A stretch of 64,000 nt of DNA, taken from contig OZ253555.1 in assembly GCA_965262725.1 (NCBI GenBank), forward strand, positions 2,464,001 through 2,528,000, read 5' to 3'. Under the pieces are notes generated by a model. The model was not told the DNA's origin and searched no databases. It was given only the letters and a program-made list of their open reading frames with translations. This stretch comes from Dehalococcoidia bacterium (GTDB lineage Bacteria > Chloroflexota > Dehalococcoidia > UBA2979). This document shows, one piece after another, positions 1 to 64,000 of the stretch; the stretch's first letter is position 1, and each line of letters starts with the position of its first letter. The position numbers and the translations under genes were made by a program.

Positions 1-1
1 C

Positions 2-985
2 AAGGTTCCCCTAGAGCCTCCGGTCGCCGTCTCGCTGTTTAGCGGCGGCTTGGACTCCCTTGCCGGGCTCGCGTGCCGAACAACGGAAGACCTTGGTGGG
101 TCGCGCGTACTCGTCTCCGGATACACCCACAACCGTCTGCTCAGCCAGCAGCGATCGCAGGTGCAGCACATCAGGTCGGTGCTCAATGAGCGCTCTCCCG
201 GCGCGGGCTCAAGAGTCACGCACGTGGCGGTCGGCTTCGGCATGCGCCGGCCTGAAGGAGGCTGCGGGGAGAAGGGGCAGCGTACACGCGCGCTGGTCTT
301 CCTCGCCCTCGGAGCGACTGCAGCCGCGCAGGCGGGCACCGACACGCTGTGGGTCTACGAGAACGGCGTCGGAGCTCTGAACCTCCCCATCAATGAGACG
401 CAACTCGGCGTCGACAACTACAGAGGCGTCCATCCTCGCTCCCTCAGGCTGTTCGAGGCCCTGGTTGAGCCTGTACTCGGCCGTGAGGTCCGCGTGAGGA
501 ATCCTTTCCTGTTTCACACGAAGGCCGAGATGTGCCGGTCATTGCTCCCAGCCGGACTCGCCGGTGCGGTGGAGCACACGATCACTTGTGACAGCTTCCC
601 GATGCGCATCCCCGACCAGGCGCCGCAATGCGGCCACTGCACCTCGTGTGTTCTTCGGCGGCAGGCCCTCCACGCCGCTGGATTGGGCAGGTACGACCCT
701 GCCGCCGCATACCGGCACGACGTGCGCACGGAGCGGGCGGTGCTGAGCAACGACAACGCCTACGACGTCGAAGCAATGCGCGGCCAGATCCAGCGGCTGG
801 AACAGGCCCTTGTTTCAGGCGATCCGTGGCGATCCCTCATGGCTTCGTTTCCAGAACTCGGGCGGATCAGCACCGAACTCGGACGGTACGATGGCCTGAA
901 CGCGGCGCAGGTCGGCGCCAAGTTCGTCCGCCTTTTCCAGACCTACGTGCGCGAGTGGCGGCGGTTCATGCCACAGTCCGACTAA
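2..985 (+). CDS. QueC-like (7-cyano-7-deazaguanine synthase family, QatC/Cap9-like) protein, 5'-truncated by window edge
   Basis: Frame is open from base 2: KVPLEPPVAVSLFSGGLDSLAG (SGGxDS PP-loop). Also YENG, NPFLFHTKAEM, TITC and the Zn motif CGHCTSCVLRR. Confidence 0.85.
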   Translation, partial: KVPLEPPVAVSLFSGGLDSLAGLACRTTEDLGGSRVLVSGYTHNRLLSQQRSQVQHIRSVLNERSPGAGSRVTHVAVGFGMRRPEGGCGEKGQRTRALVFLALGATAAAQAGTDTLWVYENGVGALNLPINETQLGVDNYRGVHPRSLRLFEALVEPVLGREVRVRNPFLFHTKAEMCRSLLPAGLAGAVEHTITCDSFPMRIPDQAPQCGHCTSCVLRRQALHAAGLGRYDPAAAYRHDVRTERAVLSNDNAYDVEAMRGQIQRLEQALVSGDPWRSLMASFPELGRISTELGRYDGLNAAQVGAKFVRLFQTYVREWRRFMPQSD

Positions 986-1002
986 CAACCCGGGAGGTTT
1001 CC

Positions 1003-2232
1003 ATGCCACAGCACGAGACGCTGGCTCTCGACCCTCGCGCACTGGGCCGACGCCTCCAGGAGGCGAGAAAGGCTCGCGGGCTCACGCAGCAAGACGCCGC
1101 TGAGTCGCTCGCAGTAGCTCGGACGACGATCACCGCGATCGAGAAGGGTGACCGACAGGCCCGCCCGGACGAGCTCATCCGGCTAGCGAATGTCTACGGC
1201 AGGCGGGTCAGCGATCTCGTCGGCCCGAAAGAACCCATCGCGGACTTCGCCGCCCAATTCCGCACGGCGGCCGTCCGCGGTGCCCCTGACGATCTGCAAG
1301 AGGAAATGAGTCAGGCGCTCCGGGACTTTCAGGATCTGTGCCAAGACTACTTGTACCTCGAGCAGTTGAGTGGAGTGTCGCCCGGACCCACCTACCCGCC
1401 CCAGTATCCGACGACCGGGACGGCTCCCGAGGAGGCCGCCCAGGATGTCGCCTCATTCGAACGCAACCGACTGGGTCTCGGCGATGGACCGATACTGCGC
1501 CTGAGGGAGACGCTTGAGCAGGACGTAGGCCTCCGCGTGTTCTCCATCGCGATGCCCTCGCGGGTGGCGGGCATCTTCGCCTACACGGACGAGTTGGGCG
1601 GTTGCATCGCCGTCAATGCTCGCCATCCGGCAGAACGCCGGCGATGGTCGCTGGCCCACGAGTACGCCCATTTCCTGACGAGCCGCTATCGGTCGGAAAT
1701 CTCCTTTCTGGGCTCGCGCCGTCGCGTCCCCGCGACCGAGCGGTTCGCTGACACCTTTGCCCGCTGTTTGCTCATGTCGGAGTCCGGGCTACGCCGCAGG
1801 TTCAACGAACTGGTGAGAGCCAGTGCTGGTAACGTCACCGCTGCAGATGTTTGCCGGCTTGCGCATTACTACTTCGTCTCCGTCGAGGCAATGATGCTGC
1901 GCCTCGAGGAACTCGGTGTCGTCCCGGGAGGTACCTGGGAGCGCCTGCGTGACCGGGGGTTCAAGGCCCGGGAAGCTCAGGAGCACCTCGGCCTGCCACC
2001 GCATCCGAGCGATGATCGGCTCCTGCCGTATCGCTACGAGTTCTTGGCCGCGCGTGCATATGAAGTCGGAAGTCTGACTGAAGGGGAGCTGGCGCGGCTC
2101 CTGCGGACCGACCGTGTGTCGGCTAGGCGGACCCTCCAGAGGCTGGGCAGTGCGCTGCATGTGCTCGACGGAGGGGAAGTGGCGTCTCTCCCGATAGAGC
2201 TCGCTGGCAGCGTCACGAAGCCGGACTCCTAG
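1003..2232 (+). CDS. XRE-family HTH fused to ImmA/IrrE-type Zn metallopeptidase
   Basis: GGAGG RBS before ATG 1003. N-terminal HTH (LGRRLQEARKARGLTQQDAA...IEKG) and HEXXH motif (WSLAHEYAH). Confidence 0.9.
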   Translation: MPQHETLALDPRALGRRLQEARKARGLTQQDAAESLAVARTTITAIEKGDRQARPDELIRLANVYGRRVSDLVGPKEPIADFAAQFRTAAVRGAPDDLQEEMSQALRDFQDLCQDYLYLEQLSGVSPGPTYPPQYPTTGTAPEEAAQDVASFERNRLGLGDGPILRLRETLEQDVGLRVFSIAMPSRVAGIFAYTDELGGCIAVNARHPAERRRWSLAHEYAHFLTSRYRSEISFLGSRRRVPATERFADTFARCLLMSESGLRRRFNELVRASAGNVTAADVCRLAHYYFVSVEAMMLRLEELGVVPGGTWERLRDRGFKAREAQEHLGLPPHPSDDRLLPYRYEFLAARAYEVGSLTEGELARLLRTDRVSARRTLQRLGSALHVLDGGEVASLPIELAGSVTKPDS

Positions 2233-2244
2233 GGTCGAGCCACT

Positions 2245-2805
2245 GTGGACCGACGACCTGCGAGCCTCATTCTCGACGCCAGCTGCCTGCTCAACCTCTA
2301 TGCCACCAAACGCTTCGGGGAGATCCTGGCGTCGTTGCCCGAGCAAGTCGGTGTCGCGGACTACGTTCTTGAGGAGGAAGCTCTCTTCATCCGCCGTGAG
2401 CCTTCCGCCGATGGCGAGGACGACCAACTCCTCGTGGACCTGTCTCCGTTTGTGTCCGAGGGCTTGGTGGAAGTGATGCGCCTGGCGAGTCCAGCCGAAG
2501 AGACCACGTTCGTGACCCTTGCCGCCCTGATCGACGACGGTGAGGCGGTGACATCAGCTCTAGCCTTCCACCGTGGGTGCTCCGTCGCGACGGACGACCG
2601 CAAGGCTAGGCGTGTCCTCGCTGAACAGGCCCGGACAGTCCCGCTTGTCTCCACACTTGACCTCGTGAGCCAGTGGCAGGAGACGATGTCCGTGCCTCTA
2701 GGCGAGCTTCGGACCGCGCTGGAGCGCATGCGCTCCGGCGCTAGCTACGTGCCTGGTCCCCGCGATCCCCGCTACGGGTGGTGGCTGGACGTCATGCAAA
2801 GCTAG
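2245..2805 (+). CDS. PIN-domain protein (putative toxin/nuclease)
   Basis: LILDASCLL...DDGEA...ATDDRKAR acidic PIN pattern. Directly follows the HTH-peptidase gene. Confidence 0.8.
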   Translation: MDRRPASLILDASCLLNLYATKRFGEILASLPEQVGVADYVLEEEALFIRREPSADGEDDQLLVDLSPFVSEGLVEVMRLASPAEETTFVTLAALIDDGEAVTSALAFHRGCSVATDDRKARRVLAEQARTVPLVSTLDLVSQWQETMSVPLGELRTALERMRSGASYVPGPRDPRYGWWLDVMQS

Positions 2806-3140
2806 GCCGCGTCCGTCGCGGATGAGGCGCGCGGGCAATTGTTCTACCACTGGAGCATGGGCATGAAGCTGCGGTCATGCGAAAAAGGGTGCGCCAGGTT
2901 GTATCTGGAGCTCTCGTTCTGAGCGCAGCGGCAGCGTCGCTCCCGCGGTGCCGGGCCACGACTCCGGAGCCCAGCCAAGTAGCGTCCACGGCACGGGCAC
3001 GTGATCGCAGAACCGATTGGGCTGGCAATGCAGGGTCAGCCGTCAATCGCTAGCCGGTGAATTCCCGTCTCCCTGACCGCGCTGCGCAGTCCCATGTACC
3101 GCTCGGGTCCTTGTGACGCCGTAGTCGCGTCCCCGGTTGC

Positions 3141-3372
3141 GCTCATCGCTCGCAAGGTGATCCAGTCATCGGCTGGAAGGTGATCCACTCCGGGGCAGCG
3201 CCCAGCATGTTCGGCGGCGGGGGCCGCGAACGCTGGGGGAGAGGATGCTTCGAGTGGAGGAAGTCCATGTACTCCGGCACAAGGTGCTGGTCGAGGGCCA
3301 GAGCCGACGCCGGGTGGCGCGCGAGATGGGTATCAGCCGCAACACGGTGCGGCGCTACCTGACGCTCAGCAC
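3141..3372 (+). pseudogene. IS21-family left end and istA 5' remnant
   Basis: Repeated AAGGTGATCCA sub-terminal boxes, then IstA N-terminal HTH ([18 protein letters not shown]), then truncation. Confidence 0.7.
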
Positions 3373-3379
3373 GCCCGGG

Positions 3380-3600
3380 GTGGAGCAGCTGGAGGCGCGC
3401 TGTTCCGAGGCCGTGGCGATGCTCGCCGACGCCGCGGAGGAGATCCTGGCGTTCACGGCCTTCCCGGTCACGCACTGGCGGCAGATCTGGTCGAACAACC
3501 CCCAGGAGCGGCTCAACAAGGAGATCCGCCGGCGCACCAACGTGGTCGGCATCTTCCCCAACCGCTCAGCGGTCATCCGGCTCATCGGTGCAGTGCTCTC
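3380..3600 (+). pseudogene. IS256-family transposase 3' remnant, part 1 (interrupted by IS21)
   Basis: Near-identical to the 3' part of the intact IS256 gene 58006..59229 ([17 protein letters not shown]). Continues at 9790. Confidence 0.85.
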
Positions 3601-3756
3601 TGTGAATCGCCAGGATCTATAGACCAGCAAACGGCGAGATCGCCAGGGTCTATGTGCCACTTCGCCAAGGTCATTGAGCCACCCCTCCGGGGGGTCTGAC
3701 CACTCGGGCCGCCGGTACGGCCACCATCGCCTGCATCCCCAGCGGAGGGAGCAGCG

Positions 3757-5337
3757 ATGGCCTACCGGGAGGTACACGGGGTGGAGATCCAGGAGATCAT
3801 TCGACGCTGGCAGGCGGGGCTCAGCCAGCGCCGCATCGCCAGCGGGATGGGGTTGTCGCGTCAGACGGTCCGCCGCTACATCGACGCGGCCGAAGCGGCC
3901 GGCCTCACACCTGACGGTCCCGAGCCGAGTGAGGAGCAGCTCGCCGCGCTGGCGACGCTGAGCCTCTCCGGCCCGCGGCAGGTCGAGGCGCCGAGCGAAG
4001 AGCTGCTCTCGCCCTGGGCGGAGCAGATCGAGCGCTGGCTTGAGACCGACCGCCTGCAACTGACGCGCATCCAGGAGCTCCTCGCCGGACGAGGCTGCGA
4101 GGTCTCCTACACCACGCTGCGGCGTTTCATCCGGCGCCGCGGCTGGCGCCACCGGCTGCCGTCGACCGTGCGCATGGACGACGGGCCGCCGGGCGAGGTG
4201 GCGGAGATGGACTTCGGCCGCCTCGGCTTCATCCGGGACCCCGAGAGCGGCCGCCGGCGCGCGGTGTGGGCGCTGGTCGTCGTCTGGCGCTACTCCCGCC
4301 ACTGCTTTGTGTGGCCCACCACCAGCCAGAAGCTGGACGCTGTGATCGAGGGCCTGGAGGAGGCCTGGGCCTTCTTCGGGGGAGTGCCCCGCTACCTCGT
4401 CATCGATAACTTCCCGGCCGCCGTCGCCGGGGCCGACGCGCTGCACCCGCGCTTCACGCGGGGCTTCCTCGAGTACGCCCGCCACCGCGGCTTCATCACC
4501 GACCCCGCGCGCGTGCGTCATCCCCGCGACAAGCCGCGCGTCGAGCGCAGCATCCCCTACGTGCGCGAGCGCCTCTTCAAGGGCGGCGACTTCCGGGACG
4601 TCGTCGACCTGCGCTCCGCCGCCCGCAGCTGGTGCCTGGAGGTGGCGGGACAGCGCATCCACGGCACGACCCGCCGCCGGCCGCTCGAGGTCTTCCGGGA
4701 GGAGGAGCTCCCTCTCCTCGCTCCCTGGGACGGCGAGCCCTACGAGGTCCCCGACTGGCGGACCGCCACGGTCCATCCCGACCACCACATCGCCTGCCAG
4801 TACGCGCTGTACTCGGTGCCGTCCACGGCCTGCCCGCCCCGCCAGAAGGTCGAGGTGCAGCTCGGCTCGAAGCTGGTGCGCATCTACCACCGCGGTCAGC
4901 TCATCAAGGTCCACCCGCGCCAGCGCCGGGGCGGCCGCGCCACCGACCCGAACGACTACCCGGCCGAGCTCACCCCCTACACCAGGCGGGCGCCCGACTG
5001 GATACAGCGCCGCGCCGCCGAGCTGGGGGAGGCCGTGGGCGCCTACGCCGAGCGTCTCTTCGAGGGCTCCCTGCCCTGGGCGAAGCTCCGGCAGGGCCAC
5101 AAGCTGCTGCGCCTCGCCGAGCGCTACTCCCCGGACCGCCTCGACGCCGCCTGCCGCCGCGCGCTCGAGGTCGACCTCATCGACGTGCGCCGCCTCGAGC
5201 GCATCCTCGTCGAGGCCCTCGACCAGGAGAGCACCCCAGACCAGCCCGAGCTGCCGCCGCCTCCGGGGCGCTTCGCCCACTCGGGCTCCGTCTTCGCCCA
5301 GTCCCGCGCGCAGACCCCGACAGGAGCACCACGATGA
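3757..5337 (+). CDS. istA: IS21 transposase IstA
   Basis: HTH, PGEVAEMDFG, VIDNF, RDKPRVER (DDE/rve). Confidence 0.92.
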   Translation: MAYREVHGVEIQEIIRRWQAGLSQRRIASGMGLSRQTVRRYIDAAEAAGLTPDGPEPSEEQLAALATLSLSGPRQVEAPSEELLSPWAEQIERWLETDRLQLTRIQELLAGRGCEVSYTTLRRFIRRRGWRHRLPSTVRMDDGPPGEVAEMDFGRLGFIRDPESGRRRAVWALVVVWRYSRHCFVWPTTSQKLDAVIEGLEEAWAFFGGVPRYLVIDNFPAAVAGADALHPRFTRGFLEYARHRGFITDPARVRHPRDKPRVERSIPYVRERLFKGGDFRDVVDLRSAARSWCLEVAGQRIHGTTRRRPLEVFREEELPLLAPWDGEPYEVPDWRTATVHPDHHIACQYALYSVPSTACPPRQKVEVQLGSKLVRIYHRGQLIKVHPRQRRGGRATDPNDYPAELTPYTRRAPDWIQRRAAELGEAVGAYAERLFEGSLPWAKLRQGHKLLRLAERYSPDRLDAACRRALEVDLIDVRRLERILVEALDQESTPDQPELPPPPGRFAHSGSVFAQSRAQTPTGAPR

Positions 5338-6107
5338 CCGCCACCACCTCAGACCTCCGCCCGCTGCTCAAGCGCCTCAAGCTCGGCCGTATGCTCGACA
5401 CCCTGCCCGAGCGCATCGCCCTCGCGCGGCGCGACCACCTCGACTACGCGGACTTCCTGCAGATCCTGCTCGTCGACGAGGTGAGCCGCCGCGACCACGG
5501 GCGGTTGGAGCTGCGCCTGCGCCAGGCCGGCTTCGAGCAGCTCTGCCGCCTCGAGGACTTCGACTGGGCGGCCGCCATCCGGCTCGACCGCCGCCTGCTC
5601 GACGCCGCCTTCTCGCTGCACTTCCTCGACCGCCGCGAGCACGTCCTGCTCGTCGGCCCCGTCGGCGTCGGCAAGAGCTTCTTAGCCCAGGCGCTCGGCT
5701 ACTCAGCCGTCCGCTCCGGACGCAGCGTCCGCTTCGCCCCGGCCGACCACTACTTCCGCGAGATGGCGCAGGCCCGCGTCGACCACTCGGCCGAGAAGGT
5801 CTTCCGAAGCTTCCTCGCGCCCGACCTGCTCATCCTCGACGACCTCGGGCTCCATCGCCTCAGCGCGCAGCAGTCCATCGACCTCTACGAGCTGGTCATC
5901 GGGCGCCACCGCAGCTCGAGCTTCGTCATCACCTCGAACCGCGCCGTGGAGGAATGGCTGGGTCTCTTCGACGACCCGATCCTCGGCAACAGCGCCCTCG
6001 ACCGCCTCGCGAACGCCAGCTACCAGATCGTGATCGAGGGCGATAGCTACCGCCAGCGGCTCTCGCCGCACCGCGCCCTGCTCGAGGCGCAGACGGGAGG
6101 TGATTGA
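5334..6107 (+). CDS. istB: IS21 helper ATPase IstB
   Basis: ATGA overlap with istA. Walker A GPVGVGKS, LLILDDLG, ITSN, SALDRL. Confidence 0.92.
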   Translation: MTATTSDLRPLLKRLKLGRMLDTLPERIALARRDHLDYADFLQILLVDEVSRRDHGRLELRLRQAGFEQLCRLEDFDWAAAIRLDRRLLDAAFSLHFLDRREHVLLVGPVGVGKSFLAQALGYSAVRSGRSVRFAPADHYFREMAQARVDHSAEKVFRSFLAPDLLILDDLGLHRLSAQQSIDLYELVIGRHRSSSFVITSNRAVEEWLGLFDDPILGNSALDRLANASYQIVIEGDSYRQRLSPHRALLEAQTGGD

Positions 6108-6384
6108 CGCGCTAGACGCTCACTGATATCAAGCCGCCTACCGGCGTCCCGGGTGGTCTAATCTCGAATCCACCGAACGAAGCTTGACGAGGCGGGGTGC
6201 CGGGCTGCCGGAGAGTTCGACGGGTGTGTCGGCGTTCGCCGGGCGGCGCCGGGGGCGGGCCGGAGCCAGGAGCCGTCGCTCAGCACCGCTCGGGGGCGCT
6301 GAGGGTGCGGGCGCGAGGGTGCGCGAGGCGTGGGCGGGCATGCTGGCGCGAGCTTCGGCTCCGGTTCGGCGCTGTGAGCGGGCG

Positions 6385-7710
6385 TCAGGTCGGGAGCGGT
6401 ATCGCCCGTAGTCGCGCGAGCGCGGCTGCCAGCTGCCCGGCCCAGGGCCAGCGCTTCGGGAGGTGCAGGGTCCACCGCCGGGCAGAGTGGGTGAGCCGTC
6501 CGGCGAGAGAGAAGTAGCGCCGCCTGAGCGTCCTGGTCGTCACGATCCCCTCGCCGAGCCCGAGGCGTGCCGTCCAGCGGGCGAGGTTGTGCGCGATCAC
6601 CTGCACCGCGAGCCACGCCGCGTTCGCGGCGAAGCGGCCCGAGGGGAGATGGTTCAACCCGACGCCGTACTTGAGGTCGCGGATCGCGTTCTCGATCTCG
6701 GCGTGACGGCGATGGTCGGCCTCCAGCTCCATCATCTCCCCCGCGCGATCGGTGATGAAGGCGTGGTAACTGTAGTTCACGAAGAGCGCGAGCTGTGAGC
6801 CGGGCGTCGGCTTGACGCGCCGCACGATGAGCCGCACCGCGGTGGCGTCCCTCGTGTGCTGGAACGGCGTGTAGGTCGTCTCGGCGACAGCGGCGCCGTC
6901 GTCCTGCCAGTACGGGATCGGCGTCCAGTCCTCTTCCGGTATCGCCTCGATCAGCCGGCGTACGTTCGGCTGCTGGCGAATGGTGATGGAGAAGCGGACA
7001 TCCTGCTTGCGACAGACGGCGACGACAGCGTGGTTGTAGAAGCCGCTGTCGGCGCGCACCGTGAGCTGCCCGCTCGCCCCGGCGTCGCGCACCCGGCCCA
7101 CCGTCTCACGCAGGAAGTGGGCGGCCCCCCGAGCGGTGTTGGCACGGCCCCCGCGCAGCCGGGCCATCAGCACCTCACCCGTCCCGGCCGCCACCGCGAG
7201 CAGCGGGTGATAGCCGCGCACGCCCGTGTAGCCGTGGTGCCGGGCGCCCTCTTTCGCCAGTCCGTAGGTCTCGCAGAGCGTCGAGTCGAGGTCGATCGTG
7301 AACGGTGCCGCGCCGGGTCCCGCCCCGGCCGCCCAACTGCGGGCCAGCAACTCGCGGCTGACGCGGTCGAGCTGGCGGACGTGGCCCCAGCGGAAGCTGC
7401 GCAGGAACGTCCCGAGGGTGGACGGCGCCTTCACCGTGCAGCCGAGCACGCGCCCGGCGCCGCCTGAGCGCATGGCATCGGCGTCATCGATGCAGTCGCC
7501 GCCCGCGAGCGCCGAGGCGATGAGAGTCATCAGCTTGTCGCCGACGTTCGCCCGCCCCGCTGCGTCACCGAGGTCGAGGTGGGCGTCTGCCAGTTCACGG
7601 AGGCCGAGCCGGCCAGCGAGCGTGGCCGGGAGCAGCAGGCCCGCGTGGTCCACGAGGCGGTCGTCGTCGAAGGCGATGTGTATCCGGTCGGGGCTGCTCG
7701 TTGCTAACAT
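6385..7710 (-). CDS. IS1380-family transposase
   Basis: HAGLLL, IDLDST, GYHPLLA, RADSGFY, HAEIENAIRDLK, PSGRFAANAAW motifs. Confidence 0.92.
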   Translation of the reverse strand: MLATSSPDRIHIAFDDDRLVDHAGLLLPATLAGRLGLRELADAHLDLGDAAGRANVGDKLMTLIASALAGGDCIDDADAMRSGGAGRVLGCTVKAPSTLGTFLRSFRWGHVRQLDRVSRELLARSWAAGAGPGAAPFTIDLDSTLCETYGLAKEGARHHGYTGVRGYHPLLAVAAGTGEVLMARLRGGRANTARGAAHFLRETVGRVRDAGASGQLTVRADSGFYNHAVVAVCRKQDVRFSITIRQQPNVRRLIEAIPEEDWTPIPYWQDDGAAVAETTYTPFQHTRDATAVRLIVRRVKPTPGSQLALFVNYSYHAFITDRAGEMMELEADHRRHAEIENAIRDLKYGVGLNHLPSGRFAANAAWLAVQVIAHNLARWTARLGLGEGIVTTRTLRRRYFSLAGRLTHSARRWTLHLPKRWPWAGQLAAALARLRAIPLPT

Positions 7711-7811
7711 CGAATGGGTGCTCCCTGTGGCTGTGACGTGATTCGGTCAAAAACCATTGTCCCAGCTACAGCGGAGCACCCAACCCCAGCCGCTCGCGCA
7801 CTCTTCTTCGG

Positions 7812-9728
7812 TTCGCGGTAGGGATGCCGGTTGCCCGGCACCCCCCGCACAGATCCGGACGTGCCCTCTCGGGCATCCGGCTCCTACCTCAAGTGCGTGA
7901 CGGCAAATCGCTCCGCAGGCCACGGGTGAAGGATGGAGATTCGGGGCCAGTGTTTCTGGCACAGGGCAAGGATGCGCTCCCACGTGAAACGGTCGCGCTG
8001 CGACCGCCGTCGGAGAACGCGCAGCCAGAGCCGCTTCACGAAACGAACAAACTGCGTGAGCGCCGGCGAGCTGGTCGGCACCGCGTAGTAGCCAAGCCAC
8101 CCACGCAGTACCCGCCCCAGCCACTGCCCCGTCGTCACGGGGTTGTCGTGCATGCGCCGCCACAACTCGGCCTTGATGGCCTTCAGCGTCCGGCGCATCC
8201 GCTTCGCAACGGGCTTGCGCCCCAGCCCGAATCTCCCGTCGCGTCGGGTCCGGCAGTAGTGCGTCATGCCGAGAAAGTCGAACGTCTCCGGTCGGCCCTC
8301 CCCGCGCTTCCGCCTGTTCGCCAGCGCGAACCTGCCGAACTCAAGTAGACGGGTCTTCTCCGGGTGCAGCTCCAGCCCGTAGGCCGCGAACCGCTCCCGG
8401 AGTGCCTCCATGAACCGCACCGCATCGCTGCGGTGCTGGAACCCCAGGACGAAGTCATCGGCATACCGCACGATGTACGCCTCGCCCCGGACCTCCCGCG
8501 GTCGCCACTCGCGCGCAAACCAGTCGTCGAGCACGTTGTGCAGGTACACGTTCGCAAGCAGCGGCGATATCGGCGCCCCCTGCGGCATCCCCCGCACGAA
8601 ATCGACTTCCGGCTCCGCGTCCATGACGCCGACGCTCAGCCACTTTCGTATCAGGCGCAACACCCGCTGGTCCCCGATGCGCATCTCCAGAAACGACATC
8701 AGCCGCCCCCGGTCGATGCTGCCGAAGAACTCCCGGATGTCCACCTCGACAATCCAGCTGACCTTGCGCCGTTCGACCGCGTAGGCCAGTGCGTCCAGCG
8801 CGTCATGCGCCGAACGCCCCGGCCTGAAGCCATGCGAGAAGCCGTAGTAGCCCGACTCGTAAATCGGGTTCAAAAGATTGTCCACCACCGCCCGCTGAAC
8901 GATCTTGTCCTCCAGCGAGACGATACCGAGCGGCCGTATTCCCCCGTCCGGCTTGGGTATCTCTACCCGCCTGACGGGCTTCGCCCGGTACGCTCCACGG
9001 TGTACGCGGCCATGCAGGTCGAGCAATCGCTCGTCCAGCCCGTCCCCGTATTCTCGCCACCTCACCCCGTCCACGCCCGGAGCCGCATCCCGCTTCAACG
9101 CGAGATACGCCTCCCGCAGCGCCTCCGGCGTGATGTGGTGCAAGAGCGCGGTGAGTTTCTCTCCCGGCTTCCGTTCCACGAACTGCCGTATCCTCTCCGC
9201 TCCGGGTGACACCGCACCCCGACTCTGCGTCCGGACCGTGCCGGTGCTTTGAGGATTCCTCTCGGTTGGGGCCCTTTGCTCCAGCGACTCCGCCGGGGCT
9301 CGCGCCCCCTTGTTCGCCGCCTTCATCGCTCGTACGGCCCCATCAGACTGCTGCGCATCGTGCATCATCGGCTACGGTTTACGTCCCTTCCCGACGCGGT
9401 CCCGGCGTACGACTCGTCGGGACAACGCGCAGCTCTCCCAAGTCCCGGCGATAGACGTGTGTGCGTGCATGGGGTCTTCGACACCGTGGGGCCCGACCAC
9501 GACTCGCCAGTAGCGCCGTCGCCGGTATTGCCTTCGACCAATCCAAGAGCCTCGGCACCCCAAATGGCCCTTTCGATGCTCATTAGCCCCGCCCGCACAC
9601 CCCGCTGCCGACGCTTCACAAGCCGCCTCGCGACGACCCGCGCACGGCTCGCGGAATGACATGAGTGGCTAGCTCTTTGCCATAGAGGACTTCCACCTCC
9701 TGCCTACTCGCCAGTTAGCCTGGCGCTC
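7812..9728 (-). mobile_element. Group II intron, copy 1 (1917 bp, probably class E-like)
   Basis: RT ORF followed by domain V (GAGCCGGATGC...GCACGTCCGGATC) and domain VI. Boundaries set by comparison with copy 2 and by restoring the IS1380 IR. Confidence 0.9.
7884..9368 (-). CDS. ltrA: Group II intron reverse transcriptase/maturase, no endonuclease domain
   Basis: IPKPDGGIRPLGI, SHGFRPGRS, PQGAPISPLLAN, RYADD, domain X. True start may be ~150 nt downstream (GTG, VSPGAERI). Confidence 0.93.
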   Translation of the reverse strand: MMHDAQQSDGAVRAMKAANKGARAPAESLEQRAPTERNPQSTGTVRTQSRGAVSPGAERIRQFVERKPGEKLTALLHHITPEALREAYLALKRDAAPGVDGVRWREYGDGLDERLLDLHGRVHRGAYRAKPVRRVEIPKPDGGIRPLGIVSLEDKIVQRAVVDNLLNPIYESGYYGFSHGFRPGRSAHDALDALAYAVERRKVSWIVEVDIREFFGSIDRGRLMSFLEMRIGDQRVLRLIRKWLSVGVMDAEPEVDFVRGMPQGAPISPLLANVYLHNVLDDWFAREWRPREVRGEAYIVRYADDFVLGFQHRSDAVRFMEALRERFAAYGLELHPEKTRLLEFGRFALANRRKRGEGRPETFDFLGMTHYCRTRRDGRFGLGRKPVAKRMRRTLKAIKAELWRRMHDNPVTTGQWLGRVLRGWLGYYAVPTSSPALTQFVRFVKRLWLRVLRRRSQRDRFTWERILALCQKHWPRISILHPWPAERFAVTHLR

Positions 9729-9789
9729 TGGATCAGGGCTAATGACCGTGGCGACGCGTGGCTCAATGACCCTGGCGATCGACACTCTC

Positions 9790-9955
9790 CGAGCAGCACG
9801 ACGAATGGGCCGTCGGGCGGCGCTACATGACGATGATGACGCTGCTCTCCCCGCCGGGGAGTGAGCTCACGTCAGGCAAGGAGGTGCTGCTGCAGGCTGC
9901 CGGCTAACAAATGATAAGGATGGTGCACTGTGACACCACTTGCCGGGACGTGACC
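9790..9955 (+). pseudogene. IS256 remnant part 2 with right IR
   Basis: EQHDEWAVGRRYMT...QAAG* and GACACCACTTGCCGGGACGTGACC, as in 59110-59277. Confidence 0.85.
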
Positions 9956-10070
9956 GCCGCCTGAGCCTCGGGCGCATCGCCACCTGCCAGCTCACCTCTG
10001 ACCCCGCGTGCTCCGGGCGCTTCTCCGCTCCCCGGTAGGCGGCATCGCCCCACACCGGGGCCCGCGGACT
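9956..10070 (-). pseudogene. IS5-family transposase internal fragment
   Basis: VWGDAAYRGAEKRPE...WQVAMRP resembles the IS5 (subgroup IS5) DDE region. Confidence 0.6.
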
Positions 10071-10148
10071 TGCGACCTGGGCAGCGGCATTGCTATGCTG
10101 CCTAATACAAGGCACATAGCTAGATGGTAATGCGACAGGGTACTGCTC

Positions 10149-10382
10149 ATGATCGAGTCTGGAATCACCTCGAAGGGACAGACCACATTGCCACGAGCAG
10201 TGCGCGATGCGCTCTGCCTGCACGCTGGTGATCGGGTGCGCTACCTCATCCAGGATGGGGAAGTCAGGATCCTGCCGGTACGCCCCATCGCACGGCTCTT
10301 TGGCGTACTACGGCATGACGGCCCGGCCGCGACCCTGGACGACATGGAACGCGCCGTCGTCGATGGGGCCACCGACGCGTGA
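10149..10382 (+). CDS. AbrB/MazE-family antitoxin
   Basis: ITSKGQTTLPRAVRDAL swapped-hairpin motif. Overlaps the PIN gene by GTGA. Confidence 0.88.
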   Translation: MIESGITSKGQTTLPRAVRDALCLHAGDRVRYLIQDGEVRILPVRPIARLFGVLRHDGPAATLDDMERAVVDGATDA

Positions 10383-10780
10383 TTGCCGTCGACACGAACG
10401 TCGTCGTGCGATATCTCGTGGCCGACCATGCTGAGCAGGCAGATGCAGCTCGGGCATTACTGGAGCGGTTGACGCCTGAGCGCCCAGGCTTCATCTGCCG
10501 CGAGGTCGCACTTGAGGTTGTCTGGGTACTGGAGCGGGCCTACGGGTTCACGCGCGTCCAGATCGCAGACGTTCTCATGGAGTTGATCGCCACCGACAGC
10601 ATTGTTGTGGAGGCCGCGGACGACATGGCCCGTGCGGTCTATGCCTATCGCCAGGGTGGTGTCGGCTTCGCGGACCTCATGATCCTCTCAGCGGCTGAGC
10701 GGGAGGGAGCTGCACCCCTCCACACCTTCGACCGCCAGCTTGCGCGGATGAACACGGCGGTCCTTGTGGAGAAGCGGTAG
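10379..10780 (+). CDS. vapC: VapC-family PIN toxin
   Basis: MIAVDTNVVVRYL...E...GFADLMI...HTFD. Confidence 0.88.
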   Translation: MIAVDTNVVVRYLVADHAEQADAARALLERLTPERPGFICREVALEVVWVLERAYGFTRVQIADVLMELIATDSIVVEAADDMARAVYAYRQGGVGFADLMILSAAEREGAAPLHTFDRQLARMNTAVLVEKR

Positions 10781-10899
10781 GAGCGCACCCAGACCGACCG
10801 ATGCCCAGAGGCCGTGGCCGGTCGTAGGTGCCGCCTGCAGAGACCGTCTCCCTGCTTGTGACACCACTTCTCGGGACGCTACTCGACGCGCTCACGACC

Positions 10900-11042
10900 C
10901 TGAGATCATCAGCGACCAGCTCTACCGGAGGCTGAACATGCTATTCCGTCGCAAGGGCTGGCATCGCGACGAACCGGTCGAGTACAAGCGGGATGAGTCA
11001 CCAACACTGCTGAGGCGGCTCGTGCTGCGGGCACGGACATGA
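10900..11042 (+). pseudogene. Possible C-terminal remnant of an ImmA/IrrE-family protein
   Basis: IISDQLYRRLNMLFRRKGWHRDEP resembles C-termini of HTH-ImmA proteins. No start context. Confidence 0.35.
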
Positions 11043-11192
11043 TGGGGTGGGATGGGGAACGACGGCCGAGGCCCCGGCTAGGTGTCTGGGGGCTGTACGC
11101 GTGACCGCCTTGACAAAAATCGTGGGGACAGGAGGGTAGCGCCACGTTCCGGCGCCGGGATGGCGTGGTCGTGCGAGTCTCGGGAGGAACCG

Positions 11193-11780
11193 ATGGCTGT
11201 GGAACTCACTCTGACCCAGCTGGTGCGCAACGGCACGATGTCTCCAGAGATGGCGGACACGCTCATCGTGGCCGCCCGGTCGCGGTCCTCGCTTCTGTTC
11301 TTCGCCGGGCCGCGGCTCGCGGGCAAGACGACGACGCTGCGCGCGACCCTCGCGTACGTGCCCGAGGGCACGCCGGTCCACGAGGTCTCGGCCGACGAGC
11401 CGGACCTCGGCATCCCGGCGCAGCCGGACGGCGGCTACCTGCTCGTGCACGAGTTCGCGGAGACACCGGTCTTCCCGACCTACATCTGGGGCGAGCCGGT
11501 GCGGCGCGTGTTCGATGCGCTGGCGACCGGGGGCCTCTCGCTGGCGGCGGCCACGCACGCCGACTCCCTGGAGGAGGCCTTCGACAAGATCGCGGCGAAC
11601 AGCGTGCCGGACGAGCAGGCCGGGCTGATCGACTACGCCGTCCACATCCGCAGCCTCGGCGACTGGCGTGAGCCGACCCGGCGCGTGGTCGCGGCGCTGT
11701 ACCAGCTGCGCCCCGACCGCGAGGCGAGGCTGCTGCATCTCTGGGACGAGGCGACCAACCGCTTCGAAGTGATGACGTAG
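11193..11780 (+). CDS. Small stand-alone P-loop ATPase (VirB11/TadA C-terminal-domain-like)
   Basis: GGAGG RBS. LVRNGTMS, Walker A GPRLAGKTT, LLVHE, ATHADS. Confidence 0.7.
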   Translation: MAVELTLTQLVRNGTMSPEMADTLIVAARSRSSLLFFAGPRLAGKTTTLRATLAYVPEGTPVHEVSADEPDLGIPAQPDGGYLLVHEFAETPVFPTYIWGEPVRRVFDALATGGLSLAAATHADSLEEAFDKIAANSVPDEQAGLIDYAVHIRSLGDWREPTRRVVAALYQLRPDREARLLHLWDEATNRFEVMT

Positions 11781-11992
11781 ATGATGACGCGAGCACTCCA
11801 CCACTTTATGTGGAGTTCCGAGCCTGGCTACTACAGCCCAGGACCTCCAGGCTCGCGGGACGGACCTACGGTAGTTCCGGCGACCGCGGGTCGCGCCCCG
11901 CTCTACGCAGCCCGTGCCCGTGGCAGCGACACGACGAGCGCGACGCCCGCCCCGGTGCCGCCTGCTGCACCTGGCCGTTAAGCCCGAATCCA

Positions 11993-13909
11993 GAGCGCCA
12001 GGCTAACTGGCGAGTAGGCAGGAGGTGGAAGTCCTCTATGGCAAAGAGCTAGCCACTCATGTCATTCCGCGAGCCGTGCGCGGGTCGTCGCGAGGCGGCT
12101 TGTGAAGCGTCGGCAGCGGGGTGTGCGGGCGGGGCTAATGAGCATCGAAAGGGCCATTTGGGGTGCCGAGGCTCTTGGATTGGTCGAAGGCAATACCGGC
12201 GACGGCGCTACTGGCGAGTCGTGGTCGGGCCCCACGGTGTCGAAGACCCCATGCACGCACACACGTCTATCGCCGGGACTTGGGAGAGCTGCGCGTTGTC
12301 CCGACGAGTCGTACGCCGGGACCGCGTCGGGAAGGGACGTAAACCGTAGCCGATGATGCACGATGCGCAGCAGTCTGATGGGGCCGTACGAGCGATGAAG
12401 GCGGCGAACAAGGGGGCGCGAGCCCCGGCGGAGTCGCTGGAGCAAAGGGCCCCAACCGAGAGGAATCCTCAAAGCACCGGCACGGTCCGGACGCAGAGTC
12501 GGGGTGCGGTGTCACCCGGAGCGGAGAGGATACGGCAGTTCGTGGAACGGAAGCCGGGAGAGAAACTCACCGCGCTCTTGCACCACATCACGCCGGAGGC
12601 GCTGCGGGAGGCGTATCTCGCGTTGAAGCGGGATGCGGCTCCGGGCGTGGACGGGGTGAGGTGGCGAGAATACGGGGACGGGCTGGACGAGCGATTGCTC
12701 GACCTGCATGGCCGCGTACACCGTGGAGCGTACCGGGCGAAGCCCGTCAGGCGGGTAGAGATACCCAAGCCGGACGGGGGAATACGGCCGCTCGGTATCG
12801 TCTCGCTGGAGGACAAGATCGTTCAGCGGGCGGTGGTGGACAATCTTTTGAACCCGATTTACGAGTCGGGCTACTACGGCTTCTCGCATGGCTTCAGGCC
12901 GGGGCGTTCGGCGCATGACGCGCTGGACGCACTGGCCTACGCGGTCGAACGGCGCAAGGTCAGCTGGATTGTCGAGGTGGACATCCGGGAGTTCTTCGGC
13001 AGCATCGACCGGGGGCGGCTGATGTCGTTTCTGGAGATGCGCATCGGGGACCAGCGGGTGTTGCGCCTGATACGAAAGTGGCTGAGCGTCGGCGTCATGG
13101 ACGCGGAGCCGGAAGTCGATTTCGTGCGGGGGATGCCGCAGGGGGCGCCGATATCGCCGCTGCTTGCGAACGTGTACCTGCACAACGTGCTCGACGACTG
13201 GTTTGCGCGCGAGTGGCGACCGCGGGAGGTCCGGGGCGAGGCGTACATCGTGCGGTATGCCGATGACTTCGTCCTGGGGTTCCAGCACCGCAGCGATGCG
13301 GTGCGGTTCATGGAGGCACTCCGGGAGCGGTTCGCGGCCTACGGGCTGGAGCTGCACCCGGAGAAGACCCGTCTACTTGAGTTCGGCAGGTTCGCGCTGG
13401 CGAACAGGCGGAAGCGCGGGGAGGGCCGACCGGAAACGTTCGACTTTCTCGGCATGACGCACTACTGCCGGACCCGACGCGACGGGAGATTCGGGCTGGG
13501 GCGCAAGCCCGTTGCGAAGCGGATGCGCCGGACGCTGAAGGCCATCAAGGCCGAGTTGTGGCGGCGCATGCACGACAACCCCGTGACGACGGGGCAGTGG
13601 CTGGGGCGGGTACTGCGTGGGTGGCTTGGCTACTACGCGGTGCCGACCAGCTCGCCGGCGCTCACGCAGTTTGTTCGTGTCGTGAAGCGGCTCTGGCTGC
13701 GCGTTCTCCGACGGCGGTCGCAGCGCGACCGTTTCACGTGGGAGCGCATCCTTGCCCTGTGCCAGAAACACTGGCCCCGAATCTCCATCCTTCACCCGTG
13801 GCCTGCGGAGCGATTTGCCGTCACGCACTTGAGGTAGGAGCCGGATGCCCGAGAGGGCACGTCCGGATCTGTGCGGGGGGTGCCGGGCAACCGGCATCCC
13901 TACCGCGAA
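11993..13909 (+). mobile_element. Group II intron, copy 2 (1917 bp), inverted relative to copy 1
   Basis: Near-identical to 7812..9728. Flanks AGCCCGAATCCA | CCGATCG. Confidence 0.9.
12353..13837 (+). CDS. ltrA: Group II intron reverse transcriptase/maturase
   Basis: Same protein as copy 1 except F>V (RFVKR vs RVVKR). YADD motif. Confidence 0.93.
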   Translation: MMHDAQQSDGAVRAMKAANKGARAPAESLEQRAPTERNPQSTGTVRTQSRGAVSPGAERIRQFVERKPGEKLTALLHHITPEALREAYLALKRDAAPGVDGVRWREYGDGLDERLLDLHGRVHRGAYRAKPVRRVEIPKPDGGIRPLGIVSLEDKIVQRAVVDNLLNPIYESGYYGFSHGFRPGRSAHDALDALAYAVERRKVSWIVEVDIREFFGSIDRGRLMSFLEMRIGDQRVLRLIRKWLSVGVMDAEPEVDFVRGMPQGAPISPLLANVYLHNVLDDWFAREWRPREVRGEAYIVRYADDFVLGFQHRSDAVRFMEALRERFAAYGLELHPEKTRLLEFGRFALANRRKRGEGRPETFDFLGMTHYCRTRRDGRFGLGRKPVAKRMRRTLKAIKAELWRRMHDNPVTTGQWLGRVLRGWLGYYAVPTSSPALTQFVRVVKRLWLRVLRRRSQRDRFTWERILALCQKHWPRISILHPWPAERFAVTHLR

Positions 13910-14074
13910 CCGATCGACGCCTGTAGCGGCTGCACCTCCGGGGAAACAGGTTCAGCGGCTGCATCCCATGGGGATTGCGGTGTGTCCTTCTCAGGCGCGC
14001 TCGCGATAGCGACTGTGAGCAGTTCCGCCTGCCCATCTGCGACGGAGCCAGGGCGGCCGCGTGGACGCAGGCAA

Positions 14075-14262
14075 CGACGGTTTCGGGACGTACCTTGACC
14101 CGCTCACACTCCGCACAGTTGCCGACCTTCTGGCCACGACCGCCGAATCACGCGCCAGGGGCAAGAGGCGCTGCGCGGCTTGCGGCTTCTTCCTTCGAGG
14201 GCCCCACCATCTGCTCAGTGCTCATGCAGTCCGCGGGCCTCGTGAATGACCACCCCCGCCGC
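14075..14262 (+). pseudogene. tag: DNA-3-methyladenine glycosylase I C-terminal remnant
   Basis: Frameshifted ...TAESRA...GFF/EGPTICSVLMQSAGLVNDH matches the TagI C-terminal motif GPTICYAFMQAxGxVNDH. Confidence 0.6.
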
Positions 14263-14265
14263 CGC

Positions 14266-17200
14266 CTACGGCGCTCCCGCGGTCGCGGCCGCCGGGCTCA
14301 CGCCGTCGCTCTTCACGATCAGAGGCGTGATGGCGGGGAGGCCGTCCGTGAACAACGCGCGGAAGGACCGGTTCACGAACTCCGGGGCACCGAGGATGTA
14401 GGGGAAGTAGCCGCCGTCGTGCAGGGTGTAGATGGCCGTTATGTCGCGGCTCTCCGCGCAGGTCACGAGTTCCTCGATCGCACCGCCCTGGTAGAGGACG
14501 AGGCTGAAGCCCGTGGCGACCGTGCCGCGCAGGCACTCCGGCCAGGGCGGTGTCGGGTCATCGCCCGTGATGCTGCCGGCGGGATCGGCTGTGGGCGGCC
14601 CCTCGCTCTTGACGATCAGGGGTGTCGTGGCGGGGACGCCGTCTGCGAACAGCTCGCCGAAGGAGCTGTTCACGAACTCGGGTGCACCGAGGATGTAGGG
14701 CACGTAGCCGCCGTCGTGCAGGGTGTAGAGGGCCGTGCCGTGGCGGCTCTGCGCGCAGTCCACCAGCTCCTCGACACTGCCGCCCGCGTAGACGACCAGG
14801 CTGAAGCCGAGCGCAACGGCACCCCGGAAGCACGGGGGCGCAGGGCCGTCCGGGACCTCCTGCCCCGGATCGCCGACCAGCACGCGGTAGACGCGCTCGC
14901 GGCTCTCGTCGCGGGAGGTGACGGTGACGGTGATCTCGGGGACATCTTCCAGCGCGACCTGGTGGGCGTTCTCCGGGTCGTCGTCGTCGTCGTCGTCGGG
15001 TTCGATGAGGATCGCCGCTCCCGACTGCGAGGCCTCCGCCCCGACCGTGGTCTCGGTGACGTCGTCCCCGGCCGTCCCGGCGTACTCCGTCTGGGCGCTG
15101 TCGAACTCCCCGATGTCGACGCCGCTGAGCTCGAGCGTGGCCAAGCGCGCGTCGATCGCGTCGGGCATGTTGTAGGTGTAGACCTTGTCGTCGCTCTGGT
15201 CGGCGACGTACATGACGCCCCCGTCCGACCAGAGACCGCGGGGGCTGTTGTTACTGGCGCCGCTCAGCTTCTTGAAGTCCTCATCGCTGACGCGCTCGAG
15301 TGCACTGTGCTCGTCGGGTTCCTCTCCGTCGGGCAGCGCAGGCAGCCGGTAAGCGAGGAGCCGCTTGGCCACGTGGTCGGAGACCCATACGCCGACGCCG
15401 TCGGACCAGATGCCGTGCGGGTCGCCGCTGGAGGAGTCGAGGGCGTACTCGCCGAGCAGGTCGCCGCTCTCGAGGTCGTAGGCGAAGATGCTGTCCTTCC
15501 CACCGTCGAGCGCCCACATCGTCCCATCGGCGGACCAGATGCCGCGCACGTCGCGGTTGCGCTCGGCGAGTGCGAGGTCGCGTTCGGGGAGGCGCTCGCC
15601 GCTCTCGAGGTCGTGGGCGAACAGCTTCTCCTGGCCACTGTCGCTGATCCAGATGACCGTCCGGTCGGACCAGACGCCGCGGGGGGCGCGGTTGCGCTCA
15701 TCCAGCTCGAACTCGCGCTCCTCGATGCGTTCGCCGGTCTTGGGGTCGTAGGCGTAAACCGCGTCGCCCGCACCGTCCGAGTTGTCGGCGATCCAGAGCG
15801 TCGTGCCATCGGACCACAGGCCGGTCGCCTTGTCATTGCCGCCGTCGAGCTCCTCGATGTCGTGCTCGACCGTCCACTCGAAGTCGGCCTCGCTCGAAGT
15901 CGGCCTCGCTCGGGGTCGGGCCACGCGAGCCGCCCCCGCCGCCTCCTCCTCCGAAGATGATCGGTGGCCTGATCACCTGGTTCGGATCTGTGACAGTGAC
16001 TCCCGCGTCCAACGTTCCGGTCCGCGTTCCCCGATCGCCGTCGGAGGAAGCGCTGACGGTGACCTCATACGTGTTGTCGCCGTTGGTGTCGGCCGGATTA
16101 TCGAAGTCGGGCACGGCGGTGAAGCTCAGGTCTCCGGCATCGGAGAACTCGAAGTGTTGTGCGTCCACGCCCGAAAGCGGCTCCCAGCTTGTCACGAATC
16201 CTTCCGGGTCGGTTGCGCCGTAGCGGCCCACGTAGGCCGTGGTGCCGCCCCGGACCTTCACACTGGTGGGCCCAGCGATGACGGGAGGCTCGTCAACGTC
16301 ATTGATGACAACGGTGACGCGGAATACCGCGCTGTTCGACCCATCGGACGCATGTATGGTCACCTCATACACGTTGTTCCGACCGGCGTCCCTCGGGTCC
16401 TCATAGTCCCCGGCGGAATCGAAATTGAGCACGCCGTCGGCGATGCTGAAGAAGCTTGCATCAGGACCCGAGAGCGACCAGGTAATGGTGTCGCTCTCGG
16501 GATCGGTCGCGATATACGTTTCTACGTCCCTTGGGTTGGTCTCAAAGAAGCTTGGCGCCGCCTTTCCTGAGACGACCGGCCCCACGTTGAGGTTGGTGCC
16601 GCTGACTGTCACCTCAGTCGAAGGAGTGCCCGCGCCGACTGCATTTCGTGCGAGCACGCGCACGGTGTACGTACTGCTCGCGCTCAGTCCGGCGACGGTA
16701 TGGGAAGTTGTGGTCACCTCCGCCTCGGAGACATGGGATGCGACGCCCCAACTTCCAGACGCCAACTTCCATTGCACCGTGTAGCCGGTGATCTCTGAAC
16801 CGCCGTCTCCAACGCTGAACGTTCGGTCGAGGTCGAGCCAGCAGTCGAAGACAACGGTGAAGTCACAAACCGCAGGGGTCGACCAGCTCAGGTCAAGCTC
16901 GCCGGGGTCACCCAGTGAGCCGCTCAGGTCCGGTGGCGCGTCCGGCGCCACAGCCGCGACGGTGCTTGTCGCCTGTACATCAAGGGATTCGCTGTTGCCT
17001 TGGTCGTCGTCGAAGTGCGCCTGCACTTTGATTGTCAGCCCGGCGTCGTACGGCGCGAGCGCGTACTCGTTGATAGACGTCGCGGCCCGGAAAAAGGCGC
17101 CCTCCTCGAGGAGGTCATCATCCGCGAACCAGGTGTAACTGAACTCGGTGTCCGTGAGCCCGTCGGCGTCGGCGATCGAGGAAGTGTCCACACGTGCGAC

Positions 17201-17368
17201 TTCACCCACCCGCAGCGCGCCGATGATGGTGGGCGTGCCCGTAGCCGGATTGTTGGGGGGCGGCTGCTGAGCGCTGAGTTGGCCGCTCTGAAGCGAGATG
17301 ACGCCGACGGCCATCACGGCCATGAGCGCCGCCCGGCGCCAGAATCGGGCAAGAAGATGGTTCTGCAT
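14266..17368 (-). pseudogene. Secreted FN3/cadherin/beta-propeller surface protein, frameshifted
   Basis: ORF 15833..17368 (signal peptide, FN3, 2 cadherins) plus ORF 14266..15924 (propeller, C-terminal repeats). Together they are collinear with the C-terminus of the 2681-aa paralogue. Split by a 16-bp duplication. Confidence 0.85.
15877..15908. repeat. 16-bp perfect tandem duplication CTCGAAGTCGGCCTCG x2
   Basis: Seen directly. Removing one unit restores ...PSEADFEWTVEHD. Confidence 0.95.
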
Positions 17369-17838
17369 TCAACTCGTTCCCCTCGAGCGTTCGCGGAGTC
17401 GGCCCCAAATCTGGTCGATGCAGGGGAACGACCCCGCTGCGCGAGGTGCTCCCCTCGTGTCCAGTGATGGGACCGTTCCTGCGAAGACCAGTCGCACGCG
17501 TGAGAGCCACGAAGGGAGCATGATGCGCCCCATCACCGTTGCCGCTTACGCGGGAGCACGGTTCTTCGGAGGAACAAGGGGGACTTAGCGCATCCGAGCA
17601 CGAGTGCGCATCCGCCGCGTCGGAGCCCACGCCCCACCTGGGCAGCCACCGGCGCGCCGGTGTGCCTCGCGAGCGCCGGGCCAGCGCTTGCATCGAGAGG
17701 TGCAGTCTCACGTAGATGAGCGTTTGGACCGTATGGGACTGAGGCGAGTCCCTCCAGCCATCCCCGGCGTCGCCAGTCGCCCCGAGGTCCGCCGCGTCCT
17801 AGCGGTTCCGTACTTGGCCGCCTCAGCCGGCATGTGCT

Positions 17839-20800
17839 CTAGTTCTCCGCCGCGTTGCCGCTGTCGGCGCTGGCTGTGAGCGGCGAGTCGCTCTTGGCCA
17901 CCAGTGGCGTCAGGGCGGGCAGACCGTCGGTAAACAGCTCGAAGAACGAGCGATTCACAAAGTCCGGAGCACCGAGGATGTAGGGGAAGTAGCTGCCTTC
18001 GTCGAGCGCGTAGAGGGCCGTGATGTTGTGGCCCTGCGCGCAGGTCGCGAGTTCCTCGAGCGAACCGCCCTGGTAGAGGACGAGGCTGAAGCCCGTCGCA
18101 ATCTCGCCGTGCAGGCAGCTCGACCCCCGCAGCGTTGCGAGCTCATCCTCTGGGGGTCGGTCGACGGCGGTATCCGCGCTCGGCGGCCCGTCGCTCCCGG
18201 CGACGAACGGCGTCAAGGGCAAGACGCCATCCGCATACAACTCCTGGAAGGAACGATTCACGAATTCAGGCGCGCCGACGATGTAGGGCACGTAGACGCC
18301 GTCATCCAACACGTAGAGGGCCACGATGTGCCTGCTCAGGGCGCAGACCAGCAGGTCCTCGATACTGCCTCCTTCGTAGATGACGAGGCTGAAGCCGGCG
18401 GCCACATCCCCGCGGAAGCAATGGGATGTGGGCCCGCTCGCGGCTGTCGGCTCTGGGTCGCGGAGCCGGACGCGGTAGACGAGCTCGCGGCTGCCATCCG
18501 CCGACATCACCGTCACCGTGATCTCGCTCGTTCCCTCGAGGGCGACCTGATGGCCCTCCGCCTCCTCGTCGGCATCCGGCGGGTCGATGTCGACACTCGT
18601 ACGGCGCTGTAGCGCCTCCGCGGTGACCGTCGTTTCCGTGACACCGTCGCCGCCAGTGCCCCGGTAGTCCGTCCGGACTGGCAGGAACTCCCCGAGCTCG
18701 ACGCCGCTCAGAGTGAGGGACGCGAGGCGGGCGTCGATGGCATCGGGCATGTTGTAGGTGTAGACCTTGTCGTCGCTCTCATCGGCGACGTACATCACGT
18801 CGCCGTCGGACCAGATGCCGCGCGGGCTGTTGTTGCTGGCCTTCGACAGCTCCTTGAACTCCTCGTCAATGACGCGCTCGAGGTCCTGCGGTTCCGCGTC
18901 TTCGGCCGCGGGTTCCTCGGGTGCGGGCAAGCGGTAGGCGAGGAGCCGCTTCGCTCCATCGTCGGAGACCCAGAACGTAGTGCCGTCCGACCAGATGCCG
19001 TGGGGGTCGCCGTTGGTGCTGTCGAGGGCGTACTCGGCGAGCAGCTCGCCGCTCTCCAGGTTGTAGGCGAAGAGCGCATTCTTGCCGCCATCCAGCACCC
19101 ACATCGTCGCGCCGTCGGACCAGATGCCGCGCGCATCGCGGTTGCGGTCCGCGAGTTCGATGTCGCGCTCGGGGAGGCGCTCGCCAGTCGCGAGGTCGTG
19201 AGCGAAGAGGTGATTCTGGCCGCTGTCGGAGACCCACGCCGTCTCGCCGTCGGACCAGATGCCGCGCGGCGCTCGGTTGCGTTCGTCGAGCTCGAACTCG
19301 CGGCCCTCGACGCGTTCGCCGCTCTCGAGGGCGTAGGCGTAGATCGCGTCGTCGGCGCCGTCGCCGTTCTCCAGCAGCGACAGGGTCACGCCGTCGGACC
19401 ACAGGCCCGAGGGCTTGTCGTGACCGCCGTCGAGTTCGTCGATGTCGTGCGTCACGTTCCACTCGAAGTCGAGGAGACTCGGGCTGGGGCCGGAGGGACC
19501 ACCGCCGCCGCCGCCGCCGGTGATGATCGGAGGTCCTACCGGGCCGGCTGTGACGGTGATGGTCACCTCGACGGTCGCGCTGCCGCCATTGCCGTCTGAA
19601 GCGTCGACCGTGAGGGTGTACGTGTTCTTCGTCGCGATGTCGAAGGTAACCCCGCCGCCGACCGTGATCTGACCATCCTGCCGGTCGATCTCGAACGAAG
19701 ACGCGTCGGCGCCGTAGCGGCTGTACGTGAGCGTGTCGCCCCCGTCGACGTCCGTCGCCGTCACGGGCGCGCCGACCCTGGCGCCAGCCTCCGCGCTTTC
19801 GGACACGGAGCGCGCGGGCATGGACTCGCCGAACGCAGGGGCGTCGTTCACCGCGTCGATCTGGACGGAGACGGAGGCGGTGCTCGAGAGGGACGGGCTG
19901 CCCGTGTCCCGGACGCGGTAGGTGAACGTGTCCGCTCCGTTGTAATCGGCGTTGGGCTCGTACGTGATCGTGCGGTTCTCGCCCGCGTTTGCGGGTTCAT
20001 TGACCGTCACCGCCCCGTTTCGCGGCGCGTTGGGGCCCGAGTTGAACACCGTCAGCAGCAACTCGCTCCGGTCGTCCTCGGGGTCGCTGTCGTTGGCGAG
20101 GACATCGATCCTGATCTCGGTGTCCTCGTCGAAGCTGTTGGGGGCGTCGGCGAGGGCGTCCGGCGGCTCGTTCACATCCGTGACTTCGATGGTGACCTGG
20201 ACGGTGTCAAACGCATTCGAGCTGTCGAGGGCTTTGACGGTGACCGTGTGCGAGGGCGCTGTCTCGTGATCGAGGGCCCCCCGGTTCTTGACCCGGATCT
20301 GGCCGTTGCTGCCGTCAATCGTGAACAGGTCCGGCACGGGCTCGACTTCGTACCTCACCGTGTCGCCGCTGTCGGGATCGGTGGCCGTAACGCGGCCGCC
20401 GACCGGGGCGTTCGCCCCTGCGTTCTCGGCGATGCTGCGGGTCGGGCTCGTCTCCGTGAATGTCGGCGGGTTGTTGGTGACGGGTTTCGCGCGCACCGGG
20501 TTGTTGGAGACGGCGCTACCGCTCTTGTTCGGCCCGTGGCCGTCGGTGTAGGTGGCGGTCGCGCGCAGGTAATCGCCGACGTCACCGGTAACGGGAGTGT
20601 AGACGCTGCTCGTCGCGATGCTGTTCACGGCCCCGCTGACGGCCGTCCAGGGGCCGCTGCGGCTCGTCGAGCGCTCCCACGTCCACGTCGTCGACTGCAC
20701 GCCGTCGGGATCGCTGAGGGTGGCGGTGTAGTCTGCTTCTTCCCGCGGCCGCGTTGCGGGCAGGGCGAGCATCCCCGGCTCTTCCTTGTTCGTGACGGTG

Positions 20801-23800
20801 ACCGCGACATCGAACGTGGGGGCGTGGCCCCCGGCGGAGACGCTCAGTGTCACGTCATACTCGTTGTCGCCGCGGCGCTCGGGATCCTCGAAGTCCGGAG
20901 CTGTCTTGAAGGCCAGCCTGCCGCTCGAGGAGCTGAAGTCGAACTTGTCAGCGTCGCCCCCCGCGAGCGGCAGCCAGGCAATGGTGGCGTTCTCCGGGTC
21001 CGTCGCCCGGTACGTTGCGATGAGGAGCGTGCCCTCCTCCTCGACGCTCGGCGCGGCGTCGCCGGTGATGGTGGGCCGCTCATTCACGGGCAAGACGGTG
21101 ACGGTCACCCGCAGCTCGCCGATATGGCCGCCGTCGTCCTGCGCCCGCACCGTCACCTCGTACGTGTTGTCCGGCCGAGCCTCGAAGTCGGGTTCGCTCA
21201 CGAAGCTGAGGGCGCCGTTGTCGAACGCGAAGTGGCGGGCATCCGCTCCCGTGAGCGTCGTCCAGCTCACGGCCTCGTTCTCCGGGTCCCTGGCGGTGTA
21301 GGTGCCGACAGATGTGCCGCTGTTCTCCGCCTTCGCCACGGCTTCGGGGCCCATCACCTCCGGCGCCTCGTCCTCGTCCCCGACGGCAATCTCTACGGAG
21401 ATCGTGTTGTCGACGACAGGGGGGTCCTCGGCCACGTTGTTGGCGTCCTTCCCGTCACTGACGCCAACCCTGATGGTGTGGCTGACGGCTGCCTCACGGT
21501 CGAGCGAGGCTTTCGTCACCAACTGGCCCGTCGCGGTGTTGATGTCGAAGAGGTTGGCGCCGCTGGTGATGGAATAGGTCAGCGTGTCGTTGTCGCCGGC
21601 GACGGCCGCGACGGGGGCGCCGATGTTCCGTCCGGCGAGGGTGTTTTCCGGCACGCTGCGCATGCCGTTCTCGGTCGACGGGAACTCCGGCACCTCGTTC
21701 ACGTCGCGGATGGTGACCGTCACGGGCAGCTCGCCGGTCTCACCCTCGCTGTCGAGGGCGTTCACCGTGATGTCGTAGACGTTGTTTCCGCCGGAGTCGG
21801 CGGGGTGCTCATAGTCCGGAATGGCCGCGAACGAGAGGACGCCGGCCGCGGTGATGGCGAAGTCGAGGCGGTCGGTCCCGACCACCGACCACTGGTACGT
21901 GAGGCCGGGCATCCTCTCCGGGTCGCTCGCGGTGAAGGTGGCGAGCGTGCGGTCGTGGCTCTCGTCGACCGTGAGCGCGTTGTTGTTCACGGTGACGCCG
22001 CCGGTCGCCGCTAACGAGATGTCCGCCGGCTCGTCCACGTCGGCTACGGTGACCGTCACCGTGATCGTGTCGTCGACTGTCATGTCCACGTGACCGTTGG
22101 TGTCCTTGCCGTCGTGGACGGACATCGTGAAGGAATAACTGGACCTGCTCTCGTGGTTGAGCGCCCCCTTGGTCTGCAGCTGCCCACTCGACTCAACGAC
22201 CCCGAAGGGAGCAGCGTCCGCGCCGGAGATTGCGAAGGTCAGAGCGTCGCTGTCGGCATCATCGGCCGCGATCGCGGTGCCGATGTTCTGACCGGCTGGC
22301 GTGTTCTCGTCCACGCTGCGGGCACCATCCTCGGTCGCCGGGAACTCCGGATCGTGATTCTGGATAGCCGGCGTGCCCACCACGGTCGCAGACCATTCAC
22401 CGGATCCGGCGCCGTTGGCCGCGCGGACCTGCAGATCGTACGCAGTGCCGTTTACCAGGCTGATCAGGTCACGCAGATCGCCGCCGACGGTGGACGTCCA
22501 GATGCTGGCCTGCTCGGTCCAGTTGGCGTCGGCCTTGTCGGTGGCGTTGCTCTCGATGTAGCGCAGGTCGTACCGCTCGATGGCGATCCCACCGTCGTCG
22601 GCTGGTGCGCTCCACGTCACGACCAACTCGCCGTCGCGGGGCGAGACGCCGGTGATGGCGGCAGCCCCGGGAACGGTCGGCGTCGTGGCCTCGATGGTTT
22701 CGGACCACCCGCCCGCGCCCTGGTCGTTGACGGCGCGCACCTGGAGGTCGTAGCCGACCGCTCCGACGAGTCCGCCGACCTCGTACTCGAGATCGCCGGA
22801 TGACCAGGCGTCCTCCACCTCGGTCCAGTTGTCGTCTGCCTTGTCCGCCTCGGCGCTGCGGATGTAGCGCACGTCGTAGGCGGAAACTGCCGAGGCGCCG
22901 GTGTCGTCGGGGGCGGTCCATGCGAGGGTGATGGCGCCGGGCCCGGCGTTCGCAGACGTGATGCTGGGGGAGTCGGGGATGTAGCCGTGGCCGTAGGCCG
23001 TCAGCTTCCAGGAGTGGAGTCTCCCCGTGTCACCAGTGCGCTCGTCCGTGATGCGCAGTGTCCACTCGCCGGCGGCTTGCTCTCCCAGATGCCTCGCAGA
23101 GCCCAGGCGGTATGTGACGTCGTCTGCACGCTTGTCGCTGCTGCGCGACGCCTCGACGTCGGGGGGGAGCAGCGTGGAGGTGGCACCGGTCGGGGACACG
23201 AGCTCGATGCGCAGATCCCGGTAGTTCCGGTGGGTCAGTCCCAGCTCGATCGCGAGGAACTCGACGAAGCCGACGTGGGGGCCGAGCGTGACGCTGCTGG
23301 ACACGGCGTCCGCGGTGCCTGAGCTGGGCGGGTCGGGAATCGCCAATGCCGGACTGGCAGTGGCGCTGACTTCCCGGAACGCTGGGAGAGGGGTCCAGTT
23401 GTTCGCCAGCGCGACGGCGGCGCCGGCGTCGACCACACCGAATCCGTACTCGTGGCTGAACGAGTAGTGCTCGTCGGCCGAGCCGTACTTCAGCGAGCCG
23501 TCCTGCCAGCCGGTGTTGGCGGGGTCGTTCTTGCGTGCGGATGTGGCGAGGATGAGCTTCACATCCCGCCAGAAGAGATCGCGATTCGCGGCACGGACCA
23601 GCGCGGCCACGCCGGACACGATGGGGGCGGCGGCAGAGGTGCCCGTGAAGTTCAAGTCGTAGGTATTGCCCACGCTGGTTGTCGCGATGCCCGGCAGGGC
23701 CGCATCCTTGTCCTGGGATGGGGCGCAGATCCAGAGGTTCGCACCGAGTTCCGAGTACCCGGCCCTCACGTCGTTGTAGTCGACGGCGCAGACGGTGGTA

Positions 23801-25884
23801 ACGGCGTAGTGGTTCTGTCGCTCGTCGAGATTGGCGTTGTTTTGGGGGTGTCCATTGCCGGCGATCCAGACGTAAAACACTCCCTTTCCGTCGTACCCTG
23901 ATCTCACGCCCTCTTCCACCGCCATCTCCCAGTCACTGTTCGCGGTGCGCATTGTGCCGAACGAGGGGAGCCGCCAACTGTTGTTGGACACGGCGGTCAC
24001 GTCCGCCAGGTGGGCCGCGGCGTTCGCTTCATTGGCGAGGCCGGGCCTCTGGCTTATTCCGCCCCACAGGTTGTAGCCGTAGATGGTCGCGCGGGGAGCC
24101 ACGCCGCGCACGCCGATGTCGTTGTCGCGTCCCGCGATGATCCCGGCCACCTGGGTGCCGTGGACTGCTCCGGGATACCGCACACCCAGCCCGGTGATGT
24201 CGTGGTGGCCCATCGTGTCGTCGTCGGGATCGGCGCTTTCGTACTCGTACCCACGGAGATCGCTGTGCAGGTAGTCCAACCCCTCGTCGACGATCACGAC
24301 GTTCACGCCCTCCCCCAGCGTGGTCTCCCAGGCTGCCTCGACGTTGATGTCGTACCCCGCTCCAGAGCCGAACTGCCCGGTGTTCTCGAGGTGCCACTCG
24401 CACCCGTACAGGGGATCGTCTTGCGACGTGCCCAGGGCCAGGCAGGCCTCCTCCTCTGCGACCGCGTCAGCCGCGACCGAGGCGTGGAGCAGGTAGGTCC
24501 CTGTGTCGCTCGTGGCGCCCTCGATGCGGATCGTGTACGTGCCCGCCGGGAGCCGCTCGAGCGCCCAGAGGCTCAGATCCTTCCCGTCGATCGCCGGCCA
24601 GCCGCCTTCGTTGAGGTAGTAGAGGTCTATCTCCATGTCCTGGCTGTCGAACAGGGTCGGCGTGAGACCCAGGGTGCCCCCGTGGTCGTGTGCCTCCAGC
24701 AGCACGTAGGTCGTGCTCTCCAGTGTGAGGCTGAAGTAGTCCTCATCCTCGGTAGCGTCGATCCGCCCCGGCGCCGGCACGGTCAGCATGAGCGGGGACG
24801 CGGTTGCCGAAGAGTCACCGGGCCCGGCGACCGATCGCACATACAGGATGTAGCTCCCAGCTGCATCGGAGTCGCCGCCCTGGACCTTGATGTAGTACGT
24901 CTCGTCCGCCTCGACGCTGGCGCGGAGCGAGAACGAGCTTTCGTTGTCCGTGAGCTCGCTGTCGTCGTTCTGGGCGATGACGCTCTGGCTGGAGTCCAGG
25001 AGCTTACCCTTCGTGTCGGTGTCCCCGATGGCCAGCACCCAGAGGTCGGTGGCGCTGGTTGGCTCGATCCTGAAGAAGTGGACGCCGCCCGCGCTCAACG
25101 TGCCGGGGACCAGCGCGTCGAGGCCAACTTCCGTCGCCGTCGCGATGGTGCTCGCGGCAGCCGCAGCGCGAACGTGTAGCGTGTACGAGCCCGTCTGTTG
25201 CGCGCCGTTACCGCCAACGCTGATGTACCAGGTGCCCGCCGCCAGTTCTTCGCGGATAGCGAGGTGCGCGGGGTCTGGTGGAAGCCCCCCATCGTCGTTC
25301 GAGACAGTGGTGGCACCGACGCTGTTCCTCACCGCACCCGCGGTGTCGAAGTCGCCCGTCGTATAGACCAAGAGATCCGTGGCGCTTCCCAAGACGAGTT
25401 CGAAGTAGTCCTCGTCGCCGGTGACGTGGACGCGCCCGTGTACGGAGGAGTCGAGTGTGATGGCGGTGGCGCTGGAGATCGTGGCGCCGTGGTCGTTGGT
25501 GGTGCCGGTGGAGGTGGAGGACCAGTCGCCGGCGAGAGCGGAGTTTTCGGCGCGTACCTGCACGTCGTACCCGGTGCTGTCCCGCAGTCCCGCGATCTCG
25601 TATGAGAGGGCGCCCGTGGTCCAGGCATCCTCCTCGAGGGTCCAGTTGGCGTCGTCGGCCTTGCTCGCGTCTGTCGCGTCGCTCTCGATGTAGCGCAAGT
25701 CGTAGAAGTTGATCGCCGAGCCGCCGTCGTCGGAGGGCGCGCTCCAGACGACCGTGAGCGAGGTCGCCGTGGCGGTAACCGAGTCGATGGTCGGGGCCCC
25801 GGGAGCGGTCTGCGCATGGACGCGGTCGGCCGCCACGAGCAGGCAGATCACGGCGCAGGCGGCGAGCAGCGATCGCGACGTCAA
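17839..25884 (-). CDS. Giant secreted S8 (kexin/furin-like) protease-adhesin: FN3, PPC-like, S8, P-domain, FN3, cadherin repeats, Ig-like, propeller, C-terminal repeats
   Basis: Signal peptide. Catalytic IVDEG, HGTQVAG, FTGTSAAAP. P-domain. Many DxD/LDxE/VxDVNE cadherin motifs. Confidence 0.9.
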   Translation of the reverse strand: MTSRSLLAACAVICLLVAADRVHAQTAPGAPTIDSVTATATSLTVVWSAPSDDGGSAINFYDLRYIESDATDASKADDANWTLEEDAWTTGALSYEIAGLRDSTGYDVQVRAENSALAGDWSSTSTGTTNDHGATISSATAITLDSSVHGRVHVTGDEDYFELVLGSATDLLVYTTGDFDTAGAVRNSVGATTVSNDDGGLPPDPAHLAIREELAAGTWYISVGGNGAQQTGSYTLHVRAAAAASTIATATEVGLDALVPGTLSAGGVHFFRIEPTSATDLWVLAIGDTDTKGKLLDSSQSVIAQNDDSELTDNESSFSLRASVEADETYYIKVQGGDSDAAGSYILYVRSVAGPGDSSATASPLMLTVPAPGRIDATEDEDYFSLTLESTTYVLLEAHDHGGTLGLTPTLFDSQDMEIDLYYLNEGGWPAIDGKDLSLWALERLPAGTYTIRIEGATSDTGTYLLHASVAADAVAEEEACLALGTSQDDPLYGCEWHLENTGQFGSGAGYDINVEAAWETTLGEGVNVVIVDEGLDYLHSDLRGYEYESADPDDDTMGHHDITGLGVRYPGAVHGTQVAGIIAGRDNDIGVRGVAPRATIYGYNLWGGISQRPGLANEANAAAHLADVTAVSNNSWRLPSFGTMRTANSDWEMAVEEGVRSGYDGKGVFYVWIAGNGHPQNNANLDERQNHYAVTTVCAVDYNDVRAGYSELGANLWICAPSQDKDAALPGIATTSVGNTYDLNFTGTSAAAPIVSGVAALVRAANRDLFWRDVKLILATSARKNDPANTGWQDGSLKYGSADEHYSFSHEYGFGVVDAGAAVALANNWTPLPAFREVSATASPALAIPDPPSSGTADAVSSSVTLGPHVGFVEFLAIELGLTHRNYRDLRIELVSPTGATSTLLPPDVEASRSSDKRADDVTYRLGSARHLGEQAAGEWTLRITDERTGDTGRLHSWKLTAYGHGYIPDSPSITSANAGPGAITLAWTAPDDTGASAVSAYDVRYIRSAEADKADDNWTEVEDAWSSGDLEYEVGGLVGAVGYDLQVRAVNDQGAGGWSETIEATTPTVPGAAAITGVSPRDGELVVTWSAPADDGGIAIERYDLRYIESNATDKADANWTEQASIWTSTVGGDLRDLISLVNGTAYDLQVRAANGAGSGEWSATVVGTPAIQNHDPEFPATEDGARSVDENTPAGQNIGTAIAADDADSDALTFAISGADAAPFGVVESSGQLQTKGALNHESRSSYSFTMSVHDGKDTNGHVDMTVDDTITVTVTVADVDEPADISLAATGGVTVNNNALTVDESHDRTLATFTASDPERMPGLTYQWSVVGTDRLDFAITAAGVLSFAAIPDYEHPADSGGNNVYDITVNALDSEGETGELPVTVTIRDVNEVPEFPSTENGMRSVPENTLAGRNIGAPVAAVAGDNDTLTYSITSGANLFDINTATGQLVTKASLDREAAVSHTIRVGVSDGKDANNVAEDPPVVDNTISVEIAVGDEDEAPEVMGPEAVAKAENSGTSVGTYTARDPENEAVSWTTLTGADARHFAFDNGALSFVSEPDFEARPDNTYEVTVRAQDDGGHIGELRVTVTVLPVNERPTITGDAAPSVEEEGTLLIATYRATDPENATIAWLPLAGGDADKFDFSSSSGRLAFKTAPDFEDPERRGDNEYDVTLSVSAGGHAPTFDVAVTVTNKEEPGMLALPATRPREEADYTATLSDPDGVQSTTWTWERSTSRSGPWTAVSGAVNSIATSSVYTPVTGDVGDYLRATATYTDGHGPNKSGSAVSNNPVRAKPVTNNPPTFTETSPTRSIAENAGANAPVGGRVTATDPDSGDTVRYEVEPVPDLFTIDGSNGQIRVKNRGALDHETAPSHTVTVKALDSSNAFDTVQVTIEVTDVNEPPDALADAPNSFDEDTEIRIDVLANDSDPEDDRSELLLTVFNSGPNAPRNGAVTVNEPANAGENRTITYEPNADYNGADTFTYRVRDTGSPSLSSTASVSVQIDAVNDAPAFGESMPARSVSESAEAGARVGAPVTATDVDGGDTLTYSRYGADASSFEIDRQDGQITVGGGVTFDIATKNTYTLTVDASDGNGGSATVEVTITVTAGPVGPPIITGGGGGGGPSGPSPSLLDFEWNVTHDIDELDGGHDKPSGLWSDGVTLSLLENGDGADDAIYAYALESGERVEGREFELDERNRAPRGIWSDGETAWVSDSGQNHLFAHDLATGERLPERDIELADRNRDARGIWSDGATMWVLDGGKNALFAYNLESGELLAEYALDSTNGDPHGIWSDGTTFWVSDDGAKRLLAYRLPAPEEPAAEDAEPQDLERVIDEEFKELSKASNNSPRGIWSDGDVMYVADESDDKVYTYNMPDAIDARLASLTLSGVELGEFLPVRTDYRGTGGDGVTETTVTAEALQRRTSVDIDPPDADEEAEGHQVALEGTSEITVTVMSADGSRELVYRVRLRDPEPTAASGPTSHCFRGDVAAGFSLVIYEGGSIEDLLVCALSRHIVALYVLDDGVYVPYIVGAPEFVNRSFQELYADGVLPLTPFVAGSDGPPSADTAVDRPPEDELATLRGSSCLHGEIATGFSLVLYQGGSLEELATCAQGHNITALYALDEGSYFPYILGAPDFVNRSFFELFTDGLPALTPLVAKSDSPLTASADSGNAAEN

Positions 25885-25935
25885 TTTGCGATCACCCCCG
25901 ACATCCGGTTGCCGCTGCGCGGACTGGTGTCCAGG

Positions 25936-25960
25936 GAATAATAACCGTTATAATTATATG
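25936..25960. promoter_or_regulatory. AT-rich promoter/operator patch in the divergent intergenic region
   Basis: ATAACCGTTAT and TATAATTATA palindromes in an otherwise GC-rich context, ~55-75 bp upstream of the giant gene. Confidence 0.5.
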
Positions 25961-26152
25961 ATGTCGAGACCATGAAGTATCGGCGAAGGCAGGTAGTTCG
26001 GGCCCGAAGCGGCTAGCTGAATTGACTCACGCCTGCGGAGCCCGGTTCCAGGACGCGCTCGATGCGCGCATCGAGGGGGGTGAAACGCCGCGCGGTTGGA
26101 TCGCGGGTGGCTCTGATCTTCTAGACTGGTTCCGTAGACGGAGGAGGCCACC

Positions 26153-26422
26153 ATGGTGACTCGCCGCCCCGCTGAGGAGATCGCCCGTCTCGGCAACAGG
26201 ATCTACGAGCGTGACGTCCGGCGGGAGGTCGAGGACGCCCACGATGGAGAATTCGTCGCCATCGATGTGGAAAGCGGCGGCTGGGCCCTCGCCGGGAGCG
26301 AGCTTGCCGCAGCGGAGCGCCTGCGGGAACGTCAACCGGACGCGATCAATGTCTGGCTGCTGCGGGTCGGCTACCGAGCGATCGCGAGTATCGGAGGCGG
26401 CTCCCTGCGGAGCAGCAGTTGA
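26153..26422 (+). CDS. Small hypothetical protein (DUF5678-like) paired with retropepsin
   Basis: GGAGGAGG RBS. IYERDVR...GEFVAIDVESG...RVG pattern. Overlaps the next gene. Confidence 0.7.
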   Translation: MVTRRPAEEIARLGNRIYERDVRREVEDAHDGEFVAIDVESGGWALAGSELAAAERLRERQPDAINVWLLRVGYRAIASIGGGSLRSSS

Positions 26423-26787
26423 TCGAAGGCGCTGTCAACGCGGCCCTCGAGTCCATCGTCGCTCTCGAACTCCGCGGCCCGGCAGGCCAGGTTCGGCACG
26501 TCGACGCTGTCGTGGACACTGGTTTCAGCCGCTTTCTGACGCTGCCCCCATCAGTGGTGGCAGAGTTGGGACTGGCGTTCGCTGGCGCACGCCTAGTGAT
26601 TCTCGCCGACGGCAGTGAAGTGGCGCTTGATGCACATGCGGTCACGGTGCTGTGGGATGGCCGGCCGAGGGACATCGTGGCCTACGCGGCGGATACGACT
26701 CCTCTCATCGGGATGTCGATGCTCGACAGCCACAGCCTGTACCTGGAAGTCGAGGATGGCGGGCGCCTCGTTATCGAGGCCCGCTGA
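26419..26787 (+). CDS. Clan AA (retropepsin-like) aspartic protease
   Basis: AVVDTGF, LADG, PLIGM motifs. Confidence 0.85.
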   Translation: MIEGAVNAALESIVALELRGPAGQVRHVDAVVDTGFSRFLTLPPSVVAELGLAFAGARLVILADGSEVALDAHAVTVLWDGRPRDIVAYAADTTPLIGMSMLDSHSLYLEVEDGGRLVIEAR

Positions 26788-27012
26788 AGCAGGCGGCGCT
26801 CGACTCTCGGTGCTCTGGGACGGCGAGGCGAGATACATCGAAGCCGCGCAGCACGCTCGGCTCGGTGTTGCTGCTGGCGGCGGTCGGGGCGGCGCTCGCG
26901 TGCACGGGCGGCGGCGTTGCGCCCACGCCCCCGGCCTCCCCGCGGGACGCCACCGCACCACTGCGATCTCCAAGCCTCGGACGGCGCGGCCCGCATCGTC
27001 GGTCGTGGCAGC

Positions 27013-28836
27013 ATGAGGACGATGGGCGGTCGCCTGCTCGCGGCGTCTCTGGCGCTCGCGCTCATGCTGGCCGGGGCGTGCTCCGGCGCAGGGGCTCCGG
27101 CCTCGCCGCAGGCCGCGACGGGATCCCCGTCCCCGGCGGCGTCACGCGGGCCGGCGGAGCCACGGTCCACCGCCGCCCCGCCTACAGCGCCGACGGAGGC
27201 GGCGAGCACCGCGCTCGAGCGCATCACGCGCACGCTGACGGTGTCGGCGACGGGTGAGGGCACGGTGACGCCCGACGGGACGACGACGCACGAGGACGGC
27301 GTCGAGGTCACGCTTCGGGCGAGCTGGTCGGACGCGACGCACGAGTTCAGCTGGGGCGGGGACTGCAGCGGGACGGCCTCGAGGTGCGTTCTGACGATGG
27401 ACGCGGCGAAGAGCGTGACGGCGACGTTCACGGCGCTGCCGGCGGGTCGCTGTGCGCAGCCGAGTGACGCGGACTGCATCCGTGCCGTGTACCGGGGAGC
27501 GCCCGGCGACTACGCGCAGGTGGTGGACATCCCCGCAGACGTGCTGCTCGAGCCCGACGCGAACGGGCGCTACCGCGTGGCGCGCGGGCAGCAGCTGACG
27601 GTGGTGACGGCGGCGGCGCTGCCCGCGGGCTGGACGCGCTTCTACCTGGAGCGGAGTCCCCTGGAGTTCGGGACTCCCAGCCCGGTGAGTGCCTCGCAGC
27701 TGATCGCGCCCGTGGGGACGACGTACACGTTCACGCCGGCGGCGGACGAGGCCGGCTCCACGCTGATCACGTTCGACCTGACGGCGGCACGGCCGTTCGT
27801 GCGGCCGCGGCCCGACGGCAAGCCGGAGCTCGGCGACGTCATCGTGACGACGGTCTTCCAGGTGGAGACGGACATCTTCAGCTACGACAGCTTCGACACC
27901 ACGGGCGCGGCGACCGCGGCGGGGAGCTACGCGTTCCTGATGCCGGACGGCACCTCGACGAGCGTCGTCACCACGTATGAGCAATTGCGCACCGAGTCCA
28001 CGGTGATGCGCGTGAACGTCGACGACGCCCACGGTGCGTCGTGGGCAAGCTTCTACAACGCGGTCGAGGTCGGTGACGTCGTCGAGTGGCGCGAGGCCGA
28101 CGACTGCTGGGCGCGCTACCTGGTCACATCCACGCCGACTGCCACCACAGGCGCGACGCGGGACTTCGGCGTCCGGTGGGTCACCTACTCCTACACCGGG
28201 TGCTCGGGCGAGGTGGACGCGGGGGCGGTCGTCCAGGCGGGATGGGCGCCGGAGGACATCAAGTCGCCCGACATCAGGTCGCCGGTCTATCACGGGCACT
28301 TCCTCGTGATGCCCGTGTCCTGGGCGGACAGGATCGACACGCGCGTGCATACCCGCTTCCCGCCGCCGGCCGGGTTCGGTGCCACCTCCGAGTCGGCGAG
28401 TACCACGAGCATCGCCGAGGCGCGCGGGTACCCCCTGTGGCGCGAGCCGGCCCTGCCCGAGGACTGGGTGTTCCGGAGCGCGGAAACATCAACCCCCGAT
28501 GCGCCCGTCTACGGATTCTCCGCGATCTACGGCTATAGGGCGGTCGAGGTCGCCGTGGGGCATCTGGTGTGGACGCCGGAGTACCTGACGGCGCTCAGCG
28601 GGACGGAGTGGATCAGGGAACTGCGCATCATCGACGGCCGGCCGGCGACGTTGACGTACACGCCCGTGGAGAACAGGCGACCGGGTACCGGCCTCCCGAC
28701 CGAAGTGCTCATCTACGACCAGGACACGCGCATCTACTACCTGGTGATCGGTTTCGACGAATCCCTGACCGGCAGCAACATCGACGCCACGATCGCGATA
28801 GCGCGCAGTCTCCTTCCCCAGGCAGACCCGCCGTGA
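27013..28836 (+). CDS. Putative lipoprotein with divergent InlB B-repeat-like domain
   Basis: Lipobox LAGAC, Pro/Ala linker, FSWGGDCSG...CVLTMDAAKSVTATF. Confidence 0.7.
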   Translation: MRTMGGRLLAASLALALMLAGACSGAGAPASPQAATGSPSPAASRGPAEPRSTAAPPTAPTEAASTALERITRTLTVSATGEGTVTPDGTTTHEDGVEVTLRASWSDATHEFSWGGDCSGTASRCVLTMDAAKSVTATFTALPAGRCAQPSDADCIRAVYRGAPGDYAQVVDIPADVLLEPDANGRYRVARGQQLTVVTAAALPAGWTRFYLERSPLEFGTPSPVSASQLIAPVGTTYTFTPAADEAGSTLITFDLTAARPFVRPRPDGKPELGDVIVTTVFQVETDIFSYDSFDTTGAATAAGSYAFLMPDGTSTSVVTTYEQLRTESTVMRVNVDDAHGASWASFYNAVEVGDVVEWREADDCWARYLVTSTPTATTGATRDFGVRWVTYSYTGCSGEVDAGAVVQAGWAPEDIKSPDIRSPVYHGHFLVMPVSWADRIDTRVHTRFPPPAGFGATSESASTTSIAEARGYPLWREPALPEDWVFRSAETSTPDAPVYGFSAIYGYRAVEVAVGHLVWTPEYLTALSGTEWIRELRIIDGRPATLTYTPVENRRPGTGLPTEVLIYDQDTRIYYLVIGFDESLTGSNIDATIAIARSLLPQADPP

Positions 28837-28890
28837 GGCGAGCGCTGGGCGTCGTCGCAGCGTTCCTGTCGGTGCTGGGTATCGCCAGTG

Positions 28891-29639
28891 GCGGTTGCGC
28901 GCCTCCGCACTGCTCGACGGCCAGCTGATCATCACCACGAAGGCCGAGGCCGAAGCCGTGCTCGACAGCGAACAGCGATGCCGCACTCACACGGCCGGAG
29001 CACGCCGGCCTGCGCTCGATCGCAGCCCGAGCCGACTCCGAAATCATCGGCGAGGCGCACTAGCCACCAGCGAGGGCCACGGCGTGCCGGCGAACGTCAG
29101 GTGAGCACGCGCAGGAGAGGCGTTCGCGCGGCGAATGCCCTTCGCGTAGCCCGGGCCGCCGGCGGCAGCACGTCCCTGGCCCGCCTCCACCGAAGGCCCG
29201 ACCGATTCGCGTGCCGGGAGACGCACGGAGGTGCCTCCGTGACTATGGGATAATGGTGCCTGACGGCCTTCCGCCCCTGACGGCGCTGACCGCCAGGAGC
29301 GACGGGTCGCCGGCCACGCACGGGGCGGGAGCGCAACAGCGGTGCCGCATATCGGGGATATATGGAGAGGGAGGATGTGATGCCCACATTCACGAAGATG
29401 AACCCTGCTGATGTCGCCGTCGGGCGCGGGCGCGCCGGTGCGGAGAGGCGGAAGCCCTACATCGAGGCGCTGAACGCGGGCGACGCGGGGAGTGTGGAGC
29501 TTGAGCGCGGCGAGAAGCCGGCGATCGTGAAGCGGCTGCTTCAGGAGGCGGCACGTGAGGCGAACGTCCGCATCCGCTCCTCGTGGGCGGACAGCCAGCA
29601 GCGCATGCTGGTGTGGAAGAAGGTTGGCACGCGCTAGGC
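28891..29639 (+). repeat. ~750-bp diverged inverted duplicate (copy A) of recG 3' end, intergenic region and small gene
   Basis: Reverse complement of 34967..35708. The recG tail 28891..29063 carries a 7-bp duplication ACAGCGA (28965-28978). Confidence 0.9.
29380..29637 (+). CDS. Small basic hypothetical protein (85 aa), copy A
   Basis: GGAGG RBS. Intact, diverged paralogue at 34969..35226. Confidence 0.8.
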   Translation: MPTFTKMNPADVAVGRGRAGAERRKPYIEALNAGDAGSVELERGEKPAIVKRLLQEAAREANVRIRSSWADSQQRMLVWKKVGTR

Positions 29640-29666
29640 GGCGCACGGAGCGCGCGGCACGCCTAG

Positions 29667-29996
29667 TCAGTCCTCAAGCGGCTCCTGCAGCCATGCCGGG
29701 ATGTCCCGCGCCGCATGCAGGACCCTCCAGACATCCACGTTCGCCTCTCGCTCACGGTAGAAGACCAGATACGGAAACCCCCGCACGACCCGCGAGCGCA
29801 GACCGGGGAGATCGAGCTCACGCGCGTAACGGGGCGAACCGCTTGCAGGGTGCGCGCCCGTACGGTGGAAGGCTTCTTCCAGCGCGTCTATGAAGGCGAG
29901 CGCAACTGCCGCTGGCGCCTCGGCCAGATAGTGTTCGACGGCCTCGTCGATATCGAGACGCGCCCGCTCGCGAAGGACGACAGGCTTCCCGGTCAC
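29667..29996 (-). CDS. parE: ParE/RelE-family toxin
   Basis: ARLDIDEAVEHY...GSPRY...FPYLVFY...VWRVLHAARD. GTG start overlaps the antitoxin stop. Confidence 0.88.
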   Translation of the reverse strand: MTGKPVVLRERARLDIDEAVEHYLAEAPAAVALAFIDALEEAFHRTGAHPASGSPRYARELDLPGLRSRVVRGFPYLVFYREREANVDVWRVLHAARDIPAWLQEPLED

Positions 29997-30232
29997 CCGT
30001 CGCCAGTCTCGCGGACCCGATCGCGAAGCCCGCCGAAGTAGTCCGCACCGGCGGCGACTGCCGGCGGCGACGCCGCGCCTTCGAGGAGCAGGCCGCGCAG
30101 GCGCTGGCGATCCTGGTCCTTGCGGATCAACTCGCGGACGTACTCGCTTGACGAGCTGTAGCCGCGGACGCCGACCTGCTGGTCCACGAAGGACTTGAGG
30201 GCATCGGGAAGCGAGATGTTCATCGTGCTCAT
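29993..30232 (-). CDS. parD: ParD-family RHH antitoxin
   Basis: MNISLPDALKSFVD...GYSSSSEYVRELIR. Imperfect palindrome TTGGCAAAGTTTGGCAA upstream (30251-30267). Confidence 0.88.
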   Translation of the reverse strand: MSTMNISLPDALKSFVDQQVGVRGYSSSSEYVRELIRKDQDRQRLRGLLLEGAASPPAVAAGADYFGGLRDRVRETGDG

Positions 30233-30827
30233 GGTGCAACGCTAGCTGGCTTGGCAAAGTTTGGCAATGCGGATCGCCCCGGACGTGCGGCCCGTCCCGC
30301 TCGCGCGGTCGGCCCGGCTGCGTGTCTCGGCTGCAGATCGCTCCGCGACAACCTGGCCCACGACATCCTCGGTGCGCAGCAGGCAGGCATCTACGCGTCT
30401 GGCTGGACCCGAGCGGGCACGGAGTGCCGGACGGTTCTGTCACCCGACCCGACAGGATCATCGGGTCGCTCCCGGAGCTGCTGGCATGAGCGCGTGGCTC
30501 GACTGGGTCGTTCCTACTCCACGACCGCGCTCGGCTCGCCCGGCCCCCGGGGGCTGCTCTCGGCCCGCGATCGCTACGCCGGGCGGGCGCACGTCCGCGT
30601 CCGCGCCGCGGTCGATCGCTGGCGCCGCGAGACGCGGGACGTCGGAATCACCGAACGCGCGCCATCTCCTCGAGGAAACTGTGGGAAACCTGTGCCGAGC
30701 TTCTGTCGGCACTCGTCAACGGGTCGCGCTGAGGGCTCCTGTGCCTGAGCGGTGAACGATGGAAGCGGTTGGCCTCGAGCAGCCCCCCGCCGAGTACCTG
30801 CCGTCGATTCGAGCGGTGGTTCGTTAG

Positions 30828-31241
30828 TTAGGGGTCTGGCATCAAGCCGCCGCGCGCGAGTTCCGTCGAGATGTGGTCGAAGACGGCGGCCGCGGCGCGC
30901 TCGGCCATCGCGATGTCGTCGGACGTCGCATCGGTGGTGTCCCCGGGGTAGCGTGACGCGGCGCCCCAGCGGTTGAGGCGGTCCAGGTCATCCTGCGAGG
31001 GTCCGGGCGGGAGGTGGTCTCCAACCAGGCGGCGCAGGTAAGCGAGGTCGTGCGTGAACGGCACCGGTAAGTCGTGGAGGACGAGTACGGCCTTCAGCGA
31101 CTTCTCCGCGGCCTGCTGTGCATGCACGCATGCCGCGGTGAAGAGCGCCGGATCGGCGTGCAGCGCAGCGACGATTCGGAGGTCTCGACGCGCGAACTCC
31201 AGCCAGCGGAGAGCTTCCGCCGAGCGGTCCTCACCGCTCAT
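30828..31241 (-). CDS. HEPN-domain protein
   Basis: WLEFARRDL, HAQQAAEKSLKA, THDL, RYP. Confidence 0.85.
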   Translation of the reverse strand: MSGEDRSAEALRWLEFARRDLRIVAALHADPALFTAACVHAQQAAEKSLKAVLVLHDLPVPFTHDLAYLRRLVGDHLPPGPSQDDLDRLNRWGAASRYPGDTTDATSDDIAMAERAAAAVFDHISTELARGGLMPDP

Positions 31242-31557
31242 GAAGCACAACGCCTTCGCGCAACCCTTCGTACAGGACGTTGCCCCTGATGTGCCCGCGG
31301 TGCGCGATCGCGGACGGAGTGGAGACGACGATGTCCTTCGGGAGCGGCATGGTGTGGAGCAGGGCGTGCATCGCAATGGTCGCGCGCGTCTGATCGGTTC
31401 CATCGGGCATGACGACCAGCAGGTCGACGTCGCTGTCGGGCCGCGCGTCCCCGCGTGCGCGGGATCCGAACAACACAATCCGCTCGGGTTCGAACTCGTC
31501 GGCAATGAGCGCGACCATCCTGGTCACGATCGGTCCATAGGCTGTCGCGGTCGTCAT
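31231..31557 (-). CDS. Minimal nucleotidyltransferase (MNT), partner of HEPN
   Basis: LFGSRARGDARPDSDVDLLVV. Confidence 0.88.
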   Translation of the reverse strand: MTTATAYGPIVTRMVALIADEFEPERIVLFGSRARGDARPDSDVDLLVVMPDGTDQTRATIAMHALLHTMPLPKDIVVSTPSAIAHRGHIRGNVLYEGLREGVVLHER

Positions 31558-32079
31558 CGTCCGTTCCGTCCTTCCGCTGAACTATACGACGACTGTGGCG
31601 CGCTTTCGCGGCCTCAGGCACGGCGTGTTTCCCGCGCCTGCGGCCCGAAACACGGTGCCGTGCTCTCGGCCGTCATCGACTCGCGTGTCCTCGGTGACGG
31701 GGCCAGCGCAATCGGGCGTTCGAGGCGCCGTGACTCATCGAGGCCTCCCCGGCATTCGAACTGGCCTCGCGAGCCCGGAGGGCGATACGGCCATCGCCGA
31801 TCCCTTGCGTCTCGTGCCGTCGCGGCGGAACTCAGCCCGACCGACCCGCCCCACCCGGGCGCGCCCAACGGCGTCGGCGCTCACTCACGTCGCCCTGATA
31901 GCAGTCGGGTTGCTGGACGACTTGCTGCACGTACCGGCTGTGAGGGCGGCTGAGCGCCGATGGTGAGACTGGAGCAGGTTGCAACCGAACAACATACCCA
32001 GGGTTTGTATTTCCGAAGGAATATTCGGGTGTATGAGGCTGAGGCAATTCATGTAGTGAAACCTGCCGAGCGACGGTTC

Positions 32080-32520
32080 TGGACAGGGTCGTCCGCCTAC
32101 GAGGACGGCGGCGGGTTCGCGGCGATCCGGATCCCGGCGGCGAAGGATGGGCGGGCGCTGACCGGCTCCCTGGTCGGGCGCAGCGACGCGACCTACGGCG
32201 ATCTCAAGGCTGCCGAACAGGGGGCGCTGGAGGCCGTGCGCGCGTACGCCCGGCGCACGCTCGGCATCGGGGAGGCCATGAAGCGCATCACGATGTACGA
32301 CTCGATGCTGGGCGCGCGAGTGTACGAGCGGAACCAGGCGGACCGAGAGCGGCTCTACCGAGAACTGCTCCAGAGGCGACCCTGGGATCGCTGCCCGTGC
32401 CCGATATGTGGGGAAATCGGCGTGGAGGTGGCCATCTTCCGGGGGAACAACCGCAACAGACGACGGGGGTTCCACAACCTCTGGGTCTTGCGCCGTCGCA
32501 TCGAGCGCGCCTCGGGGCAC
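32080..32520 (+). pseudogene. dpdA: C-terminal fragment of DpdA (DNA 7-deazaguanine transglycosylase)
   Basis: FAAIRIP and RPWDRCPCPICGEIGVEVAIFRGNNRNRRRGFHN, the conserved DpdA C-terminus. The N-terminal catalytic part is absent. Confidence 0.75.
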
Positions 32521-32639
32521 AGCCCGGCCCACCCTCGTCGCCGATCTCGGGGCTCGGTACCCGACGCGGCCCGTGACCCACACCCACCGGTCGCGGCTCC
32601 GGGCCAGGGTGCTTTCCCGTCGAGATGGGTGAGGTCAGT

Positions 32640-32696
32640 ATGGAGGTGTAGGTAGACCGCGAGGCCGACGCTCTCTACGTCCGCCTCGACGAAGTG
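32640..32696 (+). pseudogene. DUF2283-like remnant
   Basis: MEV*VDREADALYVRLDE with an in-frame stop. Confidence 0.5.
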
Positions 32697-32926
32697 GAAA
32701 AGAACGGGACATTCGATCCCCCACCCTCACTGTCGAGGCATGCCGCGCAGTGGAATGTCTCGCCAAAGCTTGCGAACCCGGGAATCCCGCGAAACCGACG
32801 GCAGGTCGATAAGCCGTTCCGGTGGTTTGCAAGGTCGATGGATGCCTGTGCCCTGCCCCGACGTTCTCGCCACTCGGCCGCGCCGAGGGATGCCGTTGGT
32901 GCAACATCGTGAGCGATGCGACCTAG

Positions 32927-34837
32927 GACGCTGGTGCCAAACTCGAGTCACGGCGGCCGCAGTCGGTGTGAGAGGGAAGTGTAGCGTCGGGTGGGCGCGG
33001 GTCGGGAGTTGCGCCGCTGGGGAGTGAGCGGGGCCGGCATCGACCCGGGATCGGGACCCCCGGACGCAGGCTCTCCCGCAGTCGCCCCCGCCTCCGTCTC
33101 CCCTACGAGGGCGCTGTGACCGCCCACCGGGTTGGTGTGTGATGCAGGCCCAGGACCGCCAACCGCGCCAGGTTGACGGAGGCGGCGAGCAGATTGTGGT
33201 CGGCGTCGACCTTGAGACGGCCCCGGACACGGGCGACGCGGCCCCCGTGTCTGCGACGGGTCGTATGCGCCACCTTGCGTTCGACTCGCGAGCGGACCGC
33301 GCGGTAGCCGGATAGCCACCCGGGAGTCTCCTGGCGTGCCCGGGCGGCCGCGAGACTGGTCTCGTGGACGCCCACCGCGACGGTGCGTCCCCCGCGCGAT
33401 GTGGTGCACTGCGCGCGAAGCGGACAGGGGCTGCAGGCGCCCCGGAAGCAGGCGGTTCCCGAGCCGTCGGAGGCGCGGCGAATCGGCACCGTCACCTCCG
33501 CGGGGCAGGTCACGGTGCCCCTCTCCAGGTCGATGGTGAATCGCTCCTTGCTGAAGTGCTGATGCGGCGCGGTCGCTCTCTGAGTGCGGCAGCGGGACTC
33601 GACCCCGTGCTGCTCCAGCACCTCCTGGAACGCGCCCGAGCCGTAGGCCGAATCGCCGTAGACCGTCGGTGTCCCGGTGCTCGCCTCCGCAGCCGCGTCG
33701 GCGGCTAAGTCGTGTGCCCCTGCGTCCTCCAGCAGGTCCGTGATCAACTCCTCCGCAACCTCCCCGTCCGCCACGTTGCCCGCGGTCACCGTCGTGTGCG
33801 TGATGAGCTCCGACTCCGGGTCGACCGCCAGATGGCCCTTGTAGCCGTCGAAGCCGTGCGCGGAGCTCTTGCGTCCGTGGCGGGCGTCGGTGTCCACGGT
33901 CGAGATGATGCGGTCCCTCGCTACCCGCCGCGCAATCACGAAGCGCCCGCCGTCGTCCTGCTCGAGGTCCTGCCCCACCACGGCCGCACAGAGCTCGCCC
34001 GCCCGCTCGACGTGCCCGTCGAGCTCCCGGCCCTCCAGCACCCGCAGGCAGCGCGATACATCGGCCGCCAGCTCGTCGATGAGCGCCCGCGCGGCCTCGC
34101 GGTCCTCCCAGTCGCACGGAGGCTTCCCAGCGGCCCGGTAGTCGTCATCGCGCTCCAGCACCGCCCGCAGCTCGGCCCCGAGTCCGGGCGCATCGAGGCT
34201 CTCCGCCTCCCGCAGCAGCCCGCGGAGCGACGAGCGGAGCAACGTCACCGTGTCCTGCGTGGCGACGGCGTCGTAGAGCGGCGTGGAGTCCAGCACACGC
34301 TGAGCAGAGAGCAGCTTCGCCTCGCGCGCCACCGCGAGCGTGGCCTCGAAGATGCGCCGGGGACGCTCGGAGCCGGCGAGGCGAGCGCGCATCGAGACCA
34401 GGACCGTGTGCACGAAGCCCGGCGCGTCGTAGTCGAGTCCGCCGCAGGCGAACTTCCAGCGGGCGTCCCACTCGAAGGCCGCCACCGCCTCGCGGTCGGA
34501 GAGGCCGTGGAGTCGCTGCAGCACCATGACCGTGGCGACGACGCGGGGCGGAACGCTGCGGCGGCCGCGAGCGGCGAAGAGGTCGGCGAACATCTCGTCG
34601 GGGAAGAGGCGTTCACCCTCGCGGGCCAGGAGGGTCCAGATCGAGTTCCCGGGAACCCTCTCAGCGACGTAGGCGGTGCTCTTGAAGAGGTGGGGCTGCC
34701 TGGAGGTCTCTCCGAGTGTCATGGGCGCGCCTTCCGCTGCGAACGGAACTGATCACCCACATGATCGCATCCCGTGACTCAGCTCGCAACGCGACCCCGC
34801 CTCCAGCGGCACCCACCGTCCAAAAAACACCAGCCTC
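32927..34837 (-). mobile_element. IS1182-family element
   Basis: Ends CTAG-GACGCTGGTG (32923) and CACCAGCCTC-CTAG (34841). Flanked by CTAG on both sides. Confidence 0.8.
33103..34722 (-). CDS. IS1182-family transposase
   Basis: GRRSVPP, LSDREA, VLDST, GYKGH, GDSAYG, CPA...CSPCPLRAQCT, RSRVERK. Confidence 0.88.
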   Translation of the reverse strand: MTLGETSRQPHLFKSTAYVAERVPGNSIWTLLAREGERLFPDEMFADLFAARGRRSVPPRVVATVMVLQRLHGLSDREAVAAFEWDARWKFACGGLDYDAPGFVHTVLVSMRARLAGSERPRRIFEATLAVAREAKLLSAQRVLDSTPLYDAVATQDTVTLLRSSLRGLLREAESLDAPGLGAELRAVLERDDDYRAAGKPPCDWEDREAARALIDELAADVSRCLRVLEGRELDGHVERAGELCAAVVGQDLEQDDGGRFVIARRVARDRIISTVDTDARHGRKSSAHGFDGYKGHLAVDPESELITHTTVTAGNVADGEVAEELITDLLEDAGAHDLAADAAAEASTGTPTVYGDSAYGSGAFQEVLEQHGVESRCRTQRATAPHQHFSKERFTIDLERGTVTCPAEVTVPIRRASDGSGTACFRGACSPCPLRAQCTTSRGGRTVAVGVHETSLAAARARQETPGWLSGYRAVRSRVERKVAHTTRRRHGGRVARVRGRLKVDADHNLLAASVNLARLAVLGLHHTPTRWAVTAPS

Positions 34838-34966
34838 CTAGAGGGCGTCGGTAGGCTCGGGAGCCCGCCGATCACCGAGACCGGAAACTGCAGATGGAGG
34901 TTCACCGCCACCATCCACATATCGCCGACCCGGTCCCGGGAGGCGCGACCCACGCGAGATGCACGG

Positions 34967-35708
34967 GCCTAGCGCGTGCCAACCTTCTTCCACACCAGCA
35001 TGCGCTGCTGGCTGTCCGTCCACGAGCAGCGGATGCGGATGTTCGCCTGACGTGCCGCTTCCTGAAGCAGCCGCTTCACGGTCGCCGGCTTCTCGCCGCG
35101 CTCAAGCTCCACACTCCCCGCGTCGCCCGCCTTCAGCGCCTCGATGTAGGGCTTCCGCCTCTCCGCACCGGCGCGCCCGCGCCCGACGGCGACATCATCA
35201 GGGTCCACCTTCGTGAATGTGGGCATCAGCTCCTCTCTCTCAGTATGTCCCGGATATGCGCCATCGCTGTTGCGCTCCCGCCCCTGTGTGGCCGGCGACC
35301 CGCCGCTCCCGGCGGTCAGCGCCGTCAGGGGCGGAAGGCCGTCAGATACCATTATCCCAGAGTCACGGAGGCACCTCCGTGCGTCTCCCGGCACGCGAAC
35401 CGGTCGGGCCTTCACTGGAGCCGGGCCAGGGACGTGCTGCCGCCGGCGGCCTGGGCTACGCGAAGGGCATTCGCCGCGCGAACACCTCTCCTGCGCGTGC
35501 TCACCTGCCGTCCGTCGGCATGCCGTGGCACCTCCCTGGTGGCTAGTGCGCCTCTCCGATGATTCCGGATTCGGCTCGGGCTGCGAGCGAGCGCAGGCCG
35601 GCGTGCTCCGGCCGTGTGAGTGCGGCATCGCTGTCGAGCACGGCTTCGGCCTCGACCTTCGTGGTGATGATCAGCTGGCCGTCGAGCAGTGCGGAGGCGC
35701 GCAACCGC
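34967..35708 (-). repeat. Inverted duplicate copy B (native recG 3' end and downstream gene)
   Basis: Matches 28891..29639 in opposite orientation. Confidence 0.9.
34969..35226 (-). CDS. Small basic hypothetical protein (85 aa), copy B
   Basis: MPTFTKVDPDDV..., GAGGAG RBS. Confidence 0.8.
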   Translation of the reverse strand: MPTFTKVDPDDVAVGRGRAGAERRKPYIEALKAGDAGSVELERGEKPATVKRLLQEAARQANIRIRCSWTDSQQRMLVWKKVGTR

Positions 35709-38029
35709 GGCTGGCCGGACTGGCGCAGCCCGAACACGTCGCCCGGCCCGCGCAGCTCGAGGTCGGCCTGCGCGAGATCGAAGCCGTTGTTGTTGCGCTC
35801 GACCAGGGAGAGGCGCTGCACAGCATCCTCGCTCGGCTCGTCGGAGAGCAGGTAACAGAACGACCGCGCCTCGCCGCGGCCGACACGGCCGCGGAACTGG
35901 TGCAGCTGCGCGAGCCCGAAGCGGTCGGCGCTCTCGATGATCATCACCGTCGCGTTCGGCACGTCGATCCCGACCTCGACCACGGCGGTCGCTACAAGGA
36001 TCGCGGCCTCGCCGCGCGCGAAGCGCTGCATCGCAGCCTCCTTGTCGCGAGCGCGCATGCGGCCGTGCAGCAGCTCGATGCGGCTGGCGAGGTCCGGGAA
36101 CTGCTCGTTGCGGAGGCGCTCCGCCTCCTCGGTCGCGGCGCGCGACACCACGCGCTCCGAGCCGTCGACGAGCGGGCAGATCACGAACACCTGACGGCCC
36201 GCGGCGATCTCCACGCGCGCGCGCGCAAAGGCCTCCTCGCGCGCTCGGCCGTCCAGCATCCTGGTCGTGATGCCGGCGCGCCCCGGCGGCAACTCGTCGA
36301 TCAGCGAGAGATCGAGATCGCCGTAGGCGGTCAGGGCGAGCGAGCGCGGGATCGGTGTCGCGGTCATCACGAGCAGGTGCGGCGCCGTGGCGCCGTCGGG
36401 GCCGCCGCGAAGCGCGGAGCGTTGCTCGACTCCGAACCGATGCTGCTCGTCGACCACGGCCAGGCCGAGACGCCGGAACTCAACCTCGTCCTGGATCAGG
36501 GCGTGCGTGCCGACGACGAGCCCGGCGCTGCCGTTGCGAATCGCGGCGAGTGCCTCGCGGCGCTTGCGGGCGCCGGCGGAGCCGGTGAGCAGGACGGCGC
36601 GGACGTGGCGCCGCCGCATGTACGGCAGATCGGCAAGCCCGAAGCTGAGCAGGTTGCGGCCGGTGTCGAGCAAGGTGGCGATCGTGCGGAAGTGCTGCTC
36701 CGCGAGCACCTCCGTCGGCGCCATGAGCGCGGCCTGGCTGCCGCTGTTCGCGCAGGCCAGCATCGCCGCCAGGGCGACCACGGTCTTGCCCGAGCCGACG
36801 TCGCCCTGGAGCAGGCGGGCCATCGGCGTCGTGCTCGCGATCTCGCCCTCGATCTCAGTGAGCGAGCGACGCTGCGCCGCCGTGAGATCAAAGGGCAGGG
36901 ACTCGACGAATCCGCGCACCGTGTCCGGTTCGGCGATCGCCGGCGCAAGGCCCGCCTGTGCGAGGCGGCGCTTGCGCCGCACGACGGCGAGCTGCACTCC
37001 GAGCAGTTCGTCGAAGGCGAGCCTGCGCTCGGCACGGCGCGCCGCCGCGTAGTTCGGGGGGTTGTGGATCTCGAGGAAGGCCTGGCGCCGCCCGATCAGC
37101 CTGTGGCGTGCGCGCAGATCGCCCGGCAATGGCTCGTGGATCGCCTCGGCGTAGCGCTCGATCGCCTTCTCGATGTGGCGCCGGAGCATGGTCTGGGAGA
37201 GGCCCCTGGTGCTGCGGTAGACCGGCACGAGGCGGCCGCGGTACGCCTCGCGGGCGTCGAACAGGTAGAACGCCGGGTTCGCCATCGTGACCTCGCCGCG
37301 GCGGCCGTTGAAGCCGACCTTGCCGACGAGGGCGATTCCGGAGCCCCTCGGCAGGCGCGTTGCGAGCCAGGGCTGGTTGAACCAGGTGACGGCCAGCATG
37401 TTGCCGAAGGCGTCGCGTACCTCTGCCTTGCAGGCGCCGTGCATGCGGCCGCGCCAGCGCTCGGCGGTGACGGACACGACCACGCCGCTGACGGCTCCCT
37501 CCTCGCCGACCAGGAGCTCACGGACGCCGCGCGTGGCCGAGAAGTCGTGGTAGCGGAACGGGTAGTGGATGAGCAGGTCGTCGACGGTCGCGATCCCGAG
37601 CGTCTCGTAGCAGGCGAGCTCGTTGCGGCGGATCCCGAGCCGGGCGTCCGTGAGCGCTGTCTCTGCGGGAGGCGCGGACGGCGCCTTCGCCCGCGCGCGG
37701 CCGGCCGCCGGCTCTGGGGTTGCCGCAGGCTGAGCCGGCGCTGGTGCGCCTGCGGGCGACGCCGCGGCGTCGCCGGTCAAGCGTGCGATCTCGGTGTTCA
37801 GCCACGTCGCTCGCGCGGCCGGCGAGAGTTCGCGGTAGCGTGCCGGCGCGAGCCGCACGGCAAGCTCCTGCACCTCCGCGCTCTGCCCTGCCTGGCGGTC
37901 GAGGAAGGCGTCGAGGCCGCCGATGACCGCGCGATCGTGGCAGCCAGCCGCGTGCTCGAGCTCGAGCATTCGCACCAACCGCGCTGCTGTGAGCCCGCGC
38001 CTTGCCGGCGCGCGGGTCGCCGTCACCAT
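35543..38029 (-). CDS. recG: ATP-dependent DNA helicase RecG
   Basis: RLLQGDVGSGKT, APTEVLAEQH, DEQHRFGV, MTATPIPR, QLHQFRGRVGRG, DLELRGPG. Start placed at ATG 38029 (uncertain). Confidence 0.95.
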   Translation of the reverse strand: MVTATRAPARRGLTAARLVRMLELEHAAGCHDRAVIGGLDAFLDRQAGQSAEVQELAVRLAPARYRELSPAARATWLNTEIARLTGDAAASPAGAPAPAQPAATPEPAAGRARAKAPSAPPAETALTDARLGIRRNELACYETLGIATVDDLLIHYPFRYHDFSATRGVRELLVGEEGAVSGVVVSVTAERWRGRMHGACKAEVRDAFGNMLAVTWFNQPWLATRLPRGSGIALVGKVGFNGRRGEVTMANPAFYLFDAREAYRGRLVPVYRSTRGLSQTMLRRHIEKAIERYAEAIHEPLPGDLRARHRLIGRRQAFLEIHNPPNYAAARRAERRLAFDELLGVQLAVVRRKRRLAQAGLAPAIAEPDTVRGFVESLPFDLTAAQRRSLTEIEGEIASTTPMARLLQGDVGSGKTVVALAAMLACANSGSQAALMAPTEVLAEQHFRTIATLLDTGRNLLSFGLADLPYMRRRHVRAVLLTGSAGARKRREALAAIRNGSAGLVVGTHALIQDEVEFRRLGLAVVDEQHRFGVEQRSALRGGPDGATAPHLLVMTATPIPRSLALTAYGDLDLSLIDELPPGRAGITTRMLDGRAREEAFARARVEIAAGRQVFVICPLVDGSERVVSRAATEEAERLRNEQFPDLASRIELLHGRMRARDKEAAMQRFARGEAAILVATAVVEVGIDVPNATVMIIESADRFGLAQLHQFRGRVGRGEARSFCYLLSDEPSEDAVQRLSLVERNNNGFDLAQADLELRGPGDVFGLRQSGQPRLRASALLDGQLIITTKVEAEAVLDSDAALTRPEHAGLRSLAARAESGIIGEAH

Positions 38030-38102
38030 CTCGCTGTTGTTCCCCCTGCTCGCGCCTTGCCCGGGGGCAGGCGCCGCCGCCCGGGTGGTCCTGCTATCGT
38101 AC

Positions 38103-38116
38103 AGCACAAACGTTCT
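38103..38116 (-). promoter_or_regulatory. Putative LexA (Cheo-type) box upstream of recG
   Basis: AGAAC-GTTT-GTGCT, one mismatch to AGAAC-N4-GTTCT, next to a TACGAT -10-like hexamer. Confidence 0.45.
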
Positions 38117-38205
38117 TATCCCGCTGTATTCTGGTCGCGCGCCTTGCGTCGCTGACTAGCGGACAGGTGGCGCGCTCGCAGGGACGAGAACGGGCAGGCA
38201 GGAGC

Positions 38206-38409
38206 ATGACCGCTGCCTTCTACGTCCACGAAGACAGGCCGACCGGCTCGGCCACGGTCCACCAGACGGGGGGCCCCTGCCCTGTCCCCCAGCGAAAGCG
38301 GGCGCGCGACGGGCAATGGCACGGACCGTTTCGACTCAAGGAGGGGGCGCTGAGAGTCGCCCGTGACGTCGGCCGCGACGTCTACGAGTGCCAGCGCTGT
38401 AACCCCTGA
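38206..38409 (+). CDS. Small His/Cys (putative Zn-binding) protein, 67 aa
   Basis: AGGAG RBS. YVHED...VH...C...WHGPF...CxxC. Homologous domain at 42185-42408. Confidence 0.7.
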   Translation: MTAAFYVHEDRPTGSATVHQTGGPCPVPQRKRARDGQWHGPFRLKEGALRVARDVGRDVYECQRCNP

Positions 38410-38491
38410 CGCCGGTGGGGCGATCCCCTCTCGTGCCGACGGACGGAGCACTCGCTGTGCCGGCGCGTTCGTGGGTTGCGATGGAGGACAT

Positions 38492-39145
38492 ATGACGACG
38501 CATGCACTGCCCTCCGGGAGAGAGTTGGCGGATCGCGTCAGGACGGCGATCGACGCGACCGGGTGGTCTCCCCGGCGGGGTGACCGGACGCGCCGGCTGA
38601 AGCAACGCGTGTGGGAACTCGGCTTCGACCTCGCCTCCGAGTGCGGCGTGGCGCTGTACCCCTTCGCTGGCAAGCTCGGGCACGACCTGGCCGACGACGC
38701 CCGGGGCCGCCTCGAGGCGCGGTCCGCGCACTTCTGGCCGTACCCCGAGGAGCATTCCACGCTCACGGAGTGGGCATACGGCGTTGCGTGGGCGACGTTC
38801 GGGGGCGAGTACACGGCCTGCTCCGACGACCGCGACACCGCCGAGCGGGTGCCGTCCTTCGAGCGCCTGGTGCTGGCGCTTGAGAGCGAACTCGCTCCCC
38901 GCAGGTGGGACGTGCTGACCGATCTCAACAAGCTGCTCTGCGCCCGCGCCGACCTGCGCGTGATGGTGTGGGACCGCGACGCGCTCGAGGACGGCTTCGA
39001 GCTCGTGGAGCCCCGGCTGCGTGCAGCCGCCGGAGCGGATGAGGGGTGGTGGCTGCTCAGCGGCCGGGGGAAGGGCGGCTTCGAGCACCGCGTCTACCCC
39101 GACGCGGCGCCGCAGGGCGTGCCGGCACCCGCCGGCACTCAGTAG
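38492..39145 (+). CDS. Hypothetical protein, possible PD-(D/E)xK nuclease-like fold
   Basis: GGAGG RBS. EWAYGVAW...LVLALESE...DLNKLL..RADLRVMV. Confidence 0.5.
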   Translation: MTTHALPSGRELADRVRTAIDATGWSPRRGDRTRRLKQRVWELGFDLASECGVALYPFAGKLGHDLADDARGRLEARSAHFWPYPEEHSTLTEWAYGVAWATFGGEYTACSDDRDTAERVPSFERLVLALESELAPRRWDVLTDLNKLLCARADLRVMVWDRDALEDGFELVEPRLRAAAGADEGWWLLSGRGKGGFEHRVYPDAAPQGVPAPAGTQ

Positions 39146-39285
39146 GATTGGTCGGGGCGTGCCGCCCGGGTGGGCCGGTCCCACGTGCGGCGCCGCCCAC
39201 GCCCGGTCGCGTTCACGCGCGGGCCCGGACGCAGGCGCGTCGTGCTCCCGGACACGCCTGGTCGGAACCGCCCGGAGGCGCGCCC

Positions 39286-40320
39286 ATGTCCGAGCAGACC
39301 CCCAGCCGGGCCGAGCTGGACGCGGAGGCTCACGCGGAGCTGGCGCTCCACCGCGCGGTCCTCGCCGAGATGGCCGCGCGCGGCGTCGCCGAAGAGGTGC
39401 TGGAGCAGCAGCGCGAGAACGTCGCGCTCGCGGCCGGGACGGCCGAGCTGCTGCGGCACAGCGAGCCCGGTCACGACTGCGCCCGTCTCGGCTGCCGCAC
39501 GGATGACCTGGTTGCCCGGATCGGCGCTCTGCTCACCGGCGTGCCGAGCGGCTGGCGCGCTCCATCACCGGACGAAGCGGCGCCGGGCCGGCGTCCCGCG
39601 ACGATTCGCGTGTCGCTTCTCGGCGGGTTCGGCGTCACCCGGGATGGGGTCACCTGCGAGCTACCGGAGGCGGAGCAGCGCCTCGTCGCGCTGGTGGCGC
39701 TCCACCGCGCCGTGGGCCTGCACTGGGCCGCGGAGCGGCTCGCGCCTCGCATCGAGCCGGCGAGCGCGGTCGCGCGCCTCCACGCGGCGATCGCCCGCCT
39801 GCGGTCGGCCGGCCTCGACATGCTCGACGTCGACGGCCGGGTGCTCAGCCTGGCGGCGGGCGTCACGGTCGACGCCGCGGAGGCGGAGGCGTTCTTCTCC
39901 CGGCTCGCGCGGCAGGGGGGCGCCCCGCGGTGGAGCGCCGACCACGACCGGCTCCTGCTGGAGCTGCTCCCCGGCTGGCCGGACGGCTGGGTGCTTCTCC
40001 AGCGTGTCAGGTTCGAGGATCTCTCCCTGAGCGCACTGGACACGGAGATCCGCCGGCTGCTGGACGGCGGCGCCCGGACCGCCGCCGTGACCTTCGCGCA
40101 GAAGGTGCTCCGGGCCGATCCGCTCCGGGAGAGCACCCTGCGCCTGCTGATCGCGACCCACCTCGCCGAGGGCCGCGACGGGCTGGCCCGTGACTGCTAC
40201 CTCGACTTCCGGCGGGATCTGCTCGACGGGTTCGGCTTCGAGCCCTCGCCGATGGCCCGTGCGCTCGTCGCCCACCTGCTGGGCGACGCGGGCGCGCCCG
40301 GCGAGAGATCTCCGGGCTGA
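39286..40320 (+). CDS. SARP/BTAD-family transcriptional regulator
   Basis: VSLLGGF wHTH, VTVD, LLPGWPDGW, ADPLRES, GFEPS. Confidence 0.8.
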   Translation: MSEQTPSRAELDAEAHAELALHRAVLAEMAARGVAEEVLEQQRENVALAAGTAELLRHSEPGHDCARLGCRTDDLVARIGALLTGVPSGWRAPSPDEAAPGRRPATIRVSLLGGFGVTRDGVTCELPEAEQRLVALVALHRAVGLHWAAERLAPRIEPASAVARLHAAIARLRSAGLDMLDVDGRVLSLAAGVTVDAAEAEAFFSRLARQGGAPRWSADHDRLLLELLPGWPDGWVLLQRVRFEDLSLSALDTEIRRLLDGGARTAAVTFAQKVLRADPLRESTLRLLIATHLAEGRDGLARDCYLDFRRDLLDGFGFEPSPMARALVAHLLGDAGAPGERSPG

Positions 40321-40367
40321 CGCGTCGAGCGTGCGCCGGCCGGTTTCAGCGCCCGGTGTGGGCGCGG

Positions 40368-40723
40368 GCGGCACGGTCAACGACATCGACTGGTACCGGG
40401 TCGGACTGCAGGTTCGCGCAACCTATCAGTTCGACATGCGCGGCAAGCCGACCGGCGGGTGGCAGCTGGTCGACGGCGTGCCCGCGTACGTCTCCGTGGA
40501 CAGCCTGGAAGCTCCGAAGCTGCTGGGAATCCACGACGCGAGCGGCGTACTGCTCGCGGGCACGGACTCGGAGGTGGCGGGCACGGGCAAGGACAGCCGG
40601 ATCGCGTCGTTCAGCCCCGCCGCGGACGGTGTCTACTTCATCTCCGCCTCGGCCGAGAGCGGCTGGACGGGCACCTACGTACTCTCGCTCACCGTGACGG
40701 CCGGCGAGCACGTCACGACCTGA
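40368..40723 (+). pseudogene. C-terminal remnant of a secreted protein (PPC-like domain)
   Basis: DIDWYRV...GIHDASG...DGVYFISAS...GTYVLSL. No start or signal peptide. Confidence 0.5.
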
Positions 40724-40863
40724 CCTTGCTCGCGCCAGGCGGCCCGACCGCGACCATCGTGGACGGCAGCGGCGGCGCGCTGAGTTGGAACACGCCCGCG
40801 CGGGCCAGGTCCGGCGGATGGATCCCGGTGCCTGCGAGGGCGCGCCGGGCGGCAGCCGTCCGG

Positions 40864-41000
40864 TTACGGCGAGGGCGGACCGTCGCTGGTCGCGAGCAGG
40901 GGCGTGTCGGGGGGAATCCCGTCCGCGAAGAGCGCGCGGAAGGCGCGGTTGACGGTCTCGGGCGCGCCGAGGACGTAGGGAACGGAGGCGCCGTTCTGTG
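40864..41000 (-). pseudogene. Orphan fragment of the surface-protein C-terminal repeat
   Basis: VPYVLGAPETVNRAFRALFADGIPPDTPLL matches the repeats at 14.3-14.8 kb and 17.9-18.4 kb. Confidence 0.75.
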
Positions 41001-41002
41001 TG

Positions 41003-41130
41003 GCGCGAGCGCTGGGCGACGGGCACCACCAGGCGCTGCGCGCCCTCGCCAACCGCCTGGTCGCGTTCCTGCACGGCTGCCTGGGCAAGCGTCGGCCCTA
41101 CGACGAAGAGGCGGCCTGGGGCAGCCTGAA
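41003..41130 (+). pseudogene. IS110-family transposase C-terminal remnant
   Basis: GDGHHQALRALANRLVAFLHGCL...YDEEAAW. Confidence 0.65.
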
Positions 41131-41370
41131 GACTGAGCCTGCCGAGCTCGCCGCCTGACGGAGGTCGTTGAGCGCCTCGGCGGGCCCGGACTCATCCAGA
41201 GTCTGGAGCTCGTCGAGGACGCAACACGGCGCGACGAGTACCTGCGCACCCCGCATCACGGGCGACCGGCAGCGGTCGGCCAGCCACCGCATGTCCGCGA
41301 AGCCGACACGCATCTCACGCCGGCCAGGACGATCCTCTCCGGCGTCGTCGATCTCGGAACACCGCCGCGA

Positions 41371-42408
41371 TCACGGCTCTAGCACGGCGCTCCGGCTGCT
41401 CACGATCTCCTTCGCCTCGCGCACCCGACGCCCCGATCCGCTGCCCGGGTGGGGGCGCCACTTGCGCGTTACGGACATGGGGTGTCTCCCCTCGATCCCG
41501 GCGGCCTTCACGCGGCGTCGGACGATGTCGCTGACGGTGTCCCCGCTCAGCGGCTGACCGCTCCGCGGGGCGGTGGCCACCAGGAAGACGTGCTGCCCGG
41601 GATCGCGCTCTGCGTCCGGGAGGAGGGCGGCGAGCGCCTGGCGCGCGCGCTCGCTGACCAGCCAGAGGTCGACCGTGACGCTCCCGCGGATCTGGGTGTG
41701 GCGCACCGCGATCGCCACGCCGCCGGCCGCGACGTCCCTCCACCGCAGCGCCGCGGCTTCGAACGGCCGCAGCCGGCAGTCGCGCATCACCAGCAGCAGC
41801 GCGCGGTCGCGCCGGCCGATCGCCGTGTCGGGGATCGCCTGAAGCACCTGGTCGAGTCCGGCGGCCGTGAGCGGGTCGCCGCGCCGCGCCGCGCCGCGCC
41901 GCCGGCTCCGCTGCTCGCCGACCAGGCGGAGCACGCTCCCCGCCCGCGTCGGATCGGGGAGTCCGGCGTCGCGGTGCTGCGCGGAGATCGCGCCGGCGTC
42001 GACGTTGACGGTCGAGGGCGTGCGGCCCTGCGCGAGGCGCTCGACCAGGTAGGTGCCGACGTCCTCGGAGGTGGCCGGCAGCGCCTCAGCTCCCCGCTCC
42101 TCGCACCAGGCCCGGAAGCGGCGCCAGGCGGAGCCGTAGGCCTTCCACGTGGCCGGCGTGCGCGCCTCGGCCGCGGTCGCGGTGCCGCGGCCCGCACACT
42201 GGTTGCACACGCGGGCGTCGTCCGGCCGGAGGAGCACGGCGAGACGGAGCGCCTCCGCTTCGCTCGCGTACGGGCCATGCCAGCGGTTGCCGGGACGACG
42301 GCTGTGGCCGCGACCGTTGTTGCAGTGCCGGCAGCTCGCCCTGTGGACGCGCGCGTGCGTGGCGGTATCGTCCTCGTGGACCCACCAGGTCTCGCCCGCC
42401 TCGCTCAT
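41371..42408 (-). pseudogene. Cre-like tyrosine recombinase with N-terminal His/Cys domain, C-terminally truncated
   Basis: TWKAYGSAWRRFRAWC...LPAT core-binding domain and RDRALLLV...LRPFE. HxxR and catalytic Tyr are missing after AAGIEGR. Confidence 0.75.
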
Positions 42409-43134
42409 CGGGTCTCCGGGGAGGGTGCCGCCCGGGGCCCGGCTCCGCGGCCGGATCCCGCACGCCGCGCCGCCATCGGGGCCACGCACGACCGGGCGAC
42501 GGGACGCTCGCGGACTGCTGGACGGGCAGCCCGACGCGAGCGGCACGGCGCCGGAGCCGCTCCCGGGCCTGTTGCCCGGCGAGCCCGCCCACCCCCGCCG
42601 TCCTCCGCCGCCGGGTCGCCCTCGGGGATCGCGGCCGCTTCCTCTCCCTCCCGGGGGCCTCGACGAGTCGAGGGCCACGGCACCGGGCTCGCGGCCGGGC
42701 CGCGCCGGGCGGCCGTGACGGGGCCGTCGCTCGACCGGCCCTCCGCCGGCGCGGGCGCGAAGCCGTCGGCCCCGGCCGCCTGCGGAACCGGCGGCAGGCA
42801 CGCCGGGCGCGCAGTGCCCGTTCGCCGGCGAGTCGGCGTCGTCACCCCCGCGCCGAGCGGCGCCGCCGGCCTCCCACCGTGAGCTCGCGGCATGCCATTC
42901 ACTCCCGCAGCTCCACGCGACGGCGGCGCCGCCGTCGATGCTGTAACGAAGGTTGTCCCAATCGTCGAGGCCGACCACCCATACTACGGGGAAGCTCTCG
43001 GCGAGAATGCCGCCCGAGCCTGCCGCGAAGCAGTCCGCGCTCGCACCACAGCCCGGCACCGCCCCCGCGATCGGCATTCCCGGGCTCCCGAGCCCCTCCG
43101 ACCTGCTGAGCGGACTCGACCCGCGCGAGTGGGC

Positions 43135-43317
43135 GGCCTCGATCGCACGCAGGTCGGCCTTGCCGGCCTTCAACTCGATGACCACCGTGGTCCCGTCGGG
43201 ATCCTCCGCGGTGATGTCGATCTGGCTGGCGTCGACGGTCTTCCCGGTACCGCCGTCCACGAGGGCCGGAGCGACCGGCCGAGCTACGGTCGCCGTGGCC
43301 CTGGTCGCGTAGGGCAT
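43135..43317 (-). pseudogene. NucS-like endonuclease fragment
   Basis: IDITAEDPDGTTVVIELKAGKAD (PD-ExK core), then breaks off. Confidence 0.55.
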
Positions 43318-43346
43318 CGTGCCGATGCTCTACCTCTGACCATCCG

Positions 43347-44126
43347 TCAGGATCGCGGCCGTTCGTCGAGCAGCGGCGCGACCAGCGCCCGCAGCGCCTC
43401 CGAGGGTTCGCGCCCGCGCGCCACCGCGATGTGCCGCTCGAGCGCGTGGTAGACGCGCAGCGCCTGGTCGTCGTTCCCGTCGTCGAGGTGGATCCCGATC
43501 AGCACGCCGGCGGCGCTCTGGTGCAGGGGCTCGCTGTCCCATGTCCGCTGGGCGACGGCCAGCGCCTCGTCCACATCGCCGCGCGAGGCGAGCCGGCGCG
43601 CGTATCCGTCCAGGGCGCGCAGGAACCGGTCCCTGAACCCCGTGCGGGCGCGATCGGCCCACTCGTCGTCCCAGCCGGCCAGCGGCTCCAGCATGAGGAT
43701 CTCGAGGCGAGCGTCCCCGGGCAGGGGCTGCGAGGGATCCGCGATGCGGGCCGCCAGCGCCTCCGCCTCCCGCACGTCGACCGTCACGTGGGGGTGAAGG
43801 CGCAGCGTGTCGCCGTCCGTTTCGACGAGCGGCAGGCGCGTGGCCCGCAGGCGGGTGAGCGCCTTGCGCAGGCTCGCCCGTGCGCTCGCGGTCTCCAGGA
43901 GGGGGGTGAGCCGGCGGGCGGCGTCGCTCCTGTGCAGGCCGTGCGGGTTGAGGGCGAGCAGGGCGACGAGGCGCCGGGCGCCCTTCGGCAGTTCGCATTC
44001 GACGCCGTCCGCGGTGACCGCGGACGTGCCGAGCAGGGAGACGCGGAGCTCCCGGGGAACGCGCACCCGCCCGCCGGTCCGCCGGACCCGCGGGCGGGTT
44101 CCTCCGGCAGGGTCATCGACGCGCAT
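43347..44126 (-). CDS. SARP/BTAD-family regulator divergent from tad operon
   Basis: LRVSLLG, VTVD, LAGWDDEW, EPLHQSA, GREPS. Paralogous to 39286..40320. Confidence 0.8.
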   Translation of the reverse strand: MRVDDPAGGTRPRVRRTGGRVRVPRELRVSLLGTSAVTADGVECELPKGARRLVALLALNPHGLHRSDAARRLTPLLETASARASLRKALTRLRATRLPLVETDGDTLRLHPHVTVDVREAEALAARIADPSQPLPGDARLEILMLEPLAGWDDEWADRARTGFRDRFLRALDGYARRLASRGDVDEALAVAQRTWDSEPLHQSAAGVLIGIHLDDGNDDQALRVYHALERHIAVARGREPSEALRALVAPLLDERPRS

Positions 44127-44326
44127 CAGACTCCTCCGTTCCTCCCTCCCCGCCCCGATCCACCGGTCCTGGACGCACGGATCGTGCATGGCGCCGGATC
44201 GGACCGTTCCAATCTGCGATCCCTTTTTCCGGCCCGTATTGAACCTGTGCCGGGGCCATGGCGTGCGCGATGGGGGCGCCGGTGGGCCCATATCCGTCCC
44301 CGGGGCGCGGATCTGCCGCGCAAATG

Positions 44327-44351
44327 GGAACGGTGCCCGTCGTAGGGTGTT
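44327..44351 (+). promoter_or_regulatory. Putative ECF-sigma promoter of tad operon
   Basis: GGAAC-N17-GTT, ~80 bp before the first tad gene. Confidence 0.4.
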
Positions 44352-44432
44352 GGCCGTTTCGCCGAGCGCCGGCGCCCAGGTCGAGTGGCTTCGGAGCGGC
44401 GCCGGGTCGGCGAGACGGGCGGGGGCGGGGCG

Positions 44433-45155
44433 ATGGCGGCCGAGAGCACGGAGCAACGCGGACGAGCGGTGGCGCTGCCCCGCGTCGACATGCGTCTTTT
44501 GGCCGGCCTCGCCCTCGTCGCCGTCTCCGTGGTGGGCGGCCTGACGCTGTGGAGCGCGGCGCGGACCACGACCGTGGTGGTGGTGGCCGCCCGCGACATC
44601 GGCTCCGGCGCCGTCATCGAACCGGACGACCTGGCGCTGGCCGAGGCGCGGCTCGAGGAGCCGCTCGCCGCGCTCGTCCTTCCCGAGGCGGAGCTGGCTG
44701 CAGCCGTCGGCCGCACGGCGACCGGCGCGATCCATGCCGGCGAGCTCGTGGTGCGTCCCGACCTGGGGAGCGGCCCGGTGATCGGTCCGGGCGAGCTCGC
44801 CGTGACGATCCCGGTCGAAGACGACGCCGTCTTCGGGCGGCTGCGCCGCGGCGCCGTGGTGACGGTGATGGCGACGAGCGATGCGGGCCAGCCGGAGAGC
44901 CGGACGGTGGCGCTCCTGGAGCGGGCGGTGGTCTACGCGGTGGCGCTGGAGTCGACGCGGGTCTCCCTCGGCGGGTCGGGCGACGCCTCAGAGGACGGCC
45001 GCCCCGCCAACGTGACTCTGGTGATCCGGCGCGAGCGGGCGGAAGCGGTCGCGCACGCCCTGGTCAACGCCGAGCTGACGCTGCTGCTGCTTCAGCCGGA
45101 GCCCGCCTCCGGGCCCGCCGCCCGGCCCGCAGGGGGTGAGGGAGGCCGTCCGTGA
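44433..45155 (+). CDS. cpaB: SAF-domain Flp pilus assembly protein (CpaB/RcpC-like)
   Basis: TM helix, VVVAARDIGSGAVI SAF motif, first gene of the tad cluster. Confidence 0.8.
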   Translation: MAAESTEQRGRAVALPRVDMRLLAGLALVAVSVVGGLTLWSAARTTTVVVVAARDIGSGAVIEPDDLALAEARLEEPLAALVLPEAELAAAVGRTATGAIHAGELVVRPDLGSGPVIGPGELAVTIPVEDDAVFGRLRRGAVVTVMATSDAGQPESRTVALLERAVVYAVALESTRVSLGGSGDASEDGRPANVTLVIRRERAEAVAHALVNAELTLLLLQPEPASGPAARPAGGEGGRP

Positions 45156-46381
45156 CGATTGCGAGCGACCCGCGGGTGCTGCTCGCGGCCGGAAGCCGCG
45201 AGCTGGAGCGCCGGCTGACCAGGGAGCTGGCCGCGGCCGGCCTCGTCGTCGGCGGGCGCTGCCTGGACGGGCCGAGCCTGCTGGAGCGGGCGTCTGAGCC
45301 CGGCTTCGATGTCGTGCTGGCGGCGGCGGAGCTGCACCGGCTCTCGGACGGCGTGCTCGCCGCGCTGCGCGAGCGTGGGCTGCCGGTGGTGCTGCTGGCG
45401 GCGGACTCAGGCGACGCGGCGAGGCTCTCCGGGCTGGCGCGCGTGCTGCCCGCCTCCACGCCCGGCCCGGTCGTCGCGGCCGCCCTGCGGCAGGCCGCGG
45501 CGTCCGGCGCGCGGCCTGCGGGCCCCGTGGACGCCGCCGGCTCAGCCGGCGGCGCGGACGCCCCGCCCGCCGCGCTCCCTCCCGCGGCGGTGCGGGACGT
45601 CCCGTCCCCTCACGCGCGGAGCCACGGCCGCGTGGTGGCGGTCACCAGCGGCAAGGGCGCGCCGGGGAAGACGACGATCGCCATAGCGCTGGCGGCGCTG
45701 CTGGGGGAGCACGGCGCGGGCGTCGTGCTGCTGGACGCGGACCTCCGCGGCGGCAACGTCGCGCCCTACCTGGATCTCGACCCCCGGCGCGGGCTGGTGG
45801 GACTGGCGGCGGCGGGCGGGCGGCTCGACCGCGAGCTGCAGGAGGGGCCGGGCTGCTCGGTGCTCGCCGGCGTGGAGCGCCCCGAGCTCGCGGCGGGGCT
45901 GGCGGGCGGGGCGCTGAGCGGCGTGATCTCCGCGCTGCGCGAGCGCTTCGAGACGGTGGTGGTGGACCTCGGCGCGCCGCCTGATGCGGGGCTGCTGCGG
46001 GCGGCCGACGAGTTGCTGCTGGTGACGGGCCCCGACCTGGTCTCGATCTGGAACGCGCGCACCGCGCTCCCCGCGATCCGGGAGGAGTCGGGCTCCGCGA
46101 TGCCCCGCGCGGTCGTGAACCGCCGCGAGGGCCGGGAGCACTACCCCGCCGGCGAGGTCGGGCGGGCGCTCGGCATGGCGGTCCTGGGCGTGGTGCGGGA
46201 GGAGCGCGAGAGCGCGCGCCGGGCGGTGTCGAGGCAGATCCCGCTCTCCGCCGCGGGCGGGAAGGTGACGCTCGACCTCCGCGCGCTCGCAGGGGCGCTC
46301 ACCCCCGCGGCAGCGGCGGCGCCCGCCGAGGCGCTCCAGGGCGCCGACTGGCTGACGTTCGGTCTGGCCGAGGGGTACTGA
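45152..46381 (+). CDS. cpaE: CpaE/TadZ-like ParA/MinD ATPase with receiver-like N-terminus
   Basis: SGKGAPGKTT, LLDAD, VVDLG. Confidence 0.8.
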   Translation: MTIASDPRVLLAAGSRELERRLTRELAAAGLVVGGRCLDGPSLLERASEPGFDVVLAAAELHRLSDGVLAALRERGLPVVLLAADSGDAARLSGLARVLPASTPGPVVAAALRQAAASGARPAGPVDAAGSAGGADAPPAALPPAAVRDVPSPHARSHGRVVAVTSGKGAPGKTTIAIALAALLGEHGAGVVLLDADLRGGNVAPYLDLDPRRGLVGLAAAGGRLDRELQEGPGCSVLAGVERPELAAGLAGGALSGVISALRERFETVVVDLGAPPDAGLLRAADELLLVTGPDLVSIWNARTALPAIREESGSAMPRAVVNRREGREHYPAGEVGRALGMAVLGVVREERESARRAVSRQIPLSAAGGKVTLDLRALAGALTPAAAAAPAEALQGADWLTFGLAEGY

Positions 46382-46382
46382 G

Positions 46383-47654
46383 ATGGTGGCGCCGGCCGTC
46401 GGGGGCGAGCGCGAGCGCGCGATCCGGAGCGAGGTGCGGGACGAGCTCCGGACGCTGCTCGACGCCGAGGCGCTGCTTCAGCCGGGACCGGCGGAGCATG
46501 AGCAGGTGGAGCGGCTCGTCTCCGAGCGCATCGCGGCCTGGAGCCGGCGCTCGGCGACGCTCGGCGAGCCGGCGCTGGCGGAGCCGGAGCGGCTCGCGCG
46601 CCGCATCCTCGACGACCTGCTCGGCCTCGGGCCGCTGCAGCCCCTGCTGGATGACCCCGAGGTCGAGGAGATCATCGTCAACGGCCCGCAGCGCATCTTC
46701 GCCATAGCGGGCGGCAGCAAGCGGCTGACCGACGTGGTGTTCGAGGACGACGAGCAGCTGCTGGGACTGCTGCGCCGCGCGCTCGGCCCGCTCGGGCGGC
46801 GTCTGGACGAGACCTCCCCGATGGTCGACGCCCGCCTCGCCGACGGCTCGCGGCTCAACGCCGTGATGCCCCCGCTCGCCTCCGGCGGCACGCACGCCAC
46901 GATCCGCAAGTTCCTGCTGCGGGCGCGCACGATCGCCGACCTCGTCCGGCTCGAGGCGCTCACGCCCGAGGCCGCCGCGTTCCTGGAGGCGGCGGTGCGC
47001 TGCGGCCTGAACATGCTGATCGCCGGGGGCACGGGCTCGGGCAAGACGACCTGCCTGAACGCGCTCGGGTCGTCGGTCTCCGGGCTCACGGAGCGCGTCG
47101 TCACCATCGAGGAGACGGCGGAGCTCCAGCTCGAGCCGGTGCTGCCGGACTGCGTGGCGCTGCAGGCGCGCCAGCCCAACGCCGAGGGCGCCGGCGGCGT
47201 CCCGATCCGCGCGCTGGTCAAGAACGCGCTGCGCATGCGTCCGACGCGGATCGTGGTGGGCGAGGTGCGCGGCGCCGAGGCGCTGGACATGCTCACCGCC
47301 ATGAACTCGGGCCACGACGGCTCGATGTGCACGATCCACGCCAACGGTCCGCGCGAGGCGCTGACCAAGCTCCGCACCTACGCGCTGATGGCGGAGGAGG
47401 CGATCCCGGCGCAGGCCGTCACCGAGATGATCGCCGAGGCCATACAGCTCGTCGTGCACCTGCGCATGGACCCCTCGGGCCGGCGCCTCGTCTCGAGCAT
47501 CTACGAGGTCACGGGCCTGGAGGGCGACCAGGTCGCCGGGAGCGAGCTCTTCGCGCTGGGGGCCGGCCGGCTCGAGTGGACCGGCATCCGCCCCCGGCGG
47601 GCGGCGCGGCTGCTTGAGGCCGGCTACCCCGGACCCGGCGCGAGCGGTTCGTGA
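46383..47654 (+). CDS. cpaF: CpaF/TadA secretion ATPase
   Basis: GLGPLQPLL, GGTGSGKTT, IEETAEL, LRMRPTRIVVGEVRG, TIHAN. Confidence 0.95.
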   Translation: MVAPAVGGERERAIRSEVRDELRTLLDAEALLQPGPAEHEQVERLVSERIAAWSRRSATLGEPALAEPERLARRILDDLLGLGPLQPLLDDPEVEEIIVNGPQRIFAIAGGSKRLTDVVFEDDEQLLGLLRRALGPLGRRLDETSPMVDARLADGSRLNAVMPPLASGGTHATIRKFLLRARTIADLVRLEALTPEAAAFLEAAVRCGLNMLIAGGTGSGKTTCLNALGSSVSGLTERVVTIEETAELQLEPVLPDCVALQARQPNAEGAGGVPIRALVKNALRMRPTRIVVGEVRGAEALDMLTAMNSGHDGSMCTIHANGPREALTKLRTYALMAEEAIPAQAVTEMIAEAIQLVVHLRMDPSGRRLVSSIYEVTGLEGDQVAGSELFALGAGRLEWTGIRPRRAARLLEAGYPGPGASGS

Positions 47655-47784
47655 TGCGCATTCCCTCTGGTGTCGGCCCGGGCGCACGGCTGTGCCGGCC
47701 GCGGCCCGTTCGGACCACGCACGGGCCGTTGGCCGTCCGTCGCCGAGGGGGTGCTCACCACGTTCCGGGTGAGAGGAGCCTCCC

Positions 47785-48663
47785 GTGCACGTCGTGCTGA
47801 GCCTGGGCTTCGGGCTCGGCCTCTACCTCATATTCCGCTGGCTCGCGGGCGGGCGGCCCGAGGTGCGCCCCGACGAGGATCCCAGCGAGCGGCCCGCGGG
47901 GCGTGCGGGCTGGATCGCGCGGCGCCTCGCCTCGCCCGGCGCGGACGGGGTGGGCCTCCGCGAGCTGGCGCCGGCGAGTGCCGCCGCGGGTGCTGCGAGC
48001 GCGCTCCTCGCCCAGCTCTTCTTCGGCTGGCCGGTGGTGACGCTCGCGGCCGCGGGCGCCGGGCTGCTGCTCCCCACCTGGTACTACCGGCAGCGCGCCC
48101 AGAGGCGTCGCGCCGAGATCGAGGAGGCGGTCGGCGAGGCGGTCGAGACGCTGCGCGACGCCGTCCGCATCGGGCTCGGCGTCGAGGAGGCGCTGCGCGC
48201 GCTCGCCGTCACCGGCCCCGCCGCGCTGCGGCCGGTCTTCTCGGGGATCGAGCGCGACCTCCGGCTGGCCGGCTTCGAGGAGGCGCTGGAGCGGGCGCGC
48301 GAGCGGCTTCAGGAGCCGCTCTTCGACACGCTGGCGGTGGCGCTGCTCACCGCCTACCGCATCGGCGGCCGCAACCTGGCGGCGGTGCTCGACGGGCTCA
48401 GCGCCTCGGTGCGCGGCAGCGTGCAGGTGCGCCGCGAGGTGCGGGCCAACCAGGCCCAGAACGTGCTCTCGGCGCGGGTGATCGCGGCGCTGCCGCTGCT
48501 GCTGATCCTGGTCATCCGCGGCTCCAACCCGAACTACCTGGCCGCCTTCTCGCAGCCCGTGGGGCAGGCGGTGCTCGCCTGCTGCCTGCTGAGCATCACC
48601 GTCGGCTACACGGTGATGCTCCGGCAGGCGGCGCTGCCGGCCCAGGAGCGGGTGCTGAGGTGA
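47785..48663 (+). CDS. tadB: TadB (T2SSF-family) membrane protein
   Basis: TM pattern, GGRNLAAVLD, position after tadA. Confidence 0.85.
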   Translation: MHVVLSLGFGLGLYLIFRWLAGGRPEVRPDEDPSERPAGRAGWIARRLASPGADGVGLRELAPASAAAGAASALLAQLFFGWPVVTLAAAGAGLLLPTWYYRQRAQRRRAEIEEAVGEAVETLRDAVRIGLGVEEALRALAVTGPAALRPVFSGIERDLRLAGFEEALERARERLQEPLFDTLAVALLTAYRIGGRNLAAVLDGLSASVRGSVQVRREVRANQAQNVLSARVIAALPLLLILVIRGSNPNYLAAFSQPVGQAVLACCLLSITVGYTVMLRQAALPAQERVLR

Positions 48664-49604
48664 CGGCCGCGCTCGCCCTCAGCTGCGCGCTCGGCGCCGG
48701 GCTCTGGCTGATGCTGATGGGGCAGCCCGTGGGGCGGCCTCGCCCCGAGCTCTCGGCCCGGCTCCGGCGGCTCTCGGTGCAGGAGCGGATGGCCCAGGAG
48801 GAGCGCGCCGGGAGCCCCGGCGCGCCGATGTTCCGCTGGGCGCTGCTGGAGCGGCTGCTGCGGCCGCTGCTGGAGGACGCCGGCGGCGCGGCCTCGGGGC
48901 TGCTGCGGCGCCTCGGCCTCGAGGCCGGGGACCTGGACTCACGGCTTGCGCTCGGCTGGCCGGGGATGAGCGCTCCGCAGTTCCGCGGGCAGCAGCTCGC
49001 AACCGGCGCCGTCGCCGCGCTCGTCCTCCCCGCCATGAACGTCCTGGGCGTGCACCCCTTCGGGGCGTGGCCGGTGTGGCTGTGGGTGGGGGCGTTCGCC
49101 GCCGGCTTCGCCGCCCCGAGCTGGCAGCTCGCGGGCCGGCTCACGAGAAGGCGCCGCGCGATCCACGCCGAGCTGCCGGTGGCGCTCGACCTCTTCGTGA
49201 TCGCGGCGTCAGCGGGACTCTCCCCGGAGCAGGCGCTGGTCGAGGCGGGCCGTCAGCTGGACGGCGTGCTGGGGGAGGCGCTGCGCGAGGTGGTGCGCGA
49301 GGCCGGGCTCGGCACGGTCGAGGGCGCCGAGGGGCTGCAGCTACTCGCCGACCGCGAGGGCATCGCCGAGCTGCGCTCGCTCGCCGGCGCCTGGCAGCTC
49401 TCGCACACGCAGGGCCTGCCGCTGGCGCCGGCGATCCTCTCGCTCGCGGAGACCGTGCGCGACCGCAGAAGGGCGCAGCTGCTGGAGGAGGGCGGCAAGG
49501 CGGCCGTCCGGATGCTGTTCCCGGTCACGATTTTCATCTTCCCGGTGTTCCTGGTCGTCCTGCTCTATCCCGCCGGGGTGGAGCTGCTCGGCCTGGGCAA
49601 GTGA
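48660..49604 (+). CDS. tadC: TadC (T2SSF-family) membrane protein
   Basis: ELPVALDLF...AGLS...KAAVRMLFP. GTG overlaps the tadB stop. Confidence 0.85.
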   Translation: MTAALALSCALGAGLWLMLMGQPVGRPRPELSARLRRLSVQERMAQEERAGSPGAPMFRWALLERLLRPLLEDAGGAASGLLRRLGLEAGDLDSRLALGWPGMSAPQFRGQQLATGAVAALVLPAMNVLGVHPFGAWPVWLWVGAFAAGFAAPSWQLAGRLTRRRRAIHAELPVALDLFVIAASAGLSPEQALVEAGRQLDGVLGEALREVVREAGLGTVEGAEGLQLLADREGIAELRSLAGAWQLSHTQGLPLAPAILSLAETVRDRRRAQLLEEGGKAAVRMLFPVTIFIFPVFLVVLLYPAGVELLGLGK

Positions 49605-49632
49605 GACGGCTGGTCATGGACCGGAAGGGGGT

Positions 49633-49821
49633 GTGGTGATGCTGACGAGGATCCATGGGGTGGTGCGGAGGCTGCACGAGGACGAGCGCGGTGCGGCGAT
49701 GGTCGAGTACGCGATCGTCACCGCCGTGATCGCGGTCGTGGCGCTGACCGCGGCGCAGGCGATCGGGACCAGCGTGGTCGGCGTGTTCGAGGACATCGCC
49801 GACGCGCTGGACGGGATCTAG
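49633..49821 (+). CDS. flp: Flp family type IVb pilin
   Basis: DERG^AAMVEYAIV Flp motif. Confidence 0.92.
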   Translation: MVMLTRIHGVVRRLHEDERGAAMVEYAIVTAVIAVVALTAAQAIGTSVVGVFEDIADALDGI

Positions 49822-49831
49822 GCCGGTCCGC

Positions 49832-50218
49832 GTGCACGAAGGCGAGTCGGGGCAGAGCACGCTCGAGCTGGCGCTCGTGCTGCCGGCGCTCCTGGTCGTG
49901 CTGGTGGGCGCGGTGCAGTTCGCGCTCATCCAGCACGCCCGGAACGTCGCCGATACCGCGGCCGCGGAGGGCGCGCGGCTCGGCGCCGCCGAGGGTCACA
50001 CGCTGCTCGAGGGCGCGGAACGCACGCGGGAGGTGCTGGCGTCCGGGCTCGGTGCGACCGGTGCGGCCTTCTCCGTCCGGGCGGAGGACCGGGGCGGGAC
50101 GGTGGTGACCGAGGCGAGCGGGCAGTACCGGCTCTTCATTCCGTGGGTGAGCGACCTCGCCGTCGCGATCGAGTCGCGCTCCGAGGTCCGCAAGGAGGGA
50201 CTGCGCAGTGGTCCGTAG
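49832..50218 (+). CDS. tadE: TadE-like pseudopilin
   Basis: ESG^QSTLELALVLP...AAAEGAR. Confidence 0.88.
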   Translation: MHEGESGQSTLELALVLPALLVVLVGAVQFALIQHARNVADTAAAEGARLGAAEGHTLLEGAERTREVLASGLGATGAAFSVRAEDRGGTVVTEASGQYRLFIPWVSDLAVAIESRSEVRKEGLRSGP

Positions 50219-50660
50219 AGCGTGTCGGGCGCTGCTCCGGCCGGCCGCCGGCGAATCCGGCGGCGTGCTGATCGAGGCGGCGCTGGTGATCCCGGTGGTG
50301 CTGGTGGCCTGCTTCGGGGTGGTGATGGCGGGGCGCATCGTCCACGCGCAGATCGGCGTGGCGGCCGTGGCGCGCGAGGCGGGGCGCACGCTCGCCCAGG
50401 CGCCGTCCGCTCAGGACGGGCTCGCCCGCGCCCGCTCGCGCGCGCTGGCCGTGGCGGACGGGCACGGGCTGGCGGCGGATGCTCTTCAGCTTGTGCTGGA
50501 GGCAGGGGCCTTCCGCCGCGGCGGCACGGTGCGCGCCATCGCCTCCTACCGCGTCGCGCTCGGCGACCTGCCGATGCTCGGCCGGCTCGGGGTGACGGTT
50601 CGGAGTGCGCACGCGGAGCGCGTCGAGCTCTACCGCAGCCGGGCGGCGGTGCGGCCGTGA
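50208..50660 (+). CDS. TadE/TadF-like pseudopilin
   Basis: ESG^GVLIEAALVIP...VAREAGR. Confidence 0.85.
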   Translation: MVRRACRALLRPAAGESGGVLIEAALVIPVVLVACFGVVMAGRIVHAQIGVAAVAREAGRTLAQAPSAQDGLARARSRALAVADGHGLAADALQLVLEAGAFRRGGTVRAIASYRVALGDLPMLGRLGVTVRSAHAERVELYRSRAAVRP

Positions 50661-51139
50661 GCGGGAGCTGGCGGCGCCTCCACGAAGACGAGCGCGGGGC
50701 GGCGATGGTGCTGGTGGCGCTCTGGCTGGTGGCGCTGGTCACCGTCGCTGGCCTCGTCGTCGACGGCGGGATGGTGCTGGCGCAGCGCCGCGCGCTGCAG
50801 AACGTCGCCGACGCGGCGGCCGCGGCCGGCGCGATGCAGCTCGACGAAACCCGCTACCGCGCCTCCGGCGGGTCGGAGGTCGTACTCGATGAGGCCGCGG
50901 CGCACGCGGCGGCCTCCGGCTACCTGGCGGCGGAGGACGGGCTCGCCTACACGGTGACGGCCGGCGAGGCGCGGGTCGCGGTCGATGTCGAGCGCCGGGC
51001 CCCGACCGCCTTCCTGCGCGTGATCGGCATAGGCCACGTGAGCATCCGCGCCCGCGCCTCGGCCGAACCGCGGCACGGGGTCGTGCGGGCGGCGGGTGAG
51101 GCGGCGGGCGACGCGGCGGGCGAGGCGGCGGCGGCGTGA
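50657..51139 (+). CDS. TadG-like pilus assembly protein
   Basis: ERG^AAMV...LVVDGG...LQNVADAAAAAGA. Confidence 0.85.
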   Translation: MSGSWRRLHEDERGAAMVLVALWLVALVTVAGLVVDGGMVLAQRRALQNVADAAAAAGAMQLDETRYRASGGSEVVLDEAAAHAAASGYLAAEDGLAYTVTAGEARVAVDVERRAPTAFLRVIGIGHVSIRARASAEPRHGVVRAAGEAAGDAAGEAAAA

Positions 51140-51738
51140 CCGGCGAGGGCCGCTTCGCGGTGCTCGCCTCGGCCGTGGTCGTGGCCGCGGCGCTCGTGGC
51201 CGTGCTGCTCGCCCTGGGCGGTGGCGACGGCGAGCAGCACGCGGGGGCGCCCGCCGGGGCGGTGCCGGTGGCCGCGGTGCCGCCGGCGCCGAAGGCGCCG
51301 CCGACGACCGCCGTGCCCACGCCCACGCCGGCGCCGGCGCCGGCGCCGGCTCCCTCCGTCGAGGAGAAGGTCGAGGCCGCCTACCTCGCGTACTGGGACG
51401 CCTACGCCCTGGCCGCCCTCTGGCTCGACGCCTCGCTCATGGAGGGCTTCGCCTCGGGGGAGGAGCTGCGGCGGATCCGCGATGAGGTCGCGTTCCTGAG
51501 GGAGAGCGGCGTGGCGCTTCGGGTCGTGGTCGAGCACGACCTGCTCGTCGTCGTGACCTCCCCCGCCTCCGCGGTGGTCGTGGACCAGGTCACGAACAGG
51601 AGCTTCTACGTCGACCCCGTCAGCAAGCAGCCGCCGAGGGCGGAGGGGGGCGGCGAGGAGCTCCGCGACACGGTGTTCATGGAGAAGGAAGGTGAGAGAT
51701 GGATCGCAACCGGCAGCCAGCGGGAAGGCACGCGGTGA
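51136..51738 (+). CDS. Membrane-anchored hypothetical protein of tad locus
   Basis: N-terminal TM, Pro-rich linker, AYLAYW...NTF2-like C-terminus. Translationally coupled to its neighbours. Confidence 0.7.
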   Translation: MTGEGRFAVLASAVVVAAALVAVLLALGGGDGEQHAGAPAGAVPVAAVPPAPKAPPTTAVPTPTPAPAPAPAPSVEEKVEAAYLAYWDAYALAALWLDASLMEGFASGEELRRIRDEVAFLRESGVALRVVVEHDLLVVVTSPASAVVVDQVTNRSFYVDPVSKQPPRAEGGGEELRDTVFMEKEGERWIATGSQREGTR

Positions 51739-52664
51739 TGCACCCGCGCGGAGCGGCCGCCGCGCTGTACCTGTTCGCCCTCATCGTCCTGGGCCTCGCG
51801 TGGGCGGGGGCCGGCACCGCCCACGGGGAGGTCGCGCCGGTTCCCGGCGAGGACGCCCGGCCGATGCCCGACCGGCCCGAGAGCACGGTCGAGATCAGCG
51901 TGGAGTCCGGACCCGACGGCGTGACGATCTATATAGAGAGCGAGACGGTGACTCCCGGGGACCCCGGCACGCCCGGCACCCCGGGCACGCCCGGTACGCC
52001 GGGGTCGGACGACCCTCCGAGCTGCACGGCCGCGCCCGTGAACGTCGGCGACAGCAGCACCGGCTGGGTGGCGGAGGGCATGGAGGCCAACCCCGGCACC
52101 TTCCCCTGGGCGGCGACCTGCGACAACGGCTACTTCGGGATCGCCTGGGTGCCGACGGGAGCGGGCGCGCCCGACGTCGTCGTCGGCGAGCCGCCGATCC
52201 CCCCGGTCGACCCGGAGCTGGTCCGCGCGTCGGCCTTCCGCATCGTCGGGCTGCCGCAGGTGTCGGTCGGCGTGAACCCGAACACGGGCCTCGTCGCGAT
52301 GCCGGCGTGGTTCTGGGTGCGGGGCTACTCGGGCGGGACGCTGAGCGGGTCGAGCGCTCTCGACCGCTCCATGGTGGAGGTCGAGATCACTCCGACGGGC
52401 TACCGCTGGAGCTTCGGCGACGGCGCGTCGCTGTACACGGGCTCGGTCGGGCGGGCGTACCCGGCGGAGAGCGACATCCGGCACAGCTACGGACGCTCCT
52501 CGCTTCAGGCAGGCGGCGCCTTCTCCGTGCGCCTCCAGATCACCTGGAGCGCCCGCTACAGCGAGAACGGCGGCCCCTGGCTGCCGCTCGACCCGATCTC
52601 GCGCACCTACACGCGCTCCTACCCGGTGCAGCAGCTGCAGTCGGTGCTGACGGCTGTCCGCTAG
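51738..52664 (+). CDS. Secreted PKD-like protein of tad locus
   Basis: Signal peptide, (PGT)n linker, GLVAMPAWFW, WSFGDG, HSY. Confidence 0.7.
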   Translation: MHPRGAAAALYLFALIVLGLAWAGAGTAHGEVAPVPGEDARPMPDRPESTVEISVESGPDGVTIYIESETVTPGDPGTPGTPGTPGTPGSDDPPSCTAAPVNVGDSSTGWVAEGMEANPGTFPWAATCDNGYFGIAWVPTGAGAPDVVVGEPPIPPVDPELVRASAFRIVGLPQVSVGVNPNTGLVAMPAWFWVRGYSGGTLSGSSALDRSMVEVEITPTGYRWSFGDGASLYTGSVGRAYPAESDIRHSYGRSSLQAGGAFSVRLQITWSARYSENGGPWLPLDPISRTYTRSYPVQQLQSVLTAVR

Positions 52665-52683
52665 CGGACGGGGAGGGAGTGAG

Positions 52684-55600
52684 GTGGCAGGCGTGGTGAG
52701 GCGGCAGGGGAGCGGGGCAGGCCCCCGGCGGCGCGGGGACGCGGTCGGGACGCTCGCCCTGCTCGCCCTGCTCCTCGGGGGCGCGGCGCTGGGGTACGTG
52801 CTGCGGGAGCTCGCCGGCGGACCGCGGGCGCCGGACGGCGCGCACATCCGCGAGGTGCTCTCGGGCACGGAGCTCGCCGACTCGGACGTGGTGGCCGCCA
52901 CGGCCGCCCTCGCCTGGCTCATGCTCGCGTACCTCGCGCTCAGCGTCGGGCTGCGGCTTGCGCTGCTGCTCGCCGGCCGGCTCAGCGGCGGGGCGCGGTG
53001 GGCGCGCACGGCCCTGCGCCTCAGCAACCTGGTCACGATCCCGGCCGTGCGCCGCCTCGTGGACGGGGGTGTCGGGGGAACGCTGCTCGCGGCGAGCTGG
53101 CTGCCGCTTCCCTCGCACGAGGGGGGCGCGGCCGGCATCGCGTATGCCGCCGCGGCGGCGGCGCCGCCGCCGCTCGTGGCGTGGGTGGACGCTCCGCCGC
53201 CTGCCGCCGAGGCCGCGCCCGAGGCGCCGGCGCCTCCGTGCGTGCTCTACACCGTCGCGCCCGGCGACGACCTGTGGGAGATCGCGCGGCGCTGCTACGG
53301 GGACGGCAGCCGCTTCGTCGAGATCTTCGAGGCGAGCCGCGGCCTGCCGATGGAAGGCGGCGAACGCTTCAGCGACCCGCGGGTCGTCCGGGCCGGCTGG
53401 GTGCTGCGCGTGCCGCTGCCCGCGCTGAACGTCGACGCCGAAGGCGACTCCACGACCTACCGCGTGCGCCGCGGCGACCACCTCTGGGGGATCGCCGAAC
53501 GCTTCCTCGGGGACGGCTTCCGCTGGGTCGAGATCTGGGAGCGCAACAGCGGACGCGAGGTCGACGCAGACTCGCGGCTCACCGACCCGAACCAGATCTA
53601 CCCGGGATGGCTGCTGGAGCTGCCGCTCCGGGACGGCGCGGCGATCCTGCGGGCAGAGGCCCAGGCCCCGGCAGCACCCCCCGCGCCCCTCCCGGTGGAG
53701 AGCGCGGCGCAGCCGGCCTTCGCTGACGCCCCGGATGGCGCAGCCGTCGGCGCCGGCACCGCGGCGTCCGAGGGCGCCGCCGAGGACGCCGACGCAGACG
53801 CCGCGCGCGGCGGTGGCTGGGACTGGGAATGGCCGCGGCTGCCGCGAACGGTCATCTGGAGCGCCGCGGGCTTCGTGGTGATCGGCGGCACGGCCATCTT
53901 CGTGCAGCGGCTGCACCCCGGAAGCCTGCAGCGGCTCCGCCGTGGCGCGGGCCGCGGCGGGGACGGTCCGGGCGACGCCGGCCGCGTGGCGCTCGCCACC
54001 GGGGCGCTCGGGACGGCGCTCGCGGACCTGGGCTTCGCCGACTCGATGCCGCTGCTCGTGATCGAAGGGGGCTCGGGGCTTGAGTTCACGGTGGCGTGCC
54101 CACCCGGTGATGCCGGCGCCCTCCTCGCGGCGCGCCATGACCTCGAGCGCCGCCTCGGCTGCGATGTTGAGGCGGCCGCGGAGGGACCCACGCGCGTCGC
54201 ACTCACGCTGCGTGCGTCCGGGCGGCCTCCGGGCGCGCTCGCCGAGGCACCGTACGCGGCGCCGGCGCTCGTCGTGCCGGTCGGCGCGAACGATGCGGGC
54301 GTCGTCTACCTCAACCTCGCGGCCGTTGGCACCGTGACCGTGACCGGCACGGCCGGGGAGCGGCGAGCACTGCTGCGCTCGTGGGTCGCGACGCTCCAGA
54401 CGACCTGCGCCCCGGACGAGCTCTCATTCCGCGTGGACGCCGCCGCCGCCGGGCTGCTCGATTCCGATGCGGGTCTCCTCTACTTCGGCGGCGCGGCCGG
54501 CGCCCCCGACGCCGCGGACCTGGCGGACGAACTGGATGAGATCATCCAGAGCCGGAGCTCGGGGCATGGCGTGAGGCGGCCACTCGTCGCCGTCTTCGAT
54601 CCGGCCGGGAGCGGTGGGGACGTGCCCGCCGGAGCGATGCGCTACGGGCCGGCGGCCGGGGTCTTCGTGATCTGCTGCCTGCCGCCGGGCGAATCCGCGG
54701 ACGACCTCACGGACTCCGGAGCGCTGGTCGCCTTCGGCGCCGCGGGAGACGGAGCGGACGGGGACGCGGACGCAGTCCCGCCCGGTGCGATCGTCCTGAG
54801 GACCGGCCGGGACGAGCCGCTGCTGCTCGAGCCGGTGCACGTGCGGCGAGATACGTCGGCCAGGTGGAGCGAGAGCGCGGACCCGGCGGCGCCGACAGAG
54901 GTGCTCGGCCGGATGCCCGAGGATCTGCCGCCTCCCCGGGAGCCGGACGCGCGCCCCTCGGCCGACGGACGACCGCGGAGCGGCGACGATCGCGAGGGCA
55001 GCGCCGACGATCTGGGCGCCGCCCTCGCCCACCCGGTCATGCCCCACGACCCGCTCGCCGGGTTCTCAGCGAACGACCCGCTCGCCGGGTTCTCAGCGAA
55101 CGACGGCGGCGGGCAAGAGGCCGTGGCCCGTGCGCCCGTCCGACCAGGCAGCGAGCCCGAGCCGGATCGTTCCGAGCCCGTGGGGCCCGCGGTCGAGCAG
55201 GATGCCGAGTGCGAGGCCACGCGGGTGCGGTCGACCGTCCCCCCGGAGCAGCCCGAAGAGGATGTCTCGCCGCAGGCCGGTGAGGCGCCCGGCGAAGCGA
55301 TTACCTCCGGCGAAACCCCGCGGGACGAAAGCCCGGTGACGCTGCCGGAGCCGCAACCCGTGGCGGCGGCGGACGGCATGAGCCGGCCCGAGCAGGCGAT
55401 CCGTCAGTCGGCGCTGCTCACTCACGCCGACCTCGCCCCGGCGGCGGAAGATGACCCGCCCGCCGCGCAGGCGGTCTTCACGGTGAATTGCCTCGGCCCC
55501 TTCGAGCTGCGGTTCGGAACCACCCCCGTCGCGGGCTGGCCCATAGCGAAGTCCCGCGAACTGCTCGCGTTCCTCGCCACGCAGGGCGGAAGGCCCGTAC

Positions 55601-56241
55601 CGCGCGAGTCGGTCGCGGAGGCGCTGTGGCCGGACTCCCCCTGGGACGCGAGCCTCCGGCACACCATCGCGAATGCCGTGAGCAGCCTGCGGGGAGTCGT
55701 GCGGTCCGCGGCGGGCAGCGACGAGCTGCAGCCGGTCGTGACAGCCCGCCAGCGATACGAGCTCCAGACCGCCCTCTTCCGCATCGACCTCGACGAATTC
55801 GAGTCCGCGCTCAGGCGCGCGGCGGCGCTCACCGACGTGGACGCGCTGGCCGAGTACGAGCGTGCCGCGGCGCTCTGCCGGGGAGATTTCCTCGCGGGAG
55901 AGCCGTTCCCGTGGCTCGATGCCTACCGCGCCGATTACCGCCGGCGAGCGGCCGAAGGGGCGAGCCGCGGCGCGGCGATCGCCGAACGGCTCGGGGAGCG
56001 GGAGCGGGCGGCGCTCCTCTACGGGGTGGTCCTGGAGCAGGATCCGACCGACGAGGCCGCCGCGCGTGGACGGATGCGCCATCTCGCGGCGTTCCGGGAC
56101 ACCAACGGGGTCCGCAAGGTCTTCAAGGCGCTGACCGAGGCGCTGCGGCGGGAGCTGGACGACCCGCGGGCCGCGCCCGCCCACGACACGAGGGAGCTGC
56201 TCGCCGAACTCCTGGCCCGGGAGCCGGGAGCGGTGGTGTGA
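52684..56241 (+). CDS. Membrane protein: 2x LysM, TM, degenerate central domain, C-terminal SARP/BTAD
   Basis: YTVAPGDDLWEIA and YRVRRGDHLWGIA...PNQIYPGW (LysM). CLGPFE...RELLAFL, RGDFL, DPTDE (BTAD). In-frame 27-bp duplication at 55046-55099. Confidence 0.88.
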   Translation: MAGVVRRQGSGAGPRRRGDAVGTLALLALLLGGAALGYVLRELAGGPRAPDGAHIREVLSGTELADSDVVAATAALAWLMLAYLALSVGLRLALLLAGRLSGGARWARTALRLSNLVTIPAVRRLVDGGVGGTLLAASWLPLPSHEGGAAGIAYAAAAAAPPPLVAWVDAPPPAAEAAPEAPAPPCVLYTVAPGDDLWEIARRCYGDGSRFVEIFEASRGLPMEGGERFSDPRVVRAGWVLRVPLPALNVDAEGDSTTYRVRRGDHLWGIAERFLGDGFRWVEIWERNSGREVDADSRLTDPNQIYPGWLLELPLRDGAAILRAEAQAPAAPPAPLPVESAAQPAFADAPDGAAVGAGTAASEGAAEDADADAARGGGWDWEWPRLPRTVIWSAAGFVVIGGTAIFVQRLHPGSLQRLRRGAGRGGDGPGDAGRVALATGALGTALADLGFADSMPLLVIEGGSGLEFTVACPPGDAGALLAARHDLERRLGCDVEAAAEGPTRVALTLRASGRPPGALAEAPYAAPALVVPVGANDAGVVYLNLAAVGTVTVTGTAGERRALLRSWVATLQTTCAPDELSFRVDAAAAGLLDSDAGLLYFGGAAGAPDAADLADELDEIIQSRSSGHGVRRPLVAVFDPAGSGGDVPAGAMRYGPAAGVFVICCLPPGESADDLTDSGALVAFGAAGDGADGDADAVPPGAIVLRTGRDEPLLLEPVHVRRDTSARWSESADPAAPTEVLGRMPEDLPPPREPDARPSADGRPRSGDDREGSADDLGAALAHPVMPHDPLAGFSANDPLAGFSANDGGGQEAVARAPVRPGSEPEPDRSEPVGPAVEQDAECEATRVRSTVPPEQPEEDVSPQAGEAPGEAITSGETPRDESPVTLPEPQPVAAADGMSRPEQAIRQSALLTHADLAPAAEDDPPAAQAVFTVNCLGPFELRFGTTPVAGWPIAKSRELLAFLATQGGRPVPRESVAEALWPDSPWDASLRHTIANAVSSLRGVVRSAAGSDELQPVVTARQRYELQTALFRIDLDEFESALRRAAALTDVDALAEYERAAALCRGDFLAGEPFPWLDAYRADYRRRAAEGASRGAAIAERLGERERAALLYGVVLEQDPTDEAAARGRMRHLAAFRDTNGVRKVFKALTEALRRELDDPRAAPAHDTRELLAELLAREPGAVV

Positions 56242-56795
56242 CGGGTCACCTCGCGGGCGGGCGCCCTGCGTGGCTGATGAGGGCCCGGGAGCCGTGGGCC
56301 GCGTACCCGGTGCTCGCGGGAGCGGCCCTCCTGACCGGGGCGATCCTCGGGATGCGCGGGCGGGAGCCGGCGGAGATCGCCTTGGCGTCGGGCTTCAGTG
56401 CGATCTTCATGGCGCTGGCCTGGTCGGACCTCCGCCGCCGCCTCATCCCGAACCGGATCGTCTACCCGGCGCTGGTCCTGGCGCTCGCCGTCTCCGGCGC
56501 CTGGCCCGACCGCGGGGTGGTCGAGGCGCTCACGGGCGGGCTCGGCGCGCTCACCGTCGCGATCACCATCCGCGGACTGAGCGGGGGTGGACTCGGCGGC
56601 GGGGACGTGAAGATGGCCGCGCTGACGGGAGTGGTCGTTGGCTATCCAGGGGTGCTATCGGCCGGCCTCGTGACCGCGATCGCGGGAGGCGTGACGGCCG
56701 CGATGCTGCTGGTCACCCGGCGAGTCGAACGGGGTGGCCACGTGCCGTACGGGCCGTGCATCGCGCTCGGCGCGGTCGTTGCGTTGCTGGGCTGA
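56238..56795 (+). CDS. Prepilin peptidase (A24, TadV/CpaA-like)
   Basis: SDLRRRLIPN and GGGDVKM aspartate motifs, VPYGP. Confidence 0.88.
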   Translation: MTGHLAGGRPAWLMRAREPWAAYPVLAGAALLTGAILGMRGREPAEIALASGFSAIFMALAWSDLRRRLIPNRIVYPALVLALAVSGAWPDRGVVEALTGGLGALTVAITIRGLSGGGLGGGDVKMAALTGVVVGYPGVLSAGLVTAIAGGVTAAMLLVTRRVERGGHVPYGPCIALGAVVALLG

Positions 56796-56997
56796 GCGCT
56801 CGACGTGGCCGCATGTGCCCCGCCTGTGAAGTCGAGGTGCAGGAGGTCGACGCGTCGGAACTCCTGGGAGAGCCGCGGCAGTTGCTCCGGCTGGCACAGC
56901 TCAAGCACCTGCCCGGCGGCCGGCTACATGGACGACGCGTACATGGCGCGGCGCCGCGGCGCCGCGCTGCACTTCCAGGTGCGGTGCTATCGCCTGC

Positions 56998-57764
56998 GTC
57001 TCAACGAAGGCCGAGGTTCGCACCCCGGCGACACGCGAGTGCGCGGGCTGCGGCCGGGGCACCGTCAACGTCGCTCAACGAAGGCCGGGGTTCGCACCCC
57101 GGCGACACCTCCATCCACGGGATCGTGAGCGCGTCCGTCACGTCCGCTCAACGAAGGCCGGGGTTCGCACCCCGGCGACACATCCCCAGCATCACGCGCG
57201 TACTCCTGCGCGGCAGTGCGCTCAACGAAGGCCGGGGTTCGCACCCCGGCGACACCCTCGCGGAGCAGGGCGCCCGCGCACAGGTCGCAGACCGCTCAAC
57301 GAAGGCCGGGGTTGGCACCCCGGCGACACGGAGCGGAGCGCGCCGACGCGCTCGTTCACGCAGCTCGCTCAACGAAGGCCGGGGTTGGCACCCCGGCGAC
57401 ACCCGCATCCTCCACGCCGGGGAACAGGCGGGCAGCGTCGCTCAACGAAGGCCGGGGTTGGCACCCCGGCGACACCCGGACTCGAACTCGATATCGCCGC
57501 TCTCCCAGACCGCTCAACGAAGGCCGGGGTTGGCACCCCGGCGACACAAGATGATGGCGCGCTTGCCGGCCGCATAGCGCATCGCTCAACGAAGGCCGGG
57601 GTTGGCACCCCGGCGACACCACCACGACTCGGACACGACGTCCTCGGTGGACAGCGCTCAACGAAGGCCGGGGTTGGCACCCCGGCGACACCCAGACGAT
57701 CGGCATCGGCGAGACGCTGCAGGGCACCGCTCAACGAAGGCCGGGGTTGGCACCCCGGCGACAC
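56998..57764 (-). CRISPR. CRISPR array, leader-distal part (11 repeats)
   Basis: 37-bp repeat GTGTCGCCGGGGTGCCAACCCCGGCCTTCGTTGAGCG with 35-37 bp spacers. The four most distal repeats carry a loop variant and the terminal repeat is degenerate. Confidence 0.97.
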
Positions 57765-57859
57765 CTCTAGCAGGGTCGGGAAAAAGGCCCCCTTTGGCGC
57801 GGCCACGGAGCGAATCACCGCCAAGAGGGCGTATGCGGCGTCATTTCGGGGCCGATTCT

Positions 57860-59277
57860 AGTAGCGTCCCAGCAAGTGGTGTCACAGGCGGGGAGACGGT
57901 CTCCGCAGGGGGACCTACTACCGACCACGGTGCCCATGCAGGTGGACGTAAGAGACCACCGCATCATCCTTCACGAAGTTATGACGAACGTGGAGGAGGA
58001 CGACGGTGGTCAGAGAGAGCGTGGACGTGTTGGAACTGCTCCGCAAGCAGGCATCGGGAGCTGACCTCGATTTCCTGCGCGAAGCGGTGGCTGTGCTCGC
58101 CGAGGCGGTCATGGACCAGGAGGTCTCGGCGCAGGTCGGCGCCGGCTACGGTGAGCGCAGCGAGATGCGCACCACCCGGCGCAACGGCTACAGGCAAAGA
58201 CGCTGGGACACGCGGGTGGGCAGCATCGACCTGCAGATCCCGAAGCTCCGCCAGGGGTCCTACTTCCCGGCGCTGCTCGAGCCCCGGCGCCGCTCAGAGC
58301 GCGCCCTGCTAGCCGTCGTCCAGCAGGCGTACGTGGAGGGCGTCTCCACACGCCGCGTCGACGACCTCGTGCGCTCGCTCGGCTGCGAGGGCATCTCCAA
58401 GAGCCAGGTCTCGCGTATCTGCTCGGAGCTCGACACGGTCGTCACAAGTTTCCTCGGCCGGCCCCTGGACTCCGGCCCCTACCGATACCTCTGGCTCGAC
58501 GCGCTCACCCAGCGGGTGCGCGAGGAGGGCCGCATCGCCCAGGTGAGCGTCGTCGTCGCCACCGCGGTCAACGTGGAGGGGAAGCGCGAGGTGCTGGGCA
58601 TCGACGTCGGTACCAGCGAGGACGGGGCCTTCTGGCTGGCATTTCTCCGCGGCCTCGTAGCACGAGGGCTCTCCGGCGTGGAGCTGGTGACCTCCGACGC
58701 CCACCAGGGCCTGAGGGGAGCGATCGCGACCGTCTTCGGCGGCGCCTCCTGGCAGCGCTGCCGTACCCACTTCATGCGGAACCTGCTCACACGCGTGCCG
58801 AAGAGCGCCGAGGCGCTGGTGGCGACGACCGTGCGCACCATCTACCAGCAGCCCTCGGCCTCCGAGGTGCACGCCCAGCACACGCGGGTCGTGGAGCAGC
58901 TCGGTGCGCGCTTCCCGCAGGCCGCGGCGATGCTCGCCGACGCCGCGGAGGAGATCCTGGCGTTCACGGCCTTCCCGGTGGCGCACTGGCGTCAGGTCTG
59001 GTCGAACAACCCCCAGGAGCGCCTCAACAAGGAGATCCGCCGGCGCACCAACGTCGTCGGCATCTTCCCCAACCGCTCAGCGGTCATCCGGCTCATCGGT
59101 GCGGTGCTCTCCGAGCAGCACGACGAGTGGGCCGTGGGGCGGCGCTACATGACGATGATGACGCTGCTCGCCCCGCCGGGGAGTGAGCTCACGCCGGGCA
59201 AGGAGGTGCTGCTGCAGGCTGCCGGCTAAGAACTGATAAGGATGGTGCGCAGTGACACCACTTGCCGGGACGTGACC
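57860..59277 (+). mobile_element. IS256-family element
   Basis: IRs ...CGTCCCAGCAAGTGGTGTCA / TGACACCACTTGCCGGGACG... 8-bp duplication CCGATTCT (57852-57859, 59278-59285). Confidence 0.92.
58006..59229 (+). CDS. IS256-family transposase
   Basis: [55 protein letters not shown]. Confidence 0.95.
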   Translation: MVRESVDVLELLRKQASGADLDFLREAVAVLAEAVMDQEVSAQVGAGYGERSEMRTTRRNGYRQRRWDTRVGSIDLQIPKLRQGSYFPALLEPRRRSERALLAVVQQAYVEGVSTRRVDDLVRSLGCEGISKSQVSRICSELDTVVTSFLGRPLDSGPYRYLWLDALTQRVREEGRIAQVSVVVATAVNVEGKREVLGIDVGTSEDGAFWLAFLRGLVARGLSGVELVTSDAHQGLRGAIATVFGGASWQRCRTHFMRNLLTRVPKSAEALVATTVRTIYQQPSASEVHAQHTRVVEQLGARFPQAAAMLADAAEEILAFTAFPVAHWRQVWSNNPQERLNKEIRRRTNVVGIFPNRSAVIRLIGAVLSEQHDEWAVGRRYMTMMTLLAPPGSELTPGKEVLLQAAG

Positions 59278-59343
59278 CCGATTCTGGCCCCCTCCGGGGC
59301 TCTCTCACCCCGTCCGGGCGCCCCGGGACCTACTCCGGGCGCA

Positions 59344-60420
59344 CTACGCCCGTGACAGCGCGGCGTCGATATTGGCCACGCGCACCAGGTTGTACGCGGC
59401 AGCGCCCATCTCCATCCAGAAACCGTTGACCTGTTCGCCGATGTAGCGGAGCTTGCGCCCGCCCCCCACGGTCTTCAGCCACCCGAAGCTCTCCTCCACC
59501 ATCTTGCGCCGGCGCTGACTCACCTCGTAGCCGGGCGTCTGCGCCACCTCCTCGGGGATGGCGCTGTGCTTCGCTCGCCGTGCCACGTGCGGCACGACCC
59601 CGAGTTCGCACAGCCCCTCCACGAAGTGCTTCGCGTCGTATCCCTTGTCGGCGCCCAGCGTCGCCCCCGGTGTCAGGCTGCGCTCGGCCATGGCCAGCGC
59701 CGCATCCCGCTCCGCCCGCCCGTGCGCCGTCGTGAGCTCGACGTCGACGATGAGCCCGTTGCGGTTCTCCGTCATCACATGCCCGATGTAGCTCGGGCGC
59801 GCCGCCTGCCCGTTCCCCTTCCGGTACAGGTGCGCGCCGGGATCGGTCGTGCTGACGTGGGTGTCCCGGTGCCGGCGCTCGCCGCGGAAGTCGACGTCCG
59901 GATTGCGGCCCGCAGGCTTGTCCCCGTCCTGCTCGTCGCGTGACCGGTAGCTCTTGTGCGACGCCCACGCCTCGAGCTGCGACCCGTCGACCGTGAAGTG
60001 CTCCTCGGACAGCAGGTTCCGCTCCCTCGCCTCCCTCACGACTTCCTCGAAGAACCCCCGGGCGATGTCGCCGTCAAGGAGCCGGGAGCGGTTCTTCGAG
60101 AACGTGGAGCGGTCGAAGGAACCGGGGTCTCCCGGGAGGTCGAGGAACCACTTGAACGCCATGTCGGACCGCAGCCGCTCGCAGAACTGGCTCTCGCTAC
60201 GAATCGAGAAGAAGGCGATGAGGAGTGTCGACTTGAGCAGCGTCTCGGGCGGAATCGACGGTCGCCCGGACTCGCTGTAGAGACCGTCGAAGCGCGGGGA
60301 GAGATTGGCGAGCGCCCGGTCGACGATGGGCTTGATGCGTCGGAGCGGGTGGTCGCTGGGGACGAACATCTCCGGGCAGGTGAGAGTGGCGCGGCCCTGG
60401 TCCTCGCTCTGTCCTCGCAT
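59344..60420 (-). CDS. IS5-family transposase (DUF772 + DDE)
   Basis: VPSDHPLR, GRPSIPPE, FTVDGS, GADKGYD, RRKMVEESFGWLK. Confidence 0.9.
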   Translation of the reverse strand: MRGQSEDQGRATLTCPEMFVPSDHPLRRIKPIVDRALANLSPRFDGLYSESGRPSIPPETLLKSTLLIAFFSIRSESQFCERLRSDMAFKWFLDLPGDPGSFDRSTFSKNRSRLLDGDIARGFFEEVVREARERNLLSEEHFTVDGSQLEAWASHKSYRSRDEQDGDKPAGRNPDVDFRGERRHRDTHVSTTDPGAHLYRKGNGQAARPSYIGHVMTENRNGLIVDVELTTAHGRAERDAALAMAERSLTPGATLGADKGYDAKHFVEGLCELGVVPHVARRAKHSAIPEEVAQTPGYEVSQRRRKMVEESFGWLKTVGGGRKLRYIGEQVNGFWMEMGAAAYNLVRVANIDAALSRA

Positions 60421-60624
60421 CGATATCCTCCCTCGTGGGGGTCCCTCTTGTATGATCGTTAGTATACTCGTCTTATCAGTTACAGTCGACCACTACCTGG
60501 GGCTTCTGACAGCTACCGGGGGCGTTTGTTGCACCCGCGGGGCACCGCCGGCCATGCTCCGGGCACCCAGGGAGAAAATCACAACCCTGCTAGGGTCCGT
60601 GCCGGTCAAGTGCCGACGGTCGGG

Positions 60625-62192
60625 CGCTCAACGAAGGCCGGGGTTGGCACCCCGGCGACACCCAAACAGCGTCAGCTAAGACCGCGGCGCGATAGGTCGA
60701 CGCTCAACGAAGGCCGGGGTTGGCACCCCGGCGACACCGCAGCGGTTCGGGTTTGGCGTCATGGGGTCGAGGCGCTCAACGAAGGCCGGGGTTGGCACCC
60801 CGGCGACACGCGGCGAGCCGGTGGCCACGGGTGGCGGCGCCGACCCCGCTCAACGAAGGCCGGGGTTGGCACCCCGGCGACACACACCCCGACGGTGCAG
60901 GGCAAGGGCTCTCGCCTCGACGCTCAACGAAGGCCGGGGTTGGCACCCCGGCGACACGAGATCGCGCCCGCAGCGATGTTGTAGCGGCCGCCGACGCTCA
61001 ACGAAGGCCGGGGTTGGCACCCCGGCGACACGGGCAGCGGCTCTCCGGACAGGTGTTCGTCGCCGCCCGCTCAACGAAGGCCGGGGTTGGCACCCCGGCG
61101 ACACCCGCGTGGAGGGCGCGGCCCTTGAGTGCCTCGTCCTCCGCTCAACGAAGGCCGGGGTTGGCACCCCGGCGACACACATCGGCGGGCTGCTCGCTCT
61201 CCTCGATGACCACGCTCAACGAAGGCCGGGGTTGGCACCCCGGCGACACCCGCGCCCCCGAGTTGTACAGACAGCGGCCTCCATGCGCTCAACGAAGGCC
61301 GGGGTTGGCACCCCGGCGACACCCGCCCGCGAGCTCCGCCCCGCCCTCCTTGAAGCCCACCGCTCAACGAAGGCCGGGGTTGGCACCCCGGCGACACCCT
61401 CGCGAGGCGGGGCGGATCCTCGCCCGCGAGACGCGCTCAACGAAGGCCGGGGTTGGCACCCCGGCGACACGGTTCCTCGAGCGCGCCGCCGGCGTGGAGG
61501 CCGGCGCTCAACGAAGGCCGGGGTTGGCACCCCGGCGACACGTCCCACGTCCCCTACCTCCGGCGGAGCCTCGAGACCGCTCAACGAAGGCCGGGGTTGG
61601 CACCCCGGCGACACGTGCTCCGCGACCGAGTCCGCGTAGCCCCGGCTCTTCGCTCAACGAAGGCCGGGGTTGGCACCCCGGCGACACACGCGCCCGCCGA
61701 CCTGGACCCGTGTCAGCACCTGCGCTCAACGAAGGCCGGGGTTGGCACCCCGGCGACACCGGCTCCGCGGTGGCCACAAGTCCATCGGTGTCCACCGCTC
61801 AACGAAGGCCGGGGTTGGCACCCCGGCGACACCTGTATGGCCGCGATGGCCGCGTTCACGTCCCCCACGCTCAACGAAGGCCGGGGTTGGCACCCCGGCG
61901 ACACATGCGCGTCAGCACGCGCGCGCGGCTGCCATCGTCGCTCAACGAAGGCCGGGGTTGGCACCCCGGCGACACCCCTTGATTCGCGGGCCGCCGACCT
62001 CACCCCCCAGCGCTCAACGAAGGCCGGGGTTGGCACCCCGGCGACACGTGACGTCGTGGGAGAGCGCGTCAACAGTGCGATATCGCTCAACGAAGGCCGG
62101 GGTTGGCACCCCGGCGACACCCGACGAATCCCGCGATCGCGGAACCGTCGTCCCGCGCTCAACGAAGGCCGGGGTTGGCACCCCGGCGACAC
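60625..62192 (-). CRISPR. CRISPR array, leader-proximal part (22 repeats)
   Basis: Identical 37-bp repeats, spacers 34-39 bp. Repeat length and hairpin with cas4-cas1-cas2 suggest type I-G (effector genes lie outside the window). Confidence 0.97.
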
Positions 62193-62346
62193 TGCTAATC
62201 CTATCGGGGTGACGCTCCAGGAGAAGATTGCACAGATTTTCTGGCACGCCAGGCGCCTCAGCCATGCAGATTGGTAGCCACGTGTGCCCGTGATCCGGCC
62301 TCGCCCCGTGCCGAAGCGCTGAATCACCGGAGGTTCGCACGCCGCG
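62193..62346 (-). promoter_or_regulatory. CRISPR leader
   Basis: Lower-GC non-coding stretch between the cas2 stop and the first repeat. Confidence 0.7.
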
Positions 62347-62643
62347 TCATAGCACCCAGGGATGACCGAGCTTGCGCAATTCCTGGCTTCGGCCAAGGCG
62401 GAGCGTAGCGTCCTCGATTCTGGCCGGGAAACGGTAAACGATCACCGAGTCACGCTGGCGATCGATGACATCCTCGACCTCACCGATCATGCGAGCCAGC
62501 CGGGTGGCGGAGAGCCGGCACTCGAACACCGAGAACTGCACCCGCTGGCCGTACTTCTCGCAGACCGCGGCGACGCGCCTGAGGCGCACCGCTCCGGCAC
62601 CATCCGTGTCAGCGATGTCGTAGGAGATGAGGACGTCCATCAC
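62347..62643 (-). CDS. cas2: CRISPR-associated Cas2
   Basis: VLISYDI, RVQFSVFEC. Confidence 0.95.
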   Translation of the reverse strand: MMDVLISYDIADTDGAGAVRLRRVAAVCEKYGQRVQFSVFECRLSATRLARMIGEVEDVIDRQRDSVIVYRFPARIEDATLRLGRSQELRKLGHPWVL

Positions 62644-63660
62644 TCACGCCAGTACGAACGGAGGATACGCCGGCAAATCCCCGCGCAGGTGCCGGGCGAG
62701 GAGCGTCGCTTGCACCGACGGGAGCGCCCACCGCTCCACGGGTCGACCCAGAAGCTGGTGGCGAACCTCCGTTCCCTTGTGCTCCTCCCATGCTTCGATC
62801 AAGCGTGTTCTGCCGATGTCGCCGAGATAGACGCCGCCGCCAGGCGTGTGGTCGAAATCACCCGGGCCGACCTGCCTGCGGCGGACAAGCGACACAACGA
62901 ACCGATCCGTCAGCGCACGGAACTCTTCAGCAAGGTCGAGAGCGAGTGACGGCCGGCCCGCGCGGGGGCGGTGGAAGAATCCCATCTGGTAGTCCAACCC
63001 GACGCTTTCCGCCGCGCCGATACACTCCGTAACGAGCATGCCGTAGCAGAACCCCAGCAGCGCATTGACGGGGTCGCGCGGCGGCCGGCGCGTCCTCCCC
63101 GAGAACTCAAGCTCACTTGATGCGACGGCCCGGCCGATCGCGCGGAAGTAGATCCTGGCAGCGTCACCCTCGACGCCTCGAACATGGTCGGCGGTGTCCG
63201 CCCCTGCCAACCGCGCGATGCGTTCCCGTATCTGCGCCCCTCTGGCCGCGAGCTGTTCCGCCTCGACCGGATTCTTCTCGTCCCGCGACCACCGGCCGAC
63301 GACCCGGCTGCTGTTCTGGAGCTTCGCCGCGACGATCGCCCGGGCCACCGCCAGTGACCGGGTGTCGTCCATGACGGCGGCGAACTGGGCCGTCCGCAAG
63401 TGCACGTTGCCGCTGGTCGGGCCATTAACGACGAAGCGGATGGCGCCGCTCATCTGAAGCGCCGCCACGCGAACGCCGCGACGCACGCACGCATCGAGCG
63501 CCTGCGTCGTGATCTGCGCGCCCCCCAGGACGACAAGAGCGTCAACGGCTTCAAGCGGAACACGCTGGCTGCCTTCCGGCGAAGACACCACCAGGGAACC
63601 CCGGCGGTGCCGCACGCGGGCGCGATGATTCCTCACGTAGACGGTGTTCAGGTAGCGCAT
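62644..63660 (-). CDS. cas1: CRISPR-associated Cas1
   Basis: Start MRYLNTVYV. RGVEGDAARIYF, RRPPRDPVNALL, GFFH, LALDLAEEFR. Confidence 0.95.
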   Translation of the reverse strand: MRYLNTVYVRNHRARVRHRRGSLVVSSPEGSQRVPLEAVDALVVLGGAQITTQALDACVRRGVRVAALQMSGAIRFVVNGPTSGNVHLRTAQFAAVMDDTRSLAVARAIVAAKLQNSSRVVGRWSRDEKNPVEAEQLAARGAQIRERIARLAGADTADHVRGVEGDAARIYFRAIGRAVASSELEFSGRTRRPPRDPVNALLGFCYGMLVTECIGAAESVGLDYQMGFFHRPRAGRPSLALDLAEEFRALTDRFVVSLVRRRQVGPGDFDHTPGGGVYLGDIGRTRLIEAWEEHKGTEVRHQLLGRPVERWALPSVQATLLARHLRGDLPAYPPFVLA

Positions 63661-64000
63661 CGGAACACAACATCCTCCATGTACCGGTTCACTCTGCGCG
63701 GCGCACTGGAGAGTTCCGGTAGACAGTGGTGCAGGAGCTGGCACTCCGTGCATCGGGCATCGTTGGGCGCCTCGGGCAACTCGAAGGTCATCAACTGCGT
63801 TCTGATTGCTTCGATGACTTGTCGTACGTCCCTGCGCAGTGCCTCGGTGAAGTCGACGCGCAGCCGCCGTCTCGGTCCGCCGTACCACACATACCCGTGT
63901 GGTATTTCGACCTCAAGCATCTCCTCGAGGCAGAGCGCCTGTGCGCACAGCTGCAGGTCCGCGGCCGCTCCGTGCTGGACGCCGGCCTTGTACTCGACGG
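63648..64000 (-). CDS. cas4: CRISPR-associated Cas4, 5'-truncated by window edge
   Basis: VEYK...QLCAQALCLEEM...CTECQLLHHCLP. Confidence 0.93.
   Translation of the reverse strand, partial: VEYKAGVQHGAAADLQLCAQALCLEEMLEVEIPHGYVWYGGPRRRLRVDFTEALRRDVRQVIEAIRTQLMTFELPEAPNDARCTECQLLHHCLPELSSAPRRVNRYMEDVVFRCAT

Follow-up and report, generated by a model that had tools for sequence, protein, structure and literature searches.

Intron copies and the intron-encoded protein

The window (the whole 64,000-nt stretch of DNA analyzed) contains two copies of one group II intron, each 1917 nt in length and with 2 differences between them. Copy 1 is located at 7812-9728 on the minus strand and has an intact ORF (protein gene 7884-9368, -), and copy 2 is located at 11993-13909 on the plus strand; a repeat search of the window returned the two copies as a single inverted pair of 1933 nt. 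The Rfam model RF02005 (group-II-D1D4-6) was covered in full by each copy with 170 bits (gathering score, 49), and the conserved ribozyme domains I-IV are present in both. Domains V and VI of copy 2 (13836-13909, +) were matched by RF00029 with 39.9 bits (E = 7.8e-6); this D5/D6 match (13836-13910) lies 0.1 bit below the gathering score of 40, and the alignment at this score reads GAGCCG...CGGAUC and CCUACCGC. These matches agree with the group II intron identity proposed in an earlier note on this DNA.

Intron boundaries were set by comparing occupied ends with empty insertion sequence (IS) ends, which gave ...ATCCA^GAGCG...GCGAA^CCGA, the same junctions as those previously drawn. The termini (GAGCG and ...GCGAA) depart from the 5' GUGYG and 3' AY consensus. 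Since the GAGCG 5' end recurs in several relatives from other phyla, it seems to be a variant of this lineage and not a sign of decay. All seven full-length intron copies in the genome have an intact ORF and differ by 1-7 of 1917 nt, which speaks for independent, recent insertions. Only 432 nt of the intron lie outside the ORF, and by its RF02005 match the intron is of the Rfam D1D4-6 type with a small predicted ribozyme. Among 401 sampled genomes of the class, the lineage was found in only 2, and neither of two metagenome scans detected it.

The reverse transcriptase/maturase is encoded in intron domain IV (copy 2, 12353-13837, +; 494 aa). The protein matched TIGR04416 with 326.9 bits (cut-off, 300) over residues 82-455 of 494 and RVT_1 at 2e-36, and the match to GIIM was weak (0.0077). 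Just 39 residues extend beyond the maturase match, and a profile search for an HNH domain gave no match even at E<=10, as expected from the earlier description of the intron as endonuclease-less.

IS1380-family host element and solo end

The transposase gene at 6385-7710 (-) encodes a protein of 441 aa that matched PF13701 with 198.6 bits and NF033539 with 338 bits (cut-off, 180), and the closest homologues on plasmids carry the annotation IS1380 family transposase. The IS1380 assignment made previously was thus confirmed by the NF033539 score. The element is 1659 bp long without the intron and has the ends CCCTGATCCACCGAA and CTCGAATCCACCGAA. Matching 5-bp target-site duplications, read by eye among the copies with both ends tabulated, were found for 12 of 13 IS copies.

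In this element, intron copy 1 interrupts the left inverted repeat 10 bp from its outer edge. The outer 10 bp of the repeat (9729-9738, -; CCCTGATCCA) comprise IBS1 (GATCCA) and part of IBS2, and its inner part (7782-7811, -; CCGAAGAAGAGTGCG...) forms the 3' exon. The left copy of the target-site duplication (9739-9743, +) reads ATTAG on the minus strand and ends in the G that takes position -11 of the intron-bearing site; the flank of site 1 is ATTAG|CCCTGATCCA^CCGAAG. The right copy of the duplication lies at 6158-6162 (+; CTAAT, the same 5 bp as at 9739-9743), followed by the right inverted repeat at 6163-6192 (+; CTCGAATCCA^CCGAACGAAGC...). The homing site in this repeat, 6172/6173, is empty (6158-6178, CTAAT|CTCGAATCCA^CCGAAC). 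Read inward, the last base of the right-end duplication places a T at position -11 of this potential homing site. The same right end carries the intron in three other main-type IS copies of the genome.

Copy 2 occupies a solo IS1380-like end, the outer 10 bp of which (11983-11992, +; CCCGAATCCA) form its 5' exon, with G at 11982 as position -11 and the flank TTAAG|CCCGAATCCA^CCGATC. The inner part of this end (13910-13923, +; CCGATCGACGCCTG) is followed by no IS interior. In genome G008, the orthologous IS has a right end made up of the identical 10-mer CCCGAATCCA plus CCGATCGA, and the genome of the window holds two more solo copies of this end. The second site had been called an orphan IS1380-like end, and the G008 match bears this out; the flanks quoted for site 1, site 2, and the empty right end were also found as given.

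The host element additionally contains an empty target of a second, related intron lineage at 7701-7718 (+; 5' exon ...CATCGAATGGG^), antisense to the transposase gene and 8 nt upstream of its ATG. This lineage is ORF-less and occupies the corresponding site in three other IS copies, where its EBS1 loop CCCATT pairs with AATGGG. An IS110-family element was also observed; it interrupts three copies of the present intron at one precise position and has entered a diverged relative at the homologous position.

Target specificity across the genome

In the whole genome, all 14 intron 5' junctions carry the IS-end motif CYCNRATCCA^CCG. The occupied ends comprise nine left ends, four right ends, and one solo end (13 of the 14 are bona fide IS ends) and span two IS sub-families that are ~82% identical. 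Empty RATCCA^CCG sites number 108, and the CYCN-RATCCA IS-end motif is present in just 30 of them (Fisher p = 1.3e-7 against 14/14); none of the 78 RATCCA^CCG sites outside IS ends contains the intron. The enrichment for IS1380 ends that the earlier note had proposed to test is therefore real, and in this genome insertion of the intron is almost confined to terminal repeats of a single IS family, IS1380. The same intron type was also found in TTAG|CCCGAATCCA in a sister genus.

The base at position -11, the last base of the IS target duplication, also distinguished occupied from empty ends. It was G in 13 of 14 occupied ends (the remaining one has C) and in 13 of 25 empty ends (p = 0.013). Since 13 empty ends have G at this position, occupancy is far from saturated. 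Fork direction was assigned by placing the replication origin at dnaA (0.478 Mb) and the terminus close to 2.51 Mb. Co-orientation with the fork was observed for 10 of 14 occupied ends (binomial p = 0.09) and 11 of 25 empty ends (Fisher p = 0.18), and the strand bias expected of an endonuclease-less intron is thus weak here. Orientation reached significance only when G at -11 and fork co-orientation were combined (9/14 occupied and 4/25 empty ends, p = 0.004), a combination that was chosen after seeing the data.

This distribution bears on whether the intron spread by itself or was carried along. One old insertion in an IS1380 end could have been multiplied through transposition or duplication of the IS plus intron, with no site-specific retrohoming. 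Such composite transposition is formally conceivable, as the intron is contained within the IS and the 5-bp duplications around occupied elements still match. However, the intron occurs at left, right, and solo ends and in two IS sub-families of ~82% identity, yet its copies differ by no more than 7 of 1917 nt (the IS copies that host it are 82-100% identical to one another). It also occurs in either orientation with respect to the transposase and in IS lineages that have diverged, and an intron that was merely carried along would not be expected to show the preference for G at -11, which lies beyond the IS; we consider such carriage very unlikely. Movement from one IS copy to another at the DNA level, through gene conversion or homologous recombination and with no RNA intermediate, appears slightly less probable still. 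Many near-identical IS and intron copies do exist, and one chimeric intron in G008 demonstrates that introns do recombine, but 5' homology is limited to 10 bp of IS followed by unique flank (5' flanks past -15 differ at every intron copy), and the intron also sits at a solo end, at right ends, and in the 82% IS variant, all places with a different interior sequence.

Exon-binding sites

EBS1 (TGGATT, 12176-12181, +) is part of a hairpin's terminal loop (12174-12181) in the Rfam model and pairs with (A/G)ATCCA; the EBS1-IBS1 pairing amounts to 6 bp at all 14 sites. Across 44 independent lineages, the mean paired run was 5.20 compared with 3.16 in shuffles, and none of 2000 shuffles reached the observed value. 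Relatives from the same genome and G008 combine EBS1 CCCATT with the exon AATGGG and CTCGCA with the exon TGCGGG. Both loop position and covariation agree with the EBS1 named in the earlier note, the coordinates of which are correct. Folding of domain I had been proposed as a check, and its outcome was divided: TGGATT falls in the hairpin loop of the Rfam model, but the thermodynamic fold of the D1 segment was no better than shuffles (z = -0.43) and did not reproduce the Rfam structure. For this reason, the EBS loop assignments rest on the covariance model and covariation.

The candidate previously named for EBS2, GGGCTAAT at 12132-12139 (+), was correctly located. As GGGCUAAU, it would pair over up to 8 nt (-15..-8), 5 nt of them extending into the AT-rich target duplication. 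Site 1 of the window is indeed complementary over all 8 nt, two other occupied sites have a run of 7 nt, and A is found at -12 in 14/14 occupied ends. A at -12 is, however, equally common in empty ends (22/25), and T at -13 occurs in just 7/14 occupied and 12/25 empty ends, so that neither position differs between the two classes. Located immediately 5' of a helix, the motif is shared by the entire Rfam family (consensus GcuAU) whatever the target, and a sister-genus copy has CTATT there, yet uses the same target. Covariation with 5' exons in the 44 lineages was absent (3.39 vs. 3.36 in shuffles; 839/2000 shuffles reached the observed value). GGGCTAAT is consequently not supported as EBS2, a role that we regard as improbable; the motif is probably structural, possibly a tetraloop-receptor-like element.

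The asymmetric internal loop at 12148-12158 (+; AAAGGGCCATT), identified from the Rfam structure line and covariation in relatives, is the likely EBS2. Its mean paired run across the same 44 lineages was 4.77 compared with 4.12 in shuffles, a value that 0/2000 shuffles reached, and EBS2 was placed here because this loop covaries with the exon and 12132-12139 does not. (A)GGGC at 12150-12154 most likely pairs with GCCC(T) at -11..-7, a pairing of just 4-5 bp, and the discriminating G at -11 fits this placement. Left ends (GCCCT, 5 pairs) were occupied more than right ends (GCTCG, 4 pairs; 9/13 vs. 8/25, p = 0.042). The empty right end of the window had been called a poorer target, and poorer it is, but the reason given, a poor EBS2 match, is replaced by its T, rather than G, at -11.

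Proposed homing mechanism

Based on the sequence comparisons above, this is very probably a mobile group II intron, active or recently so, that lacks an endonuclease and has as its homing site the first 10-15 bp of both IS1380-family terminal inverted repeats. The spliced intron RNA, together with its reverse transcriptase/maturase, would reverse-splice into DNA between ...RATCCA and CCG.... Recognition would depend first on pairing of EBS1 (UGGAUU, hairpin loop) with IBS1 (-6..-1) and second on pairing of the short EBS2 ((A)GGGC, internal loop) with -11..-7/-8. As the IS starts at -10, the last EBS2 pair would use the final base of the 5-bp target duplication. An IS end would then be a good target only when the base at -11 is G, which would explain why one end can be occupied and the other empty, as in the window with T at the empty right end. 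With no endonuclease, cDNA synthesis may be primed at replication forks, as suggested by RmInt1 and RmInt2 and with only weak signs of it here. By interrupting the repeat 10 bp from its outer edge, insertion would probably make that end unusable in transposition unless splicing removes the intron from a transcript; we infer that the intron may block IS transposition in this way.

With its 14 insertions and 25 empty sites, this one genome provides a natural target-selection experiment, and the census of occupied and empty ends places EBS2 and indicates that recognition involves a flanking base that is not part of the IS. Tentatively, the site may be regarded as composite: with -11 supplied by the target duplication, the insertion-site choice of the IS would decide which of its ends, if either, can be invaded. 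Provided that IS ends are indeed disabled by the intron, the layered elements could form a self-limiting, parasites-on-parasites hierarchy that governs IS1380 expansion in this genome. These findings could be of use in annotating nested elements that break IS and intron callers and in understanding how retroelements restrain transposons.

Comparison with known systems

The closest parallel described is RmInt2 of Sinorhizobium, for which the two inverted repeats of ISRm17 serve as retrohoming targets, with a lagging-strand template bias (PMC4615759). As in the accounts given of RmInt2/ISRm17, the present intron is endonuclease-less, has several copies, all in inverted repeats of one IS, uses both IS ends as targets, and has a short and relaxed EBS2 pairing of 4-5 bp (PMC4615759; PMC5894124). 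Because both ends are targets in the two systems, one site always faces each replication direction. RmInt2 is described as a class D intron with a 419-aa protein, whereas the present protein has 494 aa and the RNA is of the Rfam D1D4-6 type. The host elements also differ, ISRm17 belonging to the ISNCY family (PMC10194956) and the present IS to the IS1380 family, and mobility was demonstrated experimentally for RmInt2 (PMC4615759), whereas here it is deduced from sequence.

RmInt1 of S. meliloti is likewise an endonuclease-less intron with an IS as its natural site, which lies within ISRm2011-2 (IS630 family); its insertion is reported to block IS spread, and its homing is biased to the lagging-strand template (PMC5894124). 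The account in PMC5894124 on which we draw names inverted repeats as the target for RmInt2 only and places the RmInt1 site merely within ISRm2011-2. Small bacterial introns of groups IIE and IIF measure 450-700 nt without the protein gene, and it was proposed that homing, not splicing, is the step for which EBS2 is important (Nagy et al., 2013, PMC3753933). Compared by size and EBS location as described there, the present intron resembles these groups in its small ribozyme (432 nt) and in having both EBS1 and EBS2 in domain I stem d (PMC3753933). The strategy of homing to IS repeats is already published for RmInt2/ISRm17, and the present intron is a natural example of it that opens no new kind of biology; it extends the strategy to another intron lineage, another family of IS, and another group of hosts.

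Identification of two copies of an endonuclease-less group II intron

A repeat search of the window returned one inverted repeat pair of 1933 nt, with arms at 7808-9740 and 11981-13913. Both arms gave full-model matches of 170 bits to Rfam RF02005 (group-II-D1D4-6; gathering score, 49) and a D5/D6 match to RF00029 of 39.9 bits, slightly below the gathering score of 40. An ORF of 494 aa was present at 7884-9368 on the minus strand in one arm and at 12353-13837 on the plus strand in the other. Its product matched RVT_1 (2e-36) and, over residues 82-455, the group II intron reverse transcriptase/maturase model TIGR04416 of NCBIfam (326.9 bits; cut-off, 300). At E ≤ 10, the only further Pfam match was a weak one to GIIM, no HNH domain was detected, and only 39 residues remain C-terminal to the maturase match; therefore, the intron protein lacks an endonuclease domain, as the earlier note had proposed.

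The intron boundaries were set by comparing IS ends with and without the intron at other places in the genome. The empty site reads ...ATCCA CCGAA... and the occupied site ...ATCCA GAGCG...GCGAA CCGAA..., so the intron is 1917 nt long and lies at 7812-9728 (-; copy 1) and 11993-13909 (+; copy 2). The cut points first placed by inspection were thus correct. Only 432 nt of the intron are outside the ORF. Its termini, GAGCG and GAA, are unlike the textbook GUGYG and AY, and the GAGCG 5' terminus also occurs in relatives from other phyla. Between the two copies (10149-10780), a PIN-domain (VapC-like) ORF at 10379-10780 and a small ORF upstream of it probably constitute a toxin-antitoxin pair.

The host IS1380 element

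Copy 1 is located in an IS1380-family element at 6163-9738, which measures 1659 bp without the intron. The transposase ORF (6385-7710, -) was identified with NF033539 (338 bits) and PF13701 (198.6 bits), and its closest plasmid homologues bear the same IS1380 annotation. The element has CCCTGATCCACCGAAG as its left end and CTCGAATCCACCGAAC as its right end, and a 5-bp duplication, CTAAT, borders it on both sides (6158-6162 and 9739-9743). Read by eye, the 5-bp duplications matched in 12 of the 13 IS copies with both ends tabulated in the census described below. It follows from the ends and the duplication that the intron sits 10 bp inside the repeat, and that positions -11 and outward, counted back from the insertion point in the 5' exon, are target duplication and host DNA.

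The right end of the element is adjoined by an IS21-type pair (3757-6107), composed of an istA-like gene (rve, Mu-transpos_C_2) and an istB-like gene (IstB_IS21, 178.9 bits). IS21 is very abundant in this genome, since a search for the dnaA family also drew many IstB-like ATPase copies. At genome positions 2029223-2029247, two IS1380 left ends stand head to head with 5 bp (CTTAT) between them, one holding the intron and the other empty; this arrangement may represent insertion beside an existing end or the relic of an IR-IR junction.

Genome-wide insertion sites

The insertion sites were collected by intron BLAST and junction extraction over the single 3.67-Mb contig that contains the window. 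Near-identical intron copies yielded 14 5' junctions, belonging to seven full-length copies, two 5' fragments, three copies that a 1551-bp element interrupts at intron nt 418-420, and two that another IS interrupts near nt 858-887; one more 3' fragment had no 5' junction. The motif C[CT]C[TG][AG]ATCCA precedes the intron at all 14 junctions, which comprise nine left-type ends, four right-type ends, and one solo end. In a second IS sub-family, approximately 82% identical to the first, the intron was found in both ends. The genome contains 108 empty RATCCA^CCG sites, and the 78 of these without IS-end context are accompanied by no occupied site of that kind in the whole genome (Fisher p = 1.3e-7). 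The specialisation of the intron on IS1380 ends proposed in the earlier note was therefore supported.

The open reading frame is intact in 7/7 full copies, which carry 1-7 differences per 1917 nt, while the host IS copies of the full-length introns are 82-100% identical to one another and the flanks past about -15 differ at every junction. If the intron were a passenger that multiplied along with the IS, this pattern of copies, host identities, and flanks would not be expected, and that explanation does not fit. The pattern fits repeated, recent, and site-specific insertion of the intron.

Copy 2 occupies a solo IS1380-type end

Copy 2 is in neither a complete nor a truncated IS body: local alignment with four IS ends detected no IS interior past +20 of its site, only chance matches of 7-9 nt. 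The orthologous IS of a sister-genus genome (G008) has CCCGAATCCA^CCGATCGAAGCTTG as its right end, and the window site, CCCGAATCCA^CCGATCGACGCCTG, agrees with it at 21 of 24 bases compared. Two further solo ends, both empty, were found in the own genome near 3,193,457 and 664,870; at the former, position -11 is C, and CCGATCGACGC is common to it and the window site. Moreover, a single intron in G008 shares the EBS1 loop and is located in TTAG|CCCGAATCCA. Together, the G008 right end, the further solo copies, and the G008 intron place copy 2 in a solo IS1380-type end, as had been suspected of this orphan site, and a random look-alike was rejected on the match to the G008 right end and the other solo copies.

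Exon-binding sequences

The segments of the intron that pair with the exon (EBS, with IBS as their exon partners) were examined by covariation. A scan of genome contigs with the conserved 5' 18-mer gave at least 80 loci; listed loci, those of G008 and another relative (G003), and those of the own genome were combined, and 88 of 103 introns were parsed into 44 lineages, from which the intron under study was excluded. The Rfam alignment places the proposed EBS1, TGGATT (12176-12181), in the apical loop of hairpin GGCT-CTTGGATT-GGTC. A relative with 81% D1 identity has the loop CCCATT, matching its own exon AATGGG (three copies), and an 85% lineage in G008 has the loop CTCGCA and the exon TGCGGG. 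Over the 44 lineages, the mean longest paired run between this loop and positions -7..-1 was 5.20, compared to 3.16 when exons were shuffled among lineages (0/2000 shuffles as high). Both the loop position and the covariation uphold this EBS1.

The EBS2 proposed with it, GGGCTAAT (12132-12139), was not supported. It lies in a stretch with the core GcuAU, a conserved part of the Rfam consensus, and no covariation with -18..-7 was detected in the 44 lineages (3.39 vs. 3.36 shuffled; 839/2000). An asymmetric internal loop of 11 nt between two model helices, AAAGGGCCATT (12148-12158), did covary with the exon (4.77 vs. 4.12 shuffled; 0/2000), as did its 8-nt core, the same length as the segment first proposed (4.27 vs. 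3.52; 0/2000). The 81% lineage has GATGC in this loop and GCATC at -12..-8 of its exon. The most likely partner of (A)GGGC at 12150-12154 is GCCCT (-11..-7) at left ends; at right ends, GGGC would pair with GCTC through one G-T wobble and otherwise standard pairs. A minimum-free-energy fold of the D1 segment (z = -0.43) gave a structure unlike the Rfam model and was uninformative.

Census of occupied and empty ends

Fourteen occupied ends were compared with 25 empty bona fide IS ends by Fisher tests. G at -11 was present in 13/14 occupied and 13/25 empty ends (p = 0.013), whereas A at -12 (14/14 vs. 22/25; p = 0.54) and T at -13 (7/14 vs. 12/25; p = 1.0) did not separate them. Left-type ends made up 9/13 of occupied and 8/25 of empty ends (p = 0.042). 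The census agrees with EBS2 in the internal loop and disagrees with EBS2 at 12132-12139. At the unoccupied right end of the window's element, position -11 is T, because the 5-bp duplication reads CTAAT from that side and not ATTAG. The suggestion that this end is empty through poor EBS2 pairing thus holds in its conclusion, but with a different EBS2.

Orientation relative to replication

The dnaA gene lies at 0.478 Mb, and cumulative GC skew reaches its maximum near 2.51 Mb. Of the 14 intron copies, ten run in the same direction as the fork (binomial p = 0.09), compared to 11/25 empty ends (Fisher p = 0.18). The combination of G at -11 and co-orientation, which was picked post hoc, was found in 9/14 occupied and 4/25 empty ends (p = 0.004). 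The four counter-oriented copies all lie within 1.8-2.55 Mb, an IS-rich region of flat skew that includes the window. These results are compatible with putative lagging-strand priming of the intron.

Elements nested in the intron and a second lineage

Three intron copies, hosted at three different IS ends, contain a 1551-bp IS110-family element (PF01548 + PF02371) at an identical spot, intron nt 418-420 (GGCGAACAAG^AAGGGGGCGCGAGCC), and the same element is at the homologous position in a diverged intron relative. Its coordinates in the own genome (G000:C1) are 337678-339228 (L019), 3305833-3307383 (L018), 3505961-3507511 (L020), and 1954818-1956368 (L030). It appears to be a site-specific element with the intron as its target, forming a third nesting layer. 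Two other intron copies (L013-L016; 1521916-1526027 and 1875230-1878479) are split near nt 858-887 by an IS encoding a 354-aa DDE_Tnp_1/DUF772 transposase, of which the genome has at least six copies.

A second intron lineage (RF02005, 166 bits; D1 81% identical; EBS1 CCCATT) was found in three other IS copies (1921199, 1951737, and 2020542; L024, L029, and L030), antisense and 8 nt upstream of the transposase ATG. These introns are about 2.6-2.75 kb long and have D5/D6 but no reverse transcriptase ORF, and an IS110-family transposase is encoded on the opposite strand. The corresponding site in the window (7718|7719) is empty, with A replacing G at its -12.

Relatives and distribution

Among 401 genomes of the same class, the EBS1 hairpin was present only in the own genome (14 copies) and G008 (one copy), and two metagenome scans did not find it. 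A DNA search of 41 relatives gave long matches in two genomes only, G003 and G008, and the majority of these matches represent other intron lineages in other targets. The intron at the G008 locus L053 (C1, about 2448994-2450811) is chimeric, with 95% identity to the IS-end intron over the first 473 nt and a remainder and 3' exon that are those of the 85% lineage; this is evidence of recombination between intron lineages. Among the loci listed (L058-L137), relatives of this intron type are spread over many phyla, with Rhodothermales, Acidobacteriota, and Alphaproteobacteria among them. Many of these lie immediately 3' of ATG or a few bases past an AGGAG-like motif, which suggests a habit of translation-start insertion in that intron family.

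Comparison with known systems

No association between a group II intron and IS1380 was apparent in a full-text literature search judged by titles and the beginnings of abstracts. The strategy of homing into IS repeats is already published for RmInt2, described as an endonuclease-less class D intron of S. meliloti GR4 with 7/7 copies within ISRm17 inverted repeats (PMC4615759); ISRm17 is assigned to the ISNCY family (PMC10194956). The reported experiments include retrohoming into ISRm17 repeats, a lagging-strand template bias, and relaxed EBS2 pairing of 4-5 bp (PMC4615759; review PMC5894124). Insertion of RmInt1 is reported to block the spread of ISRm2011-2 (review PMC5894124). IIE/IIF introns are given as 450-700 nt (PMC3753933), to which the 432 nt outside the ORF here are close in length. 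The occupation of IS1380 ends is confirmed, and the main interpretation of the earlier note stands once EBS2 is corrected. Compared with RmInt2 and ISRm17, the intron lineage (494-aa protein), the IS family, and the host are all different here, and the results most worth retaining are the end census, the part played by the base at -11, and the layering of other elements.
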